A stretch of DNA of 63,625 nucleotides, filler included, from Sluysia triapertura (lineage: Eukaryota): NCBI GenBank assembly GCA_046118255.1. It is 5 parts of 5 records of this genome, joined end to end, with 100 filler letters (N's around TTAATTAATTAA, not from the genome) between each part and the next. Parts side by side here need not be neighbours in the genome. Positions count along the whole stretch, not along the records: positions 23,456 to 36,363 come from JBJNIA010073277.1; 4 more parts are not named here. One strand, 5' to 3'. Positions 1-63,625 of this stretch are shown here, in pieces (position 1 is the stretch's first letter; the number at the start of each line of letters is the position of its first letter). The position numbers were made by a program, and so were the translations under genes. The notes beneath the pieces were generated by a model. The model was given only the letters and a program-made list of their open reading frames with translations. It did not search any database and was not told the DNA's origin.

Positions 1-71
1 ATGATTGAAAAGTATCAGATCTTTGCGACCCCCTTTCAGTAGTCTCGCGACCCACAGTTTAAGAAGCCCTG
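1..71. mobile_element. Terminus of a hAT-type DNA transposon/MITE (cut by window start)
   Basis: Reverse complement begins CAGGGCTTCTTAAACTGTGGGTCGCGA with repeated GCGACCC subterminal motifs, the pattern of hAT/Charlie-like ends. Confidence 0.6.
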
Positions 72-74
72 TTA

Positions 75-178
75 TAAATTATACAAATATGGTTAGTTTA
101 TGATTAACTGAAGTCACACACGACTCATATTTCTTATTAAATAACCATTAAAATCGACTGTGACTACTTAAAATAATC
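75..178. repeat. Dispersed repeat, inverted partner at ~13862-13990
   Basis: ATGGTTAGTT...CGACTCA...ATTAAAATCGACT(G/T)TGACTACTTAAAATAA is present here on + and at 13862-13990 on -. Confidence 0.6.
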
Positions 179-509
179 TTGTTAGATTTACATAAAAATG
201 ACCCCGAAAGCTCCGTATATTCGTGAAAATTCATTATTAAAACCATTTTCATTTCACAAACAAATTTAAGATAATAAAACTAATATGCCACTATAACTAA
301 ACTAATAAACTAAAATCAACCAATCATGTCGCGCTAAAACAGCATGAAATCATTGGCTTAGTAAAACACGTCTTTTTACTAATAATAAAACAATAATATC
401 ATTAAATTAGGTAAGTAATGTATTGCATATCAACTACCCGAGTTAGTCACATCACTGCAAGATTATGAAATATTTAAGAAAAAGTTCTTACTACATCAGA
501 AATGTTATA

Positions 510-1368
510 TTAGGTTGGCAAAGGTGAAATTTGTACTTAATAATTTTTCCAAATTTACAGCTTCTTATTTGACAATGTTTTAATATTTTACCATTTTTTG
601 TAGTGGACTTACTTATCTCGCTTGTTGTAAGCTCTAAAAATAGTTAAAATGTTTTTTAAAAATTAATTTCGTTGAAAGTTGATATTCGCGTTGAACTACG
701 GCATTAATAATGTAGTTCGCTCCAGTGTTGCTATGCAGAACACAGTATGAAATTGGATCGCTAAATTTCGTGCAGGTAACTTTGGCCAGAATCAAAAGTC
801 AGTATGACGAAGTAAAGGTCAGCTTCAGTCTGACTCAGCCAAAAGTGCTTTTGAATTTTCGTTGAAGTTTGATGTTAGCAAACAAACAATATTAACTCAT
901 TTAGCTCAAATAGTAAAAGGTAAAAAGTAGGACAGCGGACTCCACACGAACTGAATGAAAAACAGAAGTAAAAGCGTTTGGGAGCTATCTTGATGTTGTT
1001 TTCTCGTCACAAATGTGATCCATTTTTGAAGTGAATTGTTACTTGTCATGAGAAATGGATTTAATATGACAATCGCAAACGTTGAGCACAGTGGTTGTAT
1101 AAAGATGAAGCTTATGTGGTGTTCAATAGCATAGAACAGTTATGATCGAGTATGATTACATTAAACCTGGCTTATCGATCACAGGGGAAATATGCTGTAA
1201 CCAAGTAGCCTAAATGATGCAAAAACGTAAAGGAAAAACAGCCTAGATTGGTCGACTCTTATCTTATTTCGTGATAACGCTATACCACACACTACACAAA
1301 ACCATCTTCCATACTCATAGGGCATAGCCTCCACTAACTCCACTTCTTACATATTTGGACAATTTTTT
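510..1368 (+). mobile_element. Decayed mariner transposon (cecropia subfamily, Hsmar1-like)
   Basis: TA followed by TIR-like TTAGGTTGGCAAA. Manual translation gives RTPHELNEKQK (WVPHEL), FLK*IVTCHEKWI*YDNRKR*AQWL, ILFRDNAIPH and HLPYS*GIASTN..HFLH.LDNFL (YSPDL region), with many stops. Confidence 0.9.
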
Positions 1369-1449
1369 AATAATAATCAAGAAAGTAAAATTAAACAATT
1401 AATTTAAATTAAACAATTAATTAATTAAACAATTAAACTATTAATTTAC

Positions 1450-1623
1450 CTCGTCATAACTCCTTGTCCACAAGATACACTACATAATGACCATTCTTCC
1501 CATCTTGACCAACCACCGGGTACTTGAACTGTAACATAAACCTGATCTGATGAATCTTCACCTTCATGATTTGTAGCTTGACATAAATAAAAACCTGCAT
1601 GTTCTTTTTGTACACCAATTATT
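1450..1623 (-). CDS. Hemicentin-like exon: end of Ig domain plus start of thrombospondin type-1 repeat
   Basis: AG/GT-bounded exon translating IIGVQKEHAGFYLCQATNHEGEDSSDQVYVTVQVPGGWSRWEEWSLCSVSCGQGVMTR (Ig YxC; TSP1 WSxWxxWS, CSVSCG). Phase matches the exon ending at 5183. Confidence 0.8.
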
Positions 1624-2499
1624 CTAAAAATACAATATTGAAATTTGGTTTAAATAATTATACTTTATTTGTTTGTATTATCCAATAATTTAACGTTTAA
1701 GTTTACGAAGTTTCTTAATATTATACCTGTATAATTACGTTAACTTAATATTGAACTATTAGTAAAATTCTGATTTTTGAATTTATTTACAGTTGTGAAT
1801 ATAAGCGTTCTAAATTTGATTTTACTTTACACAAGTTATCTGAGATACAGAAGAAAATAGTGCAATCAAAATAGCTTTAGGAACCGGGAAAATTCAGTAG
1901 CAAAAGAGATTTGAAACTCTGAAAACGACACTTAATGTTGAAACCATTACATCGATTCAGATTTGAATGATTGAATGGATATTCCATCAGATGGATTTAA
2001 CAAAATCTTTAAGGCTTTTACGTTACCTTTTCGATTACTATCCATCTAGGTCTGCGATCGTCTACGAAAATTAGACTTCCAACACTTGAAATGAGAAAAT
2101 TGGTAGTAAAAATAGATGATTTAGAAAGTCTATGTTAATAGCTTGCTTCCCAAATGAATTGATGAAGGTCGCAAATATTATTAGAAATAATATATCGATG
2201 GTAACAATAGAACATGAAGCCCAGAGAACGTAACAATGCCAATGCTTATAAATAATAGTGACAGTATTTATTTTAGATGTGGAAAACGAAAAAATATTGC
2301 TAAATTTTGACATACAAAAATAAAAGACAAAAAGTTGTAAGCTCAAACTTTCTATTATTTATTTCTCATTAAGTGATAAACAAGCCTAAGCACAATAGGA
2401 TTATAGCAAAGATCAAAATGTTAATGTTCAATGAAATATGTTGGAAGAAAGAAGTTGTAACCTGATTTGTAGTTTTGAAGTTGATGTTTGGTATTTCAA

Positions 2500-3700
2500 A
2501 GGCTACAATTCATACTGATGAAAAATTATTTGAATCAGTAGTTTAAATTGAATATGTTTAGCGTTTTATTAGGATTGACACGATAAACAAGTTGGAAGGA
2601 AGTTCAATTAGAATTCAATGATGTCAAAGTAAATATTCATGCCTAAAAGCTGGAATACTACAGAAATCAAAAACCATAAAAGTTCAAGTACGGTCAATAG
2701 AAACATAAATAAACGCAATTTCGAGATTCTATTTCATGAAAAATTTCATGTGAAATGAGATTGGAATATTTACAAAAACACTAATCAAAGTTTAGTAAAG
2801 CGTTTAATATTAATTAGTCGATTCAAAATAAAGATAATATACTTCAGATATTTAATACTTTATATGAAGTATGAAGAAATTCATTGTTGGATTTATCATA
2901 AGCCTATGTACCAGCATATGTAGATAAATCGAATTTGAATTAGTTTAGGATTTGGACTTGAAGCGAGCCAGTGATCACATCAACAATAGTTAAAAAAGTT
3001 ATTGAGACATAAAAGGGTATAGTACAAAGGTAATAGGTTCATATATTTCAGATGTTTTAGTTGCTGAAACAATTATTATAATAGAGAAAGTAAAATTTCT
3101 ATTCTAAAAGTTTCGATTTCAATAAAGAATTAGAAAATTGTAAAAAAAGACATCTTCCATGTTTATTTCTAGCGCCAAGACGTGTTTCTATTCAAAACGA
3201 TTATCATTAAGTTCTTCGGATCACGCCTGGATGACAAAATACACGAGAAGTCATTAATTAAATAGTCTTGTAAAGTTATTTCGAAGCTAGACAATCGTAA
3301 ACATGTATACGATAGTGTAATATAAGTTTAGATGCGCTGAGAGTTTTATTAGACCTAAGCATTACTGTGGTTTAGAAACCAAATTACTCAAGAAATATGA
3401 ACTTGAGGCTGTCGTATGAAGTGGAATTTGAAAAATGTAATTAAAAATGACAATATCTCGATAGTCAGATTGCGAAAAGATCGATACTAAATCATGTTTT
3501 GATTTAAATAAATGATTATGACAGAATAATAGCAAAAAATTTGAATATTACTGAAACCAAAAGCAAAGCAAATAAAGTAAGTAAATAAAAACACAATATG
3601 ACCTGTACATCAGTGGAATCTAAAATTGAAAACCTCCAAAATCTTCATGTGCCAATTAGGAATCAAGATATTGTTGGGTTACATCGCAACTATTTGAAAA
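2500..3700 (+). mobile_element. Highly decayed non-LTR retrotransposon fragment (APE end / APE-RT linker) in the hemicentin-like intron
   Basis: SDH motif (~2969) followed by SSSDHAWMTK (~3210), resembling the PW(M/I)T linker of LINE ORF2; many stops. Confidence 0.35.
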
Positions 3701-5182
3701 AAATTATAATAATGCAATGATATAAGAGTGATTTATTACTTACTAAAAAGTAATATCAAAATAAAATGTAGAAAATGAAAATAATGATAATTTATTGATT
3801 AATTTTTGTTATTTTTAAATAACTTGTAATCAAAACTTCCTGTTATGTTATAAAAACTGTTAACTGTCTATCTTTTCTTAATTTAAACTCGTAATACCGA
3901 TGTGTAATAACTCTTACTCATTTTCAAATTTTTTGTAATAGAAATTCACTTAAAATTACTCAAATTAATTCAATTTATTTTAAACTCTCGTGATACTTAA
4001 TGTAATAAAATTAACAATTTTTATCTGAATATTGATTTCTACTCTTCTCTCATGTAAGTGTGCTAAATGAAATTTAAATGAAAATAAAACTATAATAAAA
4101 TTTATTAATAATAACGTATGATTTAGAGCAGGTTAAGAATAGAATAATAATGGTTGAATAACTTTTTACATAAACGAATAATATGCAATGTACTTTGATT
4201 TAGGAAATTACATTTAAATTATATTCAATTATTATGTTTATTTCATATAACTCTTTAATAACGGTACTCGCTATAAAATTACTAGATTCAATGTATTGTC
4301 CAAATTAATTATCGATAGATGCTTAATCGTGTAAGATACCACAGTCAAGATGTTCAATTATGAAGAATAATCGAATAATTGTTTACAATATCATCCAAAT
4401 CGATTGCGCAGAGTAAACGGTCAGTTTCATTGAAAACAGAATATCGCACTTTATTGTACTATTCCAACTGGATTTGTCTTTCAAGTTTTTCACTACTCTT
4501 TATTGTTATGTTGAATGTGTTATATAGTGTTTTTGTGGTTATTATTTGTCTGGTTTCTATTATGATTTCCTTATAAATCCAACTTTGCTTTTATTTTGCC
4601 AATTGATCACTTTCTATAATATAATATCTGCCTTAATTTTTATAATGCATGTTACAAATTTATAAGATTCTGTAATATTATTTAATTAATATTAAGTAAT
4701 TATAAAACAATAAATGTTCGGCTTAGTGAAATAACAATATATATGCAATAGAAAACTTCTCAATTTGAAATCAGTTTATATAAGAAATTAATCAAACAAT
4801 AAAACAATAAGTCAAAATTTTCATATTTAGCTGATTACGTAATTTAATGAATGCTTATTTAACAAAAATTATATATTATTTCGAGTTGAATTTTATAAAT
4901 GAATTATGTAATAAATATTTTTTATGTACAAAAAAATAGTAATAGTAACGTTAATAGAAAGAAGAATCCTTTTTATTAGAAAAAACATGTTTCTTCTTTA
5001 TAACTTGGCAAAAATAATAATAAATATTTAGAGTAGTCCTTGAAAAATATACATAATATTCAATGTTATTTAAATTAGCAATTTCTGAAAACTGTCAATT
5101 AAAATATATTTTCGGGAAATAAATTGATATTTAAACAATGCATTACATTTTTAAAAATATTGAAATATTGATTTAAAAATAC

Positions 5183-5817
5183 CTCAAAGATCCATTCTTA
5201 ATTAAAGAATGTGAATGATCTAAATTAACAAGACGACCGAATTTATACCATCGAATAACTGGAATTTGATATCCTTCATCTTCGCAATGTAAAATTAAAA
5301 CATCGCCCATATTTACTGTTGCATTTGACGGTTTCAATGTTATTTTTGGAACACTTTTACCATTAGGAGTACTTGACCTTCACCTTCTCCAACCCTATTT
5401 GAAGCTGTACATTGATGTGTACCGGTATCGTGAACTTTAGTATCGCGAATTATTAAATTCGAATTCATTAGTGTCTTCTCGTGGTATTTTGTATTTGAAT
5501 GCCATTCTTTAACCAAACAATTGAAACAATTTTTCCTTGGATTTTGCAAACTAAAGTCGTTATTTTATTTCTTGAAGTATTCTGATCATTTGACTGTTAT
5601 ACCGTTACTCTGGGTTTAGCTATAACATCTACCATAAATTGATAAACTTCAGTACCAACACGATTTTTGGCAATACAAAGATATTCACCAGCATCATATA
5701 GTTGCACATTTTCAACCGTAATTCTACAATTATCTGGACTGATTTTAATATTATGTCCAGGTAATAGAGGTGAACGATGACGTTCCCAAGTGACTTTGGC
5801 AAGTGGATCCGCTGCTC
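5183..5817 (-). pseudogene. Hemicentin-like tandem Ig I-set exon, disrupted
   Basis: Three consecutive Ig segments: DPLAKVTWER...YDAGEYLCIAKNRVG; TLVCKIQG...HDTGTHQCTASNRVG; VPKITLKPSNATVNMGDVLILHC...NGSLR|GT. One in-frame TAA (~5597) and two frameshifts (~5465, ~5353). An Ig array followed by TSP1 is the hemicentin architecture. Confidence 0.75.
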
Positions 5818-6399
5818 TTAAAAGTGTACATTTTCACGGTCTAGGAAAGTTAATTAATTAATTTTCGTTTTTCTACGCTTACGGTTAGAAAATTAAAAAC
5901 TTATGCAAATAATCTTGCTTGTTTCTTCCAACTGCTTGATTTGACATCAATGATAAAATTAAATTCTTATTATTAACATAGCTTCAAAATTTCAGTTTTA
6001 TTTATTATCAAATTTTAGTCGCCATATTAATTGCTTAATTTTCGCATTTTTAAACAAAAATTAAAATTTTATTTATTTAATTTTAGTTTTAAACAAACTA
6101 TAATATTTTATTTATTTATTATTTAAAGTTTTATTTATGTAAAAATAATTATATTGAAAAATTATAAAATTTTATTACTAAAAATTTTATTAAAAACTTT
6201 TTTTAATGTTTCGTGTAATATAATAAATATAATGATTTTAATAAATAATTAACAAATAAATATTTTTACAAATAATAATTAATTCTTTACAAATAATAAT
6301 TAAGACACAAAAACTTTTTAAATCAAAGATCATGAACTCAACATCAATCATCATAGAATCATTTTCTGTTTACTAGTTGTGTTAATTATATTTTTAAGT

Positions 6400-7560
6400 A
6401 TTCCATTTTATACTTTTTCATCATCCAATCATTCTTGATTTAAAATCAAACATTCTCACACACAAATAATTTCAACATGGTACGATATGTCAAACTTTAT
6501 TAGGTACATGTGGTGGCCAACCTATTAATTTTAACAAATTTTATTAAAATTTTTTTTCTCAAAAATTATAAAACCATGTCACCTTCAAAATATAGATCAC
6601 ACACCTTTTAACCCATTTAAAACTAATACAACATAACGAAAACCATATTTTCAACAACATATAACAATCTTATAAAATTTGCCACAACTATTTTCATATC
6701 TTATTTCTCTTCCTAAACAGTAAAATAAATATTCACTCCTCAAAATATTTCTAACAGATAAACTCGTAGCAAAGAATAACATCAATTCACATTAAGCCAT
6801 CCATTGAGAATATTTATTCCACACCACACAACACCCAAATCACAAATACGTTTTAAACCATCAAAGTACATTAAAACTTCATTTGAAATATTTTATTTTT
6901 ACATTCTTGCATCTTAAACATTTCAATTCCGACCTCATTCAAATTCATTCATCTCAAACATTTAACATTCTCACAGTTACCTCTTTCACTTTTACTTAAA
7001 AACATTAATCAACACCTAAAAAGCATTATAAACATTACTTCATGTAAAACATTTAAGTGTATGCTAACTATTAAAATTAATTCACCTTAAGTACAAAAAT
7101 AAAAATAAAAGTAACATTAAAACGCATTGCGCAGAGTTTTACGTCTTGGAACCTTTTCAGTAGAGATATTATTAATTTAAGAATAGTGAGTTATGTGCCA
7201 TCAGCTACACAAAACATTTATTTTAATCTAAATATTAAGTTTTAAGTTTTCATTCTTTAGTAATTCAGCTTTGATATGTCCAGAAATATCAAGATAAACA
7301 AAGGAAGTTCTTGTTATCAAAGAAAGATAAGAGGTTATTATTAATATTATTATTAATATTTTTACTATTAAATTAATTTAAAATCATGTATTACAAAATC
7401 GACTATGTTATCCCCATCATCAGCAGTGACATTTTGTTTTACATTTACAATTTTGTGTCACTGAATATGATGGTAGTCGTCACAGTTGATTCTAGTCATC
7501 ACTAAATCAATTAAATGCTGTAAAAATAAATAACCCATTACATTGATAGTCTAACCAAAT
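6400..7560 (+). mobile_element. Penelope-like retroelement remnant followed by hairpin module (copy 1)
   Basis: C/A-skewed decayed coding strand; across frameshifts reads (F)LDLK.KHSHTQIISTWY..RY and CGGQP, similar to PLE RT C-terminus/thumb. Inverted repeat at 7414-7472. Confidence 0.45.
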
Positions 7561-7566
7561 CACTTT

Positions 7567-8122
7567 TGTTAGGTTGCCATCACAACCCTACAAAATAACT
7601 CTAAGACAACATAATAGCACTTTAAAATTAATTAAAATCACGAAACAATCATTTAAAATTATAAAAATATTAGAAAATCAATTAAAATTAATCAAAAAAA
7701 GTTTATGTTCCAAAAAATAAATTTATTTTCAAAAAAAGAAAATAAAATTTCGAAAATAGAAAATAAGCTTCTAAAAATAGATTAGAATCTTCTAGAATAT
7801 TCTGGAATATTTAGAACATTCCATCGATTTTCATTGGATGATGACTGGTATATAAACCAGCATCATACGATGAAAATCTCCATATTTTAACAATCATTAT
7901 TGTGCAACAAATTCATTTGTAATAGAAGTAGCCATAATTGTTACTCATTTGCAACAAAGTCGTCTATTAATTCGCCATTTTTATAAGCAGCAATTTGGAT
8001 TCAGCAGCTATTTAGGAATTTAAACACTACACGATATTTTTTGGATTTATACAATTTACATGAAAGAAGTAATTTGTTTGATTTAAGTTTTATATTAATC
8101 TCATTTTAAAATCCACGTAACA
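7567..8122 (+). mobile_element. Possible solo LTR
   Basis: TGTTA...TAACA ends, repeated TTCTAGAA/TTCTGGAA motifs upstream of TATATAAA (7849). No matching TSD seen. Confidence 0.3.
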
Positions 8123-9635
8123 TATATATTATTAAACAGTTTGATTTGTAAGGTTCCCCGATATAATGAGGGGTAAAATATACGTAAACTATTATTTATA
8201 ATTATTAAAGACTTAAATAAGTTTTAATAATAAAATCTAACGACTTAATTCTATCTTTATTCTAGTTTATTTACTCTATTATCTGATTGTAAATTTTGTT
8301 TTCTGAAATAAAAGATTTGTTCTTGTTTGTATTTGATTCATAAATCATTTTAAATAGTTTTATTGATAATTTATATATTAGTAGTTCAACTGACAAAAAA
8401 GAAATTGTAGTGGAAAATTAAAATAATTTGAATGATTAAAGTAGTGATACACTAAATTCATTATATTAATAACTACACTAGATAATAAATTTGATTTTAT
8501 TTTTAATTACGCTTTTGTTGTAATATATAAAAATATCAATTGTTTCAAAATAAATATTTTTAAAGTTCGTATTAATTTTTATTTGGCTTATTGAAATATA
8601 GATTTTAAGAGTTTATGCTACATAATCAACACATTAATAATATTATGCAAAATAATTCTAATATAAAATATTCATTTATGTTAAATATTTTTTACGTAAC
8701 TAATTTTATGTAATTATATATTTATAAAGTATTAAATATATTTTCGATGGATTTAAGTAAGTTTTGTATATATTTTGTTTTTGATTTTTGTTTATCATAT
8801 TCTTGCTGAAATTTAATATTGTAAATGATTTTTAAGATTTTAACTTGTAATTCAACATTTAAAATATTTTATTTTCTATAACAAAAAATAGCATCAGTTA
8901 TGAATTTAACATGAGTTCATAATAAGTTTTTTTAACTAGATATCATATACATTTAATATCATTTATGAATTAAACTGCATCAAAATACGTTACATAATAG
9001 GTAAATCATTAAACACTGCAAATTTGATGTGTATTTAAGATGCGTTATTTTTGTAGAAAACTTTTAACTTCTTGTTTCTGTATATGATGTCCGAAAGATA
9101 ACTTGAAATTTAACTTTACTTAGATCATATAAACCCCAAAAATTGTATAAACAAATTATTTTCTTAACAATTAAAGAATATTTAAATACCTAAGTCAAAT
9201 GCTAAAAGTGTCATCCATATGGCTTCTACAACTAAACCTGTGAACAAAATTTTCAATAAATGTTCTGTATGTTTCCTATGAAGTACTTGATGTATGTGTT
9301 ATATCAACTCTTACTTGTATACATGCAGACGTTGAAGATAAACTACAGCTTTTATAATATTGTTTTATGATAAAGGTACTATCATTTATTATGATTGCAT
9401 TCATGATGACTCGAACGCAAAATATTCCTTGCTTATACTAAAATATTTTACATAAATTAAAACGTACAACCCAGCAAAAATTAAACATTTTTTCGTATAA
9501 ATTTAGTATTAGTGTTTCTTGAAATAATAGTAGGTTGAATTTATATGTCTATTTGAAGTAAAGTTTTTATTTTATACTTATAAAAATGTGTTTACATGCC
9601 AGTAAAATGTTTCAGAAAGTTGTGAATCGGGTTAT

Positions 9636-10058
9636 ATGAGCACTTCTACTCATTCATCTCTTAACACTCCAACAAATGTTACAGTCAAAAGTATCAAATC
9701 ACAGTCTCAATCATTAGCATTCGAACATCTGGATACTAAAAATACACGTAACACTGGAGAAAAGTTCGATGAATTTGATCAAAATACTTCATCTCTAACA
9801 ATTCAACAATTAATAGAAGAAAACAATATATTACGACAACATATTCTGGATATGAAATTAACAGCTAATACCAGGATATCAAATCTAGAGGATGAAATAG
9901 CCTATTTCAAAGATGTAATAAAAAAATTATGTTTAGAAAATAAGAAATTAAAAAATTTAATTGATAATTATAATTGTTGCAAGAATAATTGTAACAGTGA
10001 TTCATCTAAGTCCGATAAAGATATGCCAAAACCTTGTAATTTGCATACTCATAATTAA
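9636..10058 (+). CDS. 140-aa ORF with coiled-coil heptads, probably transposon-derived
   Basis: ORF track: IQQLIEENNILRQHILDMKL...ISNLEDEIAYFKDVIKKLCLENKKLKNL; no recognisable domain. Confidence 0.35.
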   Translation: MSTSTHSSLNTPTNVTVKSIKSQSQSLAFEHLDTKNTRNTGEKFDEFDQNTSSLTIQQLIEENNILRQHILDMKLTANTRISNLEDEIAYFKDVIKKLCLENKKLKNLIDNYNCCKNNCNSDSSKSDKDMPKPCNLHTHN

Positions 10059-10402
10059 AGATATAATATATTACATTAGATTAACAAATCATATTTTATC
10101 ATTTTAGAATTTTGCCATTTTTTGAATTAAAATCAATCATAAATAAAGTTTGCCTTTTACACCTCATTAATTCTTTAACAGCTGCCCTAAATTTGGAATT
10201 ATTCAACAGACACACTCTTTGTGAATAAGGACTGACCTGAATGGATAATAAAACAACTAATAAGATTGAAAATTTGATGAATGAACTAATGATTAGATAT
10301 TTTAAATGATTGTGCGACAACATAATTTTTTAAGTTGTAATTTTGCTTCAATAAGATTGTTACTTTAACTTTTCCTTGAAAAATGCGTTGAGTAATGCTT
10401 AA

Positions 10403-11064
10403 CCACGTAACCTGCATGCTCGAGTTAAGCAGGCTAAACTGCGCATACGATGTAGTTCGAGCGGGTTCATTTTGTTGATATTTATCATTTGCGATTTCTG
10501 AATTTATATAAAGACCATCGTTTCTTATATTTTACAATTTAGTCATGAAATATTAAATACTTGTTTATATAATAGGTCAATATTTACTTAAGTGTTGTAA
10601 ACTTTCGAAGATAAGCTTATCTTTATAGATAGTTATTTTTCGAATACGGAAAATAAAATTGCATATATTGAATAATTATACAATTTGTACGTTTTCTAAT
10701 TTTTAAATTGTTATTATTGTAATGTTGAGCTATGTTCTGCGCCTTGCTTGAAAACATGTCATGCGCAAGAAAATTCTGGACAATTTTTTTTAAATAAATA
10801 CTATTATTATTACTTCTGTTAAAGTATAAATGAATATTTTTTCTGATGAAAATGTTTTTTTCGAAACAGCAACGTAAATGTCGATGTACATTCAAGATTG
10901 CAATATTTGACTCTTATCTGTAATGTGGATCAAAATTCAAAATTACAATTAAAATTTTGATTGCTTTTGTATTTTTCGCCAAAACAAAGTTCTAAAATGT
11001 GCTTTCTTAAATAAAAAAATTGATTTTTTGCCGGTTTTTTTTCAAAAAATTATGCGTTAAAGGG
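10403..11064. mobile_element. Non-autonomous piggyBac-like element
   Basis: Flanked by TTAA (10399-10402, 11065-11068); imperfect TIRs CCACGTAACCTGCAT vs CCCTTTAACGCAT. Confidence 0.45.
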
Positions 11065-11592
11065 TTAAAGTAGTTTTTTAATTTTGTATTCAAAATTTAT
11101 TCCAATCACTGAGAACACTGTAATAAACATGCAAATCTTGAATTTAATATGTATCATGTTTTTGAATCCAATCTTCGGTTCTTAGTACTACAATGCTCTT
11201 AATTTTGAAAAGTAATAAAAAAATCATGCTTGGACGGATCTTACTATAAGAAAGCTATGATATATTACATGTTTGGTTTTAAATTCATTTTGAATTTATT
11301 AACGATAATTCTGTATTCAATTTATATAATGTTGCGGTATGCAAGTTTTTTATTAAAAATATTAAGTAAGGTACTATTTGATCTTTGCAATTTTTATAAT
11401 GCAAAGTATTTTATTTCTAATAATCAAAATTGTATAATAATTATGATGTTAGTTCACAACATATCACTACTTTGTGTTTATTTGATTTTATTTGTCATTA
11501 GAATGCCCAAACTCGGTCATTTTCATTTCATTACATCATAAAATGTATGATATCATTTTCAACGTACAGTATCGTAAATTATTTTTTATTAA

Positions 11593-11593
<1 letters not shown>

Positions 11594-11637
<44 letters not shown>

Positions 11638-11763
11638 NNNNNNNNNNNNNNNNNNNNNNNNNNNNNNNNNNNNNNNNNNNNTTAATTAATTAANNNNNNN
11701 NNNNNNNNNNNNNNNNNNNNNNNNNNNNNNNNNNNNNTTATTATTATTATTATTAGTATTATT

Positions 11764-11824
<61 letters not shown>
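11594..11824. repeat. (ATT)n microsatellite interrupted by 100-bp assembly gap with TTAATTAATTAA linker
   Basis: Direct: N run 11638-11737 with linker at 11682-11693. Confidence 0.95.
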
Positions 11825-11826
<2 letters not shown>

Positions 11827-13199
11827 GTGTTAATAAATGAAAGCAAGAGTTTAAAATTATTTTAAAAAATTTATAAATTTACTATTTTAAAGGTTTGGTT
11901 ATGAATATGTGGGAATTGATGTAGTATTACATAGTATGTTTTGATACATGTTCAAAATGAAATTTTATTTGTATAAGTAATGTTGATGGAAAATATAATA
12001 GTACGTGGAGGATTGAACCACCACAAGTAGAGTCACAATTAAAATGTTTTTGAATTTCCAAACATATTGCACCGACGTATGTTTAAAATTTTTCCTGGTA
12101 AAAATAAAATGTAATAAGAGCAATTACAATGAATTAGATGTAATCTATGAATTATTATCAATAATTAAAATAGTAAGAAAAATACTTTATGAAATATATT
12201 GTAATTCATTTTTTAATTTCTCTGTATAGTGTGATAAATATAACACAAAGTACACATTTGAGATAACGTTTTATATTTGTAGAAGTTTATCTATAATTTC
12301 GTATAAAAAGTGACCGAATAATGTAATAACCAAATTTTATAATTAAATCAGCAAAAGTACTATTACTTATTAAAATAAAATTTTGCTTCAACCAATTTAC
12401 GTGATTTATTTATCATCAGTCTTATTGTTTACAAATATATGACGTAGTAATTTAAGTGCAAAGACGAATTCAAAAAAGAAATTACGACTAACGTAATTCA
12501 CTTTATCAAGTGTCGTAGTGTATACAGATATTATATTGAAAAATAAACTTATTTTATTTATGTTGTTTTAAATATAAAATTTGGTTTTTATATGTTTTAT
12601 TTTTCTGTACGAGACTAATGGTATTAATATTTTTTGGTATGCTTATTAAGTCAAATAATTTTCTGCCAGTTTATCATAACTTGATGATTTATTATTTTTA
12701 AGTTAAAATTAGATTTTTAATTTTGTATTATACAATTATTATTTGTTTCTTTGAGCAAAATGTTATGAATTAATTTCTATAAAGGTTTAATATAATTAAA
12801 TTAGAATGATTATGGGTTTTTATTAGTTTTTGGAATTACTATGTGAATAGTAATTAAATATTTTGTTTAAAAAAATTAATTATCATTGTCAAGAATGTAG
12901 CAAATTGTCATATTATATTGATTTTTTCAAAACAAGTTACAATAATGAAATATTACTTGCAAAATACAAAAAAGAATGAATTATCTTGGATTTTCGTGCT
13001 TTATAATTATTTATAAAAATAATTTTTATAAATATACAATAATACAAAACAGACAATTTTTTATAATTTACGTTCAGAAAATTTCCAGAAAACTTTCTTG
13101 ACAGTAATTACATTTATAAATCATCAAAAGCTTCATAATTCTGTATTGGAAATATTTCTGTAAAAGTTAAGAGACATTCGTGATGAAGGTAGGTCAATA

Positions 13200-13730
13200 C
13201 TTATATATAATGAATTTTTCATTTATTCATAACTACTAACATAAATGTTGCTTTCAATTTCATATAGAAGTGAAAAAATTACAATTAATAATTAATCAAA
13301 CAGCAAGACTAATTTTCCAAGTGAGAAGAAGATCTCATATAACACGTTATATTAGTTTTCAGTAAAAGTAAGAGTAGAATTCACAATCATGACAATAATT
13401 TACAAATTATTACATTACGAAAGTCCTGAATATTTCTTAGAAATAATAAAAAAATTTGGAAACCAAGATGAGTATTTCATTGAGACATAATAATCTATAC
13501 AGAATTCACAGTGATAATAAGCTAGGTGATAAGTTTATACAGTGTTTGTTTCAAAAATATACAACCTGTTACCAGAGAATGTCAAATTAATGAAAAATTA
13601 TGAAATATTTAAGAAAAAGGTAAATTTCTTCCTGTTTCAGAAATATTACAGTGAATGATTTATTTTCAGCGCTTTTGAGTACTTATTTTGCAGTATACAT
13701 GAGCACAATATAAATTAATATATTATATGT
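13200..13730 (+). mobile_element. L2-clade LINE, 5'-truncated 3' end
   Basis: LQLIINQTARLIFQVRRRSHIT...MTIIYKLLHYESPEYFLE...LRHNNLYRI...YNLLPENVKLMKNYEIFKKKV, the typical L2 ORF2 C-terminus. Related copies at 460-507, 46195-46360, 56450-56870 and 62390-62700. Confidence 0.8.
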
Positions 13731-14489
13731 TCGTTTCTTATTCTATATTGGTTAAAGTGATTATGTTTGTTAACTAATTGGAAAATGATTTTTTAGTTTT
13801 TGATTTGTACTATTTTTATTTTATTTGCATATCTATGGAAATTAAGGTATTTGAATGGAGTTTTATTTTAAGTAGTCAAAGTCGATTTTAATAGTCAATT
13901 TAATAGAAAAGTGAGTCGAATGTCACTACAGAATATTTTATGATCTCGGCCACTTAATCTGACAACTAACCATACAAACATGATTTATACAAGAACTTTA
14001 TATATAATATTATATGTTACATACTCATGATAGTTCCATGGTTAGAATGGTTATGCCTTTGACGGTTCTATGTTTATCGCAATTTTCGTACTCTTATATA
14101 CAAAATCTTTTAGCGACAACCATCCGAAGAAACCTCCATTTACAAATAATACCAACCAAATCTTGTAATGATATTGTTGCTAAACATTATTAAATATAGC
14201 TAAATAATAATGGAAAATCTTCAATATATAACTTCAAAATCTTCAACTTATATATTTAAGACGATGATTATATTTTAAGGATAATAAACAATTGCCTTCA
14301 TATCCTTAATATATAATCACAAATCTTAAATGCCTATAAAAGCCACAATATTAGTAAAAATGTATATTAAATGTATACAAATTTAATAATATTAAAAACT
14401 TAAACGGCAAGAAAAGGAAATAACAAATAAATACATTTATTAAAAATCGTTATCAAAATCCGAAAATGATAAAAATTCATCATAAAATT

Positions 14490-17100
14490 AGTCACTAATA
14501 AGAAAATAGTGTCAACTGTTTTTTTCAGCCAGTTCTTGTCATTGTTGTTGGAGAGTACAATTTTCTTTCATTTGATTGGACACAATTGATGGTTTTAACG
14601 CCATTTTTAGGTTAATCTACAGAATAAATAAATAATGAATAAATAAAACATTCATTATATTCTCGGTGACTTATATTGGTGTCTTTTAGAGTCACTCCTT
14701 TAAACTTATTTTATTCAATTGTACTAGATAATAATGACATCATTAGGCTTGAGAAATATCCATTCAATATATTTTATCCTTAAATTTACCTTTTATATCT
14801 TGAAATTTAGTACTACGTAATCATTTCATTTAAAAAAGTGCCTAAATTAATGTTAGTGCATTTTAAAAAGAAACTGTCAGTATCACCATCCATAATTGTA
14901 ATTGTACAATTAAATTACTGCCGATTTTTTATAATTCTTCATATTGCATTTGACACATTCTTAATTTACTTAAATCTAAATTAGTTTGTCCTACATAACT
15001 TGGTCCATCTAAGCAAACTACTCCTTTTTCTAATAAAACTACAATCTAATCGTCAGCAACTTTAATTTAATTTTTAAAAGTGGCTTTATATGTTTACGTA
15101 AATAAGTTTTTTGCAGTGTGTAATTATGTTATTTTGTGTCTTGCCAGAAAGGCAATTACTTTTTAAACATATATAAAATTTTCTGTTTTCTGGAATTTTG
15201 TTGTTGATTTACTACGTTCATTTGAATTGTAATTTTATTATATTTTTTAAAAATAAAATTTTGATTAAATTTAACTGCTGCATGAATTTTTTAAACAATT
15301 CCTCCTAATTTTACATACCATGGTGGGATACGCTAATACACTATTATTAAATTTAGGTTCATTAGTTAATACTAATTTTTTAACTTTTGAATTTTGTGGA
15401 CATTTAAATTCAGAAGCTAAAGATAAGATATCTAACTTATCGTGTACATGAAATGGAATGATCAAGTCAACTTCGAATGATTAACATATTTTATTACTTA
15501 GAGTGTATATGTGTCTGGTAAATTAACATTTATTTAATTTATTTACATCGTAAATCTATTCGAAGCCATAATGCAGTAATGGTTATGATAAAACTCAATC
15601 ATATAAATTATTAACGTTTATGTACAATAAACTAGTATTATTATCTCTTGCTTAAATTTTTTGCCAATTTCGAAAAAAATTAAATACATCAGGATCAGTT
15701 AAAACCAATAACTAAACATCTTTCCATTTAAGTGCTGATGTCAAACTTAAATTTGTGGCTGTTTTCTTAAATTCTTCAAAAATATGAGCCATCGTAGAAT
15801 CAAATAAAGTATCACAATTTAATTTAGAATGCCTTATTATAATCGTCATCACTTATATCATTATTCAACTTTGGTGGTAATGATTTAATATTTTGTAGTA
15901 GACAGAGTAAAGTAACCATATGCTATGGAAAAATACCTTTTGATTTTGTGACGATATTTGAAAATACTTTACTACTTAATGTTAATGCATATGTCGTGCT
16001 AGTTAAATATGATAAACTAATTGGTAAAAATTGAAAAACTTTTTAATGATTTAGTATAAACATATAACTTGAAACCTTTATGAACTTTGTGGTATACATG
16101 TTATTTTCCAATTTATTAATTCACTTAATGCATATTTTAATATAAGATGAATGTATAATGACGGACGAATTTTCTGCCTAAATTACATTTATTATAAGAT
16201 GCACCACTAAAATGGCCATGATATTTAACAAATAACATGATTTTGGATTTTTAAACAGAAAATGTTTTTTAACCAATTGAATTCATTTCTTTTTGATTTT
16301 GGCAATAAGACATAACTATATACTGCATATTTGCCACCAACAAAACTATAGTATTCCGTCTTTGGGCCTACTTATGATAAGACTGCAGTAAATATTTCAT
16401 GTTTTTGTTGATATTGTTCGTCTACTAGGAATATACGTAAATAACAAATGGTGGTGTTACTTATTTTATCACTAAATTCACGTTTAATATCAATTGGCAT
16501 AGTGTAAAAAGTATCTCTGTAAAGATTTATACTTTATAACTTAATAGAATTATTAAATAAGATATCCTCATAAATACTTTAAAGATCACTCACTCCTTAA
16601 TCTTAAAAAGTTCTTCATGTTCACATTAATAAATTTATTTAACTTCTTAATTTCTACGTGATTGAAATAATAATAAATTATTAATTGTTTCACTACTACA
16701 CTTATTTCCACACAAAAGATCGATCAATGGATTTTTAAGAATATCGTCATTATCAAAGATACCGTATACATCAGTATCATTATATAATTATATACATTTA
16801 TCTAAGTTATTTAATCATTCAAATTTTGATATATTAAATATAGTCATGGAGACTGAAAAACCTTCCAATTTCATCCACATATTTAGTGTAATTGCTAAGA
16901 CGAAATTTGTGGCCTTTATATGCAAAAGCAAATTTCAAAATTAATAATATTGAGTATAAATAACAAAAGTTTTCATTATTTTGAATATAAATGACACTAT
17001 GAGCACGTATTAACATATCTAGTTAATATATGACCTACCACTTATAAACATTAAGTCTGAAAATTTTTTAATACAATACCATATAACTATGTGCATACTT
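14490..17100 (-). pseudogene. Protein-primed family B DNA polymerase (Polinton pPolB)
   Basis: In order: SGRSYI / SVIYIQNNENFCYLYSIL; VKYHGHFSG..YNKCNL (endonuclease VII-like insert); KGIFP; LLYINVNNLYD*VLS*PL (motif A, ~15600); HDKLDILSLASE..SKVKKLVLT; MDGDTDSFF (motif C, ~14880); KIVLSNNNDK. Multiple stops and frameshifts. Confidence 0.9.
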
Positions 17101-18479
17101 GTATTTTTTCATTTATTGAAAATGTTGCGAAATTTATAAAATCATTAGATTTATATTATTAGATTTAGATTATACTTAGATTTTAATATTTCCTAATTTT
17201 TCTTAACTTAATTATCATTTCATTTGAAAAAAGTACTGATTTTATATTTGGATAACTTAAATTGTAACTTAAATCACTTTAAATGATGTAAATCACTTTC
17301 TAAATAGATATTTTTAGAAGCCAAAGTCCTCTTACTAAACCTATATATTATTAAACTATTTTTCAACTTTCATTAATTCCATCCCTGTGGCATTATTTAT
17401 ATCTTCATATATATTATCTTCATGTTTATTTGTAAACCTAAAAAGTACTTTAATAAAAATAACAATTACTTTTGTGCATCTTGTTTTAATTTCCATTTTC
17501 AGCCTTGTTCGCCATTTTCCTTTATTTTTGATTTTTGAAATATCTTCTTCTTCGAAGACTATCCAAAAATTAAATTATGTCCATATATTTTTCTGCATGT
17601 ATATCTTTGTCTGTTTCTTTACACTAAAAAACATTAATTACAATAATATTAAAACTTACTTCGAGACATGTAAAATAATTGTGTCCGAAAAATTTATATG
17701 CAGTGATTTCACTGTAATTCTACAAATTAATAATAAATAAAGAATAAACTTACTTGTGATATCTTTTTGAATACGTATACAGTATTCAACATCCAATAAA
17801 TAATAAAATAACTAAAAAATACGTTACTAAAAATGTAGTCTATATTTATCGATGACCTACTGCTTCTTATTGTAAATTGTAAATTATTGATAAAAATTGA
17901 TTTTAAAATTAATTTTATAATGAAAAATAATTATTGAGGTTGGCAAAGTGCGAAACATTTTAAATACGCACAATTATTATTTTGATGACGAAATATACAA
18001 AAGATATTTTTTCGTATAGTTTTAAGTATGTTTGCGTCACATTACACAAACTATTTACAATTCTGGAAATAACTTTCACACGCATATAATTTTCTACACC
18101 AAATACGTAAAATAATGCATGCTAATATCACATTTGAATTTGGTTTCTTATAGGACATACACTCTTCAAATCGTATTATTTTCTTCGTACCGTAATAATT
18201 GATGCACATGTTTCATTTAATTTGTGTTTGTTTTAGTTTTTCGTACAATTAATTCCATTTAATTGATGATAAGTATGTATCATGAATTGGATCAAACTAG
18301 TCTCCACATTCATAGTGCATAATTCTTTAACTAAAAATTTGTTTTCAATATTATCAAAACTATCTATATCAATGAAGGTGAAATTCATTTTATATTTTTT
18401 TCGGCTGACCAAAATTTTATACCAATAAAAAAGACAAATAACACAATAAGATGTATTTAGATAAAATATTTACACACAT

Positions 18480-18720
18480 ATTAATGATGAAACCATAAAA
18501 TACAATTTTCAGCAGTATGTAGTTAGTGTATTTCGAATTTTTTGTCTATTGAAATGTGCAAGTCTACCAATTTGAATAAAAGGATTAACTATTGAATTTG
18601 GATAATAATAACCAAATGCATCAAATGAATCAAGAGATTCAGGTCTTATACAAATTACTTGCATGCGTAATTTCAAAGTAACCACTTTCATCCAAATATG
18701 GTAGAATCTATTTAATATCT
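18480..18720 (-). pseudogene. Adenain-like cysteine protease (Polinton PRO)
   Basis: EITH[fs]QVICIRPESLDSFDAFG...FNRQKIRNTLTTYC matches the HW...FDSFG...Q..S..CG layout of Polinton proteases. Confidence 0.7.
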
Positions 18721-19259
18721 AAATGGGTTCAGTTAAATTCAAGTAAATGCACGTGTGATTACATTTATATCTTTATTCAGTAAAGAAGGATTATCTGCCA
18801 TATATACAATTCATTTACCAAATCTATTTAAACCACATCCTAAACATGCGGATAAATCTTCATTAAAATAACTGCCTTATCTTCATTAAAGTAATTTTTA
18901 AATATATAATCATTTCCATTACAACAACTTGCCACAATTTATTTGGTCCTTCTGTTTTATATTTACGTATTTATATTTATATCCTCGTCTCACGAATTTT
19001 CCAACTGATTTCTCAACAGTGTTGTCATATCTTCCACATTTTTAGCTTATCTACTCTTGTGTAGCCACTGGGTCTTTTGGATCGAACCATATATCCATCG
19101 ACTTTATTTTCTTTTTTGATCTTCCATAAAAACAATCTGATTTTATACTGAAATTCATATTATGTAAAATAAATAATGCTAAATCCATATTTATCATTAA
19201 TATTTAAATATTTTTTTATTCTAGTCCACGACTTATTAGTCCAGCAACAAGTTCGTAAA

Positions 19260-19472
19260 TTACTTGACTTTCGAGTTTAAACTTTTCGCATGTTTTAAAT
19301 CAATAAGTGGATTTTTATATTTCAACAATGGTAGTTTCTTTCTAGATTCATTAATTTTTATTTTACCAACAGTTATTTGCATTAATATATCAACTAAATC
19401 ATCAATTACAAATGATGGGAATGAATTTAAAGTTGTGAGTTTGAGAGATTTTTTATGGTAAACTACGTTCAA
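19260..19472 (-). CDS. Small conserved Polinton basic protein remnant
   Basis: VIDDLVDILMQITVGKIKINESRKKLPLLKYKNPLIDL resembles the small ORF that usually neighbours Polinton ATPases; located just downstream of the ATPase. Confidence 0.5.
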   Translation of the reverse strand: MNVVYHKKSLKLTTLNSFPSFVIDDLVDILMQITVGKIKINESRKKLPLLKYKNPLIDLKHAKSLNSKVK

Positions 19473-19639
19473 ATTTTGTTACAACACTCAAAATTAATTG
19501 TTTAACATCATGTTAGGTTAACATATTAGGTTTAACTACAACTTTTTAAAATTAGTCATAATTAATTAATATCTTTGTTTATAATAAGTACAGTGTTTGT
19601 ATTAAATACATTGTTTATAATAAGTAATACCTTGAGATT

Positions 19640-20086
19640 AAAAATATCAGTAGGTATATGCTTATATAAAAAAGGCATTTATTTGAAATAATTTGGAAAT
19701 GCTTCTCGTGCTAAATAATCTTTTACAATTTGATGTCTAGGATTTTTAAATATCACTAAATAATGTACATTTAAATTTTGAGTACGATGATTATATTTTA
19801 CGTCCTAAAAATTACAGTCGCTTCTCGATGCCTAGCTATTTTAGTTAGTAAATTATTAAAATCATTAGTCATTAATATCACAAGTTCTTGTCAAAACTAT
19901 TAATTATTTTAATACTTTTTAATTTACGAAATTCGTTTTGAGTTAATCATACTTCTTCACACCCACCTTGTTGCTAATACATTTTATTAAATTTATTTTT
20001 AAACTTAATAATTTACATATGAAATATATTTTTCCACTACCACCTTGGCCTACAATTTGCTACCTTGTATTATTATTTAAATCCAT
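19640..20086 (-). pseudogene. A32/FtsK-like DNA packaging ATPase (Polinton ATP)
   Basis: Walker A IVGQGGSGK (~20031-20057), LLTKIARHREATVIF, HRTQNLNVHYLVIFKNPRHQ..DYLAREAFP. Confidence 0.85.
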
Positions 20087-20318
20087 TTTTAAATTTAACA
20101 TACAATAAATTAAAATAAACAAATACATAAAATACTTTTACTAATTAATATTTACATTTTATTCTTTATATTTTTCTAGTTATTCTTTGAGAGCTTTCTT
20201 CATTTCACTGCTTTCCAAATTCTCATACCATAAAAGTAATTCGGGAGATATGTATGGAGATATTCTATGCATGATTAAATAATTAATGATCAAGTAGTAT
20301 CAGAAATTTCTTTGAATA

Positions 20319-20615
20319 TTAATAATGTGACATATTTGTAGATATAATACTGGGAAACTTTTGTAGATTTATATCGTGTTTCTTAATATTCCTATTAAGG
20401 TTTACTGTACCATCAAGGTTATTTGTAATGATTTCGGAAAAACCTGAACTAAAACTAAAATGAAATCTTTTTACATTTGAAGGAAAACAAAATACTAAAT
20501 ATTTTATATTTAATGGATCTATTAAAATACATCTAAGTTGTAAGAATATATTAATTCCACCAAAATTTGAACTAATTTCTTGTGAAGACAGTATCTGAAA
20601 AGCTTCATTTTTCAT
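20319..20615 (-). CDS. Polinton accessory ORF remnant, unknown function
   Basis: 98-aa ORF co-oriented with and immediately upstream of the ATPase. Confidence 0.35.
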   Translation of the reverse strand: MKNEAFQILSSQEISSNFGGINIFLQLRCILIDPLNIKYLVFCFPSNVKRFHFSFSSGFSEIITNNLDGTVNLNRNIKKHDINLQKFPSIISTNMSHY

Positions 20616-23261
20616 TTTTCATTAAGAATAACACCGGTATTCTTAAGTAAAGAGACCATTTATTATTATTATTTGTTGTATTCTATGTCTTCAATAATAT
20701 CTTTTAATAATTTATCTAATTCAGGTTTAATTTTGTCCCTAATCGAATGTATATTGTCTTGAGTTTTAACAAAATATTTCCACTGATTCATTAACCTAAA
20801 TCTTACAAACATGTTGTCAATAAATTTTCTATTTTTCATATTCAGATATTTTTGAATATTTTACTAGCTTCAACATTCTCACCATAAAATGTATTATCCA
20901 TTTCATCGAAGTTCCCTTAAATGACGCTCATTATACATATTTAACTTCACATTCAACTGTTAAATTCACTTACACAATTTTCACAAATATCAATAATACC
21001 CCAAAAATTTAATTATAGTTCACCAATTCATGTTTAAACAAAATTTAAATAACTAACCTTATCTGTTAGAATAGAAACAATAAGTATGATTCGACATTTA
21101 TTTAATATTTTTTATTTTGGTACAAGAATTACTTTTGGTGTAGTCAATGTACAACGTAGACTCATAAATATTCTATAATTGGACTAATACAGATTATAAT
21201 ATGCATGTTAAATCAATTAATCTCAATTATTAAATTACGCATAATTTGAAATAATCGAAAAAATAATTAATTCTGTTACATATAATTAAAAAATAAAAAT
21301 TATTCGTTGTCCGAGACTTAATGTTAGAAAATGTTAAAACGTTTGAATTCTATATATAATGAAGCAAATGAAAACGGTATTTTCCCTAAGTTATTTTTTC
21401 GTTATAAGATTAAACTAACGAAAAGCGAAAAGTAGTCTTTATCTTAATTAGTTTTTCATTTTGCTAACACTTGAAAGTTTTAGTAACATTCCACAATGTG
21501 TACGAATTCGATTTCAAAAATTCAATTTAAAATAAATGAAATTAATAAATATGGAATAATTGTTATTCTAAATTTGTTTATAATTTTCATAGTTAAAAAT
21601 GATATAATTATTGTCAAGACAAAGACATAAAATGTACCTTAATAATATTTAGAATAATATAAAAAATAATACTTATAAAAATAGAATTTTAATACATCTG
21701 CGTTACAAAAAAATTCTGGCGTTGTTAAAGTATCTGAAGTTACATCGCCGTGTTCAGAAAATAATTCACATGCTAAATTAAATTGATATTTCACAGCAAT
21801 CAGATGGTTAGTTATTTGTCTTCAATATGTTTCTTTAAGGAACTTTATTAATAAACAATTAGGAGCAACACTAAAACGATATGGCGAATGGTTCACAAAC
21901 AATTACTTTAAGCATCATTAAACGGTCTGTATATTTATCATTGAAACATTTTCCAAAATGCATGCTATTGTCCATTTCAACTACTAAATCAAACACATCT
22001 TTTAGCATTGCACTTCTTGGCCTGAAATGATTATTTTTCATCAAAAATAAAAATATTTACACAGACATAAAAGCGCTATCTTTTTTATCTTTATTTAATT
22101 TGAGAATATTTTATTAAATTATTATTATTTATTAGCTATAAATTTAGAATTATGGGATGAAGCAGACACAGGTATATGATGGAGTAAAATAGGAGATTCT
22201 GACAGTTTTAACATTCTTTTAGTGTTTTCATCAGATTCGTATATTTATTGCTAGCAATAAGAGAATTATTTAAAGTTCGTTCTAATTTTTTTCTATTTGC
22301 AGTGCTTTTCATGTCCAGCAGGACTCATGAATTTAAAATACTTTTATATCTCATCTTCTTTTTAAAGCAAAATCTATCAAAACTTGCTTCTATATAATCA
22401 ATATGATTTAGTAAATTTGTTTTTAAACACTTTTTGAAACTTATGCAATCAGTAATCTAACATGCATCAACCAATGAGATATTATGCTTTTATCCGAGTC
22501 AGAAGTTGTCAATGTTGCATCATCACGCAAAACATAAATGACATTCTTAGACCATTTAGCAGACATTGTAGCACCTAATTCTTGAACACTGTAGCTAATG
22601 TTAAACTAATATCATCATTACCACTTCTAAACTCTGTAACATCAACATTAAATTTATTAATACTCATTTTTGTATAAACGCATTGATTGTCATTTTGAGA
22701 TTGAGTTTCAGTATTTCGATTGCTTAATTTATATTACGTGATTTACATCTTCATTATCGACTCTAAAGTTTCATAATTATCTACGTTTAAACACTGATCA
22801 GAATTTTGATTACTAACAATTAGAACAATTACTAACAAAGAATTCAGCACCAGAAGATTCCATAATTGGAATAAAAAATGTAAAATTAATCAATATAGAA
22901 TTTTATTGTCGTATTAAAATTAAATATAGAGAATTTTTAGTAACAAAATTTTGCATTAGCAATGCTGAAATATTTTCTAACATTCAATTTAAAAAAGAAA
23001 TTGTTATAAAAATAAAATTTACAATAATAAAAATAAAATAATCCTGAATAATTTTTCCAATAATATTAAAAATAATTTTTAGAACGGTTATTTTGAAGTA
23101 ATTGCTAGCGATAATAAGAATTGTGGAAACGGTAACTAGAATATGATAAAATGAAAACGTATTGAATATTTCGTGAGTGAGTGAAAGGTTTATAGCGTAA
23201 TAGTGGATGTTTGTTTATGATATAATAAAATTTGTCGGTAATGGTTTGGGCCACCACCACT

Positions 23262-23297
23262 ATTATTATTATTATTACATTATTATTATTATTATTA

Positions 23298-23355
<58 letters not shown>

Positions 23356-23455
23356 NNNNNNNNNNNNNNNNNNNNNNNNNNNNNNNNNNNNNNNNNNNNT
23401 TAATTAATTAANNNNNNNNNNNNNNNNNNNNNNNNNNNNNNNNNNNNNNNNNNNN
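23262..23455. repeat. (ATT)n microsatellite and 100-bp assembly gap
   Basis: Direct; N run 23356-23455 with linker. Confidence 0.95.
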
Positions 23456-23599
23456 ATAATAGCGGTAGTTCATGATAATTATGTGCGATGATTATGTTTG
23501 TTTTTTGAATGAGTTTAGTAGTTTGTTTAATATTCTGTGTATATGTGAAGTGTTTTTATGTAATGAAGTGTGATGAATTCCCTACAACTTATTCAATCC

Positions 23600-24870
23600 T
23601 AAGTGCACTAGCTGGCAACACTTACTGGGTGCTGAATATTGAAAAAAATTGGGTCCTCATCATAATCAACAAAGAGAATAATTTCTACTGCATTGTTGTT
23701 CTCAATACTTCTTTACGTCACCTCTATCTGTTACGTGACGCGGTGGTCAACCTTTCAAAGTTTATAAAAATCCCTTTCATAATATTACAAAATCATATAC
23801 ACCCTCAAAATCTACAATTTATATTCAAGAAATCAATATCAAACTAAACACACATATTGTACATAAAACCACACCCTGTAACATTTTAACATTCTCATAT
23901 ATCTTCTACATTCATCAAAACAATTCATCCGCTAACGTTAATTTATATCCACAGTCTCATAACATATTAACCACAATAACATTCTAAATCACCAAATTAT
24001 CTAAAGTATTTTATCCTTCACTTTAAACAATTCAATCACATTCACATTCGTAATCAATCACCAAATACTTTCAAAATAAATTTAAACACCATAAACCTAC
24101 ATATTGTACTATTTAATCTTAATAATCAAACACCATCATCACACACTTTAACGTCTACATTATTCTAAGTGTTTAGTTAGAATTACCTATATCTTAATAA
24201 CATTTCAGATAAAAGCATTATCCCAGTTAAAATATCAGAATCAATCGTGCAAAGTTACCTAATGCAGCACAAGCACCTGAAATCATCAAAAAATGCTTCA
24301 TCACTACACATCCATAAGGCTGAAAGTTCTTTTCGCTCTTACAACGTACATACGTTGAGAAAGATGAAAAATAAAAGAAAAGATTACGAAAGAACTAAAA
24401 CAATAATTTAAGCTTCATTAATAATAATAATAACATTCATTATCATTATTATTGTCAACATTTGAATTTTAATTAAACTAATATTAGGTTTTAAGCTTCT
24501 ACTTTACACTGGTTTTGACTTTAATATGTTAAGAAAGATAAAGAATCAAAACAAGATTGTGTAAAGAAATTAATTTTCAAGAAGTTTATATATTTTTAGT
24601 AATTAATAATAATTATAATACCTCATCATTATTATTTCAATATAATTAAAATAAAATTTCAATATACGCAGTTCTAATCAAGTGAGTTACTGCCATCATC
24701 AACAGCGACATTTTTGCTTTACAACTGTAATTTTATGTCACTGTTGATGATGGTAATCATCACAGTTGATTTCTATCGTCGCATATGGTTAATAGATTAT
24801 TGATTGTCCAACCAAATCAGTAGTCGGGTTTAAAAATCTAAAAATAATTATGGTTGGACAACCAATAGTG
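23600..24870 (+). mobile_element. Penelope-like remnant with double hairpin (copy 2)
   Basis: RGGQPFKVYK motif (~23740) in a C/A-skewed tract; inverted repeats at 24692-24754 and 24797-24869 homologous to copy 1. Confidence 0.45.
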
Positions 24871-25859
24871 ATAAAAAATTTTACGAAAATTTCATAATAA
24901 TAATTTCACAATTAGTGAAACAAAAAGAAAAAGAAAAATTGAATCCTTTTAAAAATCACAAAATCCTAGGACGACCTTAAAGTTAAAAGTCATAACAACG
25001 ATGACGATCTTAAAGTTAAAAGAAATGATAACGATGATTATAAATATATTAGTTTTAAAGTTAAAATTTATGTTAACAGTGATGATTAATACCAAGACGA
25101 CGGTCACAACTACCCCAACCATGTCGAAGATTATAATGATTATGGTGAACAGGATAAAGACAATGATTATGATGACAACAAAGAGTAATTATATCAAAAG
25201 TTTTCTTAAACAATACAACGATTATGATCACAACTTCACATAATATGCTGACGAAGAAGATTATAAAATCCAACATAACTATGATGATCTCTATAAAACA
25301 ATTCTACAAAACGGATTTTTCTGCCATATTCTGCTGATGATCAAGGATGTTGTCCGATGAATGGCGTAAAGTGCCGATATGCGCACAAGGTAAACGATTC
25401 CGAAATCGACTGTACTACCGCTCATTCCAGAGGATGACATGTAAGTTCCAGAGTATTGAGTCATGGCTAACTACACGTGTTCAAAACAATCTCGTAACTA
25501 AGATTAACAAAGTAGTAATAATGAAAGTAATTAACATCTTTCATTATAATAATAATAATAATAATTATGATTTATTTCCAGGTAACGACAAACGGAATCA
25601 ATCCAACGGCCTTTGCAGAATAAGACATTTAACTATTAACATTTTAGTTTTAAAATTTTGTAGTAGATATTTAAGTGTTTATGATTATTTTTTATGGTGT
25701 CTTAAATCAAAACTTTTGTTTAATTTTTTAATCCTAACAAAATTTAAATTAGAGTTCAACAGATTTCACCGTTTAAATAAATATCTAACAAATTTACATT
25801 TAAGATCAATCCTAAATCTGATTCAAAAACCTAACATAATAATAACATTACCAAACTTC

Positions 25860-27390
25860 AAAAATGTCATGGTTGCATACACTGTTCCTCTAGCGTACCC
25901 TAGTAAGCAGAATTTTGTACATAAGATTATTCCTTACCTGACACAAACTAGTCCTATCGATTGCGGTCCATTTATTTGTAACATTGCTTTGCAATATAAA
26001 CGCAATCCAGACATTATAATGTTTTCCCAACCCTGTATTGATGCCACAAGAGAAATACTCTGTAACGTATATCCCTCGGGACACTTCCTTTGCCCTCTGT
26101 TCAATAAAATCCTATCCGTTGAGAAACTGCCGCGCACTTGGAAATCCTTTACTACTCATCTTTTAATTATACCTAACAGCCCATTACAGTATCCGATGTG
26201 ACATATAGTCTTCACAAAAATCCTTAATGCCCGTCTTCTCTCCTGGGTACATGCCGGCAACCTTCTGATGGTTGCACCGATCATAACCTTTTTGTTACTC
26301 AAATTCATCCATTGGCGCAATCTTAATATCAACACACAAACCCTGTGCAGTCCTCATGCCAGACAACCATGGAACCTTCCCCGATCTGATGAAAAGGGCA
26401 ACAATCTCTTCAAGGGCTTCTTAGGCGTAAAGAATTTCCCTTTAACAATGCCTTCTTCTTTGCGCACAAAAATGGGTTTAGGCCTGACCTCTTCCAACGA
26501 CGACTACATATGCCAGAATATAGTCTGCGCTTTCTGACTTTTAAATAGTTGTAACCTTTCCTTTCATGAAATTGTCCGAGTTGCTATTGGTTGAATATGG
26601 GTAAATCTGATAGGCACACACGACTCCAAACTTGGTGGATCAAAATTCGGCGGTCTTGCCTCAATCTACAGCGTAAATATCGAATTTCTATCTCTTTGCT
26701 TCATTCTGAGGACTAAATTAAGTGCGACATCTTTGATGAAATCCTAAGTCATATTAAATCAGTTTCATAAAGAGAAAGTGGTGAAATATTTCCAATAGAA
26801 GCATTTGGAAATCCCTCAAAATCAAGGGTCATTTTGTGGACTGCCATTTCCTTACAACTAAACAATCAGATTTTGATCGTGAAACGACTGCCCATGTCTT
26901 ATGTCTGTGCCCTCATACTGTTATTGGTCGTACAGTGAGTCATAATAATAAGATGATAATAAGAAAGATTACGGAAGACCCGACATTCAGGTACTAATTC
27001 GACCCAACTCTTTCTATCGATGACTGTAACAAATTTAGGGCGACCAGGTCTCTTAATATTGCTAAGCACTCTGATGTTAGGGAGAAACTCCAATCGGAAC
27101 TTAAATTTCAGGTTTCCCTTGATACCTTTGGAACACTCGATTCGTAGGATCCCGAAAATGACATTCTCTTAAAAAGGTTAAGTTTCCGTAAAGCTGATAT
27201 CATTAAGTTGGCACACTAGTGATCAAGCTGTCATTGGAGCCATCCTTAACATTCTCTCCAGTCCTTTTTATACACACAATCCATCTCTTTTATAAACACG
27301 TACTTTTCTGGGACGTCCTATTTGTAAGCTTTCCCGGATATCTTACCAAGTGATGGTTATTCGAAACTGATTATTCTTATTAAACAATCT
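25860..27390 (+). mobile_element. Internally deleted RLE-type non-LTR retrotransposon (NeSL/R5-like) with Ulp1 protease
   Basis: QTSPIDCGPFIC (C48 catalytic Cys); RT start LFNKILSVEKLPRTWK..PITVSDVT..FTKILNARL, DGCTDHN; thumb GLGL..DDY; CCHC region ETTAHVLCLC..SHN; REL RRPDIQ. Central RT is missing. Confidence 0.8.
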
Positions 27391-27980
27391 TGTGGACCAT
27401 GTGTAACTCAAATCGAATCCTACCAGAAGTAGTAGTTAAATGTTGAATTGAATAAAAGCTCCTATTAAAAGTGATTCGTACTAATATTGGGTTATTTAAA
27501 CGAAACAATCTAACTGTTTCATTGCAGCTCTACTGCACACGTTTGTGAGTATAAAACCATTCGGTAAAATAAATTCTATAACATTTTCATTGGAAAATAT
27601 AAAATCATTTATTAATCAAAGCGATACTCATAATAAGGTAAAATAAAACCATAGATAAAAAATATATATACAAGAGATACATTTGTAGTATTGATTAGAT
27701 TCAAATTATCGAGAGTCAGAAGTAAAGGATGGGTTGTGAATCGAGAAGCCGCACGAAGGTACGTTGAAACTAAAATGTGATATGGATTTCATTCCAGATT
27801 CGGTAATGAAATGAAAGACTGTGTGAACAGTATCAGCTTTAATCATAAACTAAAAGCATTATTTGTGGCAGCGAAGATGTTCACCTTGCTTTACTACAAT
27901 ACAGTACAAAATATAAGTAAGCACTTGCCGGGAATGAAGCTATGCATACTACCTCCACTCTTCTCGATTCTGTGCGTGAA

Positions 27981-29594
27981 TCATACTCGTATTGCTCGGT
28001 AATGAGATGACATGTGAGTTGGAGATAACGTGGCTCCCACACTCAGTTCGCTGGGTACGAGATTCTGAGTTTGCTGTTGTTGTTTATGCAGTTGGCGTAT
28101 CTGGCTGCGAGCTGAAACAGACAAGTAGATGATCATTAGAACAACCATTATCAACGACAAAGAAATACCAATTATCTCCCAAGTCGTCAATTCCATGCTG
28201 CGGAATCCACCTGAAACAAATTATTTAATGGTAATTTACAATTACATAAATATTGATGAAAACAAAATGACTGAGTAAAATTATTTAAAACTGTATTGCA
28301 TTTACTTTATTTTCAAAAACACGAAAGATTACTCACAATCACCTACAAAGCATGACAGAAGCCAAGAATCAAGAAACATGAAGAAAAAAAGGAAGAATCC
28401 ATCGCACTTTTATTACCTTCAAGAATCAAAAATACAATTACAGTTATAAAACTTTCTTAGAAATTGAGCAGCAACAATAAAGAAAAAACAATCAATTTAA
28501 ACATAGAAACTGAAAGGAAAACTAACCACGACACAAAACATATACTGATTCGGCACTAAATTGCTTGGTTCCTCCGAATTCACAAGTGATTCTATTAGAA
28601 CCCACCAAATTAAGTTCATGGTCATCACAATTCAAAAGAATAGAAGTGACTGTCTGATTGCCAAGAGTGTCTTCGCCATTCAAAAAACAAGATCGAGTAT
28701 AACTTTGAGATTCTTTTATCTGAATTACAGAATCTGGAGATGACTAAAAAATGATTTTAAATTTAATTAAAAAACACTTACTATATTAACATAATTCCAT
28801 CTGTAACTAGTTGCAAGATTGTTACAATTGGAAAAACACGAAATGTTAATTTTAGCGCCATTCATAAGATCATACGGATTTGTACGAACACCAAGTCCAA
28901 GTAGAATTTGAGATCCAGAACTTTTAGTGGCAGTTTTATCATCTGCTAATTCTACTTGAAGTGATTTTAACTTCTGCAACACTGAAATAAGACAATGATT
29001 CATCAATGTTATTACTCTACAACACACTAAAATTCAAAGTTCACAATACATCACTTCTAATCAAAATAAAAACACTTCGTTTTGAATTAAATTACAATTC
29101 AAGTATTTGTAAATTTTAAATCTTTAAATTTTTCTTATATTTGACATAACTTTACAACCAAAAATAAATTAAACTTTTAAAATACAGAAAATTAAATTAC
29201 CTTTAATATCTATAATTTTCGTATTCGATTTCAAACCCGACATAGAACAATACCAAGTTCCGTTTTGATTCCACTGTAAACTTTTTATTCGATAAGTAAA
29301 TTTCAAGATCGAATTATCTAACTTTTCTAAACCAATACTTACATCTTCCTTATCGTATGGAATTAAATCTTCTGATTTATATTGGTGAGTTACTTTATCA
29401 ATGTGAACAAAAACAACTTTAAGTGCAGCATTTCTCTTTACAACACAAGTCAAATTCACGGATTCATTTAATTGATAATATTTACCATAAGAAGGTTTAG
29501 AAATATAAAAATCTTTAATTTGAAAACATTTTATGCGTATATGCAAGATCGAAACGATCAATATCAAAAATACATTGCAGCTACAATGATTCAT
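27981..29594 (-). CDS. Type-I membrane protein with two Ig-like domains (~347 aa; exons 29594-29201, 28981-28782, 28743-28527, 28210-27981; optional microexon 28342-28337)
   Basis: Signal peptide MNHCSCNVFLILIVSILHI; VNLTC...NGTWYC Ig; second Cys-containing Ig-like domain; TM IIGISLSLIMVVLMIIYL. All GT-AG junctions are phase-compatible (1,0,1) and the frame is open. Confidence 0.85.
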
Positions 29595-30173
29595 TTTTTA
29601 AATGATTAAAAATAAATAGTTCTAAAAATAGTTCCAAAAGTAAAATGATAAATACGATAATTCAAATATTAACAATAATTTTGACAAATTAATATAATAT
29701 ATAAATTTTTATCGTTAAAAATAAAATTTTTTTTAAATACAGATATTAGGCTAGTATTTACTTTGTTTACCTTACTATATTTAAACAAATTAATGTTAAA
29801 TAATTTTAACATATATCAAATAATAAAAAATATTATAACTGGCACCAATGAAAAATATTACGCAATTTGGAAATAATTTAATAAATTCATGTATTGCGAG
29901 AAGTCATTTTTATGTTAATTGCGCAATTTTGGGAAATTTGTGCATAATGTTTATTAACTAATTATACTTAATTAAAAATTTCATATTTAATATTTTGTGA
30001 TTACAAATATAATTTAATTTAATATCTCTTGGAATATTGTTAACTTTAAAAAGAATTATTTTTGTGATTTATAATTATTAATTATAATGTATATTATAAA
30101 AAGAAACAATATTTATGCAAATGATTTATTTAATAACAACAAAATACGATCATTAAAATATATTATTTAGTTT

Positions 30174-30681
30174 TTAATCACAATCTTTTATAAGTGAATC
30201 TGTTTTATTTGTAATTACGAGATTGTTTCCACTGTGTTGTAGTGGATGACGTGCGTGAACTGCGGAAGTTCCCGTTCCACTTGTACCTTTATAGTTAGGA
30301 TTGGTGCTTTCGTGTAGTGAAGTCGTTTGGGCATAATGACTGGAATTTCTAGTTAGTTTATGAGTACGATAAAACTGCTTTAGTTCGTTTATTACCTGAA
30401 TTGTAATAAATAATTTTAAATAAATTAACACAGAAATTCGTATAAATAACCTCTGAATTGATAAAGCAAAAGAGTAAGGATACGAAGAAACCCTGAAAAA
30501 AAAGTAAATCGAAGTTGTAATTAAACAAACTTGGCAAGATGTCATCGTATGTTCGTAGTATAATCGAACTATTTCGAATGAGTCAGAATTTATTTTATCA
30601 CTGAGAAGGAAAAGTGGAATCATAACCACGTCGTAAATTCCAAAAACGATAACCAATATGGCAGTTGCTTTGAGGACTTTT
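30174..30681 (-). CDS. Class B (secretin-family) GPCR, 3' exons TM6-TM7-tail (30681-30531, 30492-30451, 30395-30174)
   Basis: KVLKATAILVIVFG...TMTSCQ|GFFVSLLFCFINSE|VINELKQ matches the family-2 signature QGFFV.LxxCF.N.EV, including the characteristic 42-nt TM7 exon. 5' exons not found. Confidence 0.9.
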
Positions 30682-31464
30682 CTGAAAATAGTAACTTTAT
30701 GCTTTATTAAAATGAGAAAGTATTTGAACTGAATTCTAATAGTTATTTAATGTATTTCACGGTTTTTGTTTGGCGTGATAAATATTTGGAAGATGACGGA
30801 AGGTGATTGTGATATTACTAATTCAGAGCATATTTACGATGGTCGTTTTTCCTGAAAAATGAGAACAAAATGTCCGATGTTTGATTTGAAGTTCACGGAT
30901 AACGTTAGCGCCTAAGATACTGGCGCTTTGTAAGAAACAGAGAACTTTAACTTTAACATCTTTTAGAAATTTGTAAAGATTATGACCAATTAACTTCTTT
31001 TTGAAATATGAATTTTATTTGCCAGTAGCACATTGTTGCTTTGTAGTTTATGTGCATTCCTCTACTTCAGGACCAAGAAATTTTGAATCTTTTATTTTAC
31101 AAATGCATAAAATTGTACAGTGAATAAGAGCAGTAATTTTGGATATTATAAAATGTGGTTTCAAGTTTATTTAAAAGATCATATCAAAAATTATTTTTGG
31201 AAAGTGTTATATATTTATACTCAATTTAAATCGATGCATTATTTTATCAATAAGTACTGTTATAAAGATAGTAGTCAGACATACCAAGTATACTTAAAAA
31301 TATTCTTAATATTAGTAAGTGTACAAAATACAATCTTCGTAAATGTATTAAAAGTGTAAGAATATCGAATATGTAGTAGTATTTCTTTGATTGTAAATTT
31401 TCTTTCAACTTTTTATAATTATTTTATGAAAATTATCCAAATTTTTATTCAAAATTTTTAATAA

Positions 31465-32003
31465 ATTGCCCACCAGATTAATGGGCGGGCAAACCGGGCA
31501 ACTGCCCGGGCGCCAAATTTTGAGGGCCGCCGATATAAAAATAAAGTATTTTTTTAGATTTTATAAATTAAAATCGATCATTTTTCACGAGACATCGATT
31601 TTTTCAGCAAGTAATACATTTTTTTCTTTAATAAAACCAATAAATGTTACAACGAGCTAATTATTTTAATATTGTAAACTGTTTACAAACTGATTTTCAA
31701 AAAAATTAATTTAATTATCTATGTTATTGAATTTTTGACAAGTATCATTACAAAAAATCTTGTATGTCACACGTATGAAACAGGAATCGCTCCTTCGTCG
31801 CTGAAACTTCAAATGCTCAAGTTATGTTATTCCATATGTTGTATCGCTTGTAAGTAAATAACTGTCGTATTATTTTTTAAATAAATAATTTTTTACACAG
31901 TTCTTTACTATTTTTTAATTGGCAGTAAATTCGTGTATTCATGTATGAAATGGCGCCAAATTTTGCTTTACCCGGGGCGCTCAGAACCCTAGATCCGGCC
32001 CTG
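31465..32003. mobile_element. hAT-type MITE
   Basis: Right end rc CAGGGCCGGATCTAGGG; GC-rich subterminal GCCCGGGCGCCAAATTTT motifs at both ends; left TIR degenerate. Confidence 0.65.
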
Positions 32004-35000
32004 TGGATGGTTGAATGTTATTTCTTTTGAATTAATTTTTTAGTCTAAAAAGCCACCACAATAATAAACAATAAAGAAATAACGAAATAAATTTTAATAT
32101 ATGCAAATACTACTTATTAGATATTCAGATATTTAGAAGAGAAGACTTTTGATACATTTACTGATTTTGAGTTTTACTAAGTTTGAATTAGCAATTACTT
32201 ACAAATATTTAATTTTGTTTTTCTTTTTTTGAAAAATAGACAACCTAAAACTGCTTATTTATGTAACCTTTTATTTTTTGGCATTTTTAATTTTCAAAAT
32301 TTTAATTTTGTCGAAATACAAATAATTTAAAAAAATATCGACATTTGTTTATGTGATTTATCACAACAAACTGCATATAAAGTATAACAATGGATTCTAT
32401 GAACATTTCAAATCAAACTAAATATATTTGTCATACATCATTTCTCGTCCACATCCAAACAATTAGAAATATTGTGCATTGAATGGGCAAAGGTATCGAT
32501 GATTTTTATTATCAGCGGTTTTATTAACACTGAACATACCAAGGATTGATATGTGTCTATTCACACCATATACTGTTTAACAATGTTCATTTATTTGATT
32601 ATGTATTATAATTTCACAGTATTTTCATTTGATCAGTCGTGGTAGGTCTAGTGTTAAATATGGACCTGGGTTCTATAAACATGATAATAGAAATCAAAAT
32701 TCCAACAAACATTATCATAAGTAATGCGCTTAATCTTGATCAAAATTCACAAACAAATTCAAGAATACCCATTTATCTAATTGTTACTTATGCCTATAAA
32801 CGTTCTCACATTCAAAAGTTATAACTAATTTCTTCAGATGCATATTTTATCATTGGCTAATTTCTTACAGTTGGATATTTTTATCTATCCACAGCAATAA
32901 TTATATAACATGTCCGGATCTCAATATATTTGAAACTTTATCACAAAGTAGACACAGAATATTACAATCTATTATTTGACCTACAGATGATGTAGTGTAG
33001 TGTTGATATATGCTTCACATGAACAACTACAAAGCACATTGAAGTTTTCACCGAATATATTTCACTATTTGGATAATAATCGTAATGATAATAATAAGAG
33101 TCAAGATCTAAGTAAGATTCCAGATAGAAATATCTTCGATTTAGAAAAATTGTAAACTTGTATAAATGTTGTATCCAAACACATAATGGTGTGGAGTATA
33201 CTAAATATTATGACACAGATTATCGTATTATAAAAATTAATAAGAATTTCAACATTGTATAATAATTTAGAATACTTATCAGAAAAAATAAAGGTGAAGC
33301 GTGTAAATANNNNNNNNNNNNNNNNNNNNNNNNNNNNNNNNNNNNNNNNNNNNNNNNNNNNNNNNNNNNNNNNNNNNNNNNNNNNNNNNNNNNNNNNNNN
33401 NNNNNNNNNNNNNNNNNNNNNNNNNNNNNNNNNNNNNNNNNNNNNNNNNNNNNNNNNNNNNNNNNNNNNNNNNNNNNNNNNNNNNNNNAAAATGATCGTG
33501 AAAATGTGCACTAAAATGATGTTACTATCACTGCTAAAGTTCTGTAAAAATCAAGAAATAGTCTTTTGAAATAATACAACAATAGAAAAGGATAAGGTTG
33601 AAAAATCTTATTACTTATTGCTGTATGGATACAAAAAAAGAAAGTATGCAGTATGACTAGTTGGTGGAAATGAACTGAGATATGAAAATGGATGATATTC
33701 AAGATTCCACAGACAGAAACAGATTTAATGATCTGAAAGTTCTGTTTAGATATCAAGTCAAACTTTGAAAAACCAATCACAAGAAAGACGATAACAGACA
33801 GATTGTGTTCATTTAACTGTGTTCGTGATTGGCGCTCTGGAATCATGACATCCGAACAAAAAATTAATACATTTGCTGAATACATTTGCTAGATATCAAT
33901 AATAATTAATTATGATAATGATAATAATAATAATAATGCAACGGGAACGAGGAAAATTATTTTTCAACTGTCAGATTTAGTTACAATTCAACGCGATTTA
34001 AAGAAAACGCAAATTCATAAATATTTTTAAACAATCGATAAAATATCTCAAAAATATATAAAGAAATATTTTATAATAAATTGTAAAAGCGATATTATCG
34101 TTAAAAAATATTAATTTAAAAGTAATATTAGTTTGATATTTAATTCTACGAATAGCGGATTGAGACGTTTATAATATTGTAAAGAAGTTTATTATTACTG
34201 CGATTGTTGTGAGACATTTTAAATTGTGGTATAAAATCGTGATTAAAATTTTGATAGAATATGTTAAGTTCGGTGACTGTTAACTTCGTATAGAATTTTG
34301 ATATTCTAACTGTTCAGCCTATGTTTCATTATAAGACTTGAACCACGGACAAAGTTTTCTTACATCAGATGTTAGAACTCTTGGACGCGCTCATCAAGAG
34401 GGTTTTATTAATTTTTCGGAAAATAAAAGGAACAAATCGGTTGCTCGGAATCATCAGAAATATTGTTTCGTCTCGTACTTTCAATTTGTAAAATCGATTT
34501 AAAACTACCTAATATTGGTTTTCAGGTAAATCTTGTAATTATTTGTATTGTCTCTCAGTATTTATCTTTGATTTACCTTCGCATTCAACCAAATATTAAT
34601 CGATACGTTGTATCCGAAGTTAGAAGTTATTAAAATTAGATAAAACTATAAAAGTTGATGGTTATATGAGTAAATATAATGTTACAAAATGTTATTTTAA
34701 AATGAGATGTGATTATTGAAAAATATAAAAGAAAGTGTAACATAAAGTTAATGATCAAATGAATCATTTTTGAAAGATTGTAAACTTTTGTTAGACAAAG
34801 ATATTCACTCTGTGTAAATTGTGCGTTATTTGTTAATTATAGATTATTACAGGGATATTTGTGATTAAATAAGCGAGCTGATTTAACTTCTAATTTCACA
34901 ACAAAAATTGTATTTCGTCTAACGTCTTTGATAATACAGCTTCACATAGTCTATAATTAATTCTGTGGTATTTTAATACTGTTTCCACATATTTGTAAAA

Positions 35001-36263
35001 CTCGCTCATACTTCTTGATTAATTTATTGGTGTACTGTCTTTGCACATCTTGAAAAGACATCAACACGTATTAAATTCCATTAACATCCTCCATTGGTTT
35101 TAGAAAACAGAGTTATTTCTGTCCAATTATGTCGTGCTAATTTTTTTGGTCCGTCTTCTTTATATGTACCAATTTCCGAATTTGTCGGACCATGTCTTTT
35201 GACCATTACAGCAGTTAGATTTTATAAGAAAAATAATAATTTATAAATCTCTCACGATTACCCATAATCACATTATTCACGATGACAAATTACACTTATA
35301 AATTCAGCTTCTTTATGAATCACTTGCCATTTATATTTTTACAGTTATTTAATTTTCGATCAGAAAAGACGGAAATGATCTTAAAACAGTCCAAATTAGT
35401 AAATTATTCGAATTTATTTTTCTGTTGTTTACAATACGTTATTCAGTCCCCATCCAAATAATGTCTGCAGATGTTCACAAGGTAGCGAGAAATTGTTGAG
35501 TAATATTGTTGGGTTATCCAACTGTGGAATAAGAAATGAGTAAAGAATGTGCAATGCAGAAAATTATAACAAGACACTGCCTTTTTTAGAATTGAATAAT
35601 TACCTGGAGTTCTAAAGATCCTTGTAAGATGTTAAGATTTTTCGAGAAGCTTTAGATTGGTTTCAAAACGTTCTGAGACATTTAAGCAACCTTAAACATG
35701 TGAGTTCTCATTTGAGATCTCATAAACCTTTAAGATCTTGTAAAATATTTGAAATCTTTAAAATATTTGTGAAAAAGTCATTGTTGCTAATGTCATAAAT
35801 AGTAATATTCATTTAATATTATAGTAATGTTCATTTAATAATATTCATATAATATTCATTTAATAATATTCATTTAATATAATAATAAAAATAATATTAT
35901 AATGTAAATTCATTTAATAATAAGTAATATAGTTTAAATGATGGAATGTACTTTTAGGATTTGTAATTATTATTATGTATTAAAAATTTTTAATCGCGAT
36001 TGCCTTTGAACTAAACATGTGATTATATACAGAACTTGTGTGTTTTACAGAAATTTTGTATGTATTAAAATTAAACTGAATTCGTGTATATTAAATTTAT
36101 TTGTAAATTATAATTGTAATTTTAACTGAATTTATGTGTATAAATTTTATATAAATTAATTATAATTGTGTATAGAATATTTTTAAAAATTTATCTGTGT
36201 ATCATTTAAAAATTTATAAATTTTAATTACTATTTATTTTTTTTGTATAATAAAAACTAATAT

Positions 36264-36363
36264 AAATTATTGAAACAATCGTTGTGAAATTATTGAAACA
36301 ATCGTTGTGAAATTATTGAAACAATCGTTGTGAAATTATTGAAACAATCGTTGTGAAATTATT
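36264..36363. repeat. 23-bp minisatellite (AAATTATTGAAACAATCGTTGTG)n running into a gap
   Basis: Four identical units plus a partial unit, no spacers. Confidence 0.95.
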
Positions 36364-39300
36364 NNNNNNNNNNNNNNNNNNNNNNNNNNNNNNNNNNNNN
36401 NNNNNNNTTAATTAATTAANNNNNNNNNNNNNNNNNNNNNNNNNNNNNNNNNNNNNNNNNNNNGGGAAAGTGATATTTTAATGAGATTAGGTTTAGAATT
36501 GTTGTATCTAGATTTTAGGTTATACATGTTGACCACTACAGATATAACATAATTTATATTTCGTTTATATTTTATCGTTATTTTAATAAACTTTTGGTTT
36601 TAATTATTGTTTATATTTACAAAAATAAAGCTTTAATTTGAGTTGAATAGACCAACATTTATAAGGTGAAGTGTAAAATTAAAGATTAGAACTGATTGAA
36701 AAGAAAGTAAAAAATTTAAAAGAATAGACTTGAGAATTAATTAAATAACCGATTAAACTATTATAATCTTAAGGATTTAATAAATAAATTGACTATATAA
36801 TGAGACCCTCATCACTGTAAAAGCACCAGGAATTTCTTTACGAAGCTTTCTGATTCTATAAAATTCTCATGTGAGTGCGTTTTTTGCGTAATGTAAACCG
36901 TACATCACAGGCGGACCCGTAATCTAATTTTATAATTAGAACATTAATATATTCATCCATTGATAATCACTCATTTATTAGTATTAGTTTTTCATTTCTA
37001 TTTTAATAAAATCATATTTTGCTTTGAAATTGCGGTGCACCGTCTGATTTATAACCTTTTCATTCCGCATTTCTTACATTTTATTTATTTTATTTTGTTT
37101 AAAGTTATTTTTAAAATTACGAAGATATTTTATTATCATAATATATTATTATTATTATAATTTAATTATTCAAATTTTAATCTTTGATAAATAATATTCT
37201 TTGTTTAAATTTTATAAATGTAATGTAAAAAGACTTTCAAAAAAGTCTAAAATTTACAAAGAATAAGTCAAACTTGCAACAAAAAGACAAAATAAATGTT
37301 TCACAAAAATGGAATAAAATTAAATTAAAATAAAATAGAATCAGAAAATAACTAAAAATAGTTGATAATACTAAAATAAAAATAATAAAATTCAATTATA
37401 ATGTACATTCACATAAAAGTAGAAATTATTACTTAAATAACAAAAATTATAAATAAATAATAAATATGAATTATTATAAATAAATTATAAAATATTTATT
37501 CTTATTATTCTTATTATTTATTCTTATTAATATTAGACAAAGAAATTCCTGTAAGAACTACAGTTAGTTCATTTCGAATAACATATCTGATTGAATTAAA
37601 TGATGTTTGGAATCAAACATAAAAATCAATAGATAATAGAATCACTGGGTAGACTAAAAGTACCAATTAAATTTTAACATAATAAAAACTAACAATACTC
37701 AGAAAGTGAAGTATGTTACTAGTTCAATTCCAGATCAATTCATTTTATTAAGTTCAACAATATTAGTATTAATAATAATGAAAAATAAAGATAATAACGA
37801 AAATTAAATAAATAATAAATAATATCATTGTTTTAAAAACTACTCATTTATTGTTACACATTCAAAAAATATCATTATTATACAAATTACTATACTTTAA
37901 AATAATAATAATACTTATTATTATTATTACTCATTACTTTTATTATCATAAAATAAATATAATATTAATTTATTCTTTAAATATATCAATTATATATTTA
38001 GTTTTGTATATTGTAAAAATTTTCATTATTTTAAATTATTTTAATTAATGATAAAGTTTACGAATAATTTAAAATGTGCAAATAAAATAGTTTCGAAATA
38101 AGAATGTCACAGAGGCGTCATGACCTAAAAATAAAAATGACAAAAATAAAATAATAACAATAATAAATAATAATTAGTTAAAATAATAATTATTATTATT
38201 ATGAAAATAAAATAATAGGCACCCTTATGAATACAATATATAATAAGCTTTAAGGCACAATAACAAATAATGACAACGATTGAACAAGGTTTTAAATAAA
38301 CAAAATAATAACAAATTTGAATAAAATCCTTATTCAATTATTCTGCTGTTGTATGCTTAATTTGGACTAAATTCATAACGACTGATTCTAAATTTTATAT
38401 GCCGCGAAATTTTCCAGAAAAATCATTAGTTATTTGTCATTGAATTTTTCCGTTATATAAGATAAGTGTCCAAATAGACATAATATAAACTCTATTTTCG
38501 GTTAGAATAATTCCAGCCTTAAAATCATTATAAAATTCTTATTTCAGGTTAATTTTATTTTAAAAACAACTGTGTATATTAAAAATTGTAACTTTTTGTT
38601 TTATTGTTTATTTAAATTTTCTTCTTCTGCTACTCAGAAATTATATGATCATGTATTATCAGTTTCATCTTATTAACCAATTAAACCCACGAAATTCAAA
38701 TGTAAAAAAACAAAACGAAGAACTGAAAAAGCAACAAATTACGAAGATGAATGCATACAAAGAATAGAAACGAAAACAGCAGCATTATGAGCATCAAAAG
38801 AAGCTACATGAACAAACTAAAAGAGAATGAGAAATTAAAATCGATCAGAAACTCAGGCATTTGCATATTCTAGCAGCATTTGAACGTGAAGATTATCATA
38901 TGGATAAATAACTATTATTGAAACTGGCTCATTCGAAATTAAATCATACCTTTTACAACAAATGTAAACACCTTGTCAATTGTGTCATCTAATTTATTGT
39001 TGATTTTCTACACCTAGCAAACTGTCCTTAACTGCAGTCATTGTCAAGTTCAAAATGATTAAACAAGACATATTTCTGAATTAAATAATGTAAATAAAAC
39101 TGTTGAAAATTTGATTTCTGAAAACAATAATTTATTACAAATAAAAGAAACTAATGAGAAATAAAAATAATCTTAGTTAATTTCATTACAGAAATTATTA
39201 TTTTGAAAGAAAATTAAGAAAAAATGAAATTAAAGATTTAGAAAAAAGTGCTTTTAATAAAAAAAGATAGAGAAACAGAGGTCGTAACTTTATTAAAAGT

Positions 39301-39589
39301 TTTGATAATTTTAAAGATCAAATTCAATAACTTCAAGATGAATTATTTGAATATTGTGAACTAAATAGTTCAAAAGATTAGATAAAACATTGAGAGAATT
39401 ACAAGTAAAAGAGGATACCTTGCTAGATTTTACAAACAGCGTCATTAATATAAAAGGTGATAAGAATAAGCAAGAACTTTTAATCGAATAATTGAAAAGA
39501 GAAATTATTTTTACTATTATTATTATTGTTATTTATTATTATCATTATTATATTTATCAATTATTAGTATTATCAGTTATTCCAAATGC

Positions 39590-40480
39590 CAACCGGTTTG
39601 TGTATTGTAGTTAATTGACAGCTTTTTGTCAATCACAAAATTTATATTAAATTTAATTTTGTAGCAACTAGACAGTTGTTTCTATTGGTCAGTTAATTTT
39701 TATTAAAAACAATGTTTCATTTTATGTTTTAGCATTATTATAAAAATTATGTTTAACATCAAACTTTATTATGATGCTTAAAAATTCAAAGATTAAGTTC
39801 CTAATCAACTATTTCATTATGAATTGTAATGATGCTTCAGGAAGAAGGACTGTCAAAATTGATAGTTTTAATAATTAATAATGCCAATGATAACTACGAT
39901 AATGATGATAATAATTAATGAGGATATAATGATTATAGTAATAATAATAGTTTTGTAATAATATAATTAATAATAATAATAAAAATAAAACAAATAATAA
40001 TAATAATAAATAATCCAAAATAAAAATAAAGATAAAAAAGTATACATAAAATTATGTCTTTTTCTTATATATATTTCTTTTATTTCTAAATTTCTTTAAA
40101 ATTTTCTTGAGAAAATGTTTCTTATAACATATTATTTCTTTTCTTAAACTATGAAACAAAGTAAATAAAATTCTTTTAGGCAATGAATAATGTTGAAATA
40201 ATAAAGCTTGAAGTTATTAGAGGAAGAATATATATCATCATAAGAATATAAAAAGAGATTAGTAAAAAAGAGATTAGTAAAATTGGAGATGTTAAGAGAA
40301 ATTCCATTTAGATTATGATTATGTTCTGAAATAAATTTAAATTGTAAAGTTAATTATTTTCGATGTTATTGAGATGATTTTATTGTAAAAGAATTAGTGT
40401 ATTGAAGTGTATTTAAAATTTTGAAAGATAAAGTTGGCCACCACACCTAATTTTCAAAATGTAATATTAAATTAGTATGG
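39590..40480 (-). mobile_element. Penelope-like family copy, reverse orientation
   Basis: GTTGGCCACCACACCTAA (40433-40450) is near reverse complement of TAGGTACATGTGGTGGCCAAC (6501-6521); G/T-skewed tract. Confidence 0.4.
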
Positions 40481-43129
40481 TAAAACAACCCTTTCTTCAT
40501 TTTTGATTTAATAAGTCATTATACTGTTTCCTACATAAAAATTAAATAACTACTAAAATTATATAATCATTATTTATCGTATATTAATGCAATAATGTTG
40601 CTACTAAATAAACTTGACCATCAAAAAACCGGAAATTATTTTAAAAACCAAACTTTTCCTATTGTTTGCAAATCTTTTTTTGTTTTGTTTTCAGTAGCTC
40701 AGTTTTTTTTCCACTGCTTTTGTGAGGAAATTTATTCTACAAAATAACATTGAATAAAAAAAAGTTTAAAGTAATTTTTAAAACTATTTTTGTAATAATT
40801 AAAATATAGATTGTTTTTATAACAATAATATTTAAATTGTGATTGTAATTGTAATAAAAATTTTTGACTGAAGGATAGTTATTAAATCATAACAAGACCT
40901 TGGATTTTGGCTGCATCCGATTTAAAATATAAATGAAAATATTTAAATTTGAGTAATTAACCATAATAATATTATTTATGATAATAATATAATAATGGAA
41001 ATTATTAACACATTCTATGCGTGCTATTTTATCCAAATTCAAGCTGAAAATCGGGCGCAAAAATAAATATTTCAGTTTTTTATCTTATGATAATTTATTT
41101 ATTATAATTACATTTTTGTTTGAAGTTTTATTTATAAACAATTACAAAATTATCAATATTTTTAAAAATTGGCTACTTTATAATGGATTTCTGACAGTTC
41201 TCGCAACCAACCCCTTATTTGTAAAATCCGAGTTTTGTGCAGAACATGTTAACTGGTTTCCCGCAAAGAATATGTTAATATTTCATCTTTAATAATTAGA
41301 TAGTTTGTTCAGATATAAAAATGTGTTATATTAATTTTATAATTCTCAAGCAAGGAAAAATAGCGATTTTTAGAGCAAATTTTTCATTCATTCAGATAAA
41401 AGTGCACATAAAATCCAGATTCAGAAATTGCATTCATCCAAAAAGATTAATTTATGAACATCCGCATTGAATAAATTATGTATATCAATTAATATCAATA
41501 TTTATTAATTCTATTTCGTAATTATTAATTAATTTCAAGTTACAGTTACATAAATTTAAAATCATTTTAATACTTCATTAAACTGATAATAGCAAAGTAT
41601 GTAAATATGTAAAAATGGCATTTACAAAATGATTATAATTTTATTCAACTTGGTTTTATTCAACGTTATCCAATTCTTTAAGTTAATTATTTAATAATGT
41701 ACGATGTTATATTCTAAAATATATTGTTTTTATCTTCTGTTCAGTTTCAAAATGTTTAATTTTTATTATTTCTAATAATTTTGTGCTTGTAAATAGTGAA
41801 GTATAAATAACGCAATACTTTTTTGAAGTTGTGAGTTTATTGATGATAGAAAACCAATAAATTATTGATTTTTTTATACATTATATATTTATATATTGAT
41901 TAACAATAAATATATTTAGATAAAAATTCGCTATGATTCATAATATAACAGACATCAGAAAAGAAATATTTAAAGAATTAAGTTATGTATACAAAAATGA
42001 ATGTTTATTGTATAAATTATTAAACGATCCACTAAATCTTTTAAAGATTGAAGAATTTTGACTGAAATTATCTTTTATGACCATTAATTATTCCGGTTCA
42101 CGAAAAAATTATGTCCCAGTTCTGTTCCATGTATTTTAAGTGTAGTGATGGCTCATGATCGATCCAAGTCGTTTGATAACAATATGGAAAATTACGTTTA
42201 CTTACATACTTTAATAAATGGAAAAAATGATGAATAGTTCTGATTTCAATCCTAGTAATTGTTTGTTGTTTAAAAATTTAAATTCAAAACATTTCGATGA
42301 ACAAACGAAAGTCTTACATTCTATATGCATAGAAGATCTTGCAACTTGATAGAAGAAATGATATTTTGTTAAATAAATGTGAAATATTTTGTTGGTATTT
42401 ACTTTCTTTCTACATTAAACTTACTTCTTAATGTACAAATCACATTTAAAATAATTGTTTATTGTTTACTTAAAATTGTTTATAAACAAATATTACGAAA
42501 ATATAACATATTAATAGCTTTTTTTGTAATGAAATAATAATAATAATAATAATAATAATAAGCCTTTTATAATAATTTCAAAATTTATGATAACCAAATT
42601 TTTATAAACCTCAATAAAATTTTCTAATTTATATATTTGTAAATATTATTAATTTTATAAATATTATACTAAAATGTTTATTAAATTACCAAGGGGAATT
42701 ATTAATTTTTATGAATTTAAACATGTGGAGATTATGAGAAAATATTTTAAAAAAATTAAGTCATATATCAAAAAAAATTTATTTATCGATTTCAGAATGA
42801 ACAGATTCTAAAAATTATATTGATCAGAAATTATATAAACAAATTCATTATTTATTATAACAATTTTATTAAATTTATTTTTTAATTCTTTTTAATTTTA
42901 TTATATAATTATAATTATAAAATTATTGACGAGAAATTTTATTGACAAATTGATTATTTATTATATCAATTTTATTAAATTTATTTTTTAATTCATTTAT
43001 TTTAATTTTTAATATAATTTTTATTTATCTCTGTGGTTTATACGCTTTTTAAAAAGGATGGGGAATTATTTTTATTACTTTAAAGTCGTTATCAAATATA
43101 GATTGATGGAGAATTATTTGATGTTTTAA

Positions 43130-43800
43130 ATGCTAATACTTAACATTTTCTATTTGTATTTATTATTTTGTATATTCTTACGATCTAATACTAATTATTT
43201 ATATTTAATTATTATATTTTGTATGTGGTGGCACAATTCATAAAGCGTAATTTTAATATATCATTAGTCTATAATCAATTTAAACTCATAAAATATTCAA
43301 CAGAATCTTTATCACGTTCTTAGATCATCAAATAGTCTTTTCTTTTACATTATTTGAGCTAACTTTATTAAATCTTTTAACATACAGTATTATTCTTTAA
43401 AGTATTCTGTTTCAAATTATTCAATTAAGATATTCGCAATAAATCATACTATACAAAGATCATTTTCAAACTTAATACTACTCATTACCATTCTATCACA
43501 GCTTCAGAACTTTTAAGTATATTAGTACTCCAAAAAACTTAATCGCAAACAGTATTGTTGTTGAAAATATTCTGCCATTGAATGTAATTCTTTATGGTAA
43601 TATCATATAAAATATTTTTTATTCATTTGAAGAAATAACACCAAATAATGATGATAATAATAATATTTATTATTATTAATTATTAATAATAAATCCAGGC
43701 TTAAATTTAATTCAATTGCCAAACCAATAAAATGTGACTTAGCTGCATTAGGTGCCAATTCAAATTTTCATTGGAGCATTTTTGGTTACAATTGTTAAGA
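43130..43800 (+). mobile_element. Penelope-like family copy, very decayed
   Basis: TGTGGTGGCACAA (~43224) followed by the same C/A-skewed tract. Confidence 0.3.
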
Positions 43801-44661
43801 ATGTTTCATTTAATGCAATAATTGATTACAAAGTACAATGAAATATATTTTCGCTCATTTTATTACATAATCAAATACTAAGTTTAGTGTGTATTAAATT
43901 AAAGTGTGGGATAAGAATTGAAATAATGTATCTCCCCCCATTGTCACTATTCGGTTTTGATATTGAAATAGATCTTAACCGAAATTCGAAGCTAATATAA
44001 ATTATAATTAAATTTATAAGTGATAACTTATATAATGATCTAGTAGATAGTTAATATTTCATCTTAAATTTAAAATTTAACATCTAAGAACCATTATAAG
44101 ACTTCATTTAAATTTAATGGGAAATAAACTAATTAAAAATAAATTATTGTACGATTTACACTCATTCATAAACAAAATACTATGCGCTAAAACTATCAAA
44201 ATTTACTTTACTTTTTTAACGAGTATATTTTAAAGTTAAATAAATTAGAGTATTATTGATAATTCACAATGAAAATTTTAATTCCACTTTTAATAAACTT
44301 CACTCTGTTTAACATCAATATATTATTCTATTGCAATGAGTCTAACTTCTAAATGTGCTGAATCATTATCCAAATTTATATCATTAGAAACATGATTCCA
44401 AGAATACATATTAGAAAATTGTATTTTAAATAGTAATTTTAAACATTTATTATTATTATTATTAATTAATTAATTAAGCATTACATAGTGCTATTTTGAA
44501 AACATTATTTGTAATTTATCTTCTTTTTTGAAAATTTTAATAATTCTATTACGAAAGAGAATATAAAAAGTGACAAATACTTTAGATATTTCTTTAAATA
44601 TTTGTTATTATTATTGGGTTTCTCAATAAGTAACGTAGAGTTCGATAATATATTCTTTTAG

Positions 44662-47600
44662 CTGAAGTAACACGAGAATTATTCACCCCATTAGAAAATA
44701 AATTCTTACCAAATGAATTCTATAATAAAGCTCTATTGTTGGATCGTATGCTATGACTATAATATAGTCAGTTTTCTCTATTGCAGAACATATTTTCACA
44801 ATGTATTATATTTCTATATAATTTATTCAGTTATATTAGTATTTGTTTTTGTCCAATTAATATTCATTTTTTGTGGATTTTTCGTGTTTTATCGACATCA
44901 TGATTGTGTAAAGTAAGTGCAATAAAATTTTATTTAACATGTTTTTATTATTAATTATTTTCAACAATATTTATAATTGTAGGAATAGGTTTCTTACAAA
45001 CTCTATAAAGTTTATTATAGATTTTGTGTCAAAAAATTATGCTATTTATACGGTATTTTCATCACAATATGTTTTATTATTATTAATTTCCATTTAATAT
45101 AAAATTTACTACCTAATCAATTCAATTCTATAATAGTTAATATGTATCTGATTGTACAGTTAATAATTAATAATAATTAATTAATTACAATAATAATTTT
45201 TATTTTACTAAGGTAACACAAATAACAAGTTTGAAGCCTATTCTAAATGCAACAAATGTTAGTTTTAAATGGTTGTATAATATTTAAAATATATGTTTTA
45301 ATTGGGTTTCTAGGATGCTAACAATAACATAATAAAGAGTATTAAAGCAAAAGTCAGTGTTAAAAATTAATGAAAATTGTACAAATATGTTAAATATATT
45401 TATTGTATAAAATTTAAAATAATAATACAAAAGTATCACATTATATTTTTGCTTAAATAAATTGATTATGGAAAACGATTGTTAGTGTTATTCTATAATT
45501 ATTATTATCATAATAATTATCATTTTATTAAGGTAACACAAATTACAAGTATGAGGCCTATTCTAAATGCAACAAATGTTAGTTTATAATGTCTTTGTAT
45601 TTGTAATAAAAAATTAATTTTATTTATTTAATGCTTAACCCTGTAACTTCGTCAATAGCGGACTAAGCGAAATTCTTGTAAGCTACAGCTGTCTCCGGGA
45701 CGGGTGTTGCTTATCATCTATGTTATGAATATCTGATTTCATTTAGGCACGCAAAACATGGAAACTCATAATTTATTACTATTTGGTCTAATTATAAAGA
45801 ATTATTTCCATTTTATACCTAAAATAAGTATTGAGACAATTTCAAATTTGAAGAAGTTCAACTTATGGAAGGCAAAAATATGAGTTATAGAAATATACAT
45901 CTAAATAAGTCGAATTTCTATTCCCTAAGAAAACTATTAGAGAAACTATTACATTTTATTACTGTAAGGTTAAAATGAAACATTTTAAGCAAAACTCCAA
46001 TTGAAATGTTAAATTTGGTAAGCGAAATTTTCATTTTACACTAAAAAGACAGAGAAACAACTTCAAATTGCAAGAAGATGAACTTACAGTTGGATAATGT
46101 ATTTCGTTCTAAATGCAATAAGAACGTGTTTTAAAATATTATTCTTGCTAGAATATTGTTCTAAAACAAAATAAATAATTTTTATTTAATAATAATATAT
46201 TAATTTATATTACGCTAATATCTATGCTATATCACTCAAAAGCACTTAAGGTAAATCATTCACCATAATATTTCTGAAACAGAAAGAACTTTGTCTTTTT
46301 CTTAAATATTTCATAATTTTCCAGCAATTTTACATTCTCTGGTAACTGGTTGTATATTTGAAGATTTTTAATTTTAATTTTTGCTTTTTTTGCGTATTAA
46401 ATATGTACCTTGACAATTAAATATTGCTTGACAATTTTTAAATATTAAAGTGTTACAAAAATAAATGTAATATCAAACTTTAACTTGGAAATTGTTTAAT
46501 CCATTTTGAAATAAGGTTATCTTGATAACAAAAGTTGAAAAATAATGATAATTTATATCAATAATAAAAGAGTTTAATAATTTATCAAAACAAACTATGA
46601 CGCACACAATGATAATTAACATTTTTTCCAAGAAACAATTTATAATTTATCTATCATTGTAAAAGAAACTAATATTTGAATTATTGAAAGTTTTTCTATT
46701 ACTACCGGAATCACAATCAATAATTGAATTATACCGAAATATATATTTTAACATTTTTTATTTTTAATTATTATTAAATTTGCATGACTTTCTATGATCG
46801 ATTTCATGGACCGTGAAATAATACTTTAGAAATAATCTTAGGGTTGATTTTCTATCACTAAATTAAAAATGCGACAGAATAGATAGACTTACAGACAATT
46901 TCTCATTATAAAACTTTTTTGAAATGATTTCAATTCATGTTGATAAGAAATGATTAAAAATAAAATTGTACATAACAAATAAGAATTAGTAATAGCTGAC
47001 AAAATCAGTTATAAGTCATATTTAAACGTAAAATATGAAACTTTTAAATAAATATTTTCTAGTTTTTACATTCTTTGTAGAACAAAAATATGTGTAACAT
47101 AATGAGCCCATTCAAATCAAATGATATCTTCAGATATATTTTCTAAATTGTCGTCACACATTGAAAAATCTGGGATGCTACGTAGTTTCCCTTTCTTGGT
47201 AAATTTGTAAAGTTAGTTTTAGCGAATGATGATATGTTTTGTTTAATCTCAAGTCTCATTTCCTAGTGGGAATTTTTAATTGTTCTAAGGTTTATTTTTT
47301 ATAGTTCGATTACTGGTAAAACTTTACAACTTTTTATTATAGTGCAAAATTCTAAGATGCATAGCTTTATACTGTCTCGTATAAACTTGAAACTTTACAC
47401 TTATAATTATTACAAACTTTAATTTTATATCTCTTTAATTATTCGTTAATTACAAATTATTTAACACTTATTTTTTGTAACTCTTTTATTAAATATTGAT
47501 CAAATGATTATTTAATTCGTCTACTTTTTACCAGTCTATTACTTAATTAAAGTTAAATTCTCTTTGTAACTTTATCTTAATTATATGATTTATTCAATAT

Positions 47601-48262
47601 ATCTTTTATAAATTTAATTTGGAGATCGAGTTCAATACTCATCTCTGTTGTTAGAGATGGAAGTGCTAAATCCTTGGTTTTTAATCGGATTATATTTCTT
47701 AATTCCCAAAAAAGAAATCGACAATGTATTAAGCTTTATTAGTATCACAGTTACTAACAATAATATCACAATTACTCTAATTTAAATTTACAAAAATCAA
47801 CAGTTAACGTTTTAACAAAGTTTTATTAATATCTCACAAAAGTTTATGATTTAATTGAATAAATATTGAATATATACAGTTATCTTAATTTAAATTTATT
47901 TTTATCTTAAGTTTTAATTTTATAATTGCTGAAATGAACTAACGTTCTTTAAGTATTAGTTCAATAGTATAAACAACAAGTATCAAAAGTTATTATTCGA
48001 TAAGTAATCAATAATTGACAAAGTATATTGTGTTATTTCAACAAATGTTTTTCTCTAATATAACGTCATTTCAGTAAATAAGATTAATTTTTCTATAATT
48101 TTGTATACATTGTAGCAACATACATTCTTAGCTTTGTGGTTTATTACAAATGTATTAGTACAATATAAATGCACTTTATTTAATTACTCTTCTAATAATA
48201 TTTACTACTATTTTTAGATTACAGAAATAACAACAGCAACACTCTACCATAATTCTACAAAT
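44662..48262 (+). CDS. Candidate micro-exon array gene encoding Thr/Asn-rich glycopeptide repeats (partial or decaying)
   Basis: AG/GT-bounded symmetric exons 44662-44745, 45213-45257 (VTQITSLKPILNATN), 45314-45352 (DANNNIIKSIKAK), 45533-45577 (VTQITSMRPILNATN), 48116-48151, 48218-48262 (ITEITTATLYHNSTN); several intervening introns are 41-66 nt. Confidence 0.5.
46195..46360 (-). mobile_element. L2 LINE 3' fragment
   Basis: Reverse complement of the 13560-13720 segment. Confidence 0.75.
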
Positions 48263-51200
48263 GTTAGTTTTATTATTTTTTTAAAAATTCTATGAAACAG
48301 AGACAAACTAATTTAAAATAATATTTATATTTAAAAAATATTCCAATAATGGTAATTAAAATCATTTATTAAATTCAAACAATTATTAACATTGCGATAG
48401 TGTCACTTTTTATACCGTTTAAAACTGTTAAACATAACTTTTACAATATAATTTTTAGTAACAAATTATATCAAGGTCAAATTTTGAAATGTACCTATTT
48501 TTACCGATGGTGTCATTTTTGTTGCCATTAATTAAAACTAATTATATAATAAATAATATATTTAAATAATTACTATAATGTTTAATACATTTTATAAACA
48601 TTGACTTATAACTAAAAACCATTGAATCTGGAAATAAAATAAAAATAAGAGAAATAATCATTAATTTCTATAATTATAATAAAACTGATGTCGACTGCGC
48701 TTTAATATCCTCTAATACATCTAATACGTTTGACATATGCAAGGATTTTCTATAAAATGTTCTTTATACTGCTGTCAAATGATACTCGAAAATGTAATCA
48801 GTCTGAAATAGAATCTCTGAATACCCAAAGGGTAATTATTAAATAAATATTAAATAAAAGTTCCATTTTAAAAAGCAATTTATTAAACATTAACTAACCA
48901 CATTAATAGGAACCTTCATAAAAATATGATTTTTACTTGCAAATGAAATAACGTACTGTCAAAGTTTATAAACTTTTTACTATCTTACATTCAGTTAGAA
49001 ATTGAATATAATTGGTTAGATGAAAAATGTCAACGACAATTATTTCTTTCAAGATAAATTCACTTTTTTAAATTTAGTTTGATCAATTCGAAATCACGAA
49101 ACAATAGTTTTATTAACAACAATTTATATTTCAATACATATAATTTTTCTTATTGTTCAAATTTTGACGAATGTTTTTAGGATGAATTGATCTATTTTTC
49201 TGCGTTATTTTAACGTTTTAGAATTGAGTACAAAACTTTTATTTTACAACAATTGAATCATTGTTTGCAATTATTAAATAACAATGGTTCGTGTGGGCTG
49301 CTTCTGCTTCCATTGTTCCCAGAATTGATCTCGGTTTACTAAATTTCTATTAGAATAGGAGAAACATACATTCTTCTTCCGGTGCAGCCGGATATTTTAA
49401 TTCATTAAATTTTGATTATATTGGCTATAATTATAATTTGATATTGTTTGATATTAAAAAGACACCTTTTATAATTCGATGACTCTAACTTTACCTATGC
49501 TTAATATGCTTATCCGAAAAGCATAACTTTTTGAATTTATTTTGGATTTTTCTTAGTCAAATTTTTAATCAAAAATTTGCAAAAATATTTATTTTTATAT
49601 CTCATAAATCACCTTCATTTATTTTAAAATCTTTTGCAGTAAATATTGTACAAATCAAAATGTTTTGTGTTCTAAAACGTTTTTTTTGAGTAATTTGAGC
49701 AATTAAGAGTCATTTAAAAGCAATTCGAGTTTCATTCAATAACTTTAATGCTTACAATTTTACTAGTTTACTAAAAGATATACAAGAAGTAACTGGATTT
49801 GACTAAATATGGTTAATGATAATAGAATCTATCAGATATTGCAAAATAAAAAATGATATACTAATTTTAGTTATTGTTAAATCAATTTTCTAATGCAATA
49901 TGTTCTTTGTATTATTAAAACAAATTTTGACTAAAAATAACTTCAAAATTAAAATGAATTCTTTGACAACAAAGAAATTATTTAACAAAAATATTTTTGA
50001 ATAATAGTGTATCGTAATAATAATAATAATAATTCGCTAATAATAATAATAATTATTATTATTATTGAAATATAATATTTATAATTGTAAAATAATTGTT
50101 ACAAAAATTATGAAATTCAAGTAATTAAATATGAATGATTGAAACAAGTTTTTGATTTCTTTTATGAGTGATGACGCTTAATACAATTAGGTCATATGAA
50201 ACTGATAAAAATTTTCATTAAAAAAGAAATGAAATTTGAGTTAAACAAATAAACTAAAAACCAAGTAAATATAGTGTGTGTTGAATCCGTGTGTGTGTGT
50301 GTGTGTTAATTTTTGACTTTTGAATTTGAATTATTAAAGCATTTAATAAAAGAAAAATCACTAAAAGAACAATTATTTATCTCAAGAAAATGTGGCACTT
50401 GAAATTATCAAAATATTACTTCTCAAAATTTATAACAACTATTCATGTCATAATATTTTATCTTTTACATTTTTCTATCGGTTAAGTGGGATTATTAACG
50501 CTTTTATATGCTTTAACAGATGTAAATACCAAATAAATTTTGCTTTAAAAACTTTTTATCACTTAATTTACACTTAGATTCCATACATTTTAGAAATATC
50601 GAAAGTTTAATTTTGTTTCATAGCCAATATAAGTGATATCAATTGATTTATTAGTGATTATATGGCCGGTTTATTCTACAATACAAGTTTGACCATATAA
50701 TTTATTCATTTTCATAAGCTTTGTATTTATTAGTGTATGTTATTATTGACTTTTCACTTAAATGTCATTAAAATCATACGATCTTAAGTTTATATGTTAC
50801 TTATACCTTGCTAATTAAATCTGGGTTAGATGTTTATGATTTGTGAATTGTTCCACCTTTCTCATCAGTTGAAAACTAACCTTTACTATAAAAAGACTAA
50901 TAAAAGTTGTGCGTAATATTTACGAAAATTCAATTAATTGTGATATAACGATAAAATATTACAACCTTAGTAAAGTTATAATAATTAAAAACAAATAAAT
51001 TTGTATAATTAGGAATAATAATGTGGTCCTTCAAATAACACACATCAGTACTTATAATTGGTTATCTTCTTATTATTCTTGTTGGATATTTACTAATACA
51101 CTGTAAAAATTGTAAATCAACTTAAATTAATGTTAATATGAACTTCTATTGTGATTTTTTCTGAAAATATATTATCTATATTTAGCTAACTGAATGACCT

Positions 51201-51750
51201 TCAAAATAATTAAAATTTTGATGTATTAAAACTATTTTATGTTAAAAATAAAATTTTTGTAATAATAATACATTTTATAATAATAATGCCATTTATTTCA
51301 AGATTTTTTAATAATTTATTTTTAGATTTATTGATTAAAATATAATTAAAATACATATGAATATATGTAATTGAAATGTAAACATTTATGCGATTGATTT
51401 GTGACAACACGATGGATTATCAATTGTAATATAACGCAGATAATTCCACTTTTCATTTCTGAAAATCAGCTTCACAAAGTTTTCCAACAAATTCCTAATC
51501 AAAACGAAAGAGTCCAATAAACAAGCATAAAACATTTATCTTAGAAACTTTAATGAACTTTTACGTTAAATTATTGATTAAATGATTTGTAAATTAATAT
51601 AGCATTCCTAAACATTTTTTTTATCTAGATAATATCAAGGTCGTTTATGAAACACTTCTTTTGTAGCAAAAACAGCCAAATAATGTGCATTTTCTACTGT
51701 TGGTGTGTGTTAGCATTTTTTGATATCTTTTCTTACACCAAGCCTATTGA

Positions 51751-51873
51751 AATGTTTATTTAGTTTTTTTATCTAAGAATATTAAAGGGAAACATTACTA
51801 ATATTATTCCTAAATGTTTATTTAGTTGTTTTATCTAAGAATATTAAAGGGAAACATTACTAATATTATTCCT
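51751..51873. repeat. ~62-bp tandem duplication
   Basis: AAATGTTTATTTAGTT...ATCTAAGAATATTAAAGGGAAACATTACTAATATTATTCCT twice. Confidence 0.9.
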
Positions 51874-52607
51874 CTTCTTTACAAATAACATCATCCTTTA
51901 ATAATTTATAGAGTTACAAAAGAACGAGCTTGCAACAATTTATGCAGTGTTCCAACATCTTAGGTTTCTTTAATTTAGCTTATAAAAACTTCAAACATCT
52001 GTCAAATCATCAAAAAACGTTCAGTTAATTGTAATAACCACATAACAATTCTTGAGGTTCCTAAAAGTCTTAATGCCTTCGCCATTGTTATTACTATTAT
52101 TATTATTGCTGATATTATTATTGGTAATATATTGTTACTACTATTATTATATTTGTTTTGTAGTGCTTACAAAAGTTAGTAGTATTAATAAATTAAGTTT
52201 TATTCCTTCAGGATTGTTTTACAATATTGTCATTGTCGTAATTAAAAACTATATGGCCTTGAAAATTAGATTATTCTGGAATTTCTCACTTTTTATTTTT
52301 CCAAAAACATTACTACTGACATTACCACCAATCATAGTCAATATAAATACGATAAACCATCTGCATTTAAAAAAACATATTTTTAACCCTTTCACTACCA
52401 AACCTTTTTTGGTCCCATTTTATAATATTGACTTAATTGGCTAATAACTTATGGCCATGGCATAATTGAAAAAATGTAACCGACCAGCTGATTTCACGTC
52501 ATTCAATNNNNNNNNNNNNNNNNNNNNNNNNNNNNNNNNNNNNNNNNNNNNTTAATTAATTAANNNNNNNNNNNNNNNNNNNNNNNNNNNNNNNNNNNNN
52601 NNNNNNN

Positions 52608-52685
52608 TGAATCAGTTGAAGAACATGGAAAAACCGGGACATTTTTAACAACCGGCCGGGACGCCGGGACGGTTGGAAACCCTAT
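52608..52685. mobile_element. hAT (Blackjack-like) transposon terminus next to (TA)n
   Basis: rc TAGGGTTTCCAACCGTCCCGGCGTCCCGG with repeated CCGGGAC subterminal motifs. Confidence 0.6.
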
Positions 52686-52849
52686 ATATATATATATATA
52701 TAATTTTATATTAAAATTACAAACAAAATAATTGAAAATAAAAATTACTTATAAAATTAAAAATAAATTGTTAAAATGATTTAGAGATCAGAAAAAGGAA
52801 AACATTTCAAATACAATAAAAAGAAAATGATAATAGATTTTTATTATGA

Positions 52850-54890
52850 ACAGAACGTGGAGCTTACCATACTTATTAATTAGTGGGAAGAGGTATTGAC
52901 AAACGCATGATCAGTAAGGTAGAATGAAAAAACCTCGAATTCGATCACCCAAATTTAAGCCAAAGCAGCATTTTGTATGGCATTCAATCCCATCCAATCC
53001 CAAATCTGGAAATCCGTCTATTTTAACAGGCCAGGTACAAAAATCCGGCATCAAACATTTGGCTTCTCGTCTTCCAATACTCTCCCGCTCGAAGATCTAT
53101 TGCTAAAAATATTCCGCGTATTGTTGGTAGACGCATTGATGGAACGGTCGTCTGTTCAAAATTATTTACTTCTTCAGAATTACCCAGAACAAAATCCAAT
53201 GTGACTCTACCCAAACTGGCCCCAATACGATATGCAATCAGGATTTCAAAACGCATAAATAATACTCCGCATGCCTGGCCCAGCGGCAGAGGGGCCAGAA
53301 GACATGTAAATAATACCCCGCTTAGTGGGCCCTACAGCGGGGATGCCCAAAAAAAATTCACAATCAATCCACTGTGGTTTCTGACACCACCTCTAGGAAG
53401 ATTAATGTTAGAAGTTGTTTATTGTGCCATAACCCCCAAAAATCGTTTAAATCCTTTTTAAATAAGTCCATTGAAATGCAGGGATATTGCTGCATTGACG
53501 CTTCTTCAAATTCACCCTTCATTTGTTACTTTCTGATCGTCTTATCTATGAAGTTAGGAATTTTCTCAAATATAACATCTTCTTCTCTGATTCCCATCAT
53601 TTCTCAAACATTACCTTTCCTCCCTCCTTCTGTAATCATTTTAGAACGATCTTAGGAAGACTATTTACCTGTCTATATCTACCTCTGTAACTTCCGAAAA
53701 ATTTATTTTAACCTCTTCATTTTTCTTAGCCGTATTAACAATGAACTCCAAACCTTTTATGGTACACCCAGCATCTCTTACCTTCATCTTAAAACTTAGC
53801 GATCCTCAGAGCTCAACCATAAAACACCATGGTCCCAAAATTAATACCTAAAAAGGCAACCTATACTCCTAACCCAGTCTCTTCATCTTCACCTGTCTTT
53901 AATAACCATGTCCCAATCTCTTAGAGCTAAGTATTTTAATAACAATCTATCTTCTGCTGTTATACTCAACTCTAAGCCCTCTCCTGTGGACTTAGGTCTT
54001 CATGCAGAAAATGAGAGTGTTATTTCTGGCCCACAAACCTCAATGTCCTTTAACGCCAATTTACCTTCTCAGTACACCAGTGACACTACAATCCATCCTG
54101 CTATTATACATGATTCTAAGTCCTCTTATATAGCTCAGATCTTCATGCAGATCTTCATCCACAACCCTCACGGTCCAGTGACGAAAGCTTCCTGGATGGG
54201 ATCGAATTCCTCTTTGATGATTCGTACCTGCCAATAACTATTGATTCTCACACCTTCAAAGCTTGAAGAAGACAAAACCCAAGGTACACATCTCTCTGTT
54301 TCCAGGTGATATCTGCCATCCCAACTATCTTTTTACTTCTGACGATATCATCGACTTTGTCACAAGCCTCAACATACCTCAGGACCATCGCTTCATTTCT
54401 GGCTTTGCCACTGAATCTTTCTTCGATGGTTCTCCTGCTCATAACGCCTTTATTGACATTAATAGTACAGTTACATCGACAAAACCCTTCTTCGTCACCA
54501 ACATGAATAAACAATGGTTCCTAGTTGTTGCCGGTATACATACTAGACATGCTGAAATCTTTGATCCTCTTACTGCTGACCTAGATACATCTAGATGTTC
54601 CAAGACGCAGAAAATCTTATCAACATTCTTGCTATTATATAATCATCCTTATTCTATTATCCCTTCTCGGCCACACACGTTACAAACTAACTCCTTTGGC
54701 TGTGGACCTTTAGTGTGCGGATTCATCCAAAGACTATTTCAACAAAAACATTGTACCTGCCTTAGTGCCTGTGACCCAACTCCTGCTCCTACAAACCCTA
54801 CTCTAGCCAGTGACAACAAAGAAGATAAATGACATATTTGGTTTTGAAATCACTAATTTACTCTGCCTTCGGGCGAAGATTTTAAAATTT
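52850..54890 (+). mobile_element. NeSL/R5-like element remnant: 5' region and Ulp1 (C48) protease, RT absent
   Basis: ORF 54263-54832 has NKQWFLVV...EIFDPL...QTNSFGCGPLVC; upstream CLLC Zn-finger-like and Ser/Pro-rich ORF pieces; higher GC than flanks; followed by (ATT)n. Confidence 0.65.
54263..54832 (+). CDS. Ulp1/SENP-like cysteine protease domain (transposon-borne)
   Basis: C48 motifs (H/Q)W.LVV, FDPL, Q.N..xCG; the position before W is Gln rather than catalytic His. Confidence 0.7.
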   Translation: MKKTKPKVHISLFPGDICHPNYLFTSDDIIDFVTSLNIPQDHRFISGFATESFFDGSPAHNAFIDINSTVTSTKPFFVTNMNKQWFLVVAGIHTRHAEIFDPLTADLDTSRCSKTQKILSTFLLLYNHPYSIIPSRPHTLQTNSFGCGPLVCGFIQRLFQQKHCTCLSACDPTPAPTNPTLASDNKEDK

Positions 54891-54901
54891 GATACTTAAT
54901 A

Positions 54902-54959
<58 letters not shown>

Positions 54960-55348
54960 ATTAATATTATTATTATTATTATTACTATTACAGAATAAGA
55001 TAAAATATTGGACGTGATTGAAAAATTACATGGAATAAAACTACGAGAATATTCACTCAGAGTAAAATTGACTACATAGTGAAATTGATTATGAATTTTT
55101 AGCTTTAGAGTCGTGACATCATGAAAAATACTTCATAAGATATATTTCTTAACGAAGACACAATATGTAATAATAGCTATACAATAGAAAACTAAACATA
55201 TATTAGTTTAAATGTAGATTGACAATAGAAATAAATATTACTAATGTGCAAATGTGATAAATCTCACTGCTATTATCATCATTCTGTTTTCCACTCAATT
55301 TCATAACTATATGCTGTAATTATTAATTTCAGACTTATTACTCCAGTA

Positions 55349-55383
<35 letters not shown>

Positions 55384-55658
55384 GTTGTTGTTGTTGTTGT
55401 TGTTACTACTATTACTACTTATTATTATTATTACTTCAGATACAATAATAATTGGAAATCAGCATAGCTCCACAATTTAATTATGTGTATGGTTCATTTT
55501 AATGAATTCCATAAACTTTATGAAATATCATGCTTATAATATACTAAATATTTCAAGACGATCTTGATAGGTTTTAAATATATCAAAATTAAGTCGAATT
55601 TATTTTCGGTCTTCTGTCGCAGATTCAATCTTGAAATATAAAAAAATTCGAAAATAAC

Positions 55659-58286
55659 CTCAACGAATGAACTGCTAGTGTCAAAGTTTCCGGATTTAGC
55701 ATCAATGGTATTTTGAGTGTCTGAAATCGCATGTTCATTTCCATCCCCATCATTGTTGTTGATCACGTCATCCTCGTCTGAGGACTCATGAACTTTGTTT
55801 CTGTTGGGTCGCAAATCATCTGGACTAACTATCAAGCCAGTCAGAATAAGACAGCCACCAGAAAACAGCAAAGCAGCCGGTAGCAAGAAGCCATATTCAT
55901 ATCCGAAGTTAACTACTTGGCCTGTTAGTAGATCTCCAAGTATATTACCCACTGAAGCACAACTGCTCCAAATACCTAAACAATGTCATCAACAGCTCTT
56001 CAAATTACGACTTCAAATAATAATAATAATATAATGCAGGGTGTTTTTCGATCAATTAAATAATCTTTGCAGTCAATTAAATAAATTATGTAAAGAAAAT
56101 AATTTAAATTAAAATCAACTTAGAATATAAAACTAAATCAACAGATTTATTGCATAATAACATCAGTTCATTTTCCGGCAAAAATATCCATCGTGTTCAT
56201 CAGTAATTTCAATAGTACAACCAGGATTTGTGGAGATAAAATTTACATTCCAAATTAAAGAACAGATATTAACAAGTGTCTGAAACTTTTGGTATGGTTT
56301 ATCAACATTAAACTGACTGACTTAGTAGAATATCCTTCAAATGTTTATTGGATTATTCTTTCCCTATGTCATCGACTAAAACAGTAATTTTTCTTATAGT
56401 CGGTGTAACAATGGTGGAAGATGATGCAGACATTTCATGTAAAGGTAATTGCAGACTCAGTACATTGGTTGCCAATAAAAGCAAGAATATAATTCAAAAT
56501 CATGACAATAATTTACAAATGCTTACTTTACGGAAGTCCTGAATATCTTTTAGAAGTATTAAAAATTTGGAAACCAAGATGAATATTATTTCATTGAGAC
56601 AATAATAATAATCTAAACAGAATCCACAGTGATAATAAGAGCTAAGTGATAGGTTGTATATAGTTTATGTTTCAAAAATATACAACCAGTACTACCAGAG
56701 AATGTCAAATTATTGGAAGACTATGAAATATTTAAGAAAAAGACAAAGTTGTTTTTGTTTCAGAAATATTATTATAGTAAATGATTTATTTTAAGCACTT
56801 TTGAGTACTTACTTTACAGTAGATATAAGCGAAATATAAATTAATATATTATGATTATTATTATTATTATAAATAATGATTCTTGATTGTCAGAACATGA
56901 AATTTATAACACCATTGTTTCTAAAAGTTTCAACATTTTCCGTGTATCCAGATCTAAAATAATTAGTAAAAACTATGGTCAAATGAAAAACAGATGAATT
57001 GGACGAATTTCCAAAATTCAGCAATTTGTGTAATCGTTTGAGAATAACGAAGAATCGAAACATTTTCAGATACATTTGACAATTATGAAGTCCTATCTGA
57101 ACGATTTGTTGAAGGAAAAGATTTATTCAAATGAATAACGTTTAACTGCGAAAATTCTGGATTTTATGAATTAGGAACAAAGAATCACACGGACTTTATT
57201 TTGTCAAATCATATTGGATAAGGTCATTAGAAAGAAAGGTATACAAAAGAGCAGCAATTCAAAGTAGGTACTTCGTCGTTTTCAAAATGGCATGTATCAC
57301 ACATGCACCTCATCGAAGTATGCATACATTCCAGTATCGATATCCATCCACTATATAAATATGTAAAAATGATTAAATTATTACTTAGATATTAGTATTA
57401 CACGCTGTAGCTCTCGTTGTTCTCTTCTAATATTGACATTAAAGTGATGGCCAAATTATTAGACTAAAGACATCCATTTTTGTGATAAAATTCAGCTTTT
57501 TTCAAGGATACTATGAAACTATTAATCAAAAGTGTATAAAAACATTGTCACGGAAAATGTAAAGTGTTGGAAAATAACTATTTTCTCCAAAAAAATTTTG
57601 GTGAAAGTAAAATAATAGATAAAAATATTGAGATCCAAAACATACATAAATGTTATTCATGAAGAATGTGATAACACAATTTACTACAAATCAAATATGT
57701 TGTATCAGTACTTTGTTTGCCATCCTTTGTTATACAATAATTTCCTGATCCTTAAAGGCGCATGCTACGGATGAGCATGGACACAAGGCTTTGATCTCGT
57801 CATCGCGATGCCATACTTTTATCAGGGTTTCAGTAAGTTCTATACTGGTGGTTCGTTTATGGGTAGAAACTCTCCTTTTGACAATATTCCACAGATTTTC
57901 TATGGGATTCATATATGAAGAGTTTCCACACCAGGGTAACAAATATTAAGAAAACCAATGCATATTATAGATGAATATTTTCTTAAACTCATAATGTAAA
58001 ATCACAATAGGAAAAAGCGCAGTCAATTACAAATACAAATAAAACAATCATATCGAACCCATGATTAAACCACGATTGCTTCCAAACCAGTTGCCCATAA
58101 TTGCCACTGCCGCTGGCCATCCTGTACTCTGACAGAGACCATTCAAAATATAAATTATTGTGTAAAATGCGATGTTGTACAGATGCAGCCACTCAGAAAC
58201 GACTCCGAAAAAGAAAATAACAATGGCTGAACTGCACATGCCTGCACCAAGGACCACTCGCGGTGAGAATTGATCACTTAGATAAC
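55659..58286 (-). CDS. SLC37A3: Sugar-phosphate exchanger 3 (MFS), two internal exons: 58286-58059 and 55975-55659
   Basis: GYLSDQFSPRVVLGAGMCSSA...NGLCQSTGWPAAVAIMGNWFG..RGLIM|GIWSSCASVGNILG...GYEYGFL...GLIVSPDD closely follows SLC37A3; junction phases are compatible. Confidence 0.88.
56450..56870 (+). mobile_element. L2 LINE 3' end in SLC37A3 intron
   Basis: HWLPIKARI.FKIMTIIYK, homologous to 13360-13730; ends in (ATT)n. Confidence 0.8.
57438..57945 (-). mobile_element. Tc1-like transposon 3' remnant in SLC37A3 intron
   Basis: LPWCGNSSYMNPIENLWNIVKRRV (WPxxSPDLNPIENLW); TIR-like TAAAGTGATGGCCAAATTATTAGA at 57438. Confidence 0.8.
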
Positions 58287-59799
58287 CTGAATGATAAATC
58301 CCATTAAATGATAAATATGAAACTAATCCGAATGAGGCACGCTTTGAAATTAAGAAAACAGTAACGACTAAGGAGCAAGTGACACACCAGATGCATTTTT
58401 AGATGCATTGACAAAGAGTTCTGACTTCAAATTCATTAAATTTATTATTTTTTAAATAGTTTTCATTTTTAAGATATGAAGAAAAGAAGAGATTGTCAAA
58501 AAAGATAAATTGTGCATGAAATAAAACCCTGCGTTTTTATAAGTGTTGTGTCATTACATTCTTTAATGACACATTTTACACACAGATTTACTCTACTGGC
58601 TTCACCGAAACCGAGTGAGACAAATAAAATATGGTACTCGAATATTTCTTGCAAACCATTTAAATTAAAGATACTGAAAAAAGAATTCTTATGTAAAAGT
58701 TAAACAGAATAAGAAAAAACTGTACTCAGAAATTGACTAATGAATTAAAAAGTGAAACAAAAACAAAATTTTTGCGTCAAATTTTGTATGATTTACGGAT
58801 AACTATTTGGTAGCAATTTTTGAGATTTTATTTAAATATACTTAGATAACGAATTTGATGTTAAATTATATATTAAGTTAGAATTACCAAAATTTAGAGC
58901 ATATCACATTATCATCGTAAAAGGGCGTTCGGTATTAACCCTCACAATTTATTGCAATGCGCTGTTTAATTAGTTTATAAAACAATTGCGTTCTGGTTCT
59001 AAAATTTATTTTTTTTGAGCATATTCGAGCTTAAGATTCGGCTCAAATCAATTTCGCAAAATGCAAATTTAATAAGTTTGTCAGGGACTCTCGTAAATTC
59101 AAAACGATCACTCGAATCCATGAACAAAAAATGAAAAATTGATTTCATACTAGAATAGTACATAGAAATCTAAATCATTAGAAAGTAATATGTGCAGATG
59201 CGTACAATCGGTATGAGATTTGATTCTCTGATACTTTGATTTTGATGAAATGACATTTGTCTTTCCAGGAATTATGGTCCATCTTTTGAGAGGTTGCTTC
59301 GGTAGATCCGGTTCTGTTAAATTGTCGTACGTCTTTAGTTTCGCGATTTATGAACTTGCCAAGTTCGATGTCATCAGCAACAAAATCACTACCACTATCG
59401 CAGATTAAAATTTCAATCTCAACATTTTTTATTGACAATTATATCATAATGTAAAATGAAGTTGTTTTTTGTATATTAGAAATGTGCTTTCTAAAACACA
59501 TAGTGGTTTAATTAAAACAAATATTTTAATAGATTTTTATACTTTTATTGAAATTCTACTTTTACCTCTATCATTGCACAATAATCATAATCAATTCGAA
59601 AATTATTGACTGTTTGTTTTTCATTGTACCGGCATTAATATAATAATTTCAATTTATACGCAATTAATTTTAGTTGGTGACATAATATGACAATAATGAA
59701 TATGACACAATAATAATATTAATAACTATAATTGCAGGTCTAATTGATAATAATATTCATCTAAACAATTCATATTGTTGAATACTGTACAGCTTCTTT

Positions 59800-61010
59800 C
59801 TTGTTTTTCTTAAAATGAAACTTACACCTTACACTGATTATATCTGAGATTTATATTTTTTTTCTGTATAAACTTTAATGTCTTCACAACAAAGGATAGA
59901 TCCGATATTTTAATAATTTTAGTGGGGTCAACACAATACCTTAAGAATTTTATTTCATTAATACATAACAAAATCACTCTTCAGAATATTTCATAATTGC
60001 TATTACATTTAAACACTCTAAACATAAAATTTCACAGCATCTAGATCAGACACAACATCGAAAATCATCAAATATTAATTGAAACATTTCAAATTTAATT
60101 CAACATATCGCACATTCCATAACATTTTACCTATTTTTTTATCAAAACCTATTTCATACTTTACTTCCTTCAAGATCCTGTAAAACCAATTTCGTACCTC
60201 AAAACATTTTTTAATTCTCAAATTGTCAACATCCGAATCATAATTACATTTAAAACCATCAATCTACATTTCAAAATTCATTTTAAAGCATTTTAATTTA
60301 CAATTTTAAAACACCAAAATTACTTCTACATTCAAAACCATTAACGTATATTAATTTTCATTCAAAACATTTTGATCCACAATTTCATAACACCAAAATT
60401 ACATTATACATCTCAAAATCAATCCAAAATCCTTAACACTCAATCTCTAATATCGCAAAAATCATTAAATTAACACTTTGAAATCAATTTAGTCATTGTA
60501 ATCAAATTGTTACTTCTTTAACATCTTTAATTAAGTATTATTTTATTTAAACATTCTCTCATCAACTCCTTTTTACACAATACATATCTTGGTAATCAGC
60601 GAACAAGATCTCCTTCATAAAAATCTTAATAGAATTGTATTTTTACATAAGAAATCATTTTTTAGGAATTTTAATATGTTTAAAAAACAATATAAGATTT
60701 ACAATAAGAAAGATCTTGTTAAAGAAAACGAAAAAGACAAAATTCATGTGTTAAAATTTGTACTTTTATGATAATTACTTAATTTCAAATATTATTATTT
60801 TCATCATTTTTTAGTACTAGGATTATTTTAATTCAATTGACGACAAAATTTAATTTATTACCTGTCATCGATAGACAGATTTACATTTCATCTCTGCTGT
60901 CTACCGATGATAGACATTGAATTAGTTTACCTCTGACCTGATTGGATGTCCAATCAATACCATTTCATCATCTTAATTTATCTGCTGAGATTGGACATCC
61001 AATGAACATA
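59800..61010 (+). mobile_element. Penelope-like remnant with double hairpin (copy 3)
   Basis: AGTGGGGTCAACAC (~59921), C/A-skewed tract, inverted repeats at 60862-60913 and 60941-61003. Confidence 0.4.
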
Positions 61011-62389
61011 CAATAGTAAAAATTAAAAATTATACAAAAATTTGACAACTAGTAAAAAATAAAAAAAGAACTGTTTAAAAAACAAAAAGTTTGCGGTAAT
61101 TTTATGAGATAATTAATTCCTAGACAATTTTATTTTATAATGTTCAATTTTAGTATTATGATTATTAGTAATTCTGGTTATGTACATTATTATTATGATC
61201 TTTTTATTCCGACAATGAACATTGATGAAACAATTACTTATCCATGCCGCAAGTCATTTAAATATGTTGTTGGGAATATAGTACTTTACTCTAATGAAAA
61301 GGATAATTTAAAATTTGATTATATTATTTATTTTAGTAGCGATAAGGAAATAAAAGTTTATAAATTTAATGATGAACTCAAAGACGGATTTGATATATTG
61401 AAACATTTTAAAACCCAGAATAATTACTCATTTAATATAAAATTTGTTAAGTCAAAGCTAATTACAATTGATAATTTAGTTATATGTTGTATGCTTCATC
61501 AATTACTCAAGTTAGTATCTAAAGTTACAGACTTTTTGAAAATCGAAATCAATGAAATTTAGTAGTACATGTACAAATCTTAGTACAAAAAGTTTGAATG
61601 AACCATTTTATACAGCTCATTCTAAACAATTTAATTTAAATCATGCTGTTTCGTCGAATTATAAATTGCCGAAGAAAAATAAAATTTCAGAAATCTTTAT
61701 TAATATATGTTTAGTTTTTAGTTTGTGCTGATATGATAGACTTAGATTCGTATATCATGACAAATCAAGTAGCATTATTAAAGAGAGGCATTCGAAATGA
61801 AAGATTAACAGCTCACTATTCTGAGTTTATTTACGATCATAAACATTTGTTTGTACGGAACAACGCAATCTAGAGAATGCAGCAAATATGGCAAGGATTG
61901 TGTACACTATCACACAATTAGTGAATGTCGAAATATTCCCGGGTATTCAGCTTGCTTCATTGATCACTGTCAAAGGATAAAATATGTTATGACGATGTTT
62001 CGCGTAATAACTTCTCTAATGTTTCAGGAAAGTCTATGGTGAAGAACAAAACGATAAATATTATAAATTTTTATTTGAATTTTTACAACTTGAATTGTTT
62101 TTATGTTTTATATCTTTTTAGAATCGATTTCGAATATATCCAGTGGCATTTCCAGAGGACAACAAAGCAAATGTTAAATATAGTTTTAGATTCCGCACAA
62201 ATGTTGATAATAAATAGCTTTAGCATTTATTCTTACTCTTCATCTATTGTAAAACATTTATTTAAACTTTATTTTAAAATTTCTTAAGTCATACAATTTA
62301 AAAGATATTATTCGATTTTCATTAACTAGTTTTGTTAAATGTAAATTATTTTCTTTAACGACGAATTTCATTTAATAAACTTAAAACAT

Positions 62390-62700
62390 AATGATAATAA
62401 CATAATGATAATAAAAACATAATGATAATGATAATATATTAATTTATACTGCGCTCATATCTACTACAAAGTAAGAACTCCGACGCTTTTAAAATAAATC
62501 ATTCACTATAATATTTCTGAAACAGAAAGAACTTTGCCTTTTTCTTAAATATTTCATAATCTTCCACTAATTTGACATTCTCTGGTAACTGGTTGCGTAT
62601 TTTTGAGGCATAGAGTATAAAACCTATCAATGTGGATTCTGTATAGATTATTATTATGTCTCAATGAAATATTCATCTTGGTTTCCAATTTTTTATTTCT
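62390..62700 (-). mobile_element. L2 LINE 3' end
   Basis: Reverse complement of 13450-13720, with a simple-repeat tail. Confidence 0.8.
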
Positions 62701-63600
62701 AAACTAGTTGATATCGAAATATTACATAAAATGAAGCCTTATCCGTACAACAAACATCTTTATTCTACTCATTTAATGAATATAATTATGAACGGAAGAT
62801 TTTATGATACAGGAAGCTATTTTAACGAAGTCAAGATTAGTGACATCAAAAATGTAGAATTTGTTAAAGAAGTAAATTCTATTACTCGACATATTTATAT
62901 TTCATCCAACATAATATCAAATAATCATCAGAAATGCGAATTTTATAAAAACCACAACAGAACCGCACTATGTTTGTTTTGTTAATACTCACAACGTACC
63001 AAAATTATGTTATCATTCTATCACTGACGACAATTTTAATATCAACTTGGATCGAATTAACAAGTTTTTAGTTTCATTACAAATTAATTCAATCAATTCA
63101 AATCCTACAATCAATAATAGACATCCAGCTATACTGACTGACGATTCTGAATTAAAAGATGAAAACAAATGTTGTTTTGATCATTTAATTCAGAAATATA
63201 TACACACACCGATAATAAACCAAGTAAATTATAAATACTACTTACAAATTTATTATTACCTCAAAGTATGAAGTACAAATACTACTTATTATTAAGTTAT
63301 AAATTAAATTATTATTTGTGAAAATTATCTATTGATGAATAATTATTATTATTAATGAATTATTGATATTAATTTTACTGAATAGTTGAAGAATTATTGT
63401 AGAATTCCTTAATATTAAATTAAAAAATTAGTGATAATTATAAAATAGAATTTATAGTATAAGTAAATTAATATTGGAATTACTGAAATAAATACTATTG
63501 GAATTTATTATTGCAAATAGTATAGAAGTGTTGGGATAAAAAGCCTAAAAAAAGTGCCAAGTAGTATAATTGAATATAATAAAAATGAAATTGTTAGACG

Positions 63601-63625
63601 GGGCTGATAGCTCAGTGGTAGAGCA
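63601..63625 (+). tRNA. 5' end of a tRNA (possibly Cys) or tRNA-derived SINE, cut by window end
   Basis: GGGCTGA-TA-GCTC-AGTGGTA-GAGC-A: 7-nt acceptor strand, perfect D-arm and A-box. Anticodon not visible. Confidence 0.7.

Follow-up and report, generated by a model that had tools for sequence, protein, structure and literature searches.

A dispersed cassette of Sluysia triapertura carries two hairpins, possibly microRNA-like, ahead of differing gene fragments

Structure and distribution of the cassette

A cassette of 2.1-2.5 kb is dispersed in the genome of Sluysia triapertura and combines a sharp common start, a 0.9-kb leader, two hairpins, an acceptor-like AG, a cargo that differs between copies yet occupies one place, and a CCCH gene (Table 1). 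The hairpins are real. We tentatively read them as element-borne, microRNA-like hairpins in the spliced-off leader of a gene-capturing, non-autonomous element. All comparisons among copies 1, 2 and 3 are confined to the window, which is the whole stretch of 63,625 nt analysed here. It consists of AT-rich animal DNA (per-kb GC mostly 16-31%) with exons of immunoglobulin-domain proteins and of a sugar-phosphate exchanger, whose best named relatives are 55-61% identical. An exact look-up of six window proteins returned none of them (0/6).

In run X1, the region 23460-26500 was covered in 30 of 30 bins. Its summed contig depth, which is not a copy number and at most a rough sign, ranged from 79 to 412,619 in comparison to a reference depth of 22-25 for two identical contigs. 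The cassette is therefore multi-copy.

Table 1 Features of the cassette copies, with positions along the window
Feature	Position	Strand	Remarks
Copy 1, start motif	23739-23751	+	translates RGGQP; sharp boundary
Copy 1, G-poor non-coding leader	23752-24675	+	G 7%; ends in ATT-rich linker
Copy 1, hairpin 1	24676-24771	+	upper stem 24691-24755 with 21 pairs, plus basal stem; 36/37 nt overall
Copy 1, CNNC	24777-24780	+	17 nt past predicted 3' cut; cut from geometry
Copy 1, hairpin 2	24796-24869	+	19 pairs, 36-nt loop
Copy 1, A-rich spacer	24870-24969	+	ends in acceptor-like WTCCTAG 24963-24969
Copy 1, cargo: broken frame, acidic, with internal repeats	24970-25310	+	begins right behind AG, without ATG
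Copy 1, Unkempt-type CCCH finger, broken	25327-25401	+	PF25427 E 3.4e-5, 24.1 bits, below the cut-off of 31.1
Copy 1, intron-like GT-AG segment of 55 nt, then short last exon and AT-rich tail	25527-25848	+	
Copy 2, start motif and G-poor leader	6509-7396	+	
Copy 2, hairpin 1	7397-7491	+	3x3 internal loop
Copy 2, hairpin 2, lone 5' arm	7542-7557	+	
Copy 3, variant start motif and G-poor leader	59920-60849	+	
Copy 3, hairpin 1	60850-60925	+	upper stem 60862-60913, 17 pairs; 29/29 nt overall
Copy 3, hairpin 2	60941-61003	+	15 perfect pairs; arms nearly self-palindromic, ATTGG and CCAAT
Copy 3, A-rich spacer	61004-61123	+	ends in acceptor-like WTCCTAG 61117-61123
Copy 3, cargo: TRAPPC4 (synbindin), about residues 1-130 of 219	61140-61562	+	open 140-codon frame, uninterrupted
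Copy 3, Unkempt-type CCCH finger	61845-61934	+	PF25427 E 0.0063, below cut-off; spacing kept
Copy 3, intron-like segment, last exon, AT-rich tail	62066-62420	+	acceptor ending at 62121; non-canonical donor
Short fourth copy, start motif followed by leader-like tract; no hairpins	39960-40445	-	

Folding and recurrence of the hairpins

The arms of hairpin 1 in copy 1 lie at 24692-24711 and 24735-24754 and enclose a loop of 23 nt, while those of hairpin 2 lie at 24796-24814 and 24851-24869 around a loop of 36 nt; all four arms named in the original prediction were found in place. The folding z-scores of the modules were -7.49 in copy 1 (24676-24880), -5.51 in copy 3 (60850-61020) and -5.05 in copy 2 (7400-7600), with none of 200 dinucleotide shuffles as good in each case. 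Among 12,520 scanned windows of 75 nt, the lowest energy was that of hairpin 1 in copy 1. The predicted recurrence of the module was located at 7397-7491 and 60850-61003, and the second hairpin of copy 2 is incomplete as had been proposed: only its 5' arm is left, unfolded (z -0.35). A G-U-rich 3' arm considered for this hairpin does not fold and was rejected.

A covariance model built from the three copies of hairpin 1 recovered these and no fourth, the next independent match having an E value of 1.0. Scans with hairpin-copy patterns gave no match in metagenome contigs and none in viral contigs. Between copies 2 and 1, hairpin 1 is 79% identical (shuffled 55%) and the leader 65% (shuffled 62%); hairpin 1 is the better kept of the two. 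As a rough sign, the hairpin-1 bin had a summed depth of 3837 in run X1, against 379 and 572 in the bins on either side.

In copy 3, the loop of hairpin 1 (60879-60896) and that of hairpin 2 (60956-60988) share CATTTCATC and TCTG, and the arms are unrelated. This likeness hints at a possible common unit for the two hairpins. Another hairpin behind C/A-rich DNA, at 14264-14322 (+), has 20 pairs and a 17-nt loop (z -6.8) and did not match the hairpin-1 covariance model.

An origin of the hairpins as Helentron or HINE ends, or as independent miniature inverted-repeat transposons, is highly unlikely. The subterminal repeats of mite HINEs are described as 12-15-nt palindromes in inverted orientation (PMC4067079) and resemble the arms of copy 3; these palindromic inverted arms, a microsatellite and a high copy number are what the cassette has in common with HINE/DINE-1 non-autonomous Helentrons. 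Its arms, however, stand only 18-36 nt apart and internal to the unit, with no far-end partner: at three mismatches or fewer, the patterns of hairpin 2 and of the long hairpin 1 found partners elsewhere in the window only in the hairpin copies. Independent transposons also fail to account for hairpin 1, which occurs behind a homologous leader, in the same context, in three of three cases and nowhere alone.

The leader and the reverse-transcriptase prediction

The leader tracts of copies 1-3 contain 6-7% G, in agreement with the C/A skew described originally, and their mutual homology is weak (z 3.1-7.6 against local shuffles; copy 1 to copies 2 and 3, z 6.1 and 3.1). The short fourth copy, in which no hairpin was found, resembles copy 3 (z 5.7), but not copies 1 or 2. 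Upstream of the start motif, 280 nt were unrelated in 15 of 15 pairs. A strongly G-poor stretch of 200 nt followed six of 13 loose matches to the start motif, compared with a background of 1.6% (p 3e-8, for a motif pattern that was picked after the copies had been seen).

Further starts of the TGTGGTGG type followed by G-poor DNA were observed at 23255 (-), 12025 (-) and 43224 (+), two of them beside (ATA)n runs. They lack detectable homology over their length, with the tract at 43224 giving one short pair with copy 3 (z 3.6), and are therefore not counted as copies. The leader of copy 3 contains an internal duplication of about 81 nt (60209-60421, 74% alike).

The tract had been proposed to be a decayed reverse-transcriptase thumb with a GGQP motif, placing the hairpins at the 3' end of an endonuclease-less, Penelope-like element. 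Such a thumb is not borne out by the leaders. Their stop counts were at chance against dinucleotide shuffles (z 0.5, 0.0 and -0.1 in copies 1-3), as were their longest open frames, matched in length by 14-42% of the shuffles, and, for the most part, their codon periodicity. A shortage of stops seen against single-base shuffles vanished against dinucleotide shuffles in copies 1-3; in the short fourth copy the stops stayed low (z -3.0). Pfam gave no match in nine of nine + strand leader frames, and no reverse-transcriptase or Penelope match in 10 frames and 18 read-through frames. A word search with the RGGQP frame among longer proteins yielded 0 of 11 candidates, the Atlas no usable match for a leader piece, tblastn no match between copies, and phmmer with one leader frame no match among 1.84 billion representative proteins and none in PDB. 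GIY-YIG was matched in neither the leader nor the downstream frames; a 5'-truncated Naiad would lack this nuclease anyway. No Rfam family, hammerheads included, reached the gathering score in the window, and one loose core-like string, found on searching six strands, lies far from the hairpins.

GGQP can be read in copies 1 and 2, but not in copy 3, and is better seen as the translation of a DNA motif at the sharp start of the cassette than as a motif of the enzyme. The hairpins do not mark the end of the family either, given that the homology between copies 1 and 3 runs about 1-1.4 kb further. Since no coding trace and no reverse-transcriptase match were found and the hairpins lie upstream of the cargo and CCCH genes, the Penelope-like reading is not supported by the refuting grounds named with the original prediction itself, and a very old reverse-transcriptase relic in the leader is unlikely. 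The broader proposal of the original prediction, that the hairpins form a structured cis-element or a precursor of small RNAs within a dispersed and probably mobile repeat, stands apart from this assignment and is retained.

A Penelope-like relationship might take two forms, with the hairpins at the 3' end behind a thumb or with a non-autonomous unit, read on the - strand, that was moved in trans by a Penelope or Naiad enzyme and has its 3' end at the sharp motif; we regard both as very improbable. Penelope elements are described as able to move intron-containing host genes in trans (PMC3846280), and Naiads as lacking the C-terminal nuclease and hammerheads and as preferring microsatellites (PMC8557442). 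The cassette resembles Penelope-like elements, including Naiad, Athena and host genes moved between pseudo-LTRs, in its retained intron and nearby microsatellites and, as in Naiad, in the missing hammerhead; shorter motif-bearing tracts of the window abut (ATT)n runs, and the mid-stem mismatches of the hairpins become G-U pairs on the - strand. Unlike in these elements, no reverse transcriptase, GIY-YIG or pseudo-LTR tandem was recognised in it, and its hairpins are internal and upstream of genes. Stops are at chance on both strands, only one of the short tracts is demonstrably homologous, and the cargo is sense to the + strand, which likewise argues against this relationship.

Cargo and CCCH gene

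The A-rich spacers of copies 1 and 3 are homologous (z 3.2) and end in the same acceptor-like motif. WTCCTAG occurs 11 times on both strands of the window, with two of the 11 preceding cargos and one ending at a host exon edge (5841-5847). A GT 28 nt upstream of the acceptor in copy 3 allows for a short cis intron. Flatworm spliced leaders are described as removing the outron at an unpaired acceptor, with the Macrostomum leader ending in ATG (PMC8629364), and we infer that the AG of the cassette could be used by a trans-spliced leader.

In copies 1 and 3 the cargo begins 100-136 nt behind hairpin 2, and the 350-420 nt that follow the spacer differ between them (z -0.5). The cargo of copy 1 shows 3-periodicity. 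The frame of copy 3 matched the TRAPPC4 chains 7b6d_D (E 9.5e-8) and 2j3t_D (E 7.3e-7) in PDB, with query residues 3-130 aligned to chain residues 3-126, and an Atlas Sybindin cluster (0.92); Pfam gave no match and a word search 0 of 7 candidates. It corresponds to the N-terminal 130 residues of TRAPPC4, but is truncated and strongly diverged, and no poly(A) or A tract was found behind it. A frame open over 140 codons has a chance of about 1e-6, and the surroundings are broken. The TRAPPC4 piece is host-derived.

The CCCH fingers of both copies share the spacing of Unkempt fingers (PF25427) and a weak match to their profile, from which they differ as a single broken finger that scores below the cut-off. 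At the DNA level, the CCCH regions of copies 1 and 3 are not significantly similar (z 1.3), while the last exon and tail are homologous (25529-25848 aligned with 62066-62420, z 3.9). Downstream of the lone hairpin 2 arm in copy 2, no cargo or CCCH finger was recognised.

The constant position of the cargo bears on a second reading, in which the hairpins are a copying signal of a mobile cassette, i.e. a pause, template-jump or packaging site of a reverse transcriptase. On this view the enzyme would switch from the cassette RNA to a host mRNA, reverse-transcribe it as far as the 5' end and return to the cassette immediately past the hairpins, and the position of the cargo would thereby be fixed. 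We consider this possible, if rather doubtful. It accords with a cargo that differs yet keeps its place, with a sharp start between unrelated flanks, and with a TRAPPC4 piece that keeps its own start and lacks the 3' part and poly(A), like the LTR-mediated retrocopies described in PMC5131818. The pri-microRNA-like geometry, however, would be left unexplained, only one capture was identified in the window, and a reverse transcriptase, paired LTR or target-site duplication was not found there.

Paired changes in the hairpin arms

Between copies 1 and 3, the 5' arms differ at 8 of 30 positions and the 3' arms at 7 of 30. All seven changes of the 3' arms face a change in the 5' arm, six of the 30 pairs are compensatory, and one extra pair is inserted on both arms. 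The coincidence of 5' and 3' changes has a p value of about 4e-6, calculated for a single pair of sequences with the pairing drawn up by hand. Copies 1 and 2 have no compensatory pair (0/20), with copy 2 showing decay only; the basis for covariation is three copies. The claim that the arms change in concert thus holds for copies 1 and 3 and fails for copies 1 and 2, and the divergence of the loops ascribed to them is only partial, as TTTACA is kept in all three hairpin-1 loops. Paired change may also arise without function, through the template-switch correction of quasi-palindromes described in PMC3820800.

The strand of the hairpins is favoured neither way by the folding energies, which are at most 1.5 kcal/mol apart between + and - in the five intact hairpins, and the G-U signs point both ways: a stem-base G-U pair is present on the + strand at one same position in copies 1 and 3, and three mid-stem mismatches are A-C on the + and G-U on the - strand.

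These observations may also be viewed in terms of a promoter block that was copied as DNA ahead of a CCCH gene family. Its palindromes would be bound by proteins or kept by correction, and retrocopies landing behind it would be expressed and kept for a while. The missing strand preference fits such a block, as do the arms of copy 3, which are nearly self-palindromic (14/16 for hairpin 2) and hold two ATTGG and two CCAAT, the intron-like segment kept in both CCCH genes, and the open frame of TRAPPC4 amid broken surroundings. We nevertheless judge it to be on the unlikely side. The arms of hairpin 1 differ yet their pairing is kept, which a sequence-specific binding site would not need; copy 1 has one CCAAT only, the hairpins in copies 1 and 3 have no TATA box nearby, and an ordinary segmental duplication would not give a sharp common start.

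MicroRNA-like features of hairpin 1

The preferred reading as microRNA-like hairpins draws on the folding, paired changes and conservation described above and on the geometry of hairpin 1. Together with a basal stem, chosen by folding the + strand, it measures 36/37 nt in copies 1 and 2 and 29/29 nt in copy 3, with loops of 18-23 nt in this comparison of stem lengths. For Microprocessor substrates, a stem optimum of about 35 bp and the position of a CNNC motif are described (PMC7174388). The sole CNNC within 30 nt past the predicted cut lies at 17, 17 and 16 nt in copies 1, 2 and 3, an agreement that does not amount to three independent tests because the copies are relatives. Its second letter differs in each copy; the background is 6.5%, and on the - strand the motif was found in one of three copies. 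The basal UG is absent in all three copies (TA, AA and TT at -14/-13) and the apical UGU is absent from the loop start in two, being near it only in copy 2. Processing benefits from both motifs, but does not depend on them.

Hairpin 2 is limited to 15-19 pairs and lacks a basal stem. No Rfam family scored above threshold for the hairpins (best 22.7 bits, cut-offs 47-89); nine of the 11 nearest matches were microRNA precursors, all far below threshold. An 11-letter stretch of hairpin 2 has what we take to be a likeness to mir-219. This candidate was rejected with 16.7 bits in Rfam against a cut-off of 54.5, and copies 2 and 3 do not preserve the likeness.

The two arms changed alike between copies 1 and 3 (5 and 5 of 15 positions), so that these copies have no seed in common. 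The cassette thus resembles clustered animal pri-microRNAs in its two adjacent hairpins, in the stem of about 35 nt in hairpin 1 of two copies, in loops of more than 10 nt and in the CNNC 16-17 nt past the predicted cut. It differs from them in the lack of a basal UG, a shared seed and an Rfam family, in the short hairpin 2, and in that the hairpins are carried by a multi-copy cassette, in front of captured genes. Assistance among neighbouring pri-microRNA hairpins of a cluster is described in PMC12379101.

Mobility and proposed mechanism

Neither a far end of the cassette nor paired or inverted terminal repeats came to light. Target-site duplications were not found either: copy 1 offered no candidate, and copy 3 nothing beyond low-complexity 5-6-mers. 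A search of the 4 kb around copies 1 and 3 gave no repeat of the start, direct or inverted, with fewer than three mismatches. TG is present at four of the six starts listed, with CG in copy 1 and a variant in copy 3. Since a paired repeat, inverted end and target-site duplication are missing, membership of the cassette in the LTR or Penelope families is not shown. Its partial, 3'-truncated host piece without poly(A), in sense orientation at a fixed internal place, and the TG at some of the starts are like those of LTR-mediated retrocopies and large retrotransposon derivatives. Unlike in LTR-type elements, we found neither paired LTRs nor a target-site duplication or remnants of gag/pol, and the cargo is followed by a resident CCCH gene that contains an intron-like segment. 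Giant planarian LTR elements are reported to carry captured domains (PMC6431247); nothing found ties the cassette to them. A retrozyme preprint (10.64898/2026.07.22.740005) concerns hammerhead-bearing repeats, unlike the cassette.

In the mechanism that we propose, the + strand of the cassette would be transcribed and the AG common to copies 1 and 3 used as a cis- or trans-splice acceptor. As the leader would be spliced off at this AG, cutting of the hairpins would spare the cargo message. Hairpin 1, the predicted precursor, would be cut by Drosha and Dicer, and hairpin 2 might act as its weaker clustered neighbour. The small RNAs would be element-borne and fast-changing and would belong to no conserved host family. 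The cassette would be moved in trans by an enzyme absent from the finds in the window. A kept intron needs either unspliced RNA or DNA copying; because of this retained intron, the TG start and the 3'-truncated cargo without poly(A), the mover would most plausibly be an LTR-type reverse transcriptase with integrase acting on unspliced RNA.

The small-RNA reading and the reading as a copying or capture signal can both be true. In its fullest form, the proposal is an undescribed non-autonomous mobile element, spread through an animal genome, that would systematically take up the 5' halves of mRNAs of its host, always at a single site past its two hairpins, express them via its own splice acceptor beside an RNA-binding CCCH finger and make fast-evolving microRNAs from the discarded leader; taken as a whole, we deem this combination improbable.

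Other features of the window

A short G/T-rich stretch at 23460-23600, next to an (ATT)n run and a gap, is a separate, very abundant repeat with summed depths of 412,619 and 25,215 in run X1. A second dispersed repeat family was found at 108-484, 13348-13931, 46234-46359, 56461-56874 and 62412-62625; its pieces are 80-94% alike and lie in both orientations, and one copy adjoins the end of cassette copy 3. Behind copy 1, a broken relic at 25830-27200 (+) has an Ulp1-protease-like motif and a zinc-knuckle/restriction-like nuclease motif. By eye it presumably resembles a NeSL-type LINE; Pfam gives no support for the relic.

At 7785-7876 (+) lies a GAAnnTTC/TTCnnGAA array, which we take to be heat-shock-element-like, with ATTGG and a TATA box, the latter inside a strong hairpin (z -6.8). 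A frame of 195 codons at 54245-54832 (+) gave a weak match to Peptidase_C48 (E 0.014) and stops before an (ATT)n run; the DNA upstream of it is G-poor. A fragment at 57733-57945 (-) weakly matched the DDE_3 transposase (E 0.01), and a tRNA-like sequence, recognised by eye, begins at 63600-63625 (+) and is cut by the window end.

Implications

No description of the cassette was found in searches of open papers; repeat libraries in supplements (e.g. those of PMC8557442 and of planarian genomes) may hold it. Its ingredients are known, namely retrocopy capture by LTR elements, microRNA clusters and intron-retaining elements, and their fixed combination was not found in these searches. Should the hairpins merely be self-perfecting palindromes in a duplicated promoter, the finding would be ordinary. 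If the proposed reading is true, one repeat family would yield both chimeric genes from host fragments and lineage-specific small RNAs, and both gene capture and the birth of microRNAs would be naturally replicated many times within a single genome.

What the first reader, a model, noticed from the sequence alone, without database searches (positions are those of the whole stretch)
28337..28342. 6-nt microexon that would switch on a Cys-flanked RGD motif in an Ig membrane protein
Seen: in intron 3 (minus strand) a long pyrimidine-rich tract ends CATGCTTTGTAG|GTGATT|GTGAGT, i.e. acceptor, 6 nt, consensus donor. Exon 3 ends TGT CGT G and exon 4 begins GT GGA TTC. Skipping gives C-R-G-G-F; inclusion gives C-R-G-D-C-G-F about 10 residues before the TM helix. 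Known: RGD is the canonical integrin ligand, CRGDC is a disulfide-cyclisable form, and UGC just upstream of the 3' splice site is the Srrm4/eMIC neural-microexon signature (a TGC lies ~10 nt upstream here). Inference: a splicing-controlled integrin-adhesion switch, or alternatively a constitutive exon supplying a structural Cys.
Basis: partly seen in the sequence, partly recalled or inferred. Interest (0 to 1): 0.85.

Follow-up and report, generated by a model that had tools for sequence, protein, structure and literature searches.

The report
Unverified six-base microexon candidate
An intron of a small Ig-like membrane-protein gene holds a six-base stretch flanked by the signals typical of real microexons, but no RNA or cross-species data could be had, so its use and the proposed RGD integrin switch remain unproven.

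Summary
The sequence is as described. On the minus strand, TTTGTAG|GTGATT|GTGAGT lies at 28337-28342, inside the 316-nt third intron of a four-exon gene (29594..27981). The gene encodes a 346-aa type I membrane protein: signal peptide, V-set-like Ig, a four-Cys sushi-like module, a TM helix and a short tail. The splice phase is 1, so skipping reads C-R-G-G-F and inclusion reads C-R-G-D-C-G-F.

The bare AG-N6-GTRAGT motif is common: three occur on this strand in 12.9 kb. Its context is not common. The 50 nt upstream are 80% pyrimidine (top 0.04% of windows), carry TTCTT four times (0.15 expected) and end in a UGC at -10..-8. Only 0.01% of dinucleotide shuffles of the intron give an equal candidate. 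This matches the published microexon architecture.

Nothing could test actual use.

I put about 45-50% on a genuine exon, alternative or constitutive, and about 35% on a chance pseudo-exon. The integrin-switch reading has no support. The Cys before RGD looks like the last Cys of the sushi-like module, so it is probably already paired, which argues against a cyclised CRGDC. A further rival is use of the acceptor without the donor, which reads G-D-C-E-stop followed by AATAAA, a possible secreted isoform.

The parts
29201..29594 (-). Exon 1: ATG, signal peptide, V-set-like Ig domain. It ends in phase 1, with donor GTAATT.
   Evidence: ORF and sequence. Pfam V-set E=0.0011, 19.6 bits, below the gathering score of 26. 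Atlas feature hits to V-set clusters at 0.94-0.95. Weak PDB hits to antibody light-chain V domains over residues 42-117.
28782..28981 (-). Exon 2 (200 nt), extracellular, two Cys and N-glycosylation sequons. The acceptor is TTATTTCAG. Intron 2 (28744-28781) is only 38 nt, with donor GTAAGT.
   Evidence: Sequence read directly. The frame is continuous with exons 1 and 3. No Pfam family.
28527..28743 (-). Exon 3 (217 nt): a linker plus a four-Cys sushi/CCP-like module ending ...V-L-C-R-G. The donor is G|GTTAGT, phase 1.
   Evidence: Translation. In-register matches to the sushi repeats of P0005. A profile of those repeats scores exon 3 at 13.9 bits, against a maximum of 10.0 in 2000 shuffles, but that profile came from a hit to this query, so the test is circular. 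Pfam Sushi was not hit at E<=1.
28211..28526 (-). Intron 3 as drawn without the microexon (316 nt). With the microexon it splits into 184 nt (28343-28526) and 126 nt (28211-28336).
28345..28398 (-). Pyrimidine tract upstream of the candidate acceptor: 80% C+T over 50 nt, TTCTT four times, no UCUC.
   Evidence: top 0.036% of 50-nt windows, one of two such loci in the piece. (TTCTT 4 observed against 0.15 expected). The sequence is unique in the window. The region is not structured as RNA (z = +1.85).
28350..28352 (-). UGC at -10..-8 from the candidate exon, between the pyrimidine tract and the AG.
   Evidence: One TGC in the 60 nt upstream against 0.45 expected, so on its own it is weak evidence.
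28343..28344 (-). Candidate acceptor AG (TTTGTAG|). The preceding AG is 62 nt upstream, at 28407-28408.
28337..28342 (-). Candidate 6-nt exon GTGATT. It inserts Asp-Cys and keeps the frame.
   Evidence: It is the only AG-(3..51 nt)-GTRAGT candidate in intron 3.
28331..28336 (-). Candidate donor GTGAGT. All six intronic positions match the U1 consensus GTRAGT; the exonic side (ATT) does not match.
   Evidence: There are only 5 GTRAGT sites on the minus strand of the piece.
28329..28331 (-). In-frame TAA reached if the acceptor is used but the donor is not (frame reads G-D-C-E-stop).
   Evidence: Read directly.
28306..28311 (-). AATAAA 18 nt after that stop: a possible poly(A) signal for an alternative terminal exon giving a secreted isoform.
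   Evidence: Read directly. AATAAA is frequent by chance in DNA this AT-rich, so this is weak evidence.
27981..28210 (-). Exon 4: G-F-R-S-M-E-L-T-T, a TM helix (about 28116-28181), a basic and Gln-rich tail, and the TGA stop. AATAAA at 27608-27613 is the likely normal poly(A) signal.
   Evidence: Translation, sequence.

Best explanation
The locus is a four-exon gene for a small type I membrane protein with a signal peptide, a V-set-like Ig domain, a four-Cys sushi-like module, a TM helix and a short tail. It belongs to an AT-rich animal with very short introns and appears to be lineage-restricted.

Its third intron carries a candidate 6-nt cassette exon whose flanks have the layout described for genuine microexons. 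A long pyrimidine tract rich in UUCUU ends in a UGC just before a weak-context AG, and a full-consensus 5' splice site lies 6 nt downstream.

My most likely reading is that the spliceosome really uses this exon, either in some cell types or constitutively as two ordinary short introns of 184 and 126 nt. Inclusion would insert Asp-Cys into the stalk between the last extracellular module and the membrane.

Shown: the sequence, the frame arithmetic and the rarity of the flanking tract. Inferred: that the site is spliced at all, and any regulation. The most probable consequence for the protein is an extra, unpaired juxtamembrane Cys (for example an interchain disulfide) and a two-residue longer stalk, not an integrin-binding loop.
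For: Exact motif and frame.

The tract upstream of the AG is in the top 0.036% of 50-nt windows for pyrimidine content and is one of only two such loci in 25.8 kb of strand sequence.

TTCTT occurs four times against 0.15 expected. The tract is about 20% C (my count from the letters printed), in a gene whose other introns are 3-5% C.

Only 0.01% of dinucleotide shuffles of the intron give a frame-preserving, stop-free AG-(3..27)-GTRAGT with such a tract.

The true acceptors of this gene have no comparable tract: 54-60% pyrimidine over the last 50 nt. The tract is therefore not a general requirement of this genome.

Published architecture of SRRM3/4- and eMIC-dependent microexons: strong 5' splice site, strong but distal Py tract, a bipartite UCU_CUC[N1-50]_UGC enhancer and a long AG-exclusion zone.

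Six-nt microexons are real and often unannotated in a short-intron animal. In C. elegans, madd-4 exon 6 is 6 nt, 100-176 microexons are known, and 85% of the canonical ones are multiples of three.

The 184-nt and 126-nt halves fall within the intron range seen here (38-219 nt).
Against: There is no orthologue to test conservation.

The bare AG-N6-GTRAGT motif occurs three times on this strand by chance.

Introns on the coding strand are T-rich anyway (45-53% T). The shuffle figure therefore overstates rarity.

The tract has no UCUC and only one UGC. The 62-nt AG-free zone is not distinctive here; intron 3's true acceptor has about 58 nt.

The exonic side of the donor (ATT) is non-consensus.

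An odd Cys next to the membrane is an unusual insertion.

The prior for any one intron holding a microexon is about 1e-3 to 1e-2. My posterior of roughly 0.5 rests on rough likelihoods.
Confidence: 0.47

Rival explanations
1. Chance pseudo-exon. The AG, the six bases and the GTGAGT are an accidental arrangement inside an ordinary 316-nt intron. The T/C-rich tract is neutral intron sequence or serves some other purpose. Exon 3 is always joined directly to exon 4.
For: AG-N6-GTRAGT occurs three times on the minus strand of 12.9 kb, once inside exon 1 and once in non-coding DNA with a T-rich upstream flank. Most GTRAGT sites in the piece have an AG 3-30 nt upstream. 2.8% of shuffled introns hold a frame-preserving candidate. 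Introns here are 45-53% T. No homologue shows the insertion.
Against: The candidate coincides with the most pyrimidine-rich tract of the piece and with a UGC in the published position. The joint chance is about 1e-4 to 3e-4 per intron, comparable to or below the prior for a real microexon that looks like this.
Confidence: 0.35
2. Alternative terminal exon. The acceptor at 28343 is used but the GTGAGT donor is not. The frame then reads G-D-C-E-stop (TAA at 28329-28331), and the AATAAA at 28306-28311 directs polyadenylation. The product is a secreted ectodomain lacking the TM helix and ending ...C-R-G-D-C-E. Membrane versus soluble isoforms made by competition between splicing and polyadenylation are common for Ig-family receptors (own knowledge).
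For: Stop codon and AATAAA read directly. The strong tract and acceptor are the same as for the main explanation.
Against: A full-consensus U1 site 6 nt into the exon would normally be spliced and would suppress a nearby poly(A) site. AATAAA is frequent by chance in DNA with 25-35% G+C. There are no RNA data.
Confidence: 0.08
3. One reading: a regulated (Srrm/eMIC-type, neural) microexon that switches on an integrin-binding, disulfide-cyclised C-R-G-D-C motif.
For: Inclusion does create R-G-D flanked by two Cys. The UGC and pyrimidine tract fit eMIC-type exons. Ig-family adhesion proteins can carry functional RGD motifs, for example L1 (listed, PMC2276031).
Against: The first Cys aligns with the fourth Cys of a sushi-like module and is probably paired inside that module. 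Apart from one Cys (residue 23) at the predicted signal-peptide boundary, the ectodomain already has an even number of Cys (8) without the insert. The motif lies about 10 residues from the protein's own membrane, a poor position for binding in trans. RGD tripeptides are common without any function. There are no orthologues, and no expression or binding data.
Confidence: 0.05
4. Recursive (two-step) splicing site. The juxtaposed AG|GTGATT acts as a ratchet point, and the downstream GTGAGT serves only to define it. The final mRNA usually lacks the six bases.
For: AG is directly followed by GT (AG|GTGATT), with a second, stronger donor 6 nt downstream. This is the layout of recursive-splice exons (own knowledge).
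Against: Known recursive sites serve introns of many kilobases; this one is 316 nt. The regenerated donor GTGATT is weaker than GTGAGT.
Confidence: 0.03

Closest known systems
SRRM3/4 (eMIC-domain)-dependent neural microexons of bilaterians
   Same: Length in the 3-27 nt range and a multiple of three. Full-consensus 5' splice site. Long pyrimidine tract set back from the AG. UGC between tract and AG. Located in a cell-surface protein (architecture).
   Different: No UCUC in the tract, only UUCUU. Inclusion, neural enrichment and dependence on an Srrm protein are all untested. The organism is unknown, so even the presence of an eMIC domain is unknown.
C. elegans 6-nt microexon madd-4 exon 6 and the RBM-25/PRP-40-dependent microexon set (bioRxiv 10.64898/2026.09.14.751627)
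   Same: A 6-nt, frame-preserving cassette with GT-AG sites in a short-intron animal and in a secreted or cell-surface protein. About 40% of such exons were unannotated before targeted mapping.
   Different: Those exons are supported by RNA-seq, RT-PCR and reporters. This one has no RNA support and no demonstrated conservation.
Mini-exon peptides (meA/meB) of LAR-family receptor phosphatases and the RSLE/VASE mini-exons of L1/NCAM (own knowledge, not tested here)
   Same: Very short alternative inserts in the ectodomains of Ig-family membrane proteins that change binding specificity.
   Different: Those inserts lie within or between Ig domains and do not create an RGD or add a Cys. The present insert would be juxtamembrane.
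RGD-bearing Ig-family adhesion molecules such as L1 (PMC2276031)
   Same: An Ig-family membrane protein with an RGD exposed outside the cell, if the exon is included.
   Different: In L1 the RGD is constitutive, lies within an Ig domain, and has been shown to bind integrin. Here the RGD is hypothetical, sits next to the membrane and is untested. No paper in the library links a microexon to the creation of an RGD.

Membership tests
eMIC/SRRM3/4-type microexon | Exon of 3-27 nt that preserves the reading frame | tested here: met
   6 nt, phase 1-1, no stop codon created.
eMIC/SRRM3/4-type microexon | UGC between the pyrimidine tract and the 3' splice-site AG | tested here: met
   TGC at 28352..28350, i.e. 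-10..-8. The expected count in 60 nt is 0.45, so this is weak on its own.
eMIC/SRRM3/4-type microexon | Long, distal pyrimidine tract enriched in UCUC/CU repeats | tested here: inconclusive
   80% pyrimidine over 50 nt, TTCTT four times, but UCUC zero times.
eMIC/SRRM3/4-type microexon | Strong 5' splice site | tested here: met
   GTGAGT matches all six intronic consensus positions; the exonic positions do not match.
eMIC/SRRM3/4-type microexon | Actual inclusion in mRNA, neural enrichment, loss on Srrm depletion | not testable with these tools
eMIC/SRRM3/4-type microexon | Conservation of the exon and its flanks in related species | tested here: inconclusive
   No relative of any exon was found in the protein collections or the metagenome contigs. 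No eukaryotic genome collection was available.
Immunoglobulin superfamily (V-set) | Significant match to an Ig-domain profile, with the B-strand Cys and the F-strand Y-x-C | tested here: inconclusive
   Pfam V-set E=0.0011, 19.6 bits against a cut-off of 26. Atlas feature hits to V-set clusters at 0.94-0.95. PDB light-chain V domains at E 0.18-1.3. L-T-C and W-Y-C are present. The AlphaFold model was unusable (pLDDT 35).
Sushi/CCP domain | Four Cys with sushi spacing and the G-x-x-L-x-G...C core | tested here: met
   C-x20-C-x15-C-x16-C, with N-L-V-G-S-N-R-I-T-C aligned to sushi repeats.
Sushi/CCP domain | Match to the Pfam Sushi profile and the conserved Trp after the third Cys | tested here: not met
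   No Pfam hit at E<=1. In the alignments the match ends at G-T, just before the sushi repeats' G-T-W Trp (repeat sequence), and the query reads G-T-K there. I therefore call the module sushi-like only. The AlphaFold model was unusable (pLDDT 41).
RGD integrin ligand | RGD tripeptide in an extracellular, exposed position | tested here: inconclusive
   RGD arises only if the exon is included. It would lie in the stalk 9-11 residues from the TM helix. Exposure could not be modelled.
RGD integrin ligand | RGD-dependent binding to an integrin | not testable with these tools
   Needs an adhesion or binding assay.
Recursive splice site | Juxtaposed 3' and 5' splice sites (AG|GT) inside a very long intron | tested here: not met
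   AG|GTGATT is present, but the intron is only 316 nt.

The most novel reading that the evidence does not exclude
Use of the acceptor at 28343 creates an R-G-D that the gene otherwise lacks. It would appear either in a membrane isoform (C-R-G-D-C-G-F, donor used) or in a secreted isoform ending C-R-G-D-C-E (donor skipped, AATAAA used). A single splice decision would then turn an orphan Ig/sushi-like surface protein into a cis-acting or soluble integrin ligand. No paper in the searched library describes a microexon that creates an RGD.
Probability: 0.05. Interest if true: 0.7.

Novelty: new member of a known kind. Interest (0 to 1): 0.3.

Why it matters
If the six bases are spliced in, this would be one more very short microexon in a cell-surface Ig-family protein. 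It would also be missed by ordinary gene prediction and read mapping, which argues for microexon-aware annotation of this genome. It would be of wider interest only if inclusion were regulated and the RGD or the extra Cys changed adhesion or dimerisation, and nothing here shows that. As it stands, it is a well-formed candidate with a simple decisive test, not a discovery.

Tried and rejected

Homologues:
- Exon 1 and exon 4 searches in the 5.8-billion-protein collection found nothing.
- An exhaustive HMMER search with exon 3 against 1.84 billion representatives gave six weak hits, all to repeat proteins. One was a sushi-repeat protein. There was no orthologue and no self-hit.
- Exon 1 and exon 3 searches in metagenome contigs found nothing.
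- A blank says little, given the length limits of the word-based search and the lack of any eukaryotic genome collection.

Structure:
- AlphaFold on exon 3 and on the mature part of exon 1, each as a single sequence, gave pLDDT 41 and 35. Both were unusable, so no fold search was run.
- PDB sequence searches were weak.

Other negatives:
- No Rfam family and no tRNA in the piece.
- No stable RNA structure around the candidate.
- The tract is not a repeat within the window.
- Pfam did not confirm my reading of the neighbouring gene as a class B GPCR.

Exons were searched one by one by reference.

The organism could not be identified.

Full report
**The observation**

Read on the minus strand, the window shows ...TCATGCTTTGTAG | GTGATT | GTGAGTAATC.... 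A regular-expression scan of the intron finds this as the only AG-(3..51 nt)-GTRAGT arrangement in it.

**The gene**

ORF listing and direct reading give a coherent four-exon model on the minus strand.

| Part | Coordinates | Notes |
|---|---|---|
| Exon 1 | 29594..29201 | ATG, hydrophobic signal peptide, L-T-C ... W-Y-C Ig signature |
| Intron 1 | 219 nt | GTAATT...TTTCAG |
| Exon 2 | 28981..28782 | |
| Intron 2 | 38 nt | GTAAGT...TTTTAG |
| Exon 3 | 28743..28527 | ends ...V-L-C-R-G, donor G\|GTTAGT |
| Intron 3 | 316 nt | |
| Exon 4 | 28210..27981 | G-F-R-S-M-E-L-T-T, a 22-residue TM helix, basic/Gln-rich tail, TGA |

An AATAAA lies at 27608-27613. The product is 346 aa and has the layout of a type I membrane protein with several N-glycosylation sequons in the ectodomain.

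- Exon 1 is V-set-like, but only weakly so. Pfam gives E=0.0011, below the gathering score. Atlas feature hits to V-set clusters score 0.94-0.95. Antibody light-chain V domains match at E 0.2-1.3.
- Exon 3 holds four Cys with sushi/CCP spacing and aligns in register with sushi repeats of a protein found by the exhaustive search. It misses the conserved Trp and gets no Pfam Sushi hit, so I call it sushi-like only.
- The exons have more G+C (32-35%) than the flanking DNA (20-25%), which supports a real gene.

**Frame arithmetic**

Exon 3 ends in phase 1, with one G carried over.

**Is it more than chance?**

The bare motif is not.
- The 12.9-kb piece has 14 GTRAGT sites and 18 AG-(3..30)-GTRAGT combinations.
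- Three of these have a 6-nt spacing on the minus strand: one inside exon 1 and one in non-coding DNA at 23631-23626.
- 2.8% of dinucleotide-preserving shuffles of intron 3 contain some frame-preserving, stop-free candidate.

The flank is a different matter.
- The 50 nt before the AG are 80% pyrimidine. Only 0.036% of the 25,260 fifty-base windows of the piece reach that, at two loci.
- TTCTT occurs four times in 60 nt against 0.15 expected. The tract is about 20% C (my count from the letters printed), while introns 1 and 2 are 3-5% C.
- The true acceptors of this gene have only 54-60% pyrimidine over their last 50 nt. The tract is therefore not something every 3' splice site here needs.
- With the tract required, 0.01% of shuffles qualify.
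- Shuffling removes local clustering, and introns on the coding strand are T-rich (45-53% T). I therefore take 1e-4 to 3e-4 per intron as the chance rate.
- The tract is unique in the window and unstructured as RNA (z = +1.85).

**Comparison with known microexons**

Published descriptions give SRRM3/4-dependent microexons the following features:
- a strong 5' splice site;
- strong but distal pyrimidine-tract and branch-point signals;
- a bipartite UCU_CUC[N1-50]_UGC enhancer.

Drosophila eMIC exons have long AG-free zones, UGC close to the 3' splice site and long CU-rich tracts. The candidate has the UGC at -10..-8, the long tract (UUCUU rather than UCUC), a 62-nt AG-free zone and GTGAGT. The AG-free zone is not distinctive here, because the real exon 4 acceptor has about 58 nt.

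In C. elegans, another short-intron animal, 100-176 microexons are known. Of the canonical ones, 85% are multiples of three, about 40% were unannotated, and a 6-nt example (madd-4 exon 6) has been validated. That gives a prior of roughly 1e-3 per intron. I would put it somewhat higher for Ig-family surface proteins (own knowledge). If about 5-10% of real microexons look this good, the real and chance hypotheses come out of similar size, with a modest edge to real.

**What could not be tested**

- No relative of any exon was found. This covers exon 1 and exon 4 in the word-indexed collection, exon 3 in the exhaustive search of 1.84 billion representatives, and exons 1 and 3 in metagenome contigs.
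- There was not even a self-hit, so this genome and its transcripts are not in the collections. Conservation is untested rather than absent.
- Exons were handled one at a time by reference.
- Single-sequence AlphaFold models of exon 3 and exon 1 were unusable (pLDDT 41 and 35).

**Consequences for the protein, if the exon is included**

The Cys before R-G aligns with the fourth Cys of the sushi-like module. In sushi domains that Cys pairs with the second Cys (established knowledge). Past the signal peptide the ectodomain has eight Cys without the insert, plus one (residue 23) at the predicted cleavage boundary.

The inserted Cys is therefore more likely an extra, free juxtamembrane Cys, which could form an interchain disulfide, than the partner of a C-R-G-D-C loop. 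The RGD would sit about 10 residues from the protein's own membrane, which is awkward for binding an integrin on another cell. RGD is short enough to arise often by chance. The library held no paper in which a microexon creates an RGD, so the idea would be new, but nothing here supports it.

If the acceptor is used but the GTGAGT is not, the frame reads G-D-C-E and stops at TAA (28331..28329). An AATAAA follows at 28311..28306. That would be an alternative terminal exon giving a secreted ectodomain.

I rate it low. A consensus U1 site so close would normally be spliced, and AATAAA is common in DNA this AT-rich. Recursive splicing at AG|GT is also formally possible, but it is out of place in a 316-nt intron.

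**Verdict**

| Reading | Probability |
|---|---|
| Genuine microexon, alternative or constitutive (the integrin-switch row below is a sub-case of this one) | about 0.47 |
| Chance pseudo-exon | about 0.35 |
| Alternative terminal exon (secreted isoform) | about 0.08 |
| Recursive splice site | about 0.03 |

It is a good candidate with a cheap decisive test (junction reads or RT-PCR). If real, it is a new member of a known kind.

The source organism is unknown. It is an AT-rich animal (20-35% G+C) with introns as short as 38 nt and TTTCAG-type acceptors.

Noticed in passing
window 30177-30700, minus strand: The upstream neighbour ends here. Three short exons read ...F-R-K-V-L-K-A-T-A-I-L-V-I-V-F-G-I-Y..., then Q-G-F-F-V-S-L-L-F-C-F-I-N-S-E-V, then I-N-E-L-K-Q-F-Y-R... 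and a Ser/Thr-rich tail. They are separated by introns of about 38 and 55 nt. From memory, the middle motif is the TM7 signature of secretin-type (class B) GPCRs. Pfam did not detect 7tm_2 on these short pieces, so this is a lead only.
   Followed up: partly
window 23626-23631, minus strand: A second AG|6 nt|GTAAGT (TTTCAATATTCAG|CACCCA|GTAAGT) with a 75% pyrimidine 20-nt flank, in apparently non-coding DNA. It shows that the bare motif arises by chance.
   Followed up: no
window 25900-27450: A block with 37-42% G+C in a 20-33% background, with many short broken ORFs on both strands and no Pfam match. It may be a decayed mobile element.
   Followed up: partly
window 36264-36363: A perfect 23-bp tandem repeat (4.3 copies, 100% identical) running into the edge of the piece.
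   Followed up: no
window 31500-31535 and 31955-32010, minus strand: Two short G+C-rich islands about 450 nt apart in very AT-rich DNA. Both contain AAAATTTGGCGCC followed by a CCGGG-type sequence. They may be the ends of a small inserted element. No inverted repeat was found between them.
   Followed up: partly
window 33309-33487: An assembly gap or masked stretch of 179 N.
   Followed up: no
window 24949-25037: A 33-bp tandem repeat (about 2 copies, 80-85% identity) inside a stretch that gives long low-complexity ORFs on both strands.
   Followed up: no
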